Source: Eledone cirrhosa (Eukaryota). Taken from it: 64,000 nucleotides of DNA. The position numbers were made by a program, and so were the translations under genes. Each line of letters starts with the position of its first letter. The stretch's first letter is position 1. The notes under the pieces were generated by a model. It ran no database searches. It was given only the letters and a program-made list of their open reading frames with translations, and was not told where the DNA came from. Location: assembly GCA_964016885.1 (NCBI GenBank), contig OZ024761.1, forward strand, positions 1,860,001 through 1,924,000. Direction: 5' to 3'. Below, in pieces: positions 1-64,000 of the stretch.

Positions 1-120
1 GTATTTGTCCCCATCTTTTGCGCACTTGTGGCAAATAAAGAAATTTATCTATCTATCTATCCACCACAACCACCATCATCATGTGTGTGTATCTGTGTGT
101 ATGTGTATAATATATATATA

Positions 121-301
121 ATTGTTTCTACATTAGGCACAAGGCCAGCAAATTACCCAGTGCATTACTGGTACTTTATTTTATCGACCCCGTAAGGATG
201 AAAGGCAAAGTCAACCTCGGCGGGATTTGAACTCAGATCGTAAAGGGACGTAACTATGCTGGAAAGCATGGCGTTCGACCCTCTACCGATACTGCCAATC
301 C
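121..301 (-). mobile_element. tRNA-derived SINE, family 1 (Meta-domain-like body)
   Basis: B-box GAGTTCAAATCCC, body GACTTTGCCTTTCATCCTTACGGGGTCGATAAAATAAAGTACCAG. Other copies at ~4164-4350(+), 25204-25395(+), 37455-37828(-, two), 43130-43280(-), 44197-44390(+), 49560-49750(-), 54637-54826(-). Confidence 0.85.
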
Positions 302-441
302 ATATATATATATAATGAGATGATATATGTATTGGAGGAGGAGACAGAGAAGGATAGAAAGGTGTAATACAGTATACTAAATGCCGATAGCCGTTTTAAA
401 CAGCGACTCCTCCATTTATTCATTTTGCTTATATATATATA

Positions 442-2060
442 GACCCAACAGTGGGAGCAGCTATTGTGATTGATGACTATAGGGTAAAAGAGGCAATTAA
501 GGAAATGAAAAGTGGTAAGGCCGCTGGACCATCAGGGACAGTTGCTGAGATGCTGAAGGCATCAGGTGACGTAGGAACAAAACTAGTTGCACACATAGTC
601 AATCAGGCTATATATGACAAATTCATACCCCAAACTGGTGCAGCAGTATTCTTATAAATTGCTACAAAGGTAAAGGGAATGCTCTGGAGAGGAGCAATTA
701 TAGGGGCATAAAACTGATGGATCAGGTTATGAAAGTGGCAGAAAGAATATTAGTGCAACTAATTAGAGAAAGGGTCAAATTAGATGAGATGTAGTTTGGT
801 TTTATGCCTGGAAAAAGTACAACAGATGCCCTCTTCTTAGTGAGACAACTACAAGAGAGTTTCTTAGAGAAGAATAAGCCACTATACTTAGTTTTTGTTG
901 ACCTAGAGAAGGCCATTGATAGGGTACCCGATATGTCATCTAGTGGTCCCTAAGGAAACTAGGTGTAGAGGAATGGTTTGTGAGGACAGAGCAAGCTATG
1001 TACAGGGGTGCTGTCTGTAAAGTGTGAGTAGAGATGGAGTTCCAGATACAAGTAGGAGTGCATCAGGGTTCGGTCGTCAGCCTGCTCTTGTTCATTATAG
1101 TCCTCCAAGCCATAACATGGATGCCCATGCTGTCGATCTGGTACTTATAGCAAAAATCAGTAGAGGAGCTAGAGAATAAATTCTGGCTAAGGAAACAGCA
1201 GTTGGAATCAAGAGGACAGAGTGAACCCAGCTAAGACAAAAGTATTGATGAGTAGAAAAGAGGTCAAAACTCTGATTCCATCAGGGAAATGGCCATGTTC
1301 GATATATAGAAAAGGAGCTGACATAAATTCTATAAAATGTACACAATGCAGATCTTGGGTACACAAGAGATGTAGTAAGATAGCAGGAAAACAGGTAGGG
1401 AAAACTACATATGCAGTAGTTGTTCAGGGAAAATTGATAGTTACAGTGTCAGTGATAGGCACATTTTCCAAATGTAGGTAGAATCTATAGAGGTGGTTGA
1501 TAGCTTCCGGTACCTAGGTGATCAGATTAGCAAGGGAGGAGGATGCTCCGAAGCCATAGCATTTAGAATAAAGACAGGATGGAAGCAATTTAGGGAGCTG
1601 CTTCCTCTGTTGACAACAAAAATTTCTTTCTATGAACGAAAGGCCGGTTATATGATGCCTGTGTGAGATGTGTGATGCTGCACGGTAGTCAGACATGAAG
1701 CAAGCATGCTCCGATGGATGTGCAATGTCAATGTGCGTGAATGACCAAGCATAGATGAGTTGAGAGAGAAACTGTGTATAAGAGGGATAAACTGTAGTGT
1801 GCGGGAGAGAAGACTGCGCTGGTATGGACATGTGATGTGCATGGAAGATAACCACTGGGTGAAGAAGTGCCAAGAAATCCCATTGGAAGGAAGATGCAGT
1901 AGAGGAAGACCATGACAAACATGGGTGGAAGTGGTAAGAGCTGATCTCAGATCGCTGAAGCTCACAGAGGAGATGATGAGGGACCATGACAAATGGAGAG
2001 ATGCTGTGCTGAATAGGACCTGTCCCACCCTTGCAAGGAACGAAAGACAAACGTAAAATG
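442..2060 (+). mobile_element. degraded 5'-truncated RTE-clade LINE (family C tail)
   Basis: Fragments GKAAGPSG, NYRGIKL, FVDLEKA, GKWPCS; many stops and frameshifts; (GAT)n tail. Confidence 0.85.
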
Positions 2061-3385
2061 ATGATGATGATGGTGATGATGGTAATGGTGGTGATAGTGG
2101 TGGTGGTAGTGATAGTGATGGTGATGATGATGATATATATATATATATATATATAACGTAATTTAAAATTGGAAATTATCGTAAGCTGCCGACATGCAAA
2201 AAAATTTACATTCTCCACCCTGGTATTCGGACATAAACCAAAAGACCCCAATTTACCCACTTGAACACACACTTCACACATCAACACACCCCTATACACC
2301 ACCATCATACTCTTAATTACCACAATTATTATAATGTTTCATCAACTTTATCATTGTCCTTATCACCATGGATATCTTTTTGCTACTCATGTCCCTCATT
2401 ATTAACCCCTTAGCAGTTACATTACTCTATATATATTATTGTATTTTTGTGGTAAAGGCTTTATCTTACATAATTATCTCACATAATATGAAGTCTATGA
2501 GATTGGGATATTATCTATTTTGAACCCCCTCTCTGTGCTCCTGAGGAAAAGGGTTGCACACTTTTTTCGGGGGTGTGTGCGACCCCCCAAGGCGCCTCCT
2601 CTCTATTGAGGATTTTGTTATAAATTTTATTTTTTGTTATATTTTATTTTATTTTTATATTTTGTTATTGAGGTCGCCTTTTTGTGTAAACTCCCCCCTC
2701 TGTACTTGTCCCACTTTTGATGCCCTGGTGGCAAATAAAAGAAACATATCTACTTTGAAAACAATACCTTCACACCAGTATCAACAGCTGGCTACAGCCA
2801 GTTTGAACAGAAAGAGGTGAGAGCATTCTGGCCAGTTTAAATGATATCACTCTTTATTAACCAGTTTCACCCACCTGAACACACACTTCACACCCCAGCC
2901 ACTCACATACACCACCACCATCCTATTACCACAATTATTATCATTATTATCATTTATATCATCAAATCATAGTTATTATTACCATTATTTTGTTAGTATT
3001 AACATTTCCCATTTTATTAAACATCTTTCTTTATCAAACCTTTTCACTCTTATAGATATTTACCTAAATTTCTATACCACCATATATTCCTGTAGGATAT
3101 TTCTCTCGGTGTATGTACTAGTACATATATACTTGTGTGTGTATGTCGGTAGGAACACTGATTCACAAGTATCAATGTGTATCCACTGGCATGCCGACGT
3201 GTGTGTATGTGTGTCTATGCCTGTGAGTACGTTTGTATGTGTGTATATGTGTATACATATGTACAGACGTGTACATATATACGCATGCGTGTTTGTCTGT
3301 AACTATGTATATTTGTATGTGTGTGTGTGTATGTGTGTATATGTTAACCTATATAGTTAGTGTAGCAACTAATTCATTTATTTAA

Positions 3386-3572
3386 CCCTTTAGCATTCAA
3401 ACCGGCCATATCCGGCCAGAATTCTCTCACCTCTTTCGGTTCAAACTGGCTGTAACCAGCCACTCATACTGATGTTAAGGTATTGTTCTCAAAATAAGTA
3501 ATATCAAAAATAAGAAAAAACCTCTACTGCAAAATACAATAGTATATGTAGAGTAATGTAAATACTAAAGGG
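3386..3572. mobile_element. piggyBac-type MITE
   Basis: TTAA|CCCTTTAGCATT ... AATACTAAAGGG|TTAA; TIR closely matches that of the element at 19283. Confidence 0.85.
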
Positions 3573-4380
3573 TTAATCATCTATTTATTTATAAAATATT
3601 CATCCCTCACTCACCACAGTTCTTACTCCTACAAATTCTAGATACCCCAAACCCCCTTAATATATATCTCTTACATACTAGCCACACAACTGGAGACACA
3701 AGGCCCCCTGTCCCTTTACCCCCACCCCTTCTTTCTCAGTGTTTTATTTTTAACTTATTTTAATTTACTTTTATTTCACTGCACCAAACATCTGACCAAC
3801 ACAAACCCGACCTATGAAACAACCAAAACACCACACCTTCACAACTCCCCTACCATCTCTCTCTCACCACCCCTTCATTATAATCCTCCCCTCACCTATC
3901 ACACATACCCAAACATTCCTTCTAACAAAAGCACCAGTCAAAACAAACTAAAACTGACCACCATAAATGAATGTGAATCGTTATATACTGTTTCAAAGCC
4001 CTAAGAGGTTCATTGTGTCATTACCACAACAGAAGTCCAACGAGCTTTTGATTCCAGAGTCTGGCCAGATCGATACAGATCAAACCTTGAGCTGGTCAAT
4101 AGTGAAACACGCGTCACTACTCAATAAATGTAATGAAGACATAACAAATCATTATTATTATGGCAGTGGATTGGCAGTATCGGTAGAGGGTCGGACGCCA
4201 TGCTTTCCAACATAGTTACGTCCCTTTACGATCTGAGTTCAAATCCCGCCGAGGTTGACTTTGCCTTTCATCCTTACGGGGTCGATAAAATAAAGTACCA
4301 GTAATACACTGGGTAATTGCTGGCCTTGTGCCAAAAGTAGAAACAATTATTATTACTATATATATATATATATATATATA

Positions 4381-4731
4381 ACGGTGCCATCCAGCGCCAG
4401 GCTCCCAAACTGTGGTTCTGCACCTGTCTTTCCTCATAGCAATGCCATCCAGTAATGGGCCCTAAAACTATGGTAACATTGTGAGATGGGTTCATTGCAG
4501 CTAACTGGCCTCTCCCTCCTCATAGTGGTACCATCCAGTACCAGGCCCCAAAACTATCGTGATGCTGTGAGATGGTTCAGGCTCCTTGAATCGGTGCCAC
4601 CCAGTACTGGGCTTCAAAACTGGTTACGTTGTGAGATCGATTTGGCGTGGCCAACCCTGGCCAGGCTTGCCTCCCAACTTGGACGACCCGTCTAACCCAT
4701 GCAAGCAATGGATGCTAAACAGTGATGATTA

Positions 4732-4732
<1 letters not shown>
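4381..4732 (+). mobile_element. non-autonomous element with four degenerate internal repeats and an RTE-type 3' tail
   Basis: Repeated GTGCCATCCAGTACCAGGCCCCAAAACT-like unit; ends CCGTCTAACCCATGCAAGC...GATGAT like the RTE copies. Confidence 0.55.
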
Positions 4733-4772
<40 letters not shown>

Positions 4773-4813
4773 GAAAATAAAACAAAGAAGCCTTCAATAC
4801 ATCAAAAGTCTTT

Positions 4814-4858
4814 ATTAGCCAACAATGTTTCGTCCTATTAAGGACTCATCAGGGCAAT
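4814..4858 (-). ncRNA. minimal type I hammerhead ribozyme (Penelope pLTR type)
   Basis: Minus strand reads GAUUGCC-CUGAUGA-GUCCU(UAAU)AGGAC-GAAA-C(AUU)G-UU-GGCUAAUAAA: intact core, 5-bp stem II, stem I GCC/GGC, then AAUAAA. Confidence 0.8.
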
Positions 4859-5168
4859 CAAAACTACAAGAAGCACTATCGGCCAATACAAGCCGAAAAC
4901 TCCGAAGAATATGGAGTGTACATACACTAAAGTATTGGAAGATTATGGGTAAAAATATATAATAAAAATCACTAAGGAGGTGGATAACATTTTGAACCAT
5001 ATTACAAATATAGTCCAAAGCAAAAAAACTAGAGCTAAACAAAGGTGGTTATATAGAGCGGGAATTATAGTACTATATGTAATACAATATAATATAATAT
5101 ACTTGTAACAAAATTAAAATTAAAAGGCACAATATACATATGTATATATATACACACACGTACGCACA

Positions 5169-6030
5169 TCTATCTATATATATAAAACTGTGGTTGTCTG
5201 TCTATCGATTTTTGGCACACATCTCCTCTTAGAATCTCTCACGGAATTGCACCGAAATTGCTATACTTGTACATTGAGCCCTAGCGAAGACATCGGAAAA
5301 AAAAAAATTTCAAATTGACCCACCCTATGTGACGAAATCGAATATAATGTATCGATTTTTGAGTGTAAGTGATCAGTTATTTCCCTTTGTTCTGTTTACA
5401 TTGAGCGTCTTACGTAAAAAATTATGCTGGCTTTAACAGTTGTCGAGCCAGCAAAATATTGACCTGCAAAATTCATCAGTTCGAACACTAAGCTTCCGTT
5501 TTGCTTCATTTCCATTTAAAAGCATTTTAAAACAATATTTTTACTTGAAAACAAGTCTATTTAAAGACTACGTAAAACAAGCAAATATTTCGTCGTTAGG
5601 CGTGCAGACAGACAGTCGTGCAGAGAGGTGATATAGGCGTGCAGACAGATAGTCGTGCAGAGAGGTGATATAGGCGTGCAGACAGATAGTCGTGCAGAGA
5701 GGTGATATAGGCGTGCAGACAGACATAACTGATAATTTGGTTACGCTAATGTTTTTATCTGCGTTGCAGTGTTTACATTTTCGATCTTTGTTAATAAATA
5801 ACCAGTGCAGTTTTTATCCCCAGCATCCTCTTTTGTTATAACATTCGGGTTATCGTTATGTTTTCTTAACTTCATAAGGCATATTGTTGTTTGAGGGAAT
5901 ATTAATCAAAAACACCACATGCAAGTCTGCACAGTAGACACTACAGTTTTTAAGCCAAAAAAGAAACTTAACATTGTAACTTTAACACAGCTACTGAGCG
6001 ACCCCGAGCAACGCCGGGTTTTACTGCTAG
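5169..6030 (+). mobile_element. non-autonomous Helitron
   Basis: 5' TCTATCTATATATATAAAACTG..GTCTGTCT; 3' hairpin CCCGAGCAACGCCGGG followed by CTAG|T; internal 37-bp tandem repeat at ~5596-5724. Confidence 0.75.
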
Positions 6031-6253
6031 TAAACTATATAATTATATATAATTTTTTTTCTCACCTGCTCTCTAACTCTGTATGAATTGATTTGTTAAC
6101 TTACATGCCATTATATATTATTATTATAGTGTTATTGTGACATCTATATTGCTTGTGTTAATTAACCGGAGATTATATTATATTATATGTCATTTCTATA
6201 ATACGAAGAGGGTGTTTAACTCCAACACGCTCCAGTATTTTAATCCTTATATA

Positions 6254-6292
<39 letters not shown>

Positions 6293-6294
<2 letters not shown>

Positions 6295-9200
6295 CTAATA
6301 TATAAAGTGAAGTTGGGCGTTGTTTGTTTGTTTGGTGTCCCGAACTTGCAGGCTACACCGTTCATCCGATTTTCATGAAACTTGACACATATATAAAACT
6401 CGACCCGTAGATTGGAATAGGCTACTTATAATCGGACGCCTAGAAGCCAAAAATCGATAATCGGGCCCCCAGAAGCCAAAAATCGATAATCGGGCCCCCA
6501 GAAGCCAAAGATCGATATTTTCAAAAATAGTCCGATTTCAATGAAACTCGACGCAAGTGTGTATTTTGATCCAGGGATGAACGTGGGCTACGATAATTGG
6601 ATCACCAGAGGCAAAAATCGATATTTACAAAATTTGTCCGATTCCATTGAAATTTGACGTATGTATTTTGATGCGGCGATCGGACCCACCAAAGGCAAAA
6701 ATCGATATTTTCAGAATTCGTTCGATTTCAATGAAATTTGATATTACCACAATAATAGATCCATCAGTAGTTACTCCTAGGCTGAAAAAATTCAGAAAGT
6801 TTTTTTAAACTCATAAATCTTGCGTTAAATGAGACCTTTAAGAGTTAGGGCAGACAATTATTCATAGTTTAATTATCAATGGCGCAATATCTTCTACCCT
6901 GGCGCCAATTCTCCATGCAGAGCCTTAAAGCATCCCTCGCGCAAACCGTTATCTATCAGCTTCATTAAGCATCACCATCCGGCAACCGAAAAATGCCATT
7001 CTTCTTGCTTCCATTTGTCGCGACTCCCGCCATGCAAAAAACGTTCAATCTAACAGGATTATCCACCGTAAATTAACGCTCACCATATTCAGCAAACCTT
7101 TTATGCCGATTCTTCCATTTCTTATATAAGGACTCTCAAGACTATACCGCCACGCATCATCCTGTATTGCGCCCAGTCTTCTCAAGCGATCATCGAGCCT
7201 CCATGCGTTCTCTTCATTCCCGTGGTCCCACTACCATAGCATAATGAGGCATCCGTCAACCACTGCCCTCTCCCTTCCCTGCATGCCGTCGATCCACTGC
7301 AACGTTGTGCATCACCATGCGCATCTCTGCCCTGTCAGCCGCAATTCATTCCCCGGCCCTTTCCATTGCCTGCCCTCTGTGGTCCCTAAGGACTGCCACA
7401 GTTCAACATGCCGAATCCCTGCCACCGTCCACCTCTGCCCATTTCCATTGCCTACACTCCGTGAGAGCTCAAGACTTCCATGCCTGACCAAGCCGCATCC
7501 ATGCCCTCTCCCTTCCCTGCACGCCGTCATCCCATTGCATCGTCATGCCGCATTACTGCCCTGTCGGCCACCATCCCCTCCTCAGCCCTTTCTTTTGCCT
7601 GCCCACCGTGCTCCTGCCTTGCACCCAGTTTTCTCAAACAATCATTGTGCCTCCCGGTGCTCTCTACATTCCCGAGGTGCAACTCAATTGGCATGCCACA
7701 TCCACGCCCTGTCAGCCGCCATGCACTCTGCCCTTTCGTCATGCCTTATGTTGCATCCATGCCCTGTCAGCCTCCATCCAGTCCCCAACCCTTTCCACTG
7801 CCTAGACATGGCAGTCTTGAGGGACCAAGTCGCATACCTGCCACCGGCAACCCCTGAACGCCGTCGTCCCACTGCATCACCATGCCGCATCAATGCTCTG
7901 TCAGCCGCCATCCCCTCCTCTGCCCTTTCTTTTACCTGCCCACAGTGCTCCTTCAAGACTGCCATGCCTCACCATGCGGCATCCTTGCCACCGTCCACCC
8001 CTGCCCTCTTCCTTGTCTGCTGGCCGTCGTCCCACTGCATCGTCATGCCTCAGGATGCTGCATCGATGCACTGTCAGCCACCATCCCCTCCTCGGCCCTT
8101 TATTTTGCCTGACCGCCGTGCTCCTTCAAGACTCCCATGTCTATCTATGCCGCATCAATTCCTTGCCACCCGCTTAAACGTCATCAGCATGGCTTATTGT
8201 TGCCCTATTTGACCACCGATTTTCGCAGGCTAAACTCAATACCAACGTGCACGATAGTCCATGGTAAATCTTTTTAATTACATGTTCATCTTGCTAAGCA
8301 AAGGATGAATAGCAACTATTTCATTTCTCCTGACATGCCTTTCTGTCAATTATGGCCGAGAAGCATCCTGTGTAGCATCGCGTCTTCTCAAACAATCAGC
8401 GTGCCTTCCACTGTCCTCACAATTGACTAACAATGCCACATCTATTCCCTGCGATGCCCCTAAACATCATCAGCATGGCTTATTTTTCTGCCGCGTTTAA
8501 CCGGCCCTCATTCTAGGCCATAAATAACAAAACCGCACGATGATGCTGCATAAGTCTATTTAAATTAATGAACAGCAATACAATTGTACCAATTCTTCCT
8601 CTTCACCTCCAAGGCCTATGCATTACATCTTAGAGGTCGGGATTCGCAATTTCTACGATTTCAATATTGACACAACAGTCCGTCAGGTTTTTCGGCACAT
8701 GTTGCTCCGATAGGAATATCAACGTGATTTTCACTTAATTCGTAAGTGTTCAGTCTTCCGTATGCTTTTATTTTTTATTGATACAACACCGACTACAATC
8801 ATCTAATTTCACTTTGTAGGCTAGACGCGAATCACAAGGAAAACAATCCTCTGATATACAACCCCACCAAATTCTTTGGTCTACCTAGATTTCAATGGCT
8901 ATATCCTTTGCTTTTGTACGATTGTACATTTGACAATGTCGCAAAACATTATTCCACTTGATTCTTACCTTTCAGCTATGAATTGGGCAGTGCCTTAAAA
9001 TCCCGGTTTATTTGCGTGCAATTTTTTGGTATCTTATGAATGGAGAATCGAAAACCCTTTTTCTCATAACCTTATACATGCGTTACACATGCTCCATGGA
9101 TGTTTGTGGACTATTTTTTCAAAATACCAATATCTCAGATTGGAGCATAAAAAGAAACGTTTGTTCTTCATTTATTTCGGTTAAAGCATCCTGCTGGAAT

Positions 9201-9977
9201 TTAGCACAGACCCGTTTAAATCAAGCGACTTATAACCCCAAGTGTAACCAGGTACACCAGCTATAAAGACAAATGGAAACATTGTTTCCTCGGTCCGATT
9301 TGACGAAAGTCGATTTAGTTCCACAACAAATTAACAAACCAGACTTGAAGACACGTTGAGGCTGTTGCAAAGGGCAATAACCCTAGACACAATTTTGATC
9401 AACCTTTTTTCACTTATAGCAAATTTACCAGGACAGGTTTTTAGCTACTCAAATCTACTTCAGAGGTCACGCATTCATGTAAAAAATCAATAAAACTGAA
9501 GCGGGGGTTCGACTTTGCGCAAAAAACAAGGCAAAGTGGCACATGGGAAAACTTTTTACAGGAACGTCCGATTTTCTTGAAAACTGTTGCAAAAGACTCG
9601 CCATTATGCCGCAGTTCAGATAAAATCCCTTTTATTTTTTCTTCTGCACATGTGAGGGCGAAAATTGTAAAAAAAAAAAGAATGAAAAAAAAAAAATCGA
9701 CTTTTTCACCCTGCTTTAAAAATCAACTGAAAATTCAATTTCAAGTGAATTTGACTTTCGTCAGTCGTGCAAAGAACAATTTCAACGATACACTGTGAAC
9801 CTACAATTGATCCATTATTTATGCTCAATTACACACCTGCGTCTACTAACCTCTGTTTTTTTTCCTTGAGGTTCAAAGGTTTTTGCACCTGTGATGCGCG
9901 GGAAGTAACTTTCACACATTTTAACAACAGAGCAAAGGTCGAATTACACCCGGGCAACGCCGGGTACTTCTGCTAGT
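6293..9977 (+). mobile_element. ~3.7-kb non-autonomous composite Helitron
   Basis: 5' TCTAATATATAAAG..(GTTT)n; subterminal repeats AATCGATAATCGGGCCCCCAGAAGCCAAA; 3' CCCGGGCAACGCCGGG hairpin + CTAG|T; flanked by (TA)n. Confidence 0.7.
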
Positions 9978-10059
9978 ATATATATATATATATATATATT
10001 AGGTAATTCTGAAAAAAAAAGCAATGGAAAAAAAGAGTGCTCTATGTATAGAACAGAGC

Positions 10060-10285
10060 TATTTAATTAGAAAGTGAACAACACAAAATATAACTAGTCC
10101 ATTACCAAAGGTTTCTGGATCCCAGACAATAATATATACGTCTGGATCGGTCATCAGACAGAGATGTTTTCTGATAACATCTCTGTCTGATGACCGATCC
10201 AGGCGTATATTAATATTGTCTGGGATCCAGAAACCTTTGGTAATGGACTAGTTATATTTTGTGTTGTTCACTTTCTAATTAAATA
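10060..10285. repeat. ~110-bp-arm near-perfect inverted repeat with a hammerhead motif in each arm
   Basis: Arms 10060-10168 and 10176-10285, 7-nt spacer. Plus arm: UCUGU-CUGAUGA-..GAUCCAGGCG..UGUCUGGGAUC..-GAAA-CC(UUU)GG-UA-AUGGA at 10182-10247; mirror copy on the minus strand. Confidence 0.85.
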
Positions 10286-10348
10286 TATATATATATATAT
10301 ATGCAAAAGTTTTATTTAAGATTGTTGGGTTACAACGAGTAATTTTTG

Positions 10349-10414
10349 TATTTTGTCTGAGGAAGGCATAACATATTTTTAATATGATATCCCAGAAATA
10401 TATATAACGAAATA
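10349..10414 (+). ncRNA. minimal hammerhead ribozyme motif (pLTR fragment)
   Basis: UUUUGU-CUGAGGA-hairpin(CAUAUU/AAUAUG)-GAAA-UAUAUAUA-ACGAAA, followed by AAUAAA; downstream sequence resembles that after the 38461 copy. Confidence 0.65.
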
Positions 10415-10461
10415 AATATGGTTTTATAAATATAAATATAGTTTCCATTTGTTTAATATCG

Positions 10462-10493
<32 letters not shown>

Positions 10494-10707
10494 GAGAAGT
10501 GTATGAGTGAGTGCGATGCACATAAAAGATGAAGATGAGAAAAAGAAAAAAAAACATAGGTTAGAGGTTAAGATACTTTTATAAAACAACACCCGCCTTC
10601 ATAGTAAAGACAGAAACGGGAATTGTTTTTTTAAAATAATCTGTCAAAAAAGACAGTACAGTAGCATATGTTGTTGTTGGTGTTGCTGTTGGTGATGGTG
10701 CTGTTGT

Positions 10708-11165
10708 CAGGGCCGGATTTATAGTTTAGCAGGCAGTATCCCTATCAGAGGGGGTGGGACCTAGTAAGATAGGCGTGCTTTTTGGTTTTATCTTTCAGAC
10801 ACATCAGAATAATAGTTTTAACAAAAAGTTCTTAATGTCAAGGCTGTAGTCAATCCATCAACATTTCTCTACTTTAGCAACATCAGATAGTTGTTGTAGG
10901 AAGTAAGGTGATGTGATCGTCCAGTTTTATGCAAGAATATGGTGTATATGTGCATGTATCCATGAGTGTATTTATAAATGCATATATATATATATATATA
11001 TATATTGGTGTATGTGTTTGTTTTTACATTTAAGTGTGAATGTGCACTTAAAATGAAAGTGATCAAATTTTTTTTATTTATTTAACCTCTGTATGGTTTT
11101 TTTTTGTATGAGGAGCCCCAAAAACTGTATGCCCTGAGCACACCCAAGTTCTAAATCCAGCCCTG
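10708..11165. mobile_element. hAT-type MITE
   Basis: TIR CAGGGCCGGATTTA / TAAATCCAGCCCTG; perfect 8-bp TSD GCTGTTGT. Confidence 0.85.
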
Positions 11166-11529
11166 GCTGTTGTTGTTGTTACTGATGTTGGTGCTATTAT
11201 TGCTGTTGTGGGTATTGTTACTGTTGTTGCTGTTGTCGTTGTTGGTAGTGCTTTTTCTGTTATTGTTACTGTGATTCTTATCGTTACTGTTATTGCTGTC
11301 ATTGTTACTGTTATTATTGCTGTTGTGTGGCCCCTGACACACACACACATTATGAAGGGCTGTGGTCAACAATGATAACTGTTTAAACCATACAACATTT
11401 GGGAAGCCTCATACCTGCTGTTAATCATATTGGAGTAGTGGTGGCTCTCCATGCAACCTGGATACAGTCCAAGAAAGAGTGGTTTGGTGGTGTTGAAGTG
11501 GCACTGAAGACATTTGGTGGTATTGGAAT

Positions 11530-12065
11530 GGTGTAATGATGGTGTGGTACAGTGTTGGTAGTGGTGTAGCAGTAGATCAGTGGTGTGGTGTAGTTTTGTG
11601 GTGGTGTAGTGAGGTGGTGGTGTGGTGTAGTGTAGCAGTGAATGGTGTGGTGAGGTGGTAGTAGAGGTGGTGGTGGTAGTGATGGTGGTGTAGTGTAGTG
11701 GTGTGATGTGATGTAGTGTAGTGTAGTGTAGTGATGTGGTGTAGTAAGTTGTAGTGTGGTTTGGTGTAGTAAGTTGTAGTGTGGTTTGGTGTAGTAAGTT
11801 GTAGTGTGGCTTGGTGTAGTGTAGTGTTATGGTGTGGTGTGGTGGTAATAGTGGTGGTGGTGTAGTGGTGTGGTGTTGTGTAGTGTAGTGTAGTGTAGTG
11901 GTGTGGTGTAGCGTGGTGAAGTGTAGTGTAGTGTAGTGTGGTGTAGTGTGGCATGGTGTGGCGTAGTGTAGTGATGGTGGTGGTAGTAGCTTGGTGTAGC
12001 GCGGTGCAGTGTAGTGTAGTGTAGTGGTGGTGCTGTAGTGATGGTGGTAGTAGCAGTGTGGTGGT
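11530..12065. repeat. (GTAGT/GTG)n low-complexity tract in the AAAS 3' UTR
   Basis: Directly visible. Confidence 0.9.
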
Positions 12066-12068
12066 AAA

Positions 12069-12218
12069 TCAGTCTTTGTCAGACATAGAGGAGGTGAACA
12101 GTAAACAGTCTGGCTGAGGTCCAAACTGTGGCGCCATCTGGAGAACTCCAGCAGAAGCTATTTTGTCAGGAACGAAGAAATAAAATGGAATTTGAGAGAT
12201 TTTCCCACTGGACCAAAC
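12069..12218 (-). CDS. AAAS: AAAS last coding exon: VWSSGKISQIPFYFFVPDKIASAGVLQMAPQFGPQPDCLLFTSSMSDKD*
   Basis: ttcttcag acceptor, TGA at 12069-12071, Aladin C-terminal WS.G.I..IP.YF motif. Confidence 0.92.
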   Translation of the reverse strand, partial: VWSSGKISQIPFYFFVPDKIASAGVLQMAPQFGPQPDCLLFTSSMSDKD

Positions 12219-12987
12219 CTGAAGAACAAAAACAACAACTTGAGTTTCATTACAGAACACCACCACCATACACCACCTCCACCATACTACACCACACCAC
12301 CACCACCACTACTACTACTACACAACTATACTACACCACCATACCACCACAACTACTACACCACACCACTACACCACCACCACCACCATACTATACAACA
12401 CCACCACCAACATACTACACCACCACCACCACACTACACAACTACTACTACACTACCATACTACACACCACCACCACCACTACACACCACACCACACCAC
12501 CCTTCTACGCAACACCAGCACCATACTACACCACTACACCAGACCACAACTACACCACCACACTACACCACAACTTTGCCACCACTACACCACAACTTCG
12601 CCACCACTACAGCAGACCACAACTTCGCCACCACTACACCAGCACTACACAACAGCACAACTACACTATCATCATTGTACGTCTATTTACAAACATATAA
12701 ATGCATAGATACACACGCAATATATACACATGCGCATATTTACATATATATATGTATATATATTTGTTTTGCCAGGTTTTTGATATGAAATCGTGTATAG
12801 AAACAAATAGTTATACTTGGGCAGGGTCATATTGTTATAATATTGTCAGAAATAATAATAAAACACACTCACTGTTTGGTTTGGGTTGTATATTTTATAT
12901 CCCTATAGTTAATTTAGCTGGCAATCAATGTTTATCATTTATCCTTGATTGACCAACAGTTAAAGATGTAGATATAAATATATAAAT

Positions 12988-13043
<56 letters not shown>

Positions 13044-16000
13044 TCATCGTTTATATGTATATACATATATATGTGTATATATATCATCATCATTTAATGT
13101 CTATCTTCCACGCTAGCATGGGTTAAACGGGAATTGTCCCACTTGAGGCAAGATTGATCAGGTGACCGTGTCTCGATCATATAGAACTGTATCTGGCAGG
13201 TTTTCTATGGATGGATGCCCTTCCTAATACCAACAACATTTACAGTGTGGACTGGGAGCCTTTTTACCGTGTTTCCTACATGACCACATTACAGTGTGGA
13301 CTGTATTTTTTTGTCGTGACACCAACACAACCTCTTTAGTATGGATTGGATGTTGTGGTACCAACATAACTTTACAGAGAAAGGGTGGTGTTGGTGGGAG
13401 TGGGAGGATGGAGTATAAATAGTGGGTTGGGGTGTATATTTGGTTAGGAGGGGCCTACTGACTGTAGGTTAACTTTGCACGTAGGGGAGGTGAGTCTTCT
13501 GTATTACTGCGTGGTGTCAAAGATCTCGATCCAATGACATTGTCTTAGAGTCTTAGAGAGGTGCAAGTGTGCAAGGTCGGAATTTATCAAGTAGTCACAG
13601 TTTTTTAGGGGCTCTTCCTACTCCGTAACTTCCATCAATTTTGATCGCCCTGCACTGTTTTAGACAGCTGTCGTCTTTCATGCGCATCACGTGACCATAC
13701 CAACGTAATCTTCTCTCAAGTAAACAGCATCTGATCTCTCTTATTCCTAATTTCTCACTTAGTTCGTTTATGTTTTGCCGTTCATGTATATTACTATTAC
13801 ACATCCAACGGAGCATGCATGCTTCGTTCCTTTCCAGTCAGCACAGGTCCTCTGCACACAATGCCCATGTCCCACTGCCATGTAACATTGTTGTTCGTAT
13901 ACAAGCATCAGACAATCTACCTTTCATTTTTAGAGAGAAACCTTTTGTGGCCAACAGCGGTATAAGCTCTCTGTACTTTTTCCACCCCGTTCTGACTCTG
14001 GCTACTCTACTTTCAGAGCACCTTCCACCACTGTTGATTTTGTCACCCAGGTAATGGAAAGTGTCCACTATTTCTATAGAACCATCTGTGCAATAGAAGG
14101 AGCTGTATCCTGTGGGCACTTGCTACTTATTGCACCTGAGCATCGGCCACATATAAAATCTACATTCTTAGATAGCTTGACTGTGATTTTTTATGTACCT
14201 ATACTTTGCATTTGGGACATAGAATGGAATTTATACCTACTCCTTTCCTACACACTGAGCATGGCCATTTCCCAGAAGGGACCTGTGCCCTATTTACCTT
14301 TATACATACCAGAACTTTAGTCTTAGACAAGTTAACTTTAAGGCCTTTTGATTCTAGGCCATGCTTCCATGTTTGGAATTTCTTCTCTCTCTCTCTCTCT
14401 CTCTTTCTATATATATACACACACACATATATATTTACTATAAATAGTTGCTGAAATGCTGAAAGCATCTGGAACGGTGGGACACACTATGGTCACCCGG
14501 ATAGTAAACCAAGTCATATAGAATGGGGCCATTCCGAAGGACTGGCGTAGCAGCATCATCATTAACTGCTACAAGGGTAAAGGAGATGCTCTTGATAGGG
14601 GTAACTATAGAGGCATTAAATTAATCGACCAGGTCATGAAGGTCACGGAAAAAGTAATAGCGCAACTAATCAGAGAACTAATTGATCTAGATGAAATGCA
14701 GTTCGGGTTTGTGTCAGGTAAAAGTAGCAGAGACGCTCTTTTCATTGTACGACAACTACAGGAGAAGTACCTAGCTAAAAGTAAACCCCTATACTTAGCT
14801 TTTGTTGACTTGGAGAAAGCCTTTGACAGAGTCCCCTGCTCCATTATCTGGTGGGCCCTTAGAAAACTAGGTGTTGATGAATGGCTTGTGAGAGCTATAC
14901 AAGCCATGTATAAAGAAACAGTCAGCAAGGTTAGAATTAACAACGAATATAGTGAAGAGTTTAGCGTAAAAGTTGGTGTTCATCAGGGCTCCGTTCTTAG
15001 CCCCCTACTATTTATTATTGGCCTTCAGAAGAGTTCAAGACCGGCTGCCCATGGGAACTCCTATATGCAGATGATCTAACGCTCATAGCTCAATCAATGG
15101 CTGAACTAGAGAAGAAATTCCAAACATGGAAGCATGGCCTAGAATCAAAAGGCCTTAAAGTTAACTTGTCTAAGACTAAAGTTCTAGTTTGTAGGAAGGA
15201 AAATAGGGCACCGGTCCCATCTGGGAAATGGCCATGCTCAGTGTGTAGGAAAGGAGTAGGCAGAAACTTCATTTTATGTCCCAAATGCAAAGTATGGGTG
15301 CATAAAAGATGTAGTGGGATCACAGGTAAGCTAACTAAGAACATAGATTTTATATGTGGCCGGTGCTCAGGTGCAATAAGTAGCCGCAAGTGCCCACAGA
15401 ATACTAGCTCATTCCATTGCACAGATGGTTCTATAGAAATAGTGGACACCTTCAGTTACCTGGGTGACTAATCAGCAGTATGGAGGGGGGGTTGGGTTGC
15501 TCTGAGAGTACAGTAGCTAGAGTCAGAACGGGATCGAAAAAGTTCAGAGAGCTTATACCACTAATGGCCGCTAAAGGGTTCTCTCTAAAAATGAAAGGCA
15601 GGCTGTATGATGCCTGCATACGAACAGCAATGTTACATGGCAGTGAGACCTGGGCATTGTGTGCAGTGGATATACGCAGACTGGAGAGAAACGAAGCTTG
15701 CATGTTCCGCTGGATGTGTAATAGTAATATACGTGAACGGCAAAGCATAAACGAACTAAGGGAGAAATTAGGAATAAGAGGGATCAGATGTTGTTTACTC
15801 GAGAGAAGACTACGTTGGTACGGTCACGTGATGCGCATGAAAGACGACAGCTGTATAAAAAAGTGCAGAGCGATAAAAATAAACGGTAGCCACGGAGAAG
15901 GCAGACCCAGAAAAACCTGGGACGACTTGATAAATTCCGACCTCACACATTTACACCTCTCCAAGACAATGTCACTGGACCGAGATCTTTGGCGCTACAA

Positions 16001-16399
16001 AGTCATACAGAAGACCCGCCTTGCCTAAGTACAAAGCGAAACTTACAGTCAGTAGGCACCTCTAACAAAATACACCCCTGTCCCACTACCCCCACATCAC
16101 CCCCTTCAATGTGAAGTTATGTTGGTACCACAACATCCAGTCCGAAACAAATGAGGTCGTGTAGGTGTCACAACAAAAAAAACACACAGTCCATGCTGTA
16201 ATGTGGCCGTGTAGGTAACATGGTAAAAACCTCCCAGTCCACACTGTAAACGTGGTTGGTGTTAGGAAGGGCATCTAGCCGTAGAAAACCTGCCAGACAG
16301 TCCTATACGAGCAGGACAACAAATCTTGCCTCAAGTGGGAAAACTCCCATCCAAACCCATGCAAGTGTGGAAGATGGACGTTAAACGATGATGATGATG

Positions 16400-16431
<32 letters not shown>

Positions 16432-19400
16432 TGTCTCTCAGAGTTCTTTTGCCCCACACCTGTGACATCATCAGTGATTCTATTATCTTTCCTCCCATTG
16501 TACTGTAATGTCTGTTCTATATTTTATTAATTTATTTATTTATTGTTATCTCTCTTTGCGCATGCTTTTGTGTGCACATTTTCTGTTTGGTGTGTGTTCA
16601 TGTGTTCGTGTCTGGGTCTGTGTGTTTGTATTCTATGGTCACTAGGGTGTGTTTGTGTGGTTGTTATTGTACCTTTGTATATTTATTGATATTCATCTTA
16701 AGTCACTAAGATGTATATATATATAGGGGTCCCTAAGCCTATCATGAAAAGAAATGTGAAATGAAGCAAATTGCTCAAGAACACAACACGACACCCAATC
16801 CAGATTTTCCTATCAATGTTTCACCAATCTGAACATCGTTTGATAATCACCAACATAGTGTCCCCGAATTGCTTGACAGATTTTATGGGCAAAACCAACC
16901 AACAGGAGACATAAAATATGTGATTATAATGCAGTACTTCACTATTATCTTTGGTAAGATGAGAGCAGGTCTATGCACATTACAATCCTCAGTTCATCAG
17001 GAGTTTAAAAGTAAGTTATTATTTAGCTGTAAGCTAAATGTTTTTGAAATTGTTTTCTTCTTGAAATGTTGTGAAATTGTTAAGCCTTATTTATTCTTTG
17101 GATTATAGGTAACATGTATGGTGCAGTTAATTAATTATTTTTAGTTGTTCTGCAAATACATGTACCATTATAACCACAGTGAAACGGTCATAGAAATAAA
17201 TGAATGGATGTAAATTGGTAACCTAAATGTTTTTCTAATATTGAATATATTGCTTAGTGGTTAGAGCATTGGCCTTGCAATCGAAAGGTTGTGAGTTCAA
17301 TTCTCAGATCGGGTGATGTGTTGTTTCCTTGAGCAAGACACTTTATTTCACATTGCTCCAGTTTACTCAGCTGTAGAAATGAGATGATAGGACTGGGGTC
17401 CCTATCATTCCACTGTAAAGTGGTCGTGGAGGTGCCATGGCAAAAAAGCACCCAGCACGCACTGTAAATGAGGTTGGTGTTAGGAAGGGCATCCAGCTGT
17501 AGAAATCAAGCCAGAATCAGTTCCCGTCCCACCCTTGCAAGCAGGGAAAAGCGGACGTAAAATGAAATGATGATGATGAATGATACAATATACAGGGTGT
17601 CCATAAAGTCCCTTTACAATTTAAAAAATATATTACAAAGGCAATTGATGAGATATCTTAATCAGATTTGTTCTATGTCCTCTACTGGTATCCTGTTGAT
17701 GAAAGAGGTACTGTTAAATGAAGCCCTAAAAAATGGCTACTCCTCAAGAAAAGGCACAATGTGTCATGGTTTATTGAAACAAAATCGGATACGCAGACTC
17801 AGTGAAACTACAGAACTAAGTATGGAAGAGATCCACCGTCACGTCCATCAATTCGTGTATGGCACAAGAAATTTCTGGAGACAGGGACAGTGTTGGATAA
17901 AGGGAGGAGTGGATGACCAAGAACATCTGAGGAAAACATCTATCGTGTAAGACAAACCTTTCAGCATTCTCCTACAAAGTCCATCCTTACTGCTGCCAGA
18001 CAGTTACAGCTGCCATGTTCAACAGTACAAAAACTCCTACACAAGAAATTGCGATAGGACACTAACAAAGTGCAACTGTTACAGGCACTCGGGCCCAATG
18101 ATAAACCAAGACAAAAAGAGTTTGCAGTTGACAGGTTGGAACAAATTTCTAAGGATGTTTTAGTGATGAGGCAACCTTTCATGTTTCAGGAAAACTGAAC
18201 ACATAATGTGAGAATCTGGGGATCAGAACACCATGTGACTAGGGAACTTCACCGAGATAGTCCAAAGGTGAATGTGTGGTGTGGGATTATGTGCAATCGA
18301 ATCATTGGTCCATTTTTCTTCAACGAGACATCAATTACTGCAAATGTTTACCTTGACCTTTTGAGTGAATATGTGGCACCACAACTAGATGACCTTCAAC
18401 CAACCATCATTTTCCAGCAAGATGCTGCACCACCACATTGGGGACTGCATGTTCGTGGGTTCCTAAATCAAACATTTCCAGACTGGTGGATTGGAAGGGA
18501 TGGCCCAATTCCCTGACCACCTCGTTCACCAGATATCACTCCTTTGGACTTCTATGGGGTTATGTTGAAGATATTGTGTATCGAACAAAGATACGAGACA
18601 TCACTGATCTAAATCAAAAGATCACTGATGCTATTGCCACCATTGATGTGGCTATGCTACAGCAAATATGGCAAGAAATCTAGTACTGCCTTGATGTCCT
18701 TCCTACAACTAATGGATGTATATTAAATTTGTTAAAAACAAACTTCAATATCTACTCCTCATTTTGTAACAATTTTCACATATTTGTCTTTTCATTTGCT
18801 TTTGTCACAATTTTTTTTATTAAAGAAACTTTATGTATATATACATATATATAAAAGTACTCCACATATAGCAATTCACAGCATGATACTCACCACAGTC
18901 AGTAGGGCTCCATTTTCAAATTTGGGTTTGAAACAAATAAACTGAGCAGAATCACCTTCTTCACCTTTGACCCAGCCACTGTAATGGAAGGAAAAGAGTT
19001 TCAATCTGTCTCAAACTCAGAGGCTGAAGGTGACCTCATTTTCATTGGTGTTAAACTTTCATTCTCATTCCCCACTGGACAGGATGTCAGTCTATCATAG
19101 GTTTAACACCTGAAAGTCTGCTGGTAATGTTAGTGTTAAAAGTTTAAGTCTGTCTCAAGCTCAGAGGCTCACCAGACCGGAGCTTATCCCAGTTTCATTG
19201 GTGTTAAGCAACTGAGAGCACTACATTTCCATCTTACGTCTGTCTCAAGCTCAGAGGCTCATCCCAAATTCATTGGTGTTAACCCTTTAGCATTCAAACC
19301 GACAAAAACCGACAAGATTATGTCCTCTTTCATATATTCAAACCGACAAAAACCGACATTTAATAACACACGGAGATCTCCTAAAAATAAACATTGACAT

Positions 19401-22400
19401 CATCGAAATCTCATCAATTCGAGATTACTGCAATATAAAGCCCTTACGCACGAAAATTAACTCTTAGTATAGTTAAAGAACTTGCGAAAACACGTGTTTT
19501 TAACGTTGAAAGTGTAACATGGCTTCCGAAAGTAGCGACAACGAATTTGAAGGTTTTACGTCCGACGACATTCGAGATAAAAAAGAAACAGAAGATAATA
19601 TCAGTGATTTATCTTCAAACGAATCAGATATATTTATTTCTGATATATCTCATAGTCACTTTGAAAGTGAAAGAGAAGATTTGACTGACACCATTGAAAA
19701 AACACCAACGTGGTTGAAAGAAACAACATCGATACATGTTTCGGATTTTACTGAAAATATTGGACCACAACACACATTACCACCCGATGCTAAAGCACTG
19801 GATTATTATTTTTTATTTTTACCACAAACTTTCTTTGAAGTTGTGGCAAATCGCTATGCACAACGACAAATTTCTAATATCGGAAAACCCGATCTGCTAT
19901 GGCGTCCAACAGATTCTGCCAAAATGAAAGCGTTTTTTACCATAAATATTATGTTTGGTATTAAACAATTTCCACGACTGTGGAATTATTGGAGTACTGA
20001 TATAAGGTTTGGTGACCCTTATATATCTAGTATTATGGCAAAAACCTGGTTGATACTTCAAATGTATCCTGGTAGAAATGAATCAAATTACGACCCACTG
20101 TACACGACCATTAATTGAAATGTCAGAAAAATTTAAAAGTGTGTATAAACTTATATATTGGGAACTTTCTGTTACGTAATTTTACACCGTACATTTACAG
20201 AGTGCATTGCCAATATTATTTTGACTGGTGAAAAGGTTTTATACACTTTTTTCAATGAAAATATTTGCCTGGAATGTAGAGAAAGACCTTGTACTGATTA
20301 CACCTGCATTTTTAATTAATTCACCTGTTCGGAAAACTGCTAGAATTGATGGAAATCAGCATCTAGATCATTATTGGATTTTTTTGCAACAAATCTAACA
20401 GATAAGGCAGATAAAGTTTAAATGTTTGTGTTTATCCATAAAGTTATTACTTTTACACCTGTTAATTAATTTCACCTGCCCATAAAAGTCAAATTTAACA
20501 AAAAAAATCAGGTAAAAATATATAATTGTAAATTATAGTTATTTAAACATCTACTGACAAAATTTCAAGTCTGCACATAGAAAATTAAAGTAATTACAAA
20601 CAAATAAAATTGATAACCCTCTTGAGTATAATTAAGTGAAAATAATGCGAATAAATGAACATGACATTTGACAATTCAATGTGAATGCTAAAGGGTTAAG
20701 TGACAGAGAATACAAGACAGATGCCAGTTGATCCCAGGTTTAATTTCCAACTAAAACCTTGCAGGCTTCTTTATAGATTTCATACTTATGATGAGGTCCT
20801 TTTTGAAGCTATGTTATACAGCCACATGCCCTTCCTGACACCAACCCTTTTAGTCACCTCTTACAACATGCATAGAAACATCGTACCTCTTCTAAACAAG
20901 ACAATATGATAATAGGTACAAACATCATAAAATGGGAGACCATTCTCAGGTTGGTTGATATCACAAAGGATTAAAACAATCCACTTACCATGGTGTGGCT
21001 TTCAGAGATGGATTCATTGTCATACGGAATATTGCTATCAAGTTTTTCTTACAGCCAAACGACTCTGAAATACAAGCAACTTTAATTAGAGATCAGCATA
21101 GTTCATAATTCGCTCTTCACGTTAACAAAGTATTTGGTCCTACTACCAGTTAATGTTTGCCATTAGCTCTTCACGTTAACAAAGTATTTGGTCCTACTAC
21201 CAGTTAATGTTTGCCATTAGCTCTTCACGTTGACAAAGTATTTGGTCCTACTACCAGTTAATGTTTGCCATTAGCTCTTCACGTTGACAAAGTATTTGGT
21301 CCTACTACCAGTTAATGTTTGCTCTCTCCAACTCTCTTCAACATCTTCTTAGAGAGAATTATGACAGACACATTGGAAGACCACAAAGGGACAATCAGCA
21401 TTGGAAGCAGGACTGTTGTGAACTTAGGTTTTGCTGACAATATAGATGGTCTAGCAGGGAAGGGAGGAGGAGTTAGCCAACCTAGTGGAATGTCTTGACA
21501 AGACTTCTACCACCTACGACAAACAGATCAGTGCAGAAAAGACCAAAGTGAAGACCAACAACACCAACGGCATCATCACTGACATCAGGGTCAACGGCGA
21601 GAAACTAGAGTGTGTCGACAGTTTCAAATACTTGGGGGCAATCATTTCAGATGAAGGATCTAAACCGGAAGTACTTGCCAGATCTGCTCAGATCACAGCA
21701 GCACTTACAAAACTTAAGACTATCTGGAATGACAAAAATATAGACCTCAGCTCAAAGATCAGACTGTGGTCTCTGGTCATGTCCGTATTCTTGTATACCT
21801 GTGAGTCTTGGACAATAACAGATCTGGAGAGAAGAATACAGTCTATGGAGATGAGATACTTCAGAAAGCTCCTTGGCATCACCTACAGAGACCGCATCTC
21901 CATTGAGGAGGTGCTAAACAGAATTTGGCATGCCATCGGCCCCTATGAAAACCTACTGTAAAAAATGCAAATTGAGATGGTATTGGCACATGACAAGATC
22001 TTCAGAGCTTACCAAGACTGTTCTGCAGGGAACAGTACAAAGAGGGAGAAAGAGAGGCAGATAGAAAAACAACATGCAATAAAAATACTAGTAATAATAA
22101 TAATATTCAGTGAGGCAAAATTTTGAGAAGTTACCTTTGAACAGCAGAGCTAAGCGTGATCCAGAAGGGTCCCAAACCATGCTTTGTACACAACCACCAA
22201 TCCTGAAATAAGACAATAGGAAAATTACATGGTCAAACAACTTGTACGGTGACTCCAGAGGACAATTGGGGGTAGTGAAGAGAGTACAGTCAAATATATT
22301 GATCAGACTTTGTTTTATTGAGTTCAGGAAAGATTAAAAGGTAAATTTCACTCCAGCATGATTTGAACTCGGAACACAGAGAACAAGAACATGTACCAAA

Positions 22401-25400
22401 AGAAAAAACAACATTTTAGCCAATGCTCAAAAAAATTCTTTCAATTATTATTTATCCTCATCATCATCTGAAGTCGATGGAAGCCGCGGAGTAGGAAGAC
22501 CCAAGACCTGGGATGAGGTGATAAAAGCCGACCTTACCCAATTGCACCTCTCAAAGGCAATGACACACGACCGTGACCTCTGGCTTCACCCAGCCCACAC
22601 TGTAAAGTGGACATGTAGGTGCCACGGAAATAAAGCACCCAACACTCACTGTATATGAGGTTGGTGTTAGGAAGGGCATCCAGCTGTAGAAATCAAGCCA
22701 GAATTAGTTCCTGTATGAGCAAGACAAGGTTAGCCTACCCGACAGTGCCCACAAAAGAACGGATGGAAAATGGTGATGATGATGATATAAGTTTAATTAA
22801 TTATATTATGTACAGTGCCTAGCCCTCACTGTAATGTGATCATGTAAGTGTAATGACACCCAGTACACACTGTCAATGTGGTTGGCATCAGGAAAGGCAT
22901 TCAGCATTAGAAACCAAGCCAAAGGTAGTTCTGAGTGAGCAAAACACAGTCCTCTGACCTGGCTTGTCTCACAACGGGACAGCTTGTCTAACCCATATGG
23001 AAAATTAACATTAAACAATGATATATATATATATCCTCCAGCCCACCCTAGACAGTGATATATCACACACACTACTGATATAACACACCCACTAATGATA
23101 TAACACACACTAGTGATATAACACATACAATACTGATAAAACACACCCACTAATGATATAACACACACTTGTGATATAACACATACAATACTGATATAAC
23201 ACATACAATACTGATAAAACACACACACTAGTGATATAACACATACAATACTGATAAAACACACACACTTGTGATATAACACACACTAGTGATATAACAC
23301 ACACTAGTGATATAACACATACAATACTGATAAAACACACACACTAGTGATATAACACAAACACACTAGTGATATAACACACACACTAGTGATATAACAC
23401 ACTAGTGATATAACAAACAGACACTAGTGATATATCACACACACTAGTGATATAACACACACACTAGTGATATAACACACACTGGTGATATAACATATAC
23501 ACTAGTAATATAACACACACACACTAGTGATATAACACACGCACTAGTGATATAACACACACACTAGTGATATAACACACACTAGTGATATAACACACAC
23601 TAGTGATATAACACATACACTACTGTTATAACACACACACTACTGTTATAACACACACACTGGTGATGTAACACACATACTAGTGATCTAACACACACAA
23701 AAGTCATAACACACACACTAGTGATATAACACACTACTGATACAACACACACTACTGATACAACACACACACTAGTTATATAACACACACTAGTGATATA
23801 ACACACACTAGTGATATAACACACACACTGGTGATATAACACACACACTAGTGATATAATACACACACTAATGATATAACACACACTAGTGATATAAACC
23901 ATACACTACTGATATAACACACACACTAGTGATATAACACACTTTTGATATAACACACACACTACTGATATAACACACTAGTGATATATCACACACACTA
24001 ATGATATAACACACACTAGTGATATAACACACAAACACTAGTGATATAACACACAAACACTAGTGATATAACACACACACTAGTGATATAACACACACAC
24101 TACTGATATAACACACACACTAGTGATATAACACACACACTACTGATATAACACACATACTAGTGATATAACACACACACTAGTGATAGAACACACTCAC
24201 TAGTGATATAACACACATACTAGTGATATAAGACACACACTAGTGATGTAACACACATACTAGTGATCTAACACACACAAAAGTCATAACACACACACTA
24301 GTGATATAACACACACTACTGATACAACACACACTAGTGATATAACACACACACTAGTTATATAACACACTCACTAGTGATATAACACACAGTAGTGATA
24401 TAACACACACAGTAGTGATATAACACACACTAGTGTTACAACACATACACTACTGATATAAAACACTAGTGATAACACACAGACTAGTGACATAACACAC
24501 ACACTACTCATATAACACACTAGTGATATAACACACACTACTGATATAAAACACACACTAGTGATATAACACACACACTGGTGATATAACACACACACTA
24601 GTGATATAACACACACAGTAGTGATATAACACACACACTAGTGATATAACACACACTAGTGATATAACACACACACTAGTGATATAACACACACAAAAGT
24701 GATATAACACACCAGTGATATAACACACACACTAGTGATATAACACACACTACTGATATAACACACACAGTAGTAATATAACACACAGTAGTAATATAAC
24801 ACACACTACTGATATAACACACACACTGGTGATATATCAGACACACTAGTGATATAACACACACACTAGTGATATAACACACACTAGTGATATAACACAC
24901 ACACAATAGAGGTGTCATCCTAAAACCAGGAAATAAAATGAAAAAAGAAATATTTATTGTTTAAAATGAAACATGGGATATACTTACTTGATGTCTTCAT
25001 CGAGGGAAGAAGGTAAACTGACCAGAGAGAGGTCAAGAAAAACTTCTGCCTTTCGGTTGCCTCCCACTGTAGCAGACTCTCGGTTGGTGCTAAATGTCAC
25101 AGAATATACCAGTGGTTCTGTGTCAGTGGCAAACAGTAAAACGCTACCATCACGGCTCCAGCAGGCCGTCTACAAGAAAACCATTATTATTATTAAAAAA
25201 TACGCAGTGGATTGGCAGAATCGGTAGAGGGTTGCATGCCACGTTTTGCAGCATAGAGTTACGGCACTTTACGGTCTGAGTTCAAATCCTGCCGAGGTTA
25301 ACTTTTTTCTTTCATTCTTACAGGGTAGATGAAATAATCCACCAGTAATACACTAGAGAAATTGCTGGCCTTATGCCAAATGTAGGAACAATTATTTTAA

Positions 25401-26784
25401 AAAAAATAGTCGTTTTGGAAGCCTCTAGAATGCAGATGAGTAAAGAGAAATGCAAAGAGAAATGTAGGAAGAAAGATAAAGATCTCCTTGGATCTCCCCA
25501 CCCCAAGGATTCCATCGACCTTTAGTGCCCTGCACCTTTTTATGCAGCTGTCATCCTTCATACACATCACATGTCCATACCAACGTAATTTCCTCTCCTG
25601 CACACAGCATTTGATTCCTCTGATGCTCAGTCTCTCTCTCAATTCGTTTATGATCTGTTGTTCGTGTATATTACTATTACACATCCATTGGAGCAGGCAT
25701 GCTTCATTTCTTTCCAATCTACGTAAATCTTCTGCACACAACGCCCAGGTCTCACTACAATGTAACATTGCTGTTCGCATGCATCATACAGTCTGCTTTT
25801 CATTCTGAGGGAAAAGCCTTTAGCAGCTAGCAGTGGCAGTAGCTCCCTGAACTTCTTCCATCGTGTTCTTACCTGGTTACTATACTTTAAGAACACCTAC
25901 CTCTGCTGCTAATTCGGTCACCTAGGTAGCAGAAGCTGTCTACTGTTTCTACAGAGCCCTCCCAAAATTTGGTAGCACTTGTTTCTTGTGGTCATTTGCT
26001 ACTTACTGTCTCGGTGCAACTGTTACATGTAAAGCCTACATTCTTAGCTAAACTTCCTGAGATCCCACTACATCTCTTGTTTGCATTTGGAGCAGAGGAT
26101 GGAATTTCTACCTACACCTTTTCTACAAACTGAGCAAGGCCATTTCTCTGAGGGGATCTGGGTTCTGTTTTCTCGTCTACTTACGAGGACCTTGGTCTTT
26201 GTCAGGTTGACTTTGAGACCCCCTTCTTTCTAGGCCCTGCTTCCATGTTTTTAGTTTCTTCTTCAGTTCCACCATAGACGCAGGTATAAGTGGGAGATGA
26301 TCCACATACAGGAGTTTATACATATATATAAATATATATACACGTATACATATGTATATATATACACACACATATATGAATATATATTTATATATATACA
26401 TACACACACATATGAATATATATATATGGAGGCACATGGCTGAGTGGTTAGAGCATTAGCCTTGCAATCAAGAGGTTGTGAGTTCAATTCTCAGATCGGG
26501 TGATGTGTTGTTTCCTTGAGCAAGACACTTTATTTCACATTGCTCCAGTTTACTCAGCTGTAGAAATGAGATGATAGGGACTGGGGTCCTTATTCCACTG
26601 CAAAGTGGTCGTGGAGGTGCCACGGCAAAAAAGCACCCAGCATTCACTGTAAATGAGGTTGGTGTTAGGAAGGGCATCCAGTTGTAGAAATCAAGCCAGA
26701 ATCAGTTCTCGTCCCACCCTTGCAAGCAGGGAAAATGAAATGATGAATGATGATATATATATATATATACACACACATATATGA

Positions 26785-26815
<31 letters not shown>

Positions 26816-29123
26816 TGACTATATATATATATACAAATATATATATATACATATCTGAATATATATACACACATACATATACTCACCCATGCACACATAT
26901 GCACCCCCCACACACATATGTATATATATATATGTGGAGGCCCATGGCTTAGTGGTTAGAGCATTGGGCTTGCAATCGAAAGGTTGTGAGTTCAATTCTC
27001 AGACCAGGTGATGTGTTGTCTCCTTGAGCAAGACACTTTATTTCACATTGCTCCAGTTTACTCAGCTGCAGAAATGAGATGATAGGGACTGCGGTCCCTA
27101 TCATTCCACTGCAAAGTGGTCGTGGAGGTGCCATGGCAAAAAAGCATCCAGCCCACACTGTAGGCGCCATGGAAAAAAAAGCACCCAGCACTCACTGTAA
27201 ATGAGGTTGGTGTTAGGAAGGGCATCCAGCTGTAGAAATCAAGCCAGAATCAGTTCCCATCCCACCCTTGCAAGCAGGGAAAAGCGGACGTAAAATGATG
27301 ATAATGATGATGATATACACGCACACACATATATATATAGGTACACACATATATATGAGAATTAGGAAGTAAAGGTTTAAACCATATTACCTGACAACGA
27401 CCTGAGGGTAAAATCCACTTGTCACATCCCCAAGTTTTTGTCTGCCAAACCCTAAATATTAATAAACAGATATTAGCATATATTAACAAGGTGAACATTT
27501 AGATATTTAAAGAGGTGAACATTTAGATAAAGACAGCTTCTTTTACCGTGTGTGTATCATTTTATATCTACTTTCCAGTATGGCATTTGTTATTCTGAGA
27601 TGAGACAAGTTAAAGAGGTGCCATATCTTACCCTTCTAAAGCTTGATGTCTTTCCTAAAGCCAACCACTTTACAGAGTGTACTGGGTGCATATATATTTT
27701 TTTACGATTGACAAGATCCAACCTCATTTGCCCACCGAGTGGGTGGAACTCTTCAAATCGGACAAAAGAAAAAGGTTTCTATTGGTCTCTCCATTGCTGA
27801 TATTATCTACCAGTCTCTACTCCCAGCAGAAAGAGCAACATGAAATAAAGAGTCTTGCTCAAGGACATAACACATCAACCTGTCTGGGAATCAACCTCAT
27901 ATATACATGAATTGATGTTAAGACAGATGCTACATAATCGTATTTCTTTACTAATATGTATTTCAGTGACACCAATGTACAGTCGTTATTATGCAGTCAT
28001 TACAACAGTGACTGGCAATGGTGTGACATCATCAAATGTTAATTATGTGAAGAAGTTGAAATGCCTCAGGCAAATGGTTCCATTGAACATATGGCTCACC
28101 AATTGTTTCTTCCTTTAGTTTTCTTGTGGTGTGGTATCTATTTTCTAATTGGTGGATTTCATAAACTCTAGGCTATGTTGATTAATTCAACTATATCTAT
28201 ATGTGTATCTGTGAATGTCCAACATATGCTGAGCATGGAAAACCATATGTGAAATGATGAGGATTATATATATACTAGCTGGCCCTGTGCTGTCAAAAAT
28301 GATGGCTAATTGTAATAAATATACATAATATAAAAAAAGAGATGTTTGTTTGTTGGTTAGTTCCTTCGTTCTCACTCACACAAGTGATACAAACACACAG
28401 CCAATGTGTGCAGCCAAATCATTACACATAAACACAAGTGTGACAAATCTCAGAATACAGGACTAGTTTCTCACCCCTTCTTCAGTAATCACATAGATGT
28501 GTGTGTATGTAATAATTATTTTTTCTAAGTGTGTCTATATATATATGCGTAGATGTGTGTTTGTAATTCTATTGTCTATGTATCTTTCTAAATAAACACA
28601 CACAAACACATATACACTCACACAAATATTATATATATATATATAAAACTAGCCGATTTTCCCGAAATTTCTCGATCCCCTACGGCCCGCATTAGGTGAA
28701 AACCTGCATTTTTCCTGCTTCATCAAGGAAAATCTTAAAGATTATCCAGCCATCAGAGTATTCGGTTTATTTTCTTTACATATTGTCCAGGCATGCAGTT
28801 TTTCCACGAATAGGTCTGTTGGTGGCCTGCGTTCCAAAATACCTTATCCAGTGCAACCACTGCTACTATATAAATATAATTTACACATTAGTATGGCCAT
28901 GTGATGCACATGGATCATGACCGCTGGGTGAAGGAGTGCCAAGTAATCCCATTGGATCACCACGGAAAACATAGGAGGAAGTGGTGAGAGCTGACCTCAG
29001 ATCATTGAAGCTCACAGAGGAGATGACGAAGGACAGTGACGAATGGAGAGATGCAGTGCTGAAGAGGACCCGTCCCACCCTTGCAAGCAGGGAAAAGCGG
29101 ACGTAAAATGACAGTGATGATGA

Positions 29124-29174
<51 letters not shown>

Positions 29175-32100
29175 GAGATATTACCACTTATATTATTGTG
29201 TTGTGTTCTAGAAGAATTCCTATGGTTAGTTAGTATCCGTATTTGTGGAATTTGGTAAATTTCCGTGGTTGTATTTGGTGTTATTATTGGGTAGATTGAG
29301 ATTTTGAGTGCTTGGTATTCATATGTGGGTTGATAACATTGGTCATAGATCGTGTAGTAATAGTTGTTGTGGTTTTTCGGATGTTTGGTGTAATAGGAAT
29401 AACCCCTTTAGGTATTTGTTTCAATGGTATTTTTTGGTGTTTGTAGTTTTTGCTAGGTTTTATATTTTAGTCCATAGTAGTGTTGGGGATATATGAGAAT
29501 TTTTCTTTATATCCAATTCTAGTTAAGGCCTCGTTGTAGAAGGGTGCATTATTATAAAATATATCTTCATTGGAAGATAATTTAGAAAGTCTAAGAGATA
29601 TGTTATATACTAAGTTCTTGAGTATAGAGCCAGGGTGGTTAGATCGTGAATGTACATAGTGTAGATTGTGGTTGGGTTTGTGGTTAGGTTGATAAATATT
29701 CGTAGAGAGGTCTAAAGTGTTTTCAAAAGTGATGCTAAGGCTGTAATAGTCCTTGAGGAATTTTCTAATTTGTTTTTTTGTTTTTCTCTATATTGGAATT
29801 GCTAAGATTGTTAGATAACAATAGACAATCATCCTGATAAAGACCACCTTTGAGGTGGGGAAAAGAGTAATGAATATTATAGAGGAGAAATAGTCCAATG
29901 AGGTCTGTAACTTGAGCAGAGTCCATGGATCCCATCGTAATATCGAATAAGTTGCTATATGTGTTTCTTGTCCAGTATTCTTCTTGGAAGTTTAGTAAGG
30001 TTTTTCTAGCGCGAGTTATGATGTTGATTTCCTCAGTAGATAAATCCGATCTATTTCTGGCGAAGATCAGTGCTTTGTTTAAAAGAATTGGAGAAATCGA
30101 AGAATCGAAGAATCGATGTCGAATTGAATGAATGAAGCTGAGTTTTTATTCTCAATGCTAGATTTTGATGGACATATCAGTCTAATAGATGGGTTCGAGT
30201 TAAAGTCAGATTTATGGTCTTTCAGGTTGAAGTGCGGGCTTTTAGGCGTGAAAGGCTCAGTCCTATCTTCAATCTGGAGCTTTTTTACTATATCACATGA
30301 TATGTTATTCAGGGATGTCAGTGCAGTGGTATTTGCTTTCTTATAGTTTTTTTCTAAGTTCTTTATATATGAACTGGTTATATTTATCGATATCCATATG
30401 GTACAGATTACCAGTTTTGTGAGAATGGACATGGACCTTGTTTGAATTTTTCAGTTGTAGAAGGGTAGAGTCTAATCCCTTTTGGAATTCTGATTTGTGT
30501 TTTCTGAACTTTATGTTTTTAATCATGTTCAGTAGGGCGCTCTCAAAATTTTCAAGTTGAATATTATGAGGAGGATTTTTGTATGTTTTGAATCCATAGC
30601 GGTACTTCATTTCATTTGTATTGGTTTTGTTGTCAAAATGATAGGCCCTCCATCTCATTCTCCTAATAAATTGGTTAGTTTTTTGTATGAGCAAGAGTAG
30701 ATATTCATCTTTAGGTGGAATTGGAATATTCTTCAACGAGGTACCCAAATATTGTTTTTCCATTGTGATGCAGGAATTAGATAAAAAAAGAGCTCAACTA
30801 AATATTATAATCAATTATGAAAAATATATTGAAGGAGCAAAATGCACAGAGATATCCACAGTAAGTTGTGGGGTCTATTCTGCATGAAGAACTCAATGTA
30901 ATCCATATGTTGAAAATGTTGTAGGTTAAGATAAATCCCGGAAAACAGAGTCATGATATAAGTTAAAACAATGAAATAAAAAATCAAGTCATTAGAGATA
31001 TACTTCACTGCTTTACGATTGTTTCTAGGTGATGATATCATCATCATCATCATCGTTTAACGTCCATCTTCCACGCTTGCATGGGTTTGGACGGGAGTTT
31101 TCCCACTTGAGGCAAGATTGGTTGTCCTGCTCGTATAGGACGGTCTGGCGGGTTTTCTACGGCAGGATGCCCTTCCCAACACCAACCACGTTTACAGTGT
31201 GAACTGGGATGTTTTTACCGTGTTACCTACACGGCCACATTACAGCGTGGACTGTGTGTTTTTTTTTGTCGTGACACCTACATGTCTGGCGGGTTTTCTA
31301 CGGCTGGGTGCCCTTCCCAACACCAACCACATTTACAGTGTGGACTGGGAGGTTTTTACCGTGTTACCTACACGGCCACATTACAGCGTGGACTGTGTTT
31401 TTTTGTCGTGACACCTACACGACCGCATTTGTTTCGGACTGGATGTTGTGGCACCAACATAACTTCACATTTAAGGGGGTGGTGTGGATGGTGTGGGGGT
31501 ACTGGGATTGGGGTGTATTTTGTTAGAGGTGCCTACTGACTGTAGGTTTCGCTTTGTACTTAGGCAAGGCGGGTCTTCTGTATAACTGTGTAGCGCCAAA
31601 GATCTCGGTCCAGTGACATTGTCTTGGAGAGGTGTAAGTGTGTGAGGTCGGAATTTATCAAGTCGTCCCAGGTTTTTCTGGGTCTGCCTACTCTGTGGCT
31701 ACTGTCTATTTTTATCGCCCTGCAATTTTTTATACAGCTGTCGTCTTTCATGCGCATCACGTGACCATACCAACATAGTCTTCTCTCGAGTAAACAACAT
31801 CTGATCCCTCTTATCCTAATTTCTCCCTTAGTTCGTTTATGCTTTGCCATTCACGTATATTACTATTTCACATCCAGCGGAGCATGCAAGCTTCGTTTCT
31901 CTCCAGTCTGCGTATATCCTCTGCACACAATGCCCAGGTCTCACTGCCATATAACATTGCTGTTCGTATGCAGGCATTATACAGCCTGCCTTTCATTTTT
32001 AGAGAGAACCCTTTAGCGGCCAATAGTAGTATAAGCTCTCTGAACTTTTTCCATCCCGTTCTGACTCTAGCTACTGTACTTTCAGAGCACCCTCCACCAC

Positions 32101-33334
32101 TGCTGATTTTGTCACCCAAGTAACGGAAGGTGTGCACTATTTCTATAGAACCATCTGTGAAACTATACAACAAATATACATAGCACGCAATGAAGTCAAA
32201 AGTTTGCCAACTTCTTGCAGTATGAGTCAGAGATGTGAGGTATTATGCACCACAAAGCAGTGTGTAGGTGAAAACCAGGATGTTGTTGGTAGAAAATGTG
32301 TTCAAAATGGCACTGATGCACTTAGCATCACTGATGCTAAAAAAAAAAAAAAAAAATAAAGGCCTAGAGATGCTATTATGGGAAGTTGATGAATATGGAA
32401 AATGAGTGAGAGGAAGAGAGACTACCCTCATTTGACTCAAAAAAAGGAACAGCTATCAAAATTGACAGTTATAGGGTAAAAGAAAAAAAATCAAAGAGAT
32501 GAAAAATAGTAAAGCCACTGATCTGTCAAAGATAGTCACAGAGATGCTGAAATCTTCTGAGGAAGTAGGTATTGAACTAGTCACCTGCATAACCAATTAG
32601 GTGACACATGATTGGGCCATACCCAATAACTAGTACAGCTGTATACTCATAAATTGTTATAAGGGTAGAAGTGATGCAATAGAAAGGAGCGACTATAGGG
32701 ACATAAATCTGATGAACCAAGTTATGAAAGTGACCAGAAAGAGTTTTAACACAACAAAGAGTCAAATTAGATTAGATGAGGTTTGGTTTTGTGCCAGGGA
32801 GGATCACCACTTCTTAGCTGGAACCTCTCTTGTAGTTGTTTCACTAAGTGTAAGCCACTATATCTAGTTTTCATTGATCTGGAGAAGGCTTTTGACAGAG
32901 AACCACAACCTGTCATCTGGTGGTCTTTAAGGAAACATGGCAAAGAATGGCTTATGAGAGCAGTGCAAGCTATGTACAGAGGTGCTGTCAGTAAAGTGAG
33001 ATTAGGTAATGAGTTTAATGGGGGGTTCAATGTGCAGGTAGGTGTTCATCAGGCATAATTAGATAACTATACATTGACGATCAAAGAGGCAAGTAGGTAG
33101 ATAGATATACAGATATGTAAGTAGATAGATAGATATACAGATATGTAAGTAGATAGATAGATAGGTAGATAGACAGATAGTTGGGTAGGTAGATAGGTAG
33201 ACAGAGAGGTAGGTAGATGGATTTTGTATTTACTGTCCAAAGATAGATACATATGTAGATAGAGATGTGCCTATTTGACTTCTGATCATTTTGTCTGCGC
33301 TGTTGTGCACAAAGTGGCTGTTGTGTGGCACTTG

Positions 33335-33380
<46 letters not shown>

Positions 33381-34790
33381 GAGCAGTCAGCAAAGTTAGG
33401 ATTAGCAACGAGTATAGCGAGGAATTTAGTGTCCACCAGGGCTCTGTTCTTAGTCCTCTCCTGTTCATCATAGTCCTGCAGGTAATAACAGAGGAGTTTA
33501 AGACCGGATGCCCATGGGAACTCCTGTATGCAGGTGACCTCGCACTTATAGCTGAATCTATGGTAGAACTAACTAGAGAAGAAATTCCAAACTTGGAAGC
33601 AGGGACTAGAAAGAAAGGGTCTCAAAGTCAACCTGACAAAGACTAAGGTCCTTGTAAGTAGACGAGAAAACAGAACCCAAATCCCCTCAGGGAAATGGCC
33701 TTGCTCAGTATGTAGGAAAGTTGTAGGTAGGAACTCCATTCTCTTTCCCAAATGCAAACAATGGGTACACAAGAGATGTAGCGGGATCTCAGGAAGCTTA
33801 ATTAAGAATGTAGGCTTCACATGCAGCAGCTGTGCTGGGACAGCAAGCAGCAAACAGCCACAGGAAACAAATATCAACAATCTCTGGAAGGGCTCTGTAG
33901 AAACAGTAGACAGCTTCTGCTACCTAGGTGACCGAATTAGCAGTGGAAGTGGGTGTTCAGAAAGTACAATAACTAGGGTAAGAACGGGATGGAAGAAGTT
34001 CAGGGAGCTACTGCCACTACTAGCTGCAAAAGGCTTTTCCCTCAAAATGAAAGGCAGACTGTATGATGCGTGTATACGAACAGCAATATTACATGGTAGT
34101 GAGACCTGGGTGCTGAAGGTGGAAGACTTACGTAGATTAGAAAGAAACAAAGCCTGCATGCTCCGATGGATGTGTAACAGTAATATACGCGAACAACAAA
34201 GCATAAATGAATTGAGAGAGAGACTGAGCATAAGAGGAATCAAATGCTGTGTACAGGAGAGGCAGTTGCGTTAGTATGGACATGTGATGCGTATGAAGGA
34301 TGACAGCTGCATAAAAAGGTGCAGAGCACTAGAAGTCAATGGAAACCGCGGAGTAGGGAGACCCAAGAAGACCTGGGATGAGGTGATAAAAGCTGACCTT
34401 ACCCAATTACACCTCTCAAAGGCGATGACACATGACCGTGACCTCTGGTGTCACGCAGTAATACAGAGTACCCGACCTCCCACGGGTACAAGCCGAAGCT
34501 GAAGCATATAGACAATATGCCCCCACACCGTCCCACTGCAAAGTGGTCGTGGAGGTGCCACGGCAAAAAAGCACCCAGCCCACACTGTAAATTGGACGTG
34601 TAGGCACCACGGAAAAAAAACACCCAACACTCACTGTAAATGAGGTTGGTATTAGGAAGGGAATCCAGCTGTAAAAATCAAGCCAGAATCAGTTCCTGTG
34701 TGAGCAAGACAAGCTCAGCCGACCGGGCACTGCCCACAACGGGACAACCCGTCTAACCCATGCTAGCATGGAAGAACAGACGTAAAACGG

Positions 34791-34821
<31 letters not shown>

Positions 34822-36701
34822 CTGCCAATCGCAATATTTTTCTCATGTAAAAAGAAATCCCCGCCTTCACCTACGCCGTTTGATCATTGGTAGCCTGAAG
34901 CCTACCAACCCGAACAACCTGCATCTCCTCGGTGGCATTGCCCCTGCAGATATGAGACGGGAAGCTGCCAGCCAAGTAGAGATCACAAAGGCCATCAGTG
35001 ATGAACGCCACCTCCTTCACGGACATGAACCTCCGCCCCAACGACTGAAGTCAAGGAGAAGCTTCCTCAGCCATGTCCAGCCCCTAACAACATCTCAGGA
35101 AGAAACCAGACTACAGCTATGGACTAGAAAGCTAGAGAATGACTCCCCTCCTATTGACATGGGAATCCCACCCTTCTGAAGCCCTCCCTCCTGGTTCAGA
35201 AGCACCATGGGTCCCGTGGAAGACACTCAACCGCCTGAGAACAGGAACGGGGCGATCAAAAGCTGCTATGGCCAGATGGGGCTACAAGACCGGCCCAACC
35301 ATCTGCGAATGCGGAGAGGAGGACCATACGATGCAACACTGCCTTGTTTGCCCTCTACTACCCAACCAGTGCAGCTTAAAATATCTTGCAGAATTTAATA
35401 ATAATGCAAAGGACTGTGTAAAGTAATGGGAAACTGTCATATAACCACATGCTTCGAAGATACCAACAGAAGAAGACCTACGCCTTCAGCGGAAATTGAA
35501 ACGCTGCAGTATATACGTCTAAATAAAAAGTGTTTAAAATTTAAAGTTATTAAATAACTTTCAATGAGATTGAAGTCCAAAGTCCCCTGCAACGAGTAGG
35601 AAGTCCTTGTCGTTCATTAGAGTGGTAGTATGCTTTAAGGACTCGTAAAACCCAGATTGGGGTGAGTAAGCAGATATAATTGTAGCTATAGTTTTATTCA
35701 GAACTTGTTCACCCTGTTCACTGAGATTACCTTATCTACCCATTTGTCAGCTAATAGTATACCTACACCACCCAACCCATTGTCATTTCCCGCCCAGAGA
35801 AATTTGTAGCATGATTTTACCAACGAGGAACCTAGTCTCTTGTACACAACATACATCAATTTCCTTTTGCTCCAACATCTCAACTATTTCTCCCATTCTT
35901 CCTTTCATTGTGCTCACATTGATGGTGCCAATTTGGAATTTTGGGAGTTTGACATCAATGGTGGGGGAGGGGGTGGGTGTATGTTTTCTGTATCTGAATT
36001 AAGGATTCGCATAGTCGCCTAGAAACGTGTGGGTTCATACTCATTCCAAGTTGTTTATCATCTTCAGCTCATACATAAATAACGATAGACAAAGATTTCT
36101 TGAGAGAAGAATGATTAAGAAAGATAACTAGTAGTAGCATTTGTTGCCGCGGGTGATGGATGAAGGTATGGTGTGTTGTGATTAATCAGCGAGTCTATGG
36201 TGATGTGTGGGAGGGAAAATGTGAGATAAGTAAGTATATTGGTCTCAAAGAAAATCAAGAATTGTAGGGATAATACATCGAGCTCTGAGAAATTCTGTTT
36301 ATGGACAGCCAATATAGATGAATTATACAGACATTATAAACGGAATAAAAATAACGGCTTCCTTCGTTGCTTGAAGAATGACTGTATATATAAATCCATA
36401 TATATGATGGATGATGATGATGATGATAATGAAATCCATAGATATATATATAAATCCATAGACATATATATACATCCATAGATATATCATCATCATCAAT
36501 TAACATCCATCTTCCATGCTAGCATGGGTTAGACGGGTCCCATTTAGAGGTAAGTTGTGTCAGGCGGCCATGTCTTGTTCATATAGGGGTGTTCCTGGCT
36601 GGTTTTCTACGGCTGGATGCCCTTCCTAATGCCAACCACGTTGACAGTGTGGGCTCGGTGCTTTTTGCCATGTCTGTTACACATCCACTTTACATATCCA
36701 T

Positions 36702-36732
<31 letters not shown>

Positions 36733-39700
36733 ATCATCATCACCATTTTATGTCCGCTTTTCCTTGCTTGCAAGAGTGGGACGGGAACTGATTCTGGGTT
36801 GATTTCTACAGCTGGATGCCCTTCCTAACACCAACCTCATTTACAGTGAGTGCTGGGTGCTTTTTTGCTGTGGCACCTCCACGACCACTTTGCAGTGGAA
36901 TGATAGGGACTCAAGTCCCTATCATCTCATTTCTACAGCTGAGTAAACTGGAGCAATGTGAAATAAAGTGTCTTGCTGAAGGAAACAACACATCACCCGG
37001 TCTGAGAATTGAACTCACAACCTTTCGATTGCAAGGCCAATGCTCTAACCACTAAGCCATGGGCCTCCATTATATAACCCACCAGTGTTCTACTATTTTA
37101 TATAACCTATATATATGTATATGCATATATATATATAAATTTATAGATATATATATATATATAAATCCATGTACATCCTAACATGTAGCTCTGTACTTAC
37201 CTAAATACTGAAGCTGGTGTAGCAGACAACACTCTGTATCCATCAGGAGACCAACGCACCATAGTGTTTCCTCCTCCTCCAATCCTTCGAAGTGGTACTA
37301 CAGTCTCCATTGCAACATTCCATACCTACAAAATAGGTTATATATACATTCATCAAATTTAATGGTTAGCAAATAATATTGGAGTTATCTTTTCCTTTAA
37401 AATTGAGCAAACATAGACATAACTTGTATAAATTATATAGCTTCACTAAATTAATAATTGTTTCTACTTTAGGCACAAGGCCAGCAATTACCCAGTGCAT
37501 TACTGGTACTTTATTTTATCGACCCCGTAAGGATGAAAGGCAAAGTCAACCTCGGCGGGATTTGAACTCAGATCGTAAAGGGACGTAACTATGCTGGAAA
37601 GCATGGTGTCCAACCCTCTACCGATACTGCCAATCCACTAAATTAATAATTGTTTCTACTTTAGGCACAAGGCCAGCAATTACCCAGTGCATTACTGGTA
37701 CTTTATTTTATCGACCCTGTAAGGATGAAAGGCAAAGTCAACCTCGGCGGGATTTGAACTCAGATCGTAAAGGGACGTAACTGTGCTGGAAAGCATGGCG
37801 TCCAACCCTCTACCGATACTGCCAATCCACTAAATTAATAATGTTCTGAAAATATTTTCTATGTTGGATGAAAATATTTGAATCTACAAATTGTTCTCTT
37901 ACAATTTGAACTACATCTTTTTCTTAAATATTTATGTAACATGTAAAATCAACATCCTTCGTAACTCATATTAGAAATGTAAACAATTAATACGTGTTTT
38001 ATATCTATAAAATCACCAATAATACTTATACTTGCACACTTATTAATCTATATAGATATTTATATACTTACAACCTGTTGCAATATAATAAGATAAAATG
38101 TACTTACAACCATAATTCTTCACATAATCTAATTGATTATATATATAATATTATAATTTTTTAAATTCTGGAATCATATTCCACCATTCCTACAAACTGT
38201 TAATTCTTTTTAAATTCACGTAAATACAAGCTTTTCTTTCTTTCTCTTTCTTCTTCCTACACATACATACATATATCCTAATAATTATTTAAATCTACCT
38301 AGCATCTAAAAATAAGGTTTTTTTTCAGCCATTATACCTCAATATTCATCTTAATAATTTGAAATATTTGACTTTTCTTCTCTTTTCCTTTACTATCCAG
38401 GAAAAACTTGAACCGTTAAGAGCTTCCTGGTTATGTCAATATTTATAAAACAAACTTTGTATTTTATCTGATGAGAGCGTACCAAGGTTTTGGTACCCTT
38501 GAAATATATATAATAGAATAAATATGGTATTATAAATATAGTTTCCATTTATTTAATATCATTGAATGTGTTATATATATATATATATATATAGATTTGT
38601 GATGCAAGTACACTGACTATTTGCATCACTAACTTCCAGAAACTTGCCAGCCACCTAATAACCTACAAATCTGGCGAGCACATAAGCCAGATTGACTTCT
38701 TACTAGTTAGGCAGAGGGACAGGCAGATAGTGTCTAATACCAAGGTATACCCTGGGGAAGAATGTACCCTCACAGCATAGGTTAGTCGTTGGTGATATCT
38801 CAGTAAGCAAGAGATGGAATGAGACATACAGGAATGTGTGGAGAAGAAAGGTCTGGAAGCTAAAAGACCTTTCACTAAAATACAAATTTAGGAAAGCCCT
38901 TCAAGATGTGTATGACGAAAAAGAAAACGATTTAGAGACGTATGACATAGATAATAATTGGAATGTGACAACTCACTGCAGGCTACTGATTAAACTTGTG
39001 GCTGGAGCAGAGCTTCAACCAGACAGAGAGTGACCTGGTGGTGGAACAGCACAGTAGATAAGGCCATTAGAGACAAAAGACTAGCATGGAAGGCTTGGAA
39101 AAAGGGTGGGAGTAGGGAAGGATAAACATCCGCTAAGAGAGAAGCTAGACATCAGGTGTACTTAGCACGCAGGGAGGCTGAGAGTAGGAGGCTTGCCAAT
39201 GTTCTGCAACGGGAAGATCAGAGGTGTGCGGTGTTCCACATTGCAAGGCAGTGTGTCAATGCAAATCAGGATGTTGTTGGAGATAAATGTGTCTGGAATG
39301 ATGCTGGTGTACGAAAGGTTGTAACTGTAGAAACAAAGCAAATTGCCCATTAAAAGGAAATTGCCTTATTAATAACATAGTATATAAATGTAAAATTAGC
39401 ACTAAGGACTCAATTTATTCATATATAGGAGCTATGTCTAACCAATTTAAAGTAAGATTTAATACCTACAAACACAGTTTTAAAAATGCCGCATTAGCTA
39501 ATACAACATCCTTGGCTGAAATAATTAATAATTATAGAAAAAAGAATATCGATTATAACCTGACCTGGAGTGTGCTCAAAAGGGCCACCCCTTATCAAAA
39601 TAACAGATATGAGTGTAGATTATGTTCCCAGGAACTTTTTGAAATAATGAAATCTAAGGATATCTTAAATAAGCAACAAGAATTAATTATATCGTGCAAT

Positions 39701-41188
39701 CATAGAATTAGAAGAACTTTCAAATATTATAAACCTAATTAATATACGCTTATATTTTACAAATTATTATAATTAGTTTTTTTAAAATTTAGTTAACCTA
39801 TAATTAGTATTTTACTACTGAGAAATTCATAATTTTATTTCCCTTTTACAGCTATCTTTTCCTAAAATTAATACCTATAAGTATACATATAAACTATTTT
39901 AATTTCCTGTTATGAATCGAAATTCCTTGTAGTCTATATAAGTTTGTTATTTCTCACTAATACATTTATCCCCCCAAAAATTTTTTTCCTTTGTTTTTAA
40001 CAACATTTTTTCATTTGTTTTTAACAACATTGTTTAATAACATCTAACTCTTATTTATCACATCTATATGAATTAATATAAATTTATCCCTATAAGTATA
40101 CCTATCAATTAAATTAATTTAATTTCTTTTTATAGATCTAAATTCCTTATGTTTTAAATAAGATTGGTATTTCTCACTAACACATTTATCCTAAAATTTT
40201 ATTCTCCTTCGATTTTAACATTAGCATTATTCTTTAATAACATCAAATTTTCGTGTACCTTTCACCGGCTTGACCTCTTTTCATCCCCAAAGTAATCTTT
40301 CCATTCAAAACTGAAGTCTGCATTCCTCTACCCCTAAATTAAATTTCTACTATTACTATTCTATCAACTTGACCACTTACTACTTTTCTATTGGTCAATT
40401 CAAAAACTGTTCCCAAACAGACCTATTATATTAAATCTTTGTTGGTTTTTTTCAATAAACAAATATCATTATTTCTGAAGACAGCATATATATGTGAAGG
40501 TATGTATATTCCCTCTGATAGTTTGTAAAATGTTTACATAGATCTATATGATCACACACATATATATCCTAGAAACGATCATAAAATGATGAATTTTTTA
40601 ATATAAGGAACTGTTTCTTTGCTTTTATTCATTGTTTTTATTAATTTATATATATATATTTTGAGTATATGTTGGTTGTATACCAACACCTCAGTATGCA
40701 GATTGGAGCACTCGACGAAGTGTGCAGGTTGGTTTGGTTACTCCGGAGTAATGTAAAATAAAATAAAATAAATAAGTCAAATGTTTAAAATTTAGCTTCG
40801 TTTATTACTGCTATATATATTTCGGTGACAGCCATCTTTGGCTGTGACCTCTTCAGGCAGTCCAAATTAGTGTGGTATAGACAAGTACATATGTTGTTGA
40901 GGTGTATAACTTTGTCAATACTCTGATATGCCCAGTTCCTGGTATGATATGATTCCAGTTCCTCAGTGAAATAACAACCCAACCAGGAACTGGGCATATC
41001 AGAGTATTGACAAAGTTATACACCTCAACAACATATGTACTTGTCTATATAATTCAGACTGCCTGAAGAGGTCACAGCCAAAGATGGCTGTCACCGAAAT
41101 ATATATAGCAGTAATAAACGAAGCTAAATTTTAAACATTTGACTTATTTTTTTTATTTTATTTTACATTACTCCGGAGTATTTTATTT

Positions 41189-41228
<40 letters not shown>

Positions 41229-44200
41229 GTGTGTGTGCTTAGAGAGCAAAAAGTTTGAAGAAATACCACAAAGCTTCCAACATTCTTACAACTCTCCCAC
41301 TGCCTGTAATATTGTGTGAGAGGAAACTTCCATCAACATTATACAAGCAAATGACAGTAGAGCTCGCTCTATGGACATTCATCTTCACAATCAATCAATC
41401 ACTGATAAAGTAGATCAATAATGTTGTCTCTTGATAACCATTCAATCATGACATTGATCTTCACAATCAATCAATCACTGATAAAGGAGATCAAAAATGT
41501 AAGATACTGCCATTGCTTTTAATATAATTTTGAAAATAATCATGAATTCTGAAGGATTTAGTAATATAACTAACATTCTCATTATTAAGCTAGTGTTTGG
41601 AACATAACTTAACCAAAGCTTTTACACAAAATTAAGATAGAAAGTTTTAGATAAATATAAAATAAACAGTTTTGTATCACAGAACCAGGGGTGGCTTTAG
41701 GTGGTCTGGTATGAAAAGGGTTAAACATTTATAGTAAAATATTTCTTTATATGAGCTAAAACAGAGGTTCTCAAAGTGGGTGCCCCCACCCCCCGGGGGG
41801 TGGGTAGTGGCTGGCGCCGAGAAGGTCCAGGGGGTGGTATAGATGATATAATAGTATATTAAATATCACAGGAAAGAATCGCTGGATAGATTTTAGGGGC
41901 AAAACCAACGTAAGAGACCCAGGGGTAGACAACGAGCAAGATGGTTGGATATCATCCATGAGCTTGGCTGGTCACGCTTGGGGATCCAGCTAGATCAGTT
42001 AGAGATAGTTGCTTCTGAAAGGACCTGATGGAAGGAGTGTTTGAGGACTGCCCCCACGACCCTCTCAGGAAATGTGGGCGAAGAAGAGAAGATATATTTA
42101 CAATTTACGTGTAGGCAGGTCTCTCTTGAAATAGGGTTTGGGGATGATTAGGGTATTACGGGGTCATGATGGCGGGGGGGCTGGCCCCAAAAGTTTGAGA
42201 ACCTCTGAGCTAAAGAAAGAAAGAAGAAACTGACCATTATAGCAGTATCAATGGGTGAAGCCGAGAGTAAGAGGTCACCACTTGGACTCCATGCTAAACT
42301 AGACACTGGACTGTGATGGTTTTGTTGGAGGATCTGGACACAGCTGGCTGATGGTCTGTAGAGTAAAATGGTAAAGTTAGAGGTAGGGGTGGTAATGGTG
42401 TTGCTGATGGTAAATGTGGTGGTGGTGGTGTTGCTGATAGTAGTTGTAGTGGTGGTGGTGGGGGGGGGGGGTTGCTGGTGATGATCATGATGGTGGTGCT
42501 GCCGATAGTTGTAGTGGTGGGGTGGTGTTGTTGGTGATGATGATGATGGTGGTGGTGGTGATTGTGTTGCGGATAGTAGTAGTAGTGGGGGGGGGGGGGG
42601 GGATGCTGGTGATGACGATGATGATGATGGTGGTGGTGATAGTAGTGGTAGTGGTGGTGATGATGGAGGATCAAGCTATACCTTTCCGCAAGCGACATTG
42701 GTTCCACGTGCCAAATAAGGATACAGGAGCGGCAAGCCACAGCAAGAACGGACGATGAGAATGGTCTGGAATATATAGAGAAATATTTATTATGTCTGTG
42801 TGTAAATATGTATGTGTGTGTGTGCATGTGTGTGTGTTTGACTGTATATGTATGTGTGTGTGTGAGTGTGTGTGTGTGAATGTGTGTAAATAGAACAGGA
42901 AGAGTTGATTCTTGGTGTTATTAAGACTGAAGAGATTGATGTCTGAAGGAAGGGACAGGGCCCATAGCCTTCACATACTCTCTGTGACCACAGAAATATA
43001 TCTGGTAGGTCTGGGGGAAGGGACAGGGCCCTGGCCTTCACATACTCTCCGAGACCAGAAAAATTGATGTTTTTTGTTTTGTTTAAACTGTTGCAAGTCA
43101 TGTTCTGTCCAGCCCCCTCAGGCACTATCCTTATTGACCCCAGTACTTTACTGGTACTTTATTTTATCAACGCCAGAAGAATGAAAAGTAAAGCTAACTT
43201 CAGTTGGATTTGAACTATTTTTAGTTCAAACATAAAGAGCCAGAACAAATGCTGCATTTTATACAATGCTCTACCGATTCTGCCATTCCACCACTCCTAA
43301 ATAAAGGTTTCTCATCTAGGCTCAAGGCAAATTTTTTTTTTTAGTACGTTATTTTATCAACCCTGTCATAATTAAATACCACAAAGATTTTTGTCTGACA
43401 CTCTACCAATTCTGCCGATCTACAATAAAGCTTTACCGTACTTACTGCCAAGCAAGATCTGTGACATTCTTCTGTAACTTGGTCCTTAATATGGGGACCA
43501 GAGTCATTCCACCTGTGTGAACCTTGACAGAGTCGTCTACAAGGGCGTAGGCAAATTTGATTGCATGGGGATGCCATGTAAAGGAGCAGATGATTCCAGG
43601 AGACCTACAATGAAGGCAAACAGATAGGCACAACAACAACAGCAACAATTTATAATGAACAGGGGAAGAGAGAGAAGAGAAGAGACAGGAGAGGAAACAA
43701 CAAATATTTACCAGTTTGTGGGTGATGAATACTGATTAATAATATCATCTGTGGACAGCTGAATAGAAATAGAAGTTAAAACATGAGAGATATCTTATGA
43801 TAGAGATAAGTTAACATGGGGTAAATGAGACATATCTTATACACATAGAGAGATGTTTGTTTATGATTGAAATATATGGATAAATAATACTTATGACAAT
43901 GTTTTTGTTGCCATCATCTACTTATAATATATAACCAGCAATTTCTCTGTCTGTCTGTCCGACAGTGGAAACACGTGCGCACGTGGTTGCTATCTCTCTC
44001 TCTCTCTCTCCAGCTATCCCTCTCTTTTAGTCTGTCTGTTCCTCTCACTCTCACTCTTTCTCTTTGTAACACACTAACATTCCTCCCCTCTATCGCTGTG
44101 GCGAATGGGGAGATGGAGGAGGAGAGAGTCACTTCGTCACTTCACCTCTGCCTTTCTTTCTCTCCCCTCTCACTCCCTCATTACGTACAGACATTAGGGC

Positions 44201-47200
44201 GGTGGATTGGCAGAATCTGTAGAGAGTCGGACACCATGTTTCATAGCATGGAGTTACGCCCCTTTACGGTCTGAGTTCAAATACCGCCGAGGTTAACTTT
44301 GCCTTTCATCTTCATGGGGTCGATAAAATAAAGTACCAGTAATGTACTAGGTAATTGCTGGCCTTGTGCTAAAAGTAGAAACAATTATTAGAAACATTGC
44401 TTCATTTTTACATATCTAAGCATGAGTAAAATAACTAATAATTTCAAAAGTAATTTTTCAATTCCAATTGTTATGAACAGCAAAACATTAATAATAATTT
44501 TGTTCTAAGAAATATATATACATTTCTGTGTGTGTAATATATATATATATATACACAGAGAAATATATATACATTTCTGTGTGTGTAATATATATATATA
44601 TATATATACACACACAGAAATATATATACATTTCTGTGTGTGTAATATAGAGGAAACTATAGAGGTATAAAGTTGATGGACCAGGTCATGAAAGTAACAG
44701 AAAGAGTTATAGCACAGCTGATTAGGGACCAGGTGAAAATAGACGAGATGCAATTTGGGTTTGTACCAGGAAGAGGCACCACTGATGCCCTCTTCCTTGT
44801 GAGGCAATTACAGGAAAAGTACCTAGCTAAAAGTAAGCCACTCTACTTGGCATTTGTCGACCTTGAGAAAGCCTTTGACAGAGTTCCACGTGTTGTAATC
44901 TGGTGGGCTCTTAGAAAACTAGGAGTAGATGAATGGCTTGTGAAAGCGGTACAAGCCATGTATAGGGGAGCAGTCAGCAAAGTTAGGATTAGCAATGAGT
45001 ATAGCGAGTAATTTAGCGTACAGGGCTCTGTTCTTAGCCCTCTCCTGTTCATCATAGTCCTGCAGGCAATAACGGAGGAGTTTAAGACCGGATGCCCATG
45101 GGAACTCCTGTATGCTGATGACCTCGCACTCATAGCTGAATCTATGGTAGAACTAGAGAATAAATTCCAAACCTGGAAGCAGGGACTAGAAAGAAAGGGT
45201 CTCAAAGTCAACATGACAAAGACTAAGGTCCTTGTAAGTAGACGAGAAAACAGAACCCAGATCCCCTCAGGGAAATGGCCTTGCTCAGTATGTAGGAAAG
45301 GTGTAGGTAGGAACTCCATTCTCTGCCCCAAATGCAAACAATGGGTACACAAGAGATGTAGCGGGATCTCAGGAAGCTTAATTAAGAATGTAGGATTCAC
45401 ATGCAGCAAACAGCCACAGGAAACAAGTACCACCAATCTCTGGGAGGGCCCTGTAGAAACAGTAGACAGCTTCTGCTACCTAGGTGACCGAATTAGCAAC
45501 GGAGGTGGGTGTTCAGAAAGTACAATAACTAGGGTAAGAACGGGATGGAAGAAGTTTAGGGAACTACTACCACTGCTAGCTGCAAAAGGCCTCTCCCTCA
45601 GAATGAAAGGCAGACTGTATGATGTGTGTATCCGAACAGCGATGTTGCATGGTAGTGAGACCTGGGCGCTGAAGGTGGAAGACTTACGTAGATTAGAGAG
45701 AAACGAAGCCTGCATGCTCCGATGGATGTGTAACAGTAATATACGTGAACGACAAAGCATAAATGAATTGAGAGAGAGACTGAGCATAAGAGGAATCAAA
45801 TGCTGTGTGCAGGAGAGGCGGTTGCGCTGGTATGGACATGTGATGCGTATGAAGGATGACAGCTGCATAAAAAAGTGCAGAGCACTAGAAGTTGATGGAA
45901 ACCGCGGAGTGGGGAGACCCAAGATGACCTGGGATGAGGTGATAAAAGCCGACCTTACCCAATTACACCTCTCAAAGACAATGACACACGACCGTCACTT
46001 CTGGCGTCACGCAGTAATACAGAGTACCCGACCTCCCATGAGTACAAGCTGAAGCATATAAACAATATGCCCCCACACCCCAAGGTGGTCGTGGAGGTGC
46101 CACGGCAAAAAAGCACCCAGCCCACACTGTAAAGTGGACGTGTAGGCGCCACGAAAAAGCACCCAGCACTCACTGTAAATGAGGTTGGTGTTAGAAAGGG
46201 CATCCAGCTGTAGAAATCAAGCCAGATCAGTTCCTGTATGAGCAAGGCATGGTCAGCCGACCAGACACTGCCCACAATAGGACAACCCGTCTAACCCATG
46301 CTAGCGTGGAAGAACGGACGTAAAACGGTGATGATGATGATGATATATATATATACACACACAGAAATATATGAGCATTTTTCTGTTTGTCTGTCCTTCC
46401 CTAAAACTCAAATGTAGGTGCTACAGAAATATTACCTTCCCCTTCCTTTCTCCACTTTGGTACTACCAAGAGAAACACTGTCGCTATAGAAACATTACCT
46501 TCGCCTCTCCACTGACTTTGGTCACTGAGGCCGAGGGAATCGCTGGTTGCTATAGAGACACCTTGCACAAGCCAGATGTAACCAGTTCGAGGCGGTTCTG
46601 ACTTGACACCATGCCAAGGACCATTTGAAGATATATTTCCATCGTTATATCATAACGTTTATGTATCATAACGTTTATATTTCCGTCACTAATCTCTTTT
46701 TCTCCTTTTTCGTTTTAACATATATTTATTTCAAAGATTTCACCGTATAGATAACATATATATTTATACATGCATAAAAGACGCACCGAGAGACGGTGAA
46801 CATGTGGTGCCGAAAACATTTCTCATCCAAATCTCAATAATATCAGTATATACACTAGATTTGCTAGCAGAAAACTGCCCACCGGGTGGTTTTTTGCTAG
46901 TCTATATATATAAAACTGAGGATGTCTGTCTGTGTGTGTGTGTGAGTTTGAATCCCTAAAACTCGAGAACCACCCAACCGACTGTTTTCAAACTTTACAC
47001 ATGTAATACATGTTTCAGGGAGTGTTCTGAGCAAAAGAAATTATATACATATATATATATATATATATTATATATATTATATATATCTATATATATATTA
47101 TATATATATATATAATTCTCACTGTTGTTCTAAAAAATAAGTCTGCTCCTCGGTTCATTCATCTATATATCTTACAATCCCCCAGTATCAAAAGTCGTAT

Positions 47201-50200
47201 TCATAATTGTCTTTCTAAAAATCTTCTCCACGTTGTTCTAAATAATATTCCCGCAACCATTTTGGTTGAAAAAAATTTTGCCAGGTTTTATTAGGGATGG
47301 CCTCTCTCTCTCGGCCTGCTGAAATCGCCTCTCACCCTCTCACTCTCATATACGCCGCTCTCTCACTCCCCCTCACTCCATGCCAACCAAATATAAATAA
47401 GTCTTGTTACGGGGGACTAAACTCAAAATTTGTCAACTATTATTGATGGTCGCTCGTTCAGTCTACTTCTAAGAAATGTAACGTACATATCTCATTTTCT
47501 TCTCAACTCTCCACATTCGGTTCATTCATCTATATATCTTACAATCCCCCAGAATCAAAAAATCGGATTCATAATTGTCTTTCTATAATTCTGTCTCACT
47601 GTTGTTCTAAAAAATAAGTCTGCTCCTCGCAAACTACCCCATACCCCTCCCGCCCCCACTCTCCACCATCATCGTTTAACGTCCGTGTTCCATGCTTGCA
47701 TGGGTTTGGACGGGAGTTTTCCCACTTGAGGCAAGACTGGTTGTCTTGCTCGCATAGGACTGTCTGGCGGGTTTTCTACAGTTGGATGCCCTTCCTAACA
47801 CCAACCACATTTACAGTGTGGGGCTGGGAGGTTTTTACCGTGTTGCCTACACGGCCACATTACAGCGTGGACTGTCTGGCGGGTTTTCTACAGCTGGATG
47901 CCCTTCCTAACACCAACCACATTTACAGTGTGGGACTGGGACGTTTTTACCGTGTTGCCATGTCATAACATTTGTATTGCGTATATTATCAATATGCACA
48001 CTACACATGCAAGCAGAAAAACCACCAAAAGGGTGGTTTTTCTGCTAGTATTTTTAATGAAAGATAATGCCTCCTTTGGTTTGACAAATAATTTTGAAAA
48101 TAATCAAGAATTTGGAAAGATTTAGTAATATAGCTTTTTTCACTATTAAACTAGCAGAAACATTAAAACATCAGTTAGAATTCTTTATAGTTTCCACTCT
48201 GGCTGTCTGTGTTCTGAGTTCAAAACCTGCCATGGTCAACATTATCTTTCATTTTTATAGTGTTGATAAAAAAAAGTACCAGTCCAGTGCTGGGGTTGAT
48301 TCTTCCTCTATATCTCCTTCTCACTTCCATTCTCTTACTTTTTATGCTTCTCTGGGAGAAATCAGCTGTGTTCAGATCTGGGATGGGCTCCGCCAGGTTT
48401 GAAAAGATTGCCAAGATAGACTGCATATCACTACAGAACCCCCACGAGTCTATCAGAAGTTACAGGTTCATATTATAGAAGCAAGGGCTGTTTCAGACTG
48501 ATATCAAAAGGGTTAAATACTCAAAAGAAAGATTTTGAGCAATCCAGGGCCTTCACAATCCTGTTGGAAGAACCCGTCCATGGTTAACTGCCACCACTTC
48601 CTGTTTGATTTTGATCCTGTCAGGGGGTTAGTGTACTGACCATGCTTGGCCAACTGTGGGTTGATGAGGCTATTTATCTCATAGTTGGGGTGGATGCTTC
48701 TGTCTGTTATGGGAACCATGTAACCCAGTACAACCTGCTTCATGATCGACTGGTCAGCAGCTAAACTGGCTCCCCCACCAGACGCTGGTCTGGTGAGGAA
48801 GGTAAGTGGAACACCAGCAGCGCAAAAAAATAAGAGCTGTTAAAAGGGTGGATTTTGAATCATACTCACAGTTAATTTACTAATTAAAGGATGAATGGAT
48901 TTAGCCCAGCGTATAATGGTCAGCATTCCACTTGCCACAGCAGACACCAGAGATGGCGCTAGACAAAAGAAAAGAAAAGGTCAAACAAAACATATTTACA
49001 ATGATCAAACAAGGGAGTCACATGGTGCCCAAATCATCATCATTTGACATCTGTTCTCCATGCTGGCATAGTTTAAACCACTGTGTTCCATTTTTGGTAT
49101 GGTTTCTACAGCTGAATGCCCCTTTTTAATGCCAACCACTTTAAAGAGCCCACTGGGTGATATTTCATCATAGCACCAGCTTTAAAGAGGTCCTCGGCAG
49201 GATTGAAAGGTTCTTATTAACCCTATGTTGTTTCAGTTCAGTCACTACCACTTTACAGACTGTACTCGGTGCATTTTATTGTTGCACCAGGGAGGCTGTT
49301 GTGCCTCTCAACCCTACATTACATAATTAAAAAAATAATAATAAAATGTGCTAAGATAACTCAAATAGCCCAATGATACGAATTTAGATAAATGCTTTGA
49401 ATGACTTATATAATAATTCTCAATTACATGAAATTGCTCATTTAGTTGTAGAAAGAAAACAACCTAGTGGCAATACTCACCTCCATCATCTCTGTTGAGG
49501 ACAGCCAATGCTTCTGACAATCCAGTTTCATACCTGAAAAGAATATTTTTTTAATAATGATAATTTCTACTATAGGCACAAGGCCAGCAATTCTGGGGGG
49601 GAAGGGAAAATCAATTAAATTGACTCCAGTGCAATACTGGTACTTTATTTTTATCGACGCCAGCAGGACTTGAACTCAGAACGTAAAGGGGCGTAACTCT
49701 ATGCTGCAAAGCATGTCCAACTCTCAACCGATTCTGCTAATCCACACCCTAAATAATAATAATAATAATAACAATGATAATTTAGAGTTCGATTGACAAG
49801 ATTCCAAACGTCATTCGTTTACTGAGCGGAAATAATGTTTCCAATGGTCTTTCCATTGCTGATACTATAGTTGGTACTCTAGCTAATACTATAGTTGACA
49901 CTATTTATTGGTTGTAATACATAATAAAATAACACAACCCACATTACATATATCCAATAACACAACTTTCATTATGCACACACAGAGAAATATACTTTAC
50001 CAAGCATTCAGGGCCTTCTTCCAGAGTGTCTCTTCATGTGCTAGGAAGAGGGGTCCTGAATTTTCTTGAGAAACTCTAAGGAAATCCTTCGACATGCTAA
50101 CATTGGGGTAACCATCCAGCTGTAAATAGAATTTACACAGATTAATTAACAACATAAATTAATAGTGTTAACAATAAAAGAAATACATTTTAAAAAGTCA

Positions 50201-50498
50201 TAGCAACCTTGGGTGATTTAGCAGAAAATTTCTATAAACAGGTTTGTAAATTCAAATGTTTATAGTATATAAGACAGATCATTGTGGCAATTTACAGTAA
50301 ACTAAAGTAAAGATTTTAATGCAGAATGTGTTGGAGAATGACAATCCTTTATTCTATCATTCTGTCCATTCTGTCAATCCTACTTACTTTCGTCTCTTCA
50401 TATCTCTCAGCTGGTACATGTACAATATCACCATTTCTCTCTCCAAGAGTAATATAGTCTCGATCTGGAACTGGAGGGAAGTTTAATAGGTCCTGCAT
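12069..50498 (-). CDS. AAAS: Aladin (WD40-repeat nucleoporin), complete spliced CDS, 15 coding exons, 509 aa
   Basis: Exons: 50388-50498, 50001-50119, 49481-49533, 48870-48958, 43712-43758, 43446-43604, 42682-42765, 42235-42355, 37201-37325, 27391-27451, 24988-25169, 22135-22202, 20989-21064, 18894-18978, 12069-12218. All have GT-AG boundaries and matching phases; the sum is 1530 nt ending in TGA. Peptides match recalled human Aladin motifs (WHPH..KFA.AL.DDSV.V; VLAVAC.SCILIW; LLSASP.D.AI; WSPDG..L..TP..VFR; SMVWDPSG.RLA; GALL.V.WS.G.I..IP.YF). Confidence 0.95.
12256..12670. repeat. (CAC/TAC)n low-complexity tract at the 3' end of the last AAAS intron
   Basis: Directly visible. Confidence 0.9.
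13085..14385 (-). mobile_element. 5'-truncated RTE LINE (family A-like)
   Basis: ORFs 14199-14468, 13838-14119 and 13595-13816 encode the RT C-terminal region; 3' UTR and (GAT)n tail. Confidence 0.9.
14443..16400 (+). mobile_element. 5'-truncated RTE LINE (family A)
   Basis: RT motifs QFGF, FVDLEKAFD, QGSVLSP, YADD; PHD-like insert; frameshifts; (GAT)n tail. Confidence 0.92.
17250..17580 (+). mobile_element. tRNA-derived SINE, family 2 (CORE-like body, RTE-derived tail)
   Basis: A/B boxes, CCTTGAGCAAGACACTT CORE-like segment, (GAT)n tail. Other copies at 26427-26752(+), 26934-27312(+), 36733-37070(-), fragments 55080-55230(-). Confidence 0.85.
17592..18836 (+). mobile_element. degraded Tc1/mariner-superfamily (maT/DD37D-like) DNA transposon
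   Basis: TA|CAGGGTGTCCATAAAG left TIR; transposase motifs KVNVWCG, IIGPFFF, FQQD.APPH, WIGR, PPRSPDITPLD, LWGYV.D; stops and frameshifts; right TIR eroded. Confidence 0.85.
18894..18978 (-). CDS. AAAS: AAAS coding exon 14: GWVKGEEGDSAQFICFKPKFENGALLTV
   Basis: ttacag acceptor, gtgagt donor, 85 nt. Confidence 0.93.
19283..20695 (+). mobile_element. internally deleted piggyBac transposon with N-terminal transposase remnant (ORF 19519-20118)
   Basis: TTAA TSDs, TIR CCCTTTAGCATTC, acidic N-terminus and W.PT...MKAF..I...GI...P.L..YWS motif. Confidence 0.9.
20989..21064 (-). CDS. AAAS: AAAS coding exon 13: SFGCKKNLIAIFRMTMNPSLKATPC
   Basis: tttcag acceptor, gtaagt donor, 76 nt, phase 1 to 2. Confidence 0.88.
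21112..21322. repeat. 53-bp tandem repeat, ~4 copies
   Basis: GCTCTTCACGTT(A/G)ACAAAGTATTTGGTCCTACTACCAGTTAATGTTTGCCATTA. Confidence 0.9.
21322..22075 (+). mobile_element. RTE LINE RT fragment of a family without the PHD insert
   Basis: LSPTLFNIFLE, NLGFAD, FKYLG, Y.CESWT motifs (ORF 21485-21961). Confidence 0.85.
22135..22202 (-). CDS. AAAS: AAAS coding exon 12: IGGCVQSMVWDPSGSRLALLFK
   Basis: tttcag acceptor, gtaact donor, 68 nt. Confidence 0.94.
22468..22786 (+). mobile_element. RTE family B 3' end
   Basis: Matches the 3' ends at ~34330-34816 and ~45890-46343. Confidence 0.8.
23055..24905. repeat. minisatellite, 16-22-bp unit TAGTGATATAAC(AC)n, ~1.85 kb
   Basis: Directly visible; ends ~80 bp from the donor of AAAS exon 11. 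Confidence 0.95.
24988..25169 (-). CDS. AAAS: AAAS coding exon 11: TACWSRDGSVLLFATDTEPLVYSVTFSTNRESATVGGNRKAEVFLDLSLVSLPSSLDEDIK
   Basis: cttgtag acceptor, gtaagt donor, 182 nt. Confidence 0.93.
25480..26312 (-). mobile_element. RTE family B fragment
   Basis: ORFs 25397-25780 and 25648-25896 encode the RT C-terminal region. Confidence 0.85.
27391..27451 (-). CDS. AAAS: AAAS coding exon 10: VWQTKTWGCDKWILPSGRCQ
   Basis: atttag acceptor, gtaata donor, 61 nt. Confidence 0.93.
28895..29127 (+). mobile_element. RTE family C 3' end
   Basis: YGHVM coding remnant; tail CGTCCCACCCTTGCAAGCAGGGAAAAGCGGACGTAAAATGA plus (GAT)n. Confidence 0.8.
29190..31030 (-). mobile_element. Penelope-like element, degraded (N-terminus plus RT)
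   Basis: SLKNIPIP, FIRRMRWRA, LKDHK..F..NP..RLI.P.KS, QFDI, FDITMGS.DSAQV.DL.GL, LYQDD; 3' half of a hammerhead (GAAACAAUCGUA) at ~31013-31025. Confidence 0.88.
31036..32157 (-). mobile_element. 5'-truncated RTE family A
   Basis: ORFs 31868-32173 and 31560-31850; 3' UTR with duplicated module; (GAT)n tail. Confidence 0.9.
32158..33055 (+). mobile_element. old RTE fragment
   Basis: KPLYLVFIDLEKAFDR, QVGVHQ remnants. Confidence 0.75.
33377..34816 (+). mobile_element. 5'-truncated RTE family B
   Basis: QGSVLSP, PHD-like insert, RT C-terminus, (GAT)n tail. Confidence 0.9.
34878..35475 (+). mobile_element. 3' fragment of an Ingi/Vingi-like LINE with target-site duplication
   Basis: GIAPAD.RR, RLKSR, W.TLNRLRTG.GR, CECG...TM.H...CP; (GAA)n tail; TSD ACCTACGCC at 34869-34877 and 35476-35484. 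Confidence 0.75.
35640..36000 (-). mobile_element. RTE endonuclease (APE) fragment
   Basis: CCVQETR, YKFLWAG..GLGGVGILL..KW motifs. Confidence 0.75.
37201..37325 (-). CDS. AAAS: AAAS coding exon 9: VWNVAMETVVPLRRIGGGGNTMVRWSPDGYRVLSATPASVFR
   Basis: ttttgtag acceptor, gtaagt donor, 125 nt. Confidence 0.95.
38461..38519 (+). ncRNA. minimal hammerhead ribozyme motif at the end of an AT-rich Penelope-like 3' region
   Basis: AUUUUAU-CUGAUGA-GAGCGUACCAA(GGUU)UUGGUACCCUU-GAAA-UAUAUAUA-AUAGAAU; 7-bp stem I, predicted cleavage after 38512. Confidence 0.78.
38594..39312 (+). mobile_element. RTE internal fragment (end of APE plus linker)
   Basis: TYKSG..SQIDF.LV, RRKVWKLK, TWWWN motifs. Confidence 0.75.
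39313..40650 (+). mobile_element. Penelope-like element 3' end: GIY-YIG endonuclease (ORF 39434-39742), AT-rich 3' region and hammerhead
   Basis: CPL.G.CL..NIVY, YIG, FK.RF..K.SF, W..L.RA.PY, CRLC..E, LNK..E....C.H. Confidence 0.88.
40467..40591 (+). ncRNA. hammerhead motif with ~90-nt extended stem II, downstream of a Penelope GIY-YIG ORF
   Basis: CAUUAUUU-CUGAAGA...AUAUAUAUGUG/CACAUAUAUAU...GAAA-CGAUC-AUA-AAAUGAUG; 8-bp stem I; stem III has a C.A mismatch. Confidence 0.6.
40739..41180. repeat. ~200-bp-arm inverted repeat carrying two identical hammerhead ribozymes on opposite strands
   Basis: Arms ~40739-40943 and ~40982-41180. The 55-nt ACUGC-CUGAAGA-GGUCACAGCCA(AAGA)UGGCUGUCACC-GAAA-UAUAUAUA-GCAGU occurs at 41058-41112 (+) and 40807-40861 (-). 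Confidence 0.9.
41762..42207. mobile_element. hAT/Charlie-type MITE containing a nested RTE 3' fragment
   Basis: TIR CAGAGGTTCTCAAA / TTTGAGAACCTCTG; TSD AGCTAAAA / AGCTAAAG; inner KRPRGR.R.RW.D.I..LGWSRLGI remnant at ~41905-42090. Confidence 0.8.
42235..42355 (-). CDS. AAAS: AAAS coding exon 8: PSASCVQILQQNHHSPVSSLAWSPSGDLLLSASPIDTAIM
   Basis: ctacag acceptor, gtcagt donor, 121 nt, WD repeat. Confidence 0.94.
42682..42765 (-). CDS. AAAS: AAAS coding exon 7: PFSSSVLAVACRSCILIWHVEPMSLAER
   Basis: ttccag acceptor, gtatag donor, 84 nt. Confidence 0.93.
43446..43604 (-). CDS. AAAS: AAAS coding exon 6: SPGIICSFTWHPHAIKFAYALVDDSVKVHTGGMTLVPILRTKLQKNVTDLAWQ
   Basis: Lies inside ORF 43442..43648; ttgtag acceptor, gtaagt donor; first WD repeat. 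Confidence 0.93.
43712..43758 (-). CDS. AAAS: AAAS coding exon 5: LSTDDIINQYSSPTNW
   Basis: ctattcag acceptor, gtaaat donor, 47 nt. Confidence 0.85.
44647..46343 (+). mobile_element. 5'-truncated RTE family B
   Basis: ORFs 44673-45011 and 45144-46052 (RT); (GAT)n tail. Confidence 0.92.
46365..48048 (+). mobile_element. two tandem non-autonomous Helitrons (junction CTAG|TCTA at 46900/46901); the second contains nested insertions
   Basis: Shared 5' motif (GTCT)n..CCCTAAAACTC; 3' hairpins ..GGGTGGTTTTT.GCTAG at ~46875-46900 and ~48015-48048. Confidence 0.65.
48870..48958 (-). CDS. AAAS: AAAS coding exon 4: PSLVSAVASGMLTIIRWAKSIHPLISKLT
   Basis: ttgtctag acceptor, gtgagt donor, 89 nt, RWA.S.H motif. 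Confidence 0.88.
49481..49533 (-). CDS. AAAS: AAAS coding exon 3: YETGLSEALAVLNRDDG
   Basis: ttttcag acceptor, gtgagt donor, 53 nt, phase 2 to 1. Confidence 0.85.
50001..50119 (-). CDS. AAAS: AAAS coding exon 2: LDGYPNVSMSKDFLRVSQENSGPLFLAHEETLWKKALNAW
   Basis: tttacag acceptor, gtaaag donor, 119 nt, phase 0 to 2. Confidence 0.88.
50388..50498 (-). CDS. AAAS: AAAS coding exon 1: MQDLLNFPPVPDRDYITLGERNGDIVHVPAERYEETK
   Basis: ATG directly follows acceptor ttctacag|A, implying an upstream non-coding exon; donor gtaagt; resembles the Aladin N-terminal FPP.P...TL.E.N motif. Confidence 0.85.
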
Positions 50499-50939
50499 TC
50501 TGTAGAAAGACAAGCAAAAACCTATATATATATATATATGTATGTATGTGTATGTGTATATATATATATATATATAGGAAAAAGAAGTTGAAAATACAAT
50601 TGGAGTCCTTAAGAAGATTTATCTACAATAACAATGTGTGGCTATGCTGACTTGTAATGAGAGTGCCCTCTTCCCTCATCCGTTTTCTAAAAAAGAAAAA
50701 CAATCATTTGGAGGACAAATTCGTTGAAAGCACACCAAAAAAAAAAAAAAAGGAAAAAGATTCCAATCGAAGCACATAGATCGATAGATTTACTGGTAAA
50801 AAAAAAAAAACACTAGGAAAAAATGAATTTCTCACCAAACGACAGCGAGTCTTCTTTTTGATGCTAAATTCTGCCAGTTGCAGACTGCTCATCAACATGA
50901 GATATTTTTCTCCACAAAGTTCGATCACCAGAAGCAGAG

Positions 50940-52020
50940 TTTAAAGAGCAATGGTCAAGTCCAGTCCATAAGTTATTATCAAGCCATCGTTTTGGCTGTC
51001 AGCCCCTGCTTCTCTTACCAGCCAACTTTCCTTCCAGGCATAACCTACTCACACCACGAGTTGATCTGTTTATATGGCTGTATAGTTTGAGTACTCTTGA
51101 CTTGACAATTGATGTAATTGGTCCAAGTTTGGTAATGTTGAGCAGCTCACTGATACAGATACGGTCACTGGGCCACTTGCCAGTCATAAGTCTCATGATG
51201 AGGTTCTGGAATGTAGAGAGCTTCTGAAGTGATCATGTTGTCCAGTTAACACAGTCAAGACCATATAACACAACTGGTAGGATGTAAGTATTGAAGATCT
51301 TAGCCTTCAAATGATAGGAAACTCGTTTTGGTGTTAGTACTTCCTTGTTCTTGTTGAAAGCTGCCCAACCTAGAGTGATGCGATACTGCACAGCGACCAT
51401 TCTGTTGTTGTTTGATGATAGTTTGTGACCGAGATATACAAACTCCGTAACTTGAGCAATTTGCTGGTTGGAAATTGTGAGTTGGAGATGTTGATGTGTA
51501 AGCCAGCCTCCAGAAAAAATGTTTGGCCAGTACATTGAGAAAGTATTGCAGATCAGTTCTAGAGTAACTCATGATGGCCAGATCGTCTGCATAGTTAAGA
51601 TTTGATAGGATTTTACCTCCTATTTGATAGCCAGAGGAACATTCTTTTTCAGTTTGGTAAATAAGTGCAGCTATAACTATACAGAAAAGAAGTGCTGATA
51701 GTACATCTCCCTGCTTAACTCCCTTCAAGATGTCTATATAGCGTGGAGTTCCCATGTCTGCTTTGATATATGCTGTTGAGTTGGTGTAAGTTTCTTTTTC
51801 TGTAGGTTGACGTATTTTTTGTTAATTGAGGCCTTGTTTAAGAGTTGCCACAAGCTGGGTAGTTTCATGTTGTCAAAAGCTTTTGTAAAGTCAATAAAGG
51901 TGATATGCACAGGGTTGTTGAATTCTATTAATTTCTCAAATTGTTCAATAGCTAGGACCTGCTCAATGGTGCCTCTTCCAGGTTGATACGCAGTTTGTGT
52001 TTCAGGAAATGAAGCAAGTA
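50940..52020 (-). mobile_element. degraded LINE RT fragment (RTE-like)
   Basis: FIDFTKAFD, GVKQGDVLS, YADD, FVYLG, LYG motifs. Confidence 0.85.
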
Positions 52021-52341
52021 CTATTCTATTAACTTACCAAAATAAAGAAACTGAAGTACTGAATTGATTTAATCAACTTTGCCCTTCCCCCAAATTTGCT
52101 GGTCTTGTGAATAAATTAGAAATCGATATTATCCATTAACATTAAATTGGAAAGGATGAAAAAGTTTCTTTTTACGTCTTAATTTTTTTTTTTAATTGAA
52201 CAATTATTACTTCAATTCATCGATGTCAGTAGTTGATCATACAAAATAGATATGGGAACGCAAATTTTGGAGTAAAAACCATTGATAATTACATAAATAT
52301 GAACAAGATATTAGATACAAACAATACAAAATACTTTAACC

Positions 52342-52591
52342 CAGTGGTCCTCAAACTTTTTCAGCTCACGATCCACTTTGATCTTAGAATTTTTCTGTGA
52401 CCCATGAAATGATTATAGTGTAAACAAATTACTTCCATTTTACATAAAATATATGCAATGAAGATACAACTATGTCTATTTATTGTACACAATTTCACAT
52501 CTCCAGCGACCATTTATTATCGATATTTATTTTTACAATTTTTCCCAGTAAAAATTATAAAATTTCTACGGCCATAGGTTGGGAAACACTG
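52342..52591. mobile_element. hAT-type MITE
   Basis: TIR CAGTGGTCCTCAA / TTGGGAAACACTG; perfect 8-bp TSD CTTTAACC. Confidence 0.85.
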
Positions 52592-52619
52592 CTTTAACCA
52601 ACGGATAATTTTAGGATTT

Positions 52620-53130
52620 TAATTATTTAATTCTTAATTTCAACTAATCGTCGAAAGTCCCATAATGCGTCAACATTAAACTGTAGTTATGCCATGAAAT
52701 ATGGTCCTCATTGACTGTACTTATAAAAGTAAGAGTCCCGCCACGCCTAGAGTGTCTTTGATATCATAGGTCTGCTTTATCAGGACTGTGGCTAAATCAA
52801 CAAACAACACCCAGAAAAGGGTGTAATTTTAAAGCGATATATTTAACGTGGTATTTCCTATAAACTTACATGTTCAATCTGTAACACGGAATTATAATAT
52901 AAATTAATGGAAGTTTAACAAATTCGGCCTTACCAGTAAACAAAATAATTCCGGCTCCAAAATTACAAACGTTGACACGTGAGAAAGAAGGAACTTCGTA
53001 AATAAATGAAATTTAAATAAGTCCCGCCGACAGAGAATTAGAGTTATCTACCCTTAGCAGTATTTTACTGCTGTTTTACGACCAGTAATGAATATGGGAC
53101 TTTATCTGAATCATTTTAATATTTACGTCG
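52620..53130. promoter_or_regulatory. candidate (bidirectional) promoter and non-coding first exon of AAAS
   Basis: Unique, relatively CpG-rich sequence between divergent genes. Minus-strand donor TG|gtaagg near 52934; TCCCATAATGC (ZNF143/Staf-like core) at 52658-52668; two GTCCCGCC motifs (~52735, ~53021); CACGTG ~52976. Confidence 0.45.
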
Positions 53131-53134
53131 TGCC

Positions 53135-54392
53135 ACCACCATGACTATAACAACCACTGCCGCCGCCATTACTATAACACCACCACCACCACCGCCGCCA
53201 TCACTATAACAGACACCGCCGCTGCCATCACTATAACACCCACCGCCGCTGCCATCACTATAACACCCACCACCACCCCTGCCACCACTATAACAGCCAC
53301 CGCCCTTGCCATCACTATAATACCCACCACCGCTGCCATCACTATAACACCCACCACCATCACTCCCATCACTATAACGCCCACCGCCGCTGCCGTCACT
53401 ATAACACCCACCACCGCCGCTCCCCTCACTATAACACCCACCACCACCGCTGCCATCACTATAACACCCACCATCACCGCTCCCATCACTGTAACACCCA
53501 CCACCGCTGCCATCACTATAACACCCACCACCGCTGCCATCACTATAACACCAACCACCGCTGCCATCACTATAACACCCACCACCACCACTCCCATCAC
53601 TATAACGCCCACCGCCGCTGCCGTCGCTATAACACCCACCACCGCCGCTCCCCTCACTATAACACCCACCACCGCCGCTCCCCTCACTATAACACCCACC
53701 ACCACCGCTGCCATCACTATAACACCCACCACCACCGCTGCCATCACTATAACACCCACCATCACCGCTCCCATCACTATAACACCCACCACCACCGCTG
53801 CCATCACTATAACACCCACCACCACCGCTGCCATCACTATAACACCCACCACCACCACTCCCATCACTATAACGCCCACCGCCGCTGCCGTCGCTATAAC
53901 ACCCACCACCGCCGCTCCCCTCACTATAACACCCACCACCACCACTCCCATCACTATAACGCCCACCGCCGCTGCCGTCGCTATAACACCCACCACCGCC
54001 GCTCCCCTCACTATAACACCCACCACCGCCGCTCCCCTCACTATAACACCCACCACCGCCGCTCCCCTCACTATAACACCCACCACCGCCGCTCCCCTCA
54101 CTATAACACCCACCACCACCGCTGCCATCACTATAACACCCACCATCACCGCTCCCATCACTATAACACCCACCACCGCTGCCATCACTATAACACCCAC
54201 CACCGCTGCCATCACGATAACAACCACTACCGCCGCCATTACTATAACACCACCACCACCACCACCGCCGCCGCCATCACTATAACACCCACCGCCGCTG
54301 CCGTCACTATAACACCCACCGCCGCTGCCTTCACTATAACAGCCATCGCCGCTGCCATCACTATAACACCCACCGCCGTTGCCATCACGATA
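53135..54392. repeat. 27-30-bp GC-rich minisatellite ACTATAACACCCACCACC(ACC)GCTGCCATC
   Basis: Directly visible, roughly 40 units. Confidence 0.95.
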
Positions 54393-54429
54393 AGTCCTCA
54401 GAACGAGGCTAGTCACGCACTCCATCAAG

Positions 54430-54542
54430 ATGTCAGAAAACAGTTCTGGATGTAATTCTTGGAGTCAAAAGCTTCCGATTGATATTGCACGAAGGGGTCC
54501 TGTCCCGCTTGCAAAGCAATGCTCGCACGTCAGATATTACTG
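54430..54542 (+). CDS. probable first coding exon of an unidentified gene divergent from AAAS: MSENSSGCNSWSQKLPIDIARRGPVPLAKQCSHVRYYW
   Basis: ATG in caagATG context, open frame in non-repetitive CpG-containing sequence, ends at TG|gtaaga donor; the downstream 9.4 kb is all TE, as expected for an intron. Family not recognised. Confidence 0.6.
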
Positions 54543-55229
54543 GTAAGATAAATATATTATGTCTATACAGCTGTAGACATGTATGTGTGTATATATATGT
54601 CTTTCTTTAATCGGTTATTGTTTAAGTTTATTTATAATTGTTTCTACGTTTGGCACAAGGCCAGAAATTACCCAGTGTATTACTGGTACTTTATTTTATC
54701 GACCCCGTAAGGATGAAAGGCAAAGTTAACCTCGGCGGGATTTGAACTCAGAATGGCAAGGGCCGTAACTCTATGCGTCAAAGCATGGCGTCCGACCCTC
54801 TACCGATACTGCCAATCCACCGCCCTTTATTTATAATGAACGGAGAAGTGAGTACTGGGTATATATATATATATATTTATATATATTAAAATACAAATAT
54901 TAATAAAATAGATGTTCTTTTTATCATTTACATTATTTTTTTCATAGAGTGCTTCCAATCTACTGTAAAACTCATTCTTTGATATACTCATTGAATATTG
55001 TTTAACTCTTTAATATATATTTATATATGAAGTAATTCCGTCGGAAAGGTCCAGGAATAAAGAGTGCTCTATGTAGGTCACATCACCCGGTCTGAGAATT
55101 GAACTCACAACCTTTCGATTGCAAGGCCAATGCTCTAACCACTAGGCCATGTGCCTCCATAGGAAACAACACATCACCCGGTCTGAGAATTGAACTCACA
55201 ACCTTTCTAACCACTAAGCCATGTGCCTC

Positions 55230-55304
55230 CATATATATATATATTATATATATATTTATATATATATATTATATATATATATATATAATATATATATATA
55301 TAAT

Positions 55305-55337
<33 letters not shown>

Positions 55338-55582
55338 TATATTATATATTATATATATATTATATTATATATTATATATATATTATATATATATTATATT
55401 ATATATATATTATATTATATATTATATATATATTATATTATATATTATATATATATTATATTATATATTATATATATATTATATTATATATTATATATAT
55501 ATTATATTATATATATATTATATTATATATATTATATATATATATATTATATATATATATATATTATATATATATATAATAT
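55230..55582. repeat. (TA/TTA)n tract
   Basis: Directly visible. Confidence 0.95.
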
Positions 55583-57373
55583 ATCTTTTCATTGTACGAC
55601 AACTACAGGAGAAGTACCTAGCTAAAAGTAAACCCCTATACTTAGCTTTCGTCGACTTGGAGAAAGCCTTCGACAGAGTCCCCCGTTCCATTATCTGGTG
55701 GTCTCTTAGAAAACTAGGTGTTGACGAATGGCTTGTGAGAGCTATACAAGCCATGTATAAAGAAACAGTCAGTAAGGTTAGAATTAACAACGAATATAGT
55801 GAAGAGTTTAGCGTAAAAGTTGGTGTCCATCAGGGCTCTGTTCTTAGCCCCCTACTATTTATTATTGCCCTTCAGGCTATAACAGAGGAGTTCAAGACCG
55901 GCTGCCCATGGGAACTCCTATACGCAGATGATCTAACGCTCATAGCTGAATCAATGGCTGAACTAGAGAAGAAATTCCAAACATGGAAGCACGGCCTAGA
56001 ATCAAAAGGCCTTAAAATTAACCTGGTTAAGACTAAAGTTCTAGTTTGTAGGAAAGAAAATAAGGCGGCGGTCCCATCTGGGAAATGGCCATGCTCAGTG
56101 TGTAGGAAAGGCGTAGGTAGAAACTCCATTTTATGTCCCAAATGCAAAGTATGGGTGCATAAAAGATGTAGTGGGATCACAGGTAAGCTAACTAAGAACA
56201 TAGATTTTACATGTGGCCGGTGCTCTGGTGCAATAAGTAGCAGCAAGTGCCCACAAAATACTAGCTCCTTCAACTGCGCAGAGGGTTCTATAGAAATAGT
56301 GGACAGCTTCCGTTACCTGGGTGACAAAATCAGCAGTGGGGGAGGGTGCTCTGAAAGTACAGTAGCTAGAGTCAGAACTGGATGGAAAAAGTTCAGAGAG
56401 CTTATACCACTATTAGCCGCTAGAGGGTTCTCCCTAAAAATGAAAGGCAGGTTATACGATGCCTGCATACGAACAGCAATGCTGCATGGCAGTGAGACCT
56501 GGGCATTGTGTGCAGAGGATATACGCAGACTAGAGAGGAACGAAGCTTGCATGCTCCGCTGGATGTGCAATAGTAATATACGTGAACGGCAAAGCATAAA
56601 CGAACTAAGGAAAAAATTAGAAATAAGAGGGATCAGATGTTGTTTACTCGAGAGAAGGTTACGTTGGTACGGTCACGTGATGCGCATGAAAGACGACAGC
56701 TGTATAACAAAGTGCAGGGCAATAAAGATAGACGGTAGCCACGGAGTAGGCAGACCCAGAAAAACCTGGGACGAGCTGATAAATTCCGACCTCACACGCT
56801 TACACCTCTCCAAGACAATGTCACTGGACCGAGACCTTTGGCGGTACTCAGTAATAGAGAAAACCCGCCTTACCTAAATACAAAGTAAAAACCTACTACA
56901 GTCAGTAGGCATCTCTATCAAAACACACCCCCGTCCCACCACCTCCACCCCATCCACACCGCCCCTTTCAATGTAAAGTTATGTTGGTCCCACAACATCC
57001 AGGCCGAAACAAATGAGATCGTGTAGGTGTCACGACAAAAAACACACAGTCCACGCTGTAAATGTGGCCGTGTAGGCAACACGGTAAAAACCTCCCAGCC
57101 CCACACTGTAAATGTGGTTGGTGTTAGGAAGGGCATCCAGCTGTAGAAAACCCGCCAGACAGTCCACGCTGTAATGTGGCCGTGTAGGCAACACGGTAAA
57201 AACCTCCCAGCCCCACACTGTAAATGTGGTTGGTGTTAGGAAGGGCATCCAACTGTAGAAAACCCACCAGACAGTCCTATGCGAGCAAGACAACCACTCT
57301 TGCCTCAAGTGGGAAAACCCCCGTCCAAACCCATGCAAGCGTGGAACACGGACGCTAAACTTGATGATGATGA
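55583..57373 (+). mobile_element. young 5'-truncated RTE family A with uninterrupted ~430-codon RT frame
   Basis: C-terminal part of ORF 55099-56877: FVDLEKAFD, QGSVLSP, YADD, C4HC3 finger, FRYLG; (GAT)n tail. Confidence 0.93.
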
Positions 57374-57405
57374 TTATATATATATTATATATGTATATTA
57401 TATAT

Positions 57406-60400
57406 CTAAGGCGGGTAAAATTCCCGAGATACATGGACGAGTTCTCTCCAGCGGTCTCTGTCCCTCATTATCGCTGCCATATCCTGCATCTCCAACAGAC
57501 CAGTGTCTGTCCTTAGGGCATCAACATATGTTAACCTTGGTCTTCCTCTTCTAGTGTGTCCATGTAGGGGCTCCCAAAGGAGCACTGAGTGCAATGTCAA
57601 CTCTGGATGTCGGTGAGCATGTCCAGCCAACCTCAGTCTCCTCTGTGTCACTTTTGAGCTGACTTTTGGGATGCTCCCATACAGCTCTGAGTTTTTCATC
57701 CTCAGTGTATACTGATTAATGTTCAGAGCCATCCTCAGCATTCTCGTGTAGCACCCATCCACCATCTGAGTGAGTCTCTTGGTCAGTGTCCAAGTCTCAG
57801 ACCCATACAGCAATGAAGAGGCGGATTTTCAGGTCTCTACCAAGGTCCGTCTTCCACACCGATCTCAAGCTGTGACACGCCGCCCAGGCCTTGCTCTTCC
57901 TCTCAACCACATCATCTTCCGTATTCCCAATCTTTGCTCCCAAATACAGGAAGTCCTCAACCAATTCCAGCGCCTTCCCGCCTACATTAGTGATCCCCTC
58001 TGGCTTCTCAACATTCTCTACCAGATATTTTGTTTTAGTCTCATTCATTCTCAGCCCCACACTCATCGACACAGTCTCAACCTTCCGCATCAAATCCTCT
58101 GCCTCCTTCACTGTATTTGTCACCAAAACTATGTCATCGGCAAATTCAGCATCCGATACCTTTTTCGCCCCAACTCTCCTGCTCTGAGCCAGTGCTACAG
58201 TAAAGCCAGAGTCCTGGTGTTTCTCCAGTGCAAGGCGCATACAATAGACCACTACGATGATAAAAAGGTAGGGAGCCAATGTATCTCCTTGGAGCACTCC
58301 AGCCAGTATCTCAAAGAACTCTGTCATCCCATCAGGTGTAATGACTTGGGCTTTGGTGTTGGTGTAGAGCAGTGATATCAGGTCCACTATCCTCTTGGGG
58401 ATTCCATAAGCCTGTAAGATCTTCATCAGGCAGTAACGGTCCACAGAATCAAAGGCCTTCCTAAAGTCAATGAAAACCATGACCGCAGGAAGGCACTTTG
58501 CTCTAGCTCCCTCTAATATCCTCCTCAGCATCAGGATGTGACTGGTGGTTGATCTACCCTCTCTGAAGCCGTTCTGGTTGTCCCTGAGCTTCTTCTCCAT
58601 CTCAGGCTGGATCCTGTTAAGAATCATCCTGTTGAGGGTCTTTGCCACAAGTGACGTCAGTGAGATCCCCCGGTAGTTGTTGGTGTTAGAGAGATCTCCC
58701 TTCTTTGGCACTGGGACGATGTTACTGATCCTCCACTGATTCGGGGCAACTCCCTTCTCCAGTGCCCCGTTACAGAACCCCAGGATGATATCATCAAAAT
58801 CACACCTCTTCATCACCTCTGATGCCACTCCATCTTCTCTATGAGCCTTGCCCTCCTTGATCTTCTTCTTGGCTCTCTGAAGCTCCTCTCTGGTGAAGGG
58901 CTCTGTCTCAACATCCAGTTCCTCAAACAGCCGCCTGATCTCCCCAGTGCTCTGGGCTGTGGAGGGTGGCTCTCCTAGTAGGGTCCTAAAATGGTCTAGC
59001 CATTTCCTCTTCCTATCCTCGGGCCCCGTTCCCGGGATCTGACTCGAACACCTTTTCTTCCTCCCTGTGATCTCGTTGATGATCATCCAGCTCTCCTTAC
59101 ATCCAGATCTGTCAACCGCTCTCTCCACACTTCTGATCTTCTCTATCAGTGCCTCCTCTCTGACCTCAGTGTAAGCGGTACAGAGCTCTTCCCTCATCAC
59201 CTCCACAGTCTCCATCCTCTCCTCCGTAGGATCAGCATAGAATTGGTCCCTGGCAGCTTTCAGGTGTTCTCTGGCTGCACACACTTTTGGGTTTGCAGAG
59301 CTGACGTGCTTCCCTTTGTTCTTTTTCCTCGGCACCAGGGTTTCACTTGCTTTCGCCACTGCATTGGTGAAGTGCCTGTACCTCCTCGTCACACTCTCCT
59401 CAGTCCATCCAATCTCTCTCTCCTCTGACTCTCCACACAGAGCACTAAACCTGTTTCTCACTTCCACTGTGAACCTCTCCTGTAGCTTATCATCTTCCTT
59501 GAAAGCTCCCCAGTCATAGATTGTTCTTCGGGGCTGAGCCTTGCTATTTCTTAAGTTCACGCGGATCTCACTCATAACAAGCCGGTGGTCACTACCCAGT
59601 GTACTGAAATAGCTGTATGGTTCCGTGTTCAGAACACTATTCTGCCACTTTTTCCTCACCAGAATGAAATCAATCTGGGACTTGGACAGGTGCATATCTG
59701 AGATGTAGGTCCACATCTTCCCCAGATTCTTCCTAAACCTTAGGTTGGTCGCCATCAAGTTCGCCTCCAGCAGGGTGTCTCTCAGTAGTCTTCCATTTCG
59801 GTTGGTGTTGTTATGGAAGTACCAGCAAGGATCTTCACTGCCCTCCTTACTCAGATGTGCATTGAAGTCCCCCAAAACAAGCAGGATATTGTGTGCCTGA
59901 GTGGTGTTGACAGCTCTACACACCTCCTCATGGAACTCCTCGGCATTCACATCACTGGCCCCCTCAGTTGGACTATAGGCTGAGATGACTGTCAGTCTTG
60001 GGTTTCCATTGAAGGTCACCCTCAACACTCGCGGGGAGATAGGCATTATTTCCTTCACCAACAGATTGGTTTTTGCACTGAACACAAAACCCACTCCTCC
60101 TACTGCAGCATTTGTTGTGTTCTTCACTGCCGATGTAGTGATGAGCTGGCTCTTCCTCCCGATCATCACACTCCTCACGGGCTCATCGTGTAGAATCCTG
60201 TGTTCTTGGATCGCAAGTATGTGTATACCACTCTCCTCGAACAGATGTCCCAACTCCTCTCTCTTCTCCAGCGTCCGAATAGTCCTCACATTCAAAGTGC
60301 CCATTTTGATGGTTCTTCTGCAGGACAAAACTGCATTCTTTATATTTGTCTCAGAGACAGCTGATCCATCATCCACTGGCCCTCTCTGTGGCTCTAAGCC

Positions 60401-60695
60401 AGCAGAGTCATATCGACCAGGCTGCTCCTTGACAGTGTAATTAGGGGCTCTAACCCTATTGCTGTTAGATCGACTCTCCATATTTCTTTTCAATGGCTGA
60501 CAATACCTTACCGGCGCCACTCGAATAAGGTAGTTATTTAACCCATAAATGGAGCCCTAACAGGTACTACCACCCCGGGCCAGGGCAGACCTGGGAGTCA
60601 TGACAACTAAGGGGTAACTCCACATTCCCCACATCTCCTGAACTCCCGAACTGGAGCCTTGCCACTGGATGTAGTTTAATGTCATACCCAGGACA
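57406..60695 (-). mobile_element. near full-length RTE-clade LINE (APE endonuclease + RT), one frameshift near 57800
   Basis: ORF 57797-60520: GTLNVRT, IQEHR, SAYSPT, LGDFNA, IDFIL, SDHR, NYRGISL, FIDFRKAFD, GVLQGD, FADD, FLYLG; continues as ORF 57406-57813; 5' UTR extends to ~60695. Confidence 0.95.
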
Positions 60696-60730
60696 TATAC
60701 ATACACATATACATACACATATACATACAC

Positions 60731-60817
<87 letters not shown>

Positions 60818-60859
60818 CATATATATACATATATACACATATACATATATATGCGCAAC

Positions 60860-62517
60860 ACACAAAAAAAAATTAATATCTAAAAATAAAAAAATGTTTG
60901 GTATGTGAAGGGTAAAGCAAAAAAAGAGGGGGGAAATAAATGACATAAGAAAAGGTTTAAATATAAGGGGAGATAAGGGAGAAAGAGAATACAAGAGTAC
61001 AGAACGTGGATTCAGCAGGTAAAAAAACCGTAGTGGAAGTAAAGAGCAGAGAAGGAGTTCAAGGTGGTTGAGTTATCATAGGAATGTCAATCCAGTTACA
61101 GATCAGATGTGATTTCAGATGAGGACAACATCTGAAGATCTCAGTCTTTGAGTTCAGGCAAGCAGAAGTGGCTTCCAAGTTTAGCAAAATCCTATATTTT
61201 TCTGTGGTACACAAAGAACAATTCTTTGTGCCCCTTTGGTACTCCCTCGAATGGTCTAAAATAGACCAATCGATAGAGTACGGGAGGTTTTTATCCTTGA
61301 ATTCCCACACCTTACTTGCGAGAGGGCCATTGCTGTTCGTTTATCGGAGTACTTAAAAGAAGCGACATGTGCATAAAACCTGGTTTTAAACCTGTCCTGG
61401 GTCATGCTAACATATCGCTCACCTCTGGCTGGCTGGTTGTTGAATAAAGGTGTCACTTTAGTCTTATAAACAACAGATTTGGTGTTACATTTGCCCTGTA
61501 ATGGGCATTCATCTGGCTTCCTGCAACTGCATCCTTGATTTGTTCTCGTATGATTTGAATTAGTGATCTTAGACTTCATTGATGGGCAACAAGAGTAACT
61601 GATCTTAACTACATTTCTATTAAATATCTTATGATATCTATGATTAGGAGGAAAATGTTTATCTAAGAGTTCAAGGAATTTCCTTCCTACATTAGTTTTG
61701 ACAGTTAGAGAGAAGGGGGGTGTAAACCAAATAATTTTCCTTTTCCTATTATTGTGGTTAGTTTTAGGGGGGGGAGTAGGTAAATAATAAATTTGTTCTG
61801 TAAAACCGCTGTTTTTAAGGGCTTTATTATAATAAGGGGCGGCTTTATTAAAAATGTCTATAGACGAAGATAAGGTAGAAATCCTACGGCTAATGTTGGG
61901 AATAAGATTTTTAAAAACTATAGGAGGATGGCAAGACTCTTTGTGTATATATCTAAGATTTTCATTAGGTTTATGATAAGGTTTAAAAGAGGCAGTAGTA
62001 GATCAAGATTAATGTCAAGAAAGTTAGCATTGGTAAGGTTCGTATCTATAGTAATTTTAAGGTTAAGATTAGCAAAAGTATTGATTAAATCTTTACGGAA
62101 TTTATCAAGGTTATGGCCGTTGGTGGTATTAAAAACTGCCAATCCGTCATCACGGTATAAACTGATATTATAGGAAGGAAATTTCTCTTTGAGGGTGTGG
62201 AGAAGGAATAATCTGACGAAGTCACCCACATCCGCACTGTCAGATGAACCCATTGTAACATCAAAAGAGTTTTCAGGATTTGATTTTTTAACCCAAATAT
62301 TTTCATTAGTAAAGAGTAAAGTTTTTCTAGCATGAAAAATAATGTCTTCTTCTAATTTAGAAATATTAATGATGGGTCTTACAAACACTAAGGCATTAGT
62401 TAATAAGGAAACAGTAATAGAGGGGTAAAAATCAACAATATCAAATTGGGTAAATCTACACTTATTTTTACCTTGTATATTATTAAACCAAGAAATAACA
62501 GAGGAAGTATTTAGCCA
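60860..62517 (-). mobile_element. Penelope-like element, 5'-truncated (RT + GIY-YIG), AT-rich family
   Basis: QFDIVDFYPSI, FDVTMGS, LYRDDG, FLD, WFTPPFS, CSCRK..CPLQG.C, CSLC..EK. Confidence 0.9.
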
Positions 62518-64000
62518 CCAGTTCGATATAGACTCCTACTATACGTCTATATCCCCCATATTACCGAATAAGGCGCTCATACTGGCAATGCGGACGGGCG
62601 GAATCACTAGATCCCAGATTGATATAGTTCTTGCCGCTCGTAAAACAATTATCACATTTTAGGATGAATTGTGGACGCGCAAGAACACACATAATAACTT
62701 CGACATCACTATGGGGTCTAGTGACTCGGCACAGGTGACAGACCTCGTCGGCTTGTACCTGCTCAAGGAGCTCAACGAGCAGTTCCCGCACCTCAGAGGT
62801 GGGCTGTACCGTGACGACGCATTGCTTACTGTGGAGTTTAAACGACACAACCTAGAAAGAACTAGAAAGGACCTATATAAATTCTTCAAGAACTTTAACC
62901 TATCAATAACTATGGATAAAAATAGTAAGGTAGTCAACTTTCTAGATGCCACACTAGACCTAGATAAGTTAGAATATGCACAGTACCATAAACCTAACGA
63001 GAGGCTGACATACGTCAATGCCAACTCCAACCACCCAGGCTCAGTCCTCAAAGCAATAGTTAAGGGAGTATCTAGTAGGATAAGCGGACTATCTAGCAAC
63101 GTGACTGCATTTGAGGCAAATGCAGAGTATTACAATAAGGCGCTAGCTAGGTCAGGGCACAAAGATAAACTTCATTATATTGAGACAAACGGCACCACCC
63201 CACTACCCCAACCCAGCACTGTAATCACGCACAATATGTCCATGGGGGATGGAGGGAGGTCTAGAAAGACGAATAGGGACAATAAGAATTTAGCTAAGAA
63301 CACCAACACTCGCAATGCAGACTCGGATAGGGCCCGCACGGCTGGATAGCATTACGCCGCCCCAAGCAAGACCAACAGTGAAAACGGGGGCCAGAGGTCT
63401 AGGAGATTCGAGACCAATACACATACCACCGGGAGCCCAGGACGCACACCTGGTAGAACCCGTAATAATCTAGATGAAGGGAGGGTAAGCAGCATAGGGG
63501 ATAAGAGACGCAGTGGAAGGAATAGAAGACGTGATAGCACCTTCTTTAACCCGCCCTTCAACTCTAATATTATTACAGACCTCCCCAAATCTTTTTTCTC
63601 TTTAATAGATAGGAACTTCCCCCCAGGTACTAGGTACGGTAGTGTCATCAATAAGAATACTATCAAACTATCGTACTCGACAACCCCTAATCTGGCCTCC
63701 CACCTAGCTAAGACCAATAAGAGTAAGATTAAAGAGGGACTTAAGGCCATCCGTAATAGCGAACCACGCCAGTACACACGGCAACATGGGACCGACCCAC
63801 TGAGTGAAGGACCCAGGGGGATAACAGGCAATAGACCCGGTCCCACTAGGCAGCCCCGCGGCCGCTTGGAGGGACATGTACCCCTGATTGAGGAACATGA
63901 CCCTATTAGGAAGTGTAATTGCCGACGGAAGGACAAATGCCCACTAGCTGGACACTGCCTTATTAAGTACGTAGTATATGCTTGTAACGTAACCACAGAC
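62518..64000 (+). mobile_element. Penelope-like element, 5'-truncated, GC-richer family; runs off the window
   Basis: QFDIDSYYTSI, FDITMGSSDSAQV, LYRDD, NFLD, SNHP, FNPPFN, KLSYS, CNCRRK.KCPL.G.CL; in-frame stops at ~62660 and 63347. Confidence 0.9.

What the first reader, a model, noticed from the sequence alone, without database searches (positions are those of the whole stretch)
40739..41180. Intronic palindrome with identical intact hammerhead ribozymes on both strands
Seen: arms of ~200 bp each contain the same 55-nt type I hammerhead (stem I ACUGC/GCAGU, CUGAAGA, long stem II, GAAA, palindromic UAUAUAUA stem III), followed by AAUAAA. It lies in the AAAS intron between exons 8 and 9. Known: Penelope-like retroelement pLTRs carry minimal hammerheads with palindromic loop 3 that cleave as dimers, and PLE insertions often have inverted ends. 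Inference: whichever strand is transcribed, the antisense arm is made first and the ribozyme second. The unit would therefore be a self-masked ribozyme and a long dsRNA hairpin, tolerated in a host pre-mRNA and possibly unmasked by ADAR editing or processed to small RNA. No coding sequence is included, so it could be a non-autonomous, ambisense retrozyme-like element.
Basis: partly seen in the sequence, partly recalled or inferred. Interest (0 to 1): 0.72.

Follow-up and report, generated by a model that had tools for sequence, protein, structure and literature searches.

The report
Back-to-back Penelope retrotransposon ends
This mirror-image stretch in an intron of the AAAS gene is two cut-short ends of a very common Penelope-like jumping gene lying back to back; each end carries that element's self-cutting-RNA (hammerhead) motif, predicted to be silent here, so it is an ordinary insertion of an already described kind.

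Summary
The palindrome and the two identical 55-nt type I hammerhead motifs are real and lie in an AAAS intron on the minus strand. The unit is larger than reported (40659-41195, between (TA)n runs) and is not its own element. Each arm is the 3' end (pLTR) of an endonuclease-positive, Hydra-clade Penelope-like retrotransposon. The 52-nt hammerhead occurs 1,040 times exactly in this genome, and longer copies join it to RT + GIY-YIG frames. The central junction and right end occur once each, so this palindrome does not spread as a unit. Across the family, 29 of 30 classifiable head-to-head pairs have one arm with the ~92-nt tail and one without, and paired arms are half as divergent as re-paired ones. 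That points to two primings in one insertion event (inferred). The ribozyme is predicted silent twice over: helix III is unstable as a monomer, and the arm is paired with its mirror. Inverted truncated copies, a one-sided tail and opposite-strand hammerheads are all in print (Craig 2021; Cervera 2014; Arkhipova 2013). This scan noted the same kind of structure several times on other DNA. Cleavage, editing and expression were not tested. Ordinary; low interest.

The parts
40659..40943 (-). Left arm: 5'-truncated pLTR of the Hydra-clade PLE, with the full tail (positions 933-1217 of the natural reference copy from L003)
   Evidence: (99% to reference)
40659..40738 (-). Part of the family tail present only in the left arm; in full-length copies the tail runs on into the 5' leader and the start codon
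40807..40861 (-). Type I hammerhead motif on the AAAS-sense strand; predicted cut after 40812; predicted fully paired with the right arm in the pre-mRNA
40944..40946 (.). 3-nt filler at the head-to-head junction; the junction is single-copy in the genome
40947..41180 (+). Right arm: 5'-truncated pLTR without the tail (reference positions 898-1137); starts at the family's common 5' breakpoint at the CATATG palindrome
41058..41112 (+). Type I hammerhead motif, identical to the other; predicted cut after 41107; AATAAA at 41113-41118
41181..41195 (+). Repeat of TTTTATTTTATTTTA, the family's usual short end; this doubled end is single-copy, likely a slip at the start of copying
41194..41228 (.). 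(TA)n target, right side
40647..40658 (.). (TA)n target, left side
42235..42355 (-). AAAS exon upstream of the intron (121 nt)
37201..37325 (-). AAAS exon downstream of the intron (125 nt)

Best explanation
The palindrome is two 5'-truncated ends (pLTRs) of a Hydra-clade Penelope-like retrotransposon lying head to head in a TA repeat, likely made in one insertion event. Shown: arm identity, parent element, flanks, one tailed and one short arm, unique junction. Inferred mechanism: the element's GIY-YIG endonuclease cut both strands of a (TA)n run. Each freed end primed reverse transcription at one of two fixed sites 92 nt apart on the element RNA, the tail end and the U-rich short end, both with TA-like microhomology. 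Both cDNAs stopped early and their ends were joined through a few bases. The hammerheads are passengers of the pLTR and are identical because the copy is young. In the AAAS pre-mRNA they are predicted inert: the motif needs a same-strand partner to build helix III, and here it is locked in a ~200-bp duplex. The likely consequence for the host is an intronic dsRNA hairpin that is spliced out.
For: 1,040 exact 52-nt hammerheads, 0 for the reversed control. Longer copies carry RT and C-terminal GIY-YIG frames on the same strand ahead of the pLTR, including a 700-aa open frame in L060; Atlas neighbours carry RVT_1/GIY-YIG/HTH_animal. L099 reads pLTR-tail-ATG-ORF-pLTR. 3' ends fall in two clusters: 65 tailed and 51 short of 123 arms. 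29 of 30 classifiable head-to-head pairs (33 found; 3 cut or interrupted) are tail+short, binomial p 6e-8 against 0.5. Paired arms differ at 114 of 4,722 sites (2.4%) against 4.9% on re-pairing (minimum 3.9% in 5,000), also across spacers over 1 kb (45 of 2,044). In 9 of 29 pairs, this one included, the short arm reaches further 5' than the tailed arm, which fold-back of one tail-primed cDNA cannot give (counted by hand). Junction and right end single-copy. 128 of 139 arm ends have TATATA within 40 nt (some loci counted twice). Folding: active monomer 2.7 kcal/mol above the open form; the two-strand minimum is the active dimer; duplex P 0.9995. In vitro a PLE cuts and extends both strands and starts at two internal sites that bound the tail (PMC11167929).
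Against: The priming steps are inferred from end patterns only. Similar arms could also come from two RNAs of one master locus or from gene conversion. This locus itself has 0 shared minor variants, so it adds nothing on a common template. The 123 arms pool three differently selected samples, each biased to young copies. One pair (L050) has two tailed arms. Arkhipova 2013 favours self-priming on an antisense template for such junctions. The family unit (about 4 kb) is longer than the '<3 kb' given for Hydra elements. No read or contig spanning this junction was listed.
Confidence: 0.88

Rival explanations
1. Same origin, but the mirror arm arose by self-priming or fold-back: one copy folded at a short palindrome and was copied back on itself, or an antisense RNA primed itself (Arkhipova 2013).
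For: 12 of 37 arms in the exact-hammerhead sample start at reference 895-900, a near-palindrome around CATATG. Several junctions are almost loopless hairpins (L007, L011, L012, L027). It explains the similarity of paired arms. Palindromes at pLTR 5' ends are described in rotifer PLEs.
Against: Fold-back of a tail-primed cDNA needs the short arm to be contained in the tailed arm. This fails in 9 of 29 pairs, here too, and L078 has non-overlapping arms. It does not by itself explain the fixed short end.
Confidence: 0.25
2. One reading: a non-autonomous, ambisense, retrozyme-like palindromic unit that spreads as a whole and whose ribozyme is masked and then unmasked by ADAR.
For: No coding sequence in the unit. 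Both motifs are intact. Short palindromes are common: 8 opposite-strand divergent pairs within 300 nt among the first 100 exact hits. Masking is predicted.
Against: Junction and right end are single-copy. Breakpoints vary among the 31 pairs listed, apart from recurrent use of the CATATG site. No tandem arrays were seen. The hammerhead is not clearly more conserved than its 3' flank in ORF-selected arms (2.9% against 2.5%; 5' flank 4.5%; core 6 of 429). Editing of a perfect duplex would also hit the core adenosines (inference). No A>G strand excess among rare variants (38 A>G against 29 T>C, p 0.81).
Confidence: 0.03
3. Assembly artefact (fold-back chimera).
For: No listed contig spans the stretch; the flanks are simple repeats.
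Against: The arms differ at 3 sites plus a 6-nt indel; two of the differences are loss of the same CpG on opposite strands. The ends are asymmetric by the family-wide tail/short rule.
Confidence: 0.02

Closest known systems
Hydra clade of EN+ Penelope-like elements (Craig et al. 2021, PMC8557442), incl. Hydra-1_Obim and Penelope-13_HM
   Same: C-terminal GIY-YIG, RWK, DKT, CxCX5C linker, CxxC and CxH, no CCHH, (TA)n targets, type I hammerhead near the 3' end. Penelope-13_HM is listed with a 5'-truncated inverted copy and the same hammerhead on both strands.
   Different: A different family from Hydra-1_Obim: other hammerhead sequence, stem III AUAUAUAU instead of AC..GU, unit about 4 kb against 2.5 kb, low-complexity inserts before the endonuclease. 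Compared by eye with the supplement text, not by alignment.
Dual minimal hammerheads on opposite strands in Schistosoma PLE remnants (Cervera and de la Pena 2014, PMC4209133)
   Same: Two PLE hammerheads about 100-700 bp apart on opposite strands; long helix II, short helix I, palindromic helix III; inactive as monomer, weak as dimer.
   Different: Other PLE clade and host. The motif here has no unpaired base between the core and the first pair of stem II, and its stem II has an internal C-C mismatch.
Poseidon PAc of Anolis (Frangieh et al. 2024, PMC11167929) and rotifer Penelope insertions (Arkhipova et al. 2013, PMC3846280)
   Same: Two fixed 3' ends that bound a tail; the tail is the start of what follows the 5' pLTR; tail on one of two inverted pLTRs; AT-rich targets.
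   Different: The tail is about 92 nt and non-coding here (30-40 nt, inside the ORF there). The hammerhead lies about 210 nt before the ATG rather than over it.
Metazoan non-LTR retrozymes (as defined in bioRxiv 10.64898/2026.07.22.740005)
   Same: Non-coding, type I hammerhead, related to PLE pLTRs.
   Different: Retrozymes are head-to-tail tandems with a hammerhead in each unit; this is a head-to-head pair with one sense hammerhead per strand.

Membership tests
EN+ PLE, Hydra clade (parent element) | RT plus C-terminal GIY-YIG in one ORF | tested here: met
   700-aa open frame L060:381-2480 with the YRDD region and the endonuclease; GIY-YIG E 0.002, below Pfam's cut-off, on L031 and no Pfam hit on L060; Atlas clusters with RVT_1/GIY-YIG at 0.95-0.97
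EN+ PLE, Hydra clade (parent element) | RWK motif and DKT in place of DKG | tested here: met
   RRMRWKAF and HADKTNN in L099 and L113; definition
EN+ PLE, Hydra clade (parent element) | CxCX5C linker; CxxC and CxH around the conserved E and N; CCHH absent | tested here: met
   CNCRNPESC; CKLC..E..N..CRH; one Cys only in the GIY-YIG core
EN+ PLE, Hydra clade (parent element) | Insertion into (TA)n | tested here: met
   128 of 139 arm ends; both ends here
EN+ PLE, Hydra clade (parent element) | Generally shorter than 3 kb | tested here: not met
   About 4 kb per unit in L099; a tendency in the paper, not a diagnostic motif
EN+ PLE, Hydra clade (parent element) | RT phylogeny groups with Hydra | not tested
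   Reference proteins were seen only as supplement text; no tree was built
PLE insertion with inverted truncated copy | Adjacent inverted 5'-truncated copy; tail at one end only | tested here: met
   This locus and 29 of 30 pairs; described
Type I (dimer-type) hammerhead ribozyme | CUGAnGA and GAAA cores, NUH site, helices I-II, palindromic helix III | tested here: met
   Rfam models did not hit
Type I (dimer-type) hammerhead ribozyme | Self-cleavage | not testable with these tools
   folding predictions only
Non-LTR retrozyme | Head-to-tail tandem units, each with a hammerhead | tested here: not met
   Head-to-head here; 0 same-strand neighbours within 1 kb among the first 100 of 1,040 exact hits
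Non-LTR retrozyme | The unit is copied as a unit | tested here: not met
   junction 1 hit at up to 1 mismatch; right end 1 hit
Non-LTR retrozyme | Circular or unit-length RNA | not testable with these tools
   no RNA run was available to lay

The most novel reading that the evidence does not exclude
Penelope-like elements insert by coupled twin priming: one RNA is copied twice, once from each strand of a cut TA repeat, each strand taking a different one of two fixed start sites, with the downstream copy displacing the upstream one. The 29-of-30 tail/short rule, the shared variants between arms and the cases where the short arm is the longer would be its genomic footprint. It would explain the long-noted inverted ends and one-sided tail.
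Probability: 0.4. Interest if true: 0.42.

Novelty: new member of a known kind. Interest (0 to 1): 0.13.

Why it matters
As a locus it matters little: one of probably many dozens of such short mirror insertions (8 pairs among 100 listed hits, of 1,040) in a TA-rich intron that holds older relatives too. The family is a convenient data set for an open question, how PLEs build inverted ends and a one-sided tail; Craig 2021 names this as unresolved, and a reconstituted PLE reaction now exists to test it. The long hairpins are also candidate dsRNA for host editing or small-RNA pathways, untested here.

Tried and rejected
Rfam scans: no hammerhead family; only microRNA-precursor models below their gathering scores, an effect of the long hairpin. 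Pfam on the 700-aa frame and a PDB sequence search: nothing useful. Sequencing runs: no RNA holder listed. Reads and contigs (4 of 12 listed runs laid): dominated by other family copies, no piece spans the stretch, so presence/absence and assembly were not tested. Selection on the hammerhead after insertion: not shown. The commonest change, C11.1 to U in 27 of 116 arms at a CpG, weakens a conserved pair. Two identical 55-mers are unremarkable at about 4 differences in 205 nt (roughly a 30% chance, hand arithmetic). ADAR footprint in genomic copies: no A>G excess among rare variants. Over all variants T>C exceeds A>G (195 against 107), but shared subfamily sites make those counts non-independent, and my samples exclude strongly diverged copies (identity under 84%), so hyper-edited copies would be missed. 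The first descriptor script missed the motif through a lazy pattern and was redone; one folding script crashed and was rerun. A literature search for Penelope with twin priming listed no paper that, by title and abstract start, applies it to PLEs; that is one search of an open-access library only. A search for octopus, A-to-I, intron and Penelope gave one unrelated paper. AAUAAA as a working poly(A) signal: doubtful, since both copied ends lie downstream of it (inference).

Full report
Observation. The sequence at 40739-41180 is a near-perfect inverted repeat. The arms differ by three substitutions and a 6-nt indel, and the region folds far better than all 100 shuffles (z -38). A 55-nt type I hammerhead motif is identical on both strands, with predicted cuts after 41107 (+) and 40812 (-). 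Rfam does not call it. A descriptor scan finds 3 motifs in the window against 0-2 in 20 shuffles. The host gene is AAAS on the minus strand: the two flanking exons match consecutive parts of the Aladin propeller model, and the intron spans 42234-37326. The exon numbers 8 and 9 rest on recalled human exon lengths.

True limits. A search of the own genome with the right arm gave 1,175 candidates; 40 were scored and their best places cover the arm at 94-100%. The left arm here carries that same extension, so the insert is 40659-41195: (TA)n, left arm with tail, 3-nt filler, right arm without tail, a doubled TTTTATTTTATTTTA, (TA)n.

Parent element. [quoted passage not shown] L099 reads pLTR, tail, about 55 nt, ATG, ORF in two frames, long 3' region, pLTR. 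The protein has RWK, DKT, CxCX5C, CxxC and CxH and lacks CCHH. These are the features that Craig et al. 2021 give for the Hydra clade (PMC8557442: abstract, passages, section 11, supplement part 2 of 59 and passages). It differs from their Hydra-1_Obim in hammerhead and length; no tree was built. Pfam support is weak; Atlas neighbours carry RVT_1, GIY-YIG and HTH_animal. That the host is an octopod is taken from earlier notes of the scan and from the resemblance to Hydra-1_Obim; it was not determined here.

Copy number and architecture. The 52-nt hammerhead has 1,040 exact matches and the reversed control has 0. Among the first 100 listed, read by eye, 8 pairs are divergent within 300 nt, 1 is convergent and none is a same-strand tandem within 1 kb. 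Of 27 loci from that list, 9 have a head-to-head partner within 1.5 kb. Over all 123 distinct arms fetched (hits under 84% identity, not reaching the hammerhead region, or under 28 nt were dropped), 3' ends cluster at two sites 92 nt apart: 65 tailed, 51 short, 7 other or cut. Of 33 head-to-head pairs, 29 are tail+short, 1 is tail+tail and 3 are unreadable. In 28 pairs with at least 95 shared bases the arms differ at 2.4% against 4.9% when re-paired, and share 80 minor variants against a mean of 17.7 (maximum 39 in 2,000). Pairs with spacers over 1 kb behave alike. The pair in this window has no shared minor variant. The tailed arm reaches further 5' in 16 pairs, the short arm in 9 and neither in 4 (hand count). 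The junction and the right end of this insert each occur once in the genome.

How it likely works. Frangieh et al. (PMC11167929, parts 1-2 of 4 read) show that a PLE protein cuts and extends both strands of AT-rich DNA, starts copying at two internal RNA sites that bound the tail, and does not need hammerhead cleavage to insert; its hammerhead cut only when the protein was present. I infer that both ends of a cut (TA)n primed copying here, one at the tail end and one at the short end, and that the two truncated cDNAs were joined head to head by a few bases. One RNA with two sites would explain why each site is used once; two RNAs of one master locus, or gene conversion, are not excluded. Self-priming on an antisense template, favoured by Arkhipova et al. 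2013 (PMC3846280, 9 passages), fits the hot spot at the CATATG palindrome (12 of 37 arms) but fits less well the pairs in which the short arm is the longer. I put about 0.93 on the identity and about 0.6 on two primings.

The ribozyme. The monomer's active fold is 2.7 kcal/mol above the form without helix III (pair probability 0.006 in a single arm). Two copies together fold best as the active dimer through AUAUAUAU. In the AAAS-sense strand the motif pairs with the antisense arm with probability 0.9995, even when the transcript stops just after it. A head-to-head insert offers only one sense motif per strand, so no dimer forms in cis. Cervera and de la Pena (PMC4209133, parts 1-2 of 4) report no cleavage by such monomers and low cleavage by dimers, and already mention dual motifs 100-700 bp apart on opposite strands. 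In ORF-selected arms the motif diverges 2.9% against 4.5% and 2.5% in its flanks; 34 of 39 cores are intact. That fits youth plus selection on master copies and does not show function at this site. No A>G strand bias was seen among rare variants. Expression, editing and cleavage were not tested.

Comparison and verdict. Craig 2021 describes the inverted 5'-truncated copy and the one-sided tail as usual for PLEs, and lists Penelope-13_HM with the same hammerhead on both strands. Non-LTR retrozymes are tandem arrays (bioRxiv 10.64898/2026.07.22.740005, part 1 of 5 read, supplements not seen), which this is not. My reading of the identity was set before I opened the scan's earlier notes. Those notes describe the same kind of structure in this and other genomes and some propose the same double copying; they are unchecked and not independent support. 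Verdict: a real feature, an ordinary insertion of a Hydra-clade family that I did not find among the families listed in the supplement part read; interest 0.13.

Noticed in passing
window 39302-39742 (+) and 40467-40595 (+): An older Hydra-type endonuclease relic (35% identity to L060, E 1e-23) lies 1 kb upstream. Its 3' region holds a hammerhead-like motif with a ~90-nt stem II domain; related reads carry G at 40581, which makes stem III palindromic. The palindrome inserted into the (TA)n at the end of this older element.
   Followed up: partly
window 38463-38518 (+), related stretch at 10345-10489: A third type I hammerhead motif of another family in the same intron (CUGAUGA, the same GAAAUAUAUAUA); antisense to AAAS.
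   Followed up: partly
window 29485-30793 (-), 61110-62517 (-), 62519-63997 (+): Further broken Hydra-type RT/EN relics; the last two lie head to head, meeting at 62517/62519 (tblastn).
   Followed up: no
L078 1133-2506: Tail-only piece inverted against a short arm, with no overlap, like L1 twin priming; followed by another inverted arm.
   Followed up: partly
reference copy from L003, positions 895-910: Sharp hot spot of 5' ends (17 of 37 arms) at and just after a CATATG palindrome; may be the RNA start or a favoured joining site.
   Followed up: partly
window 40659-40700 (-): The tail ends in a predicted bulged hairpin right at the copied end, and a 14-nt palindrome TTACTCCGGAGTAA lies next to the short end; possible start signals for copying.
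   Followed up: no
window 26945-27002 (+): tRNA-like head of a dispersed repeat, likely a SINE (Rfam tRNA 31 bits).
   Followed up: no
L080 1393-1718: A rare tail-to-tail arrangement of two arms with exact hammerheads.
   Followed up: no
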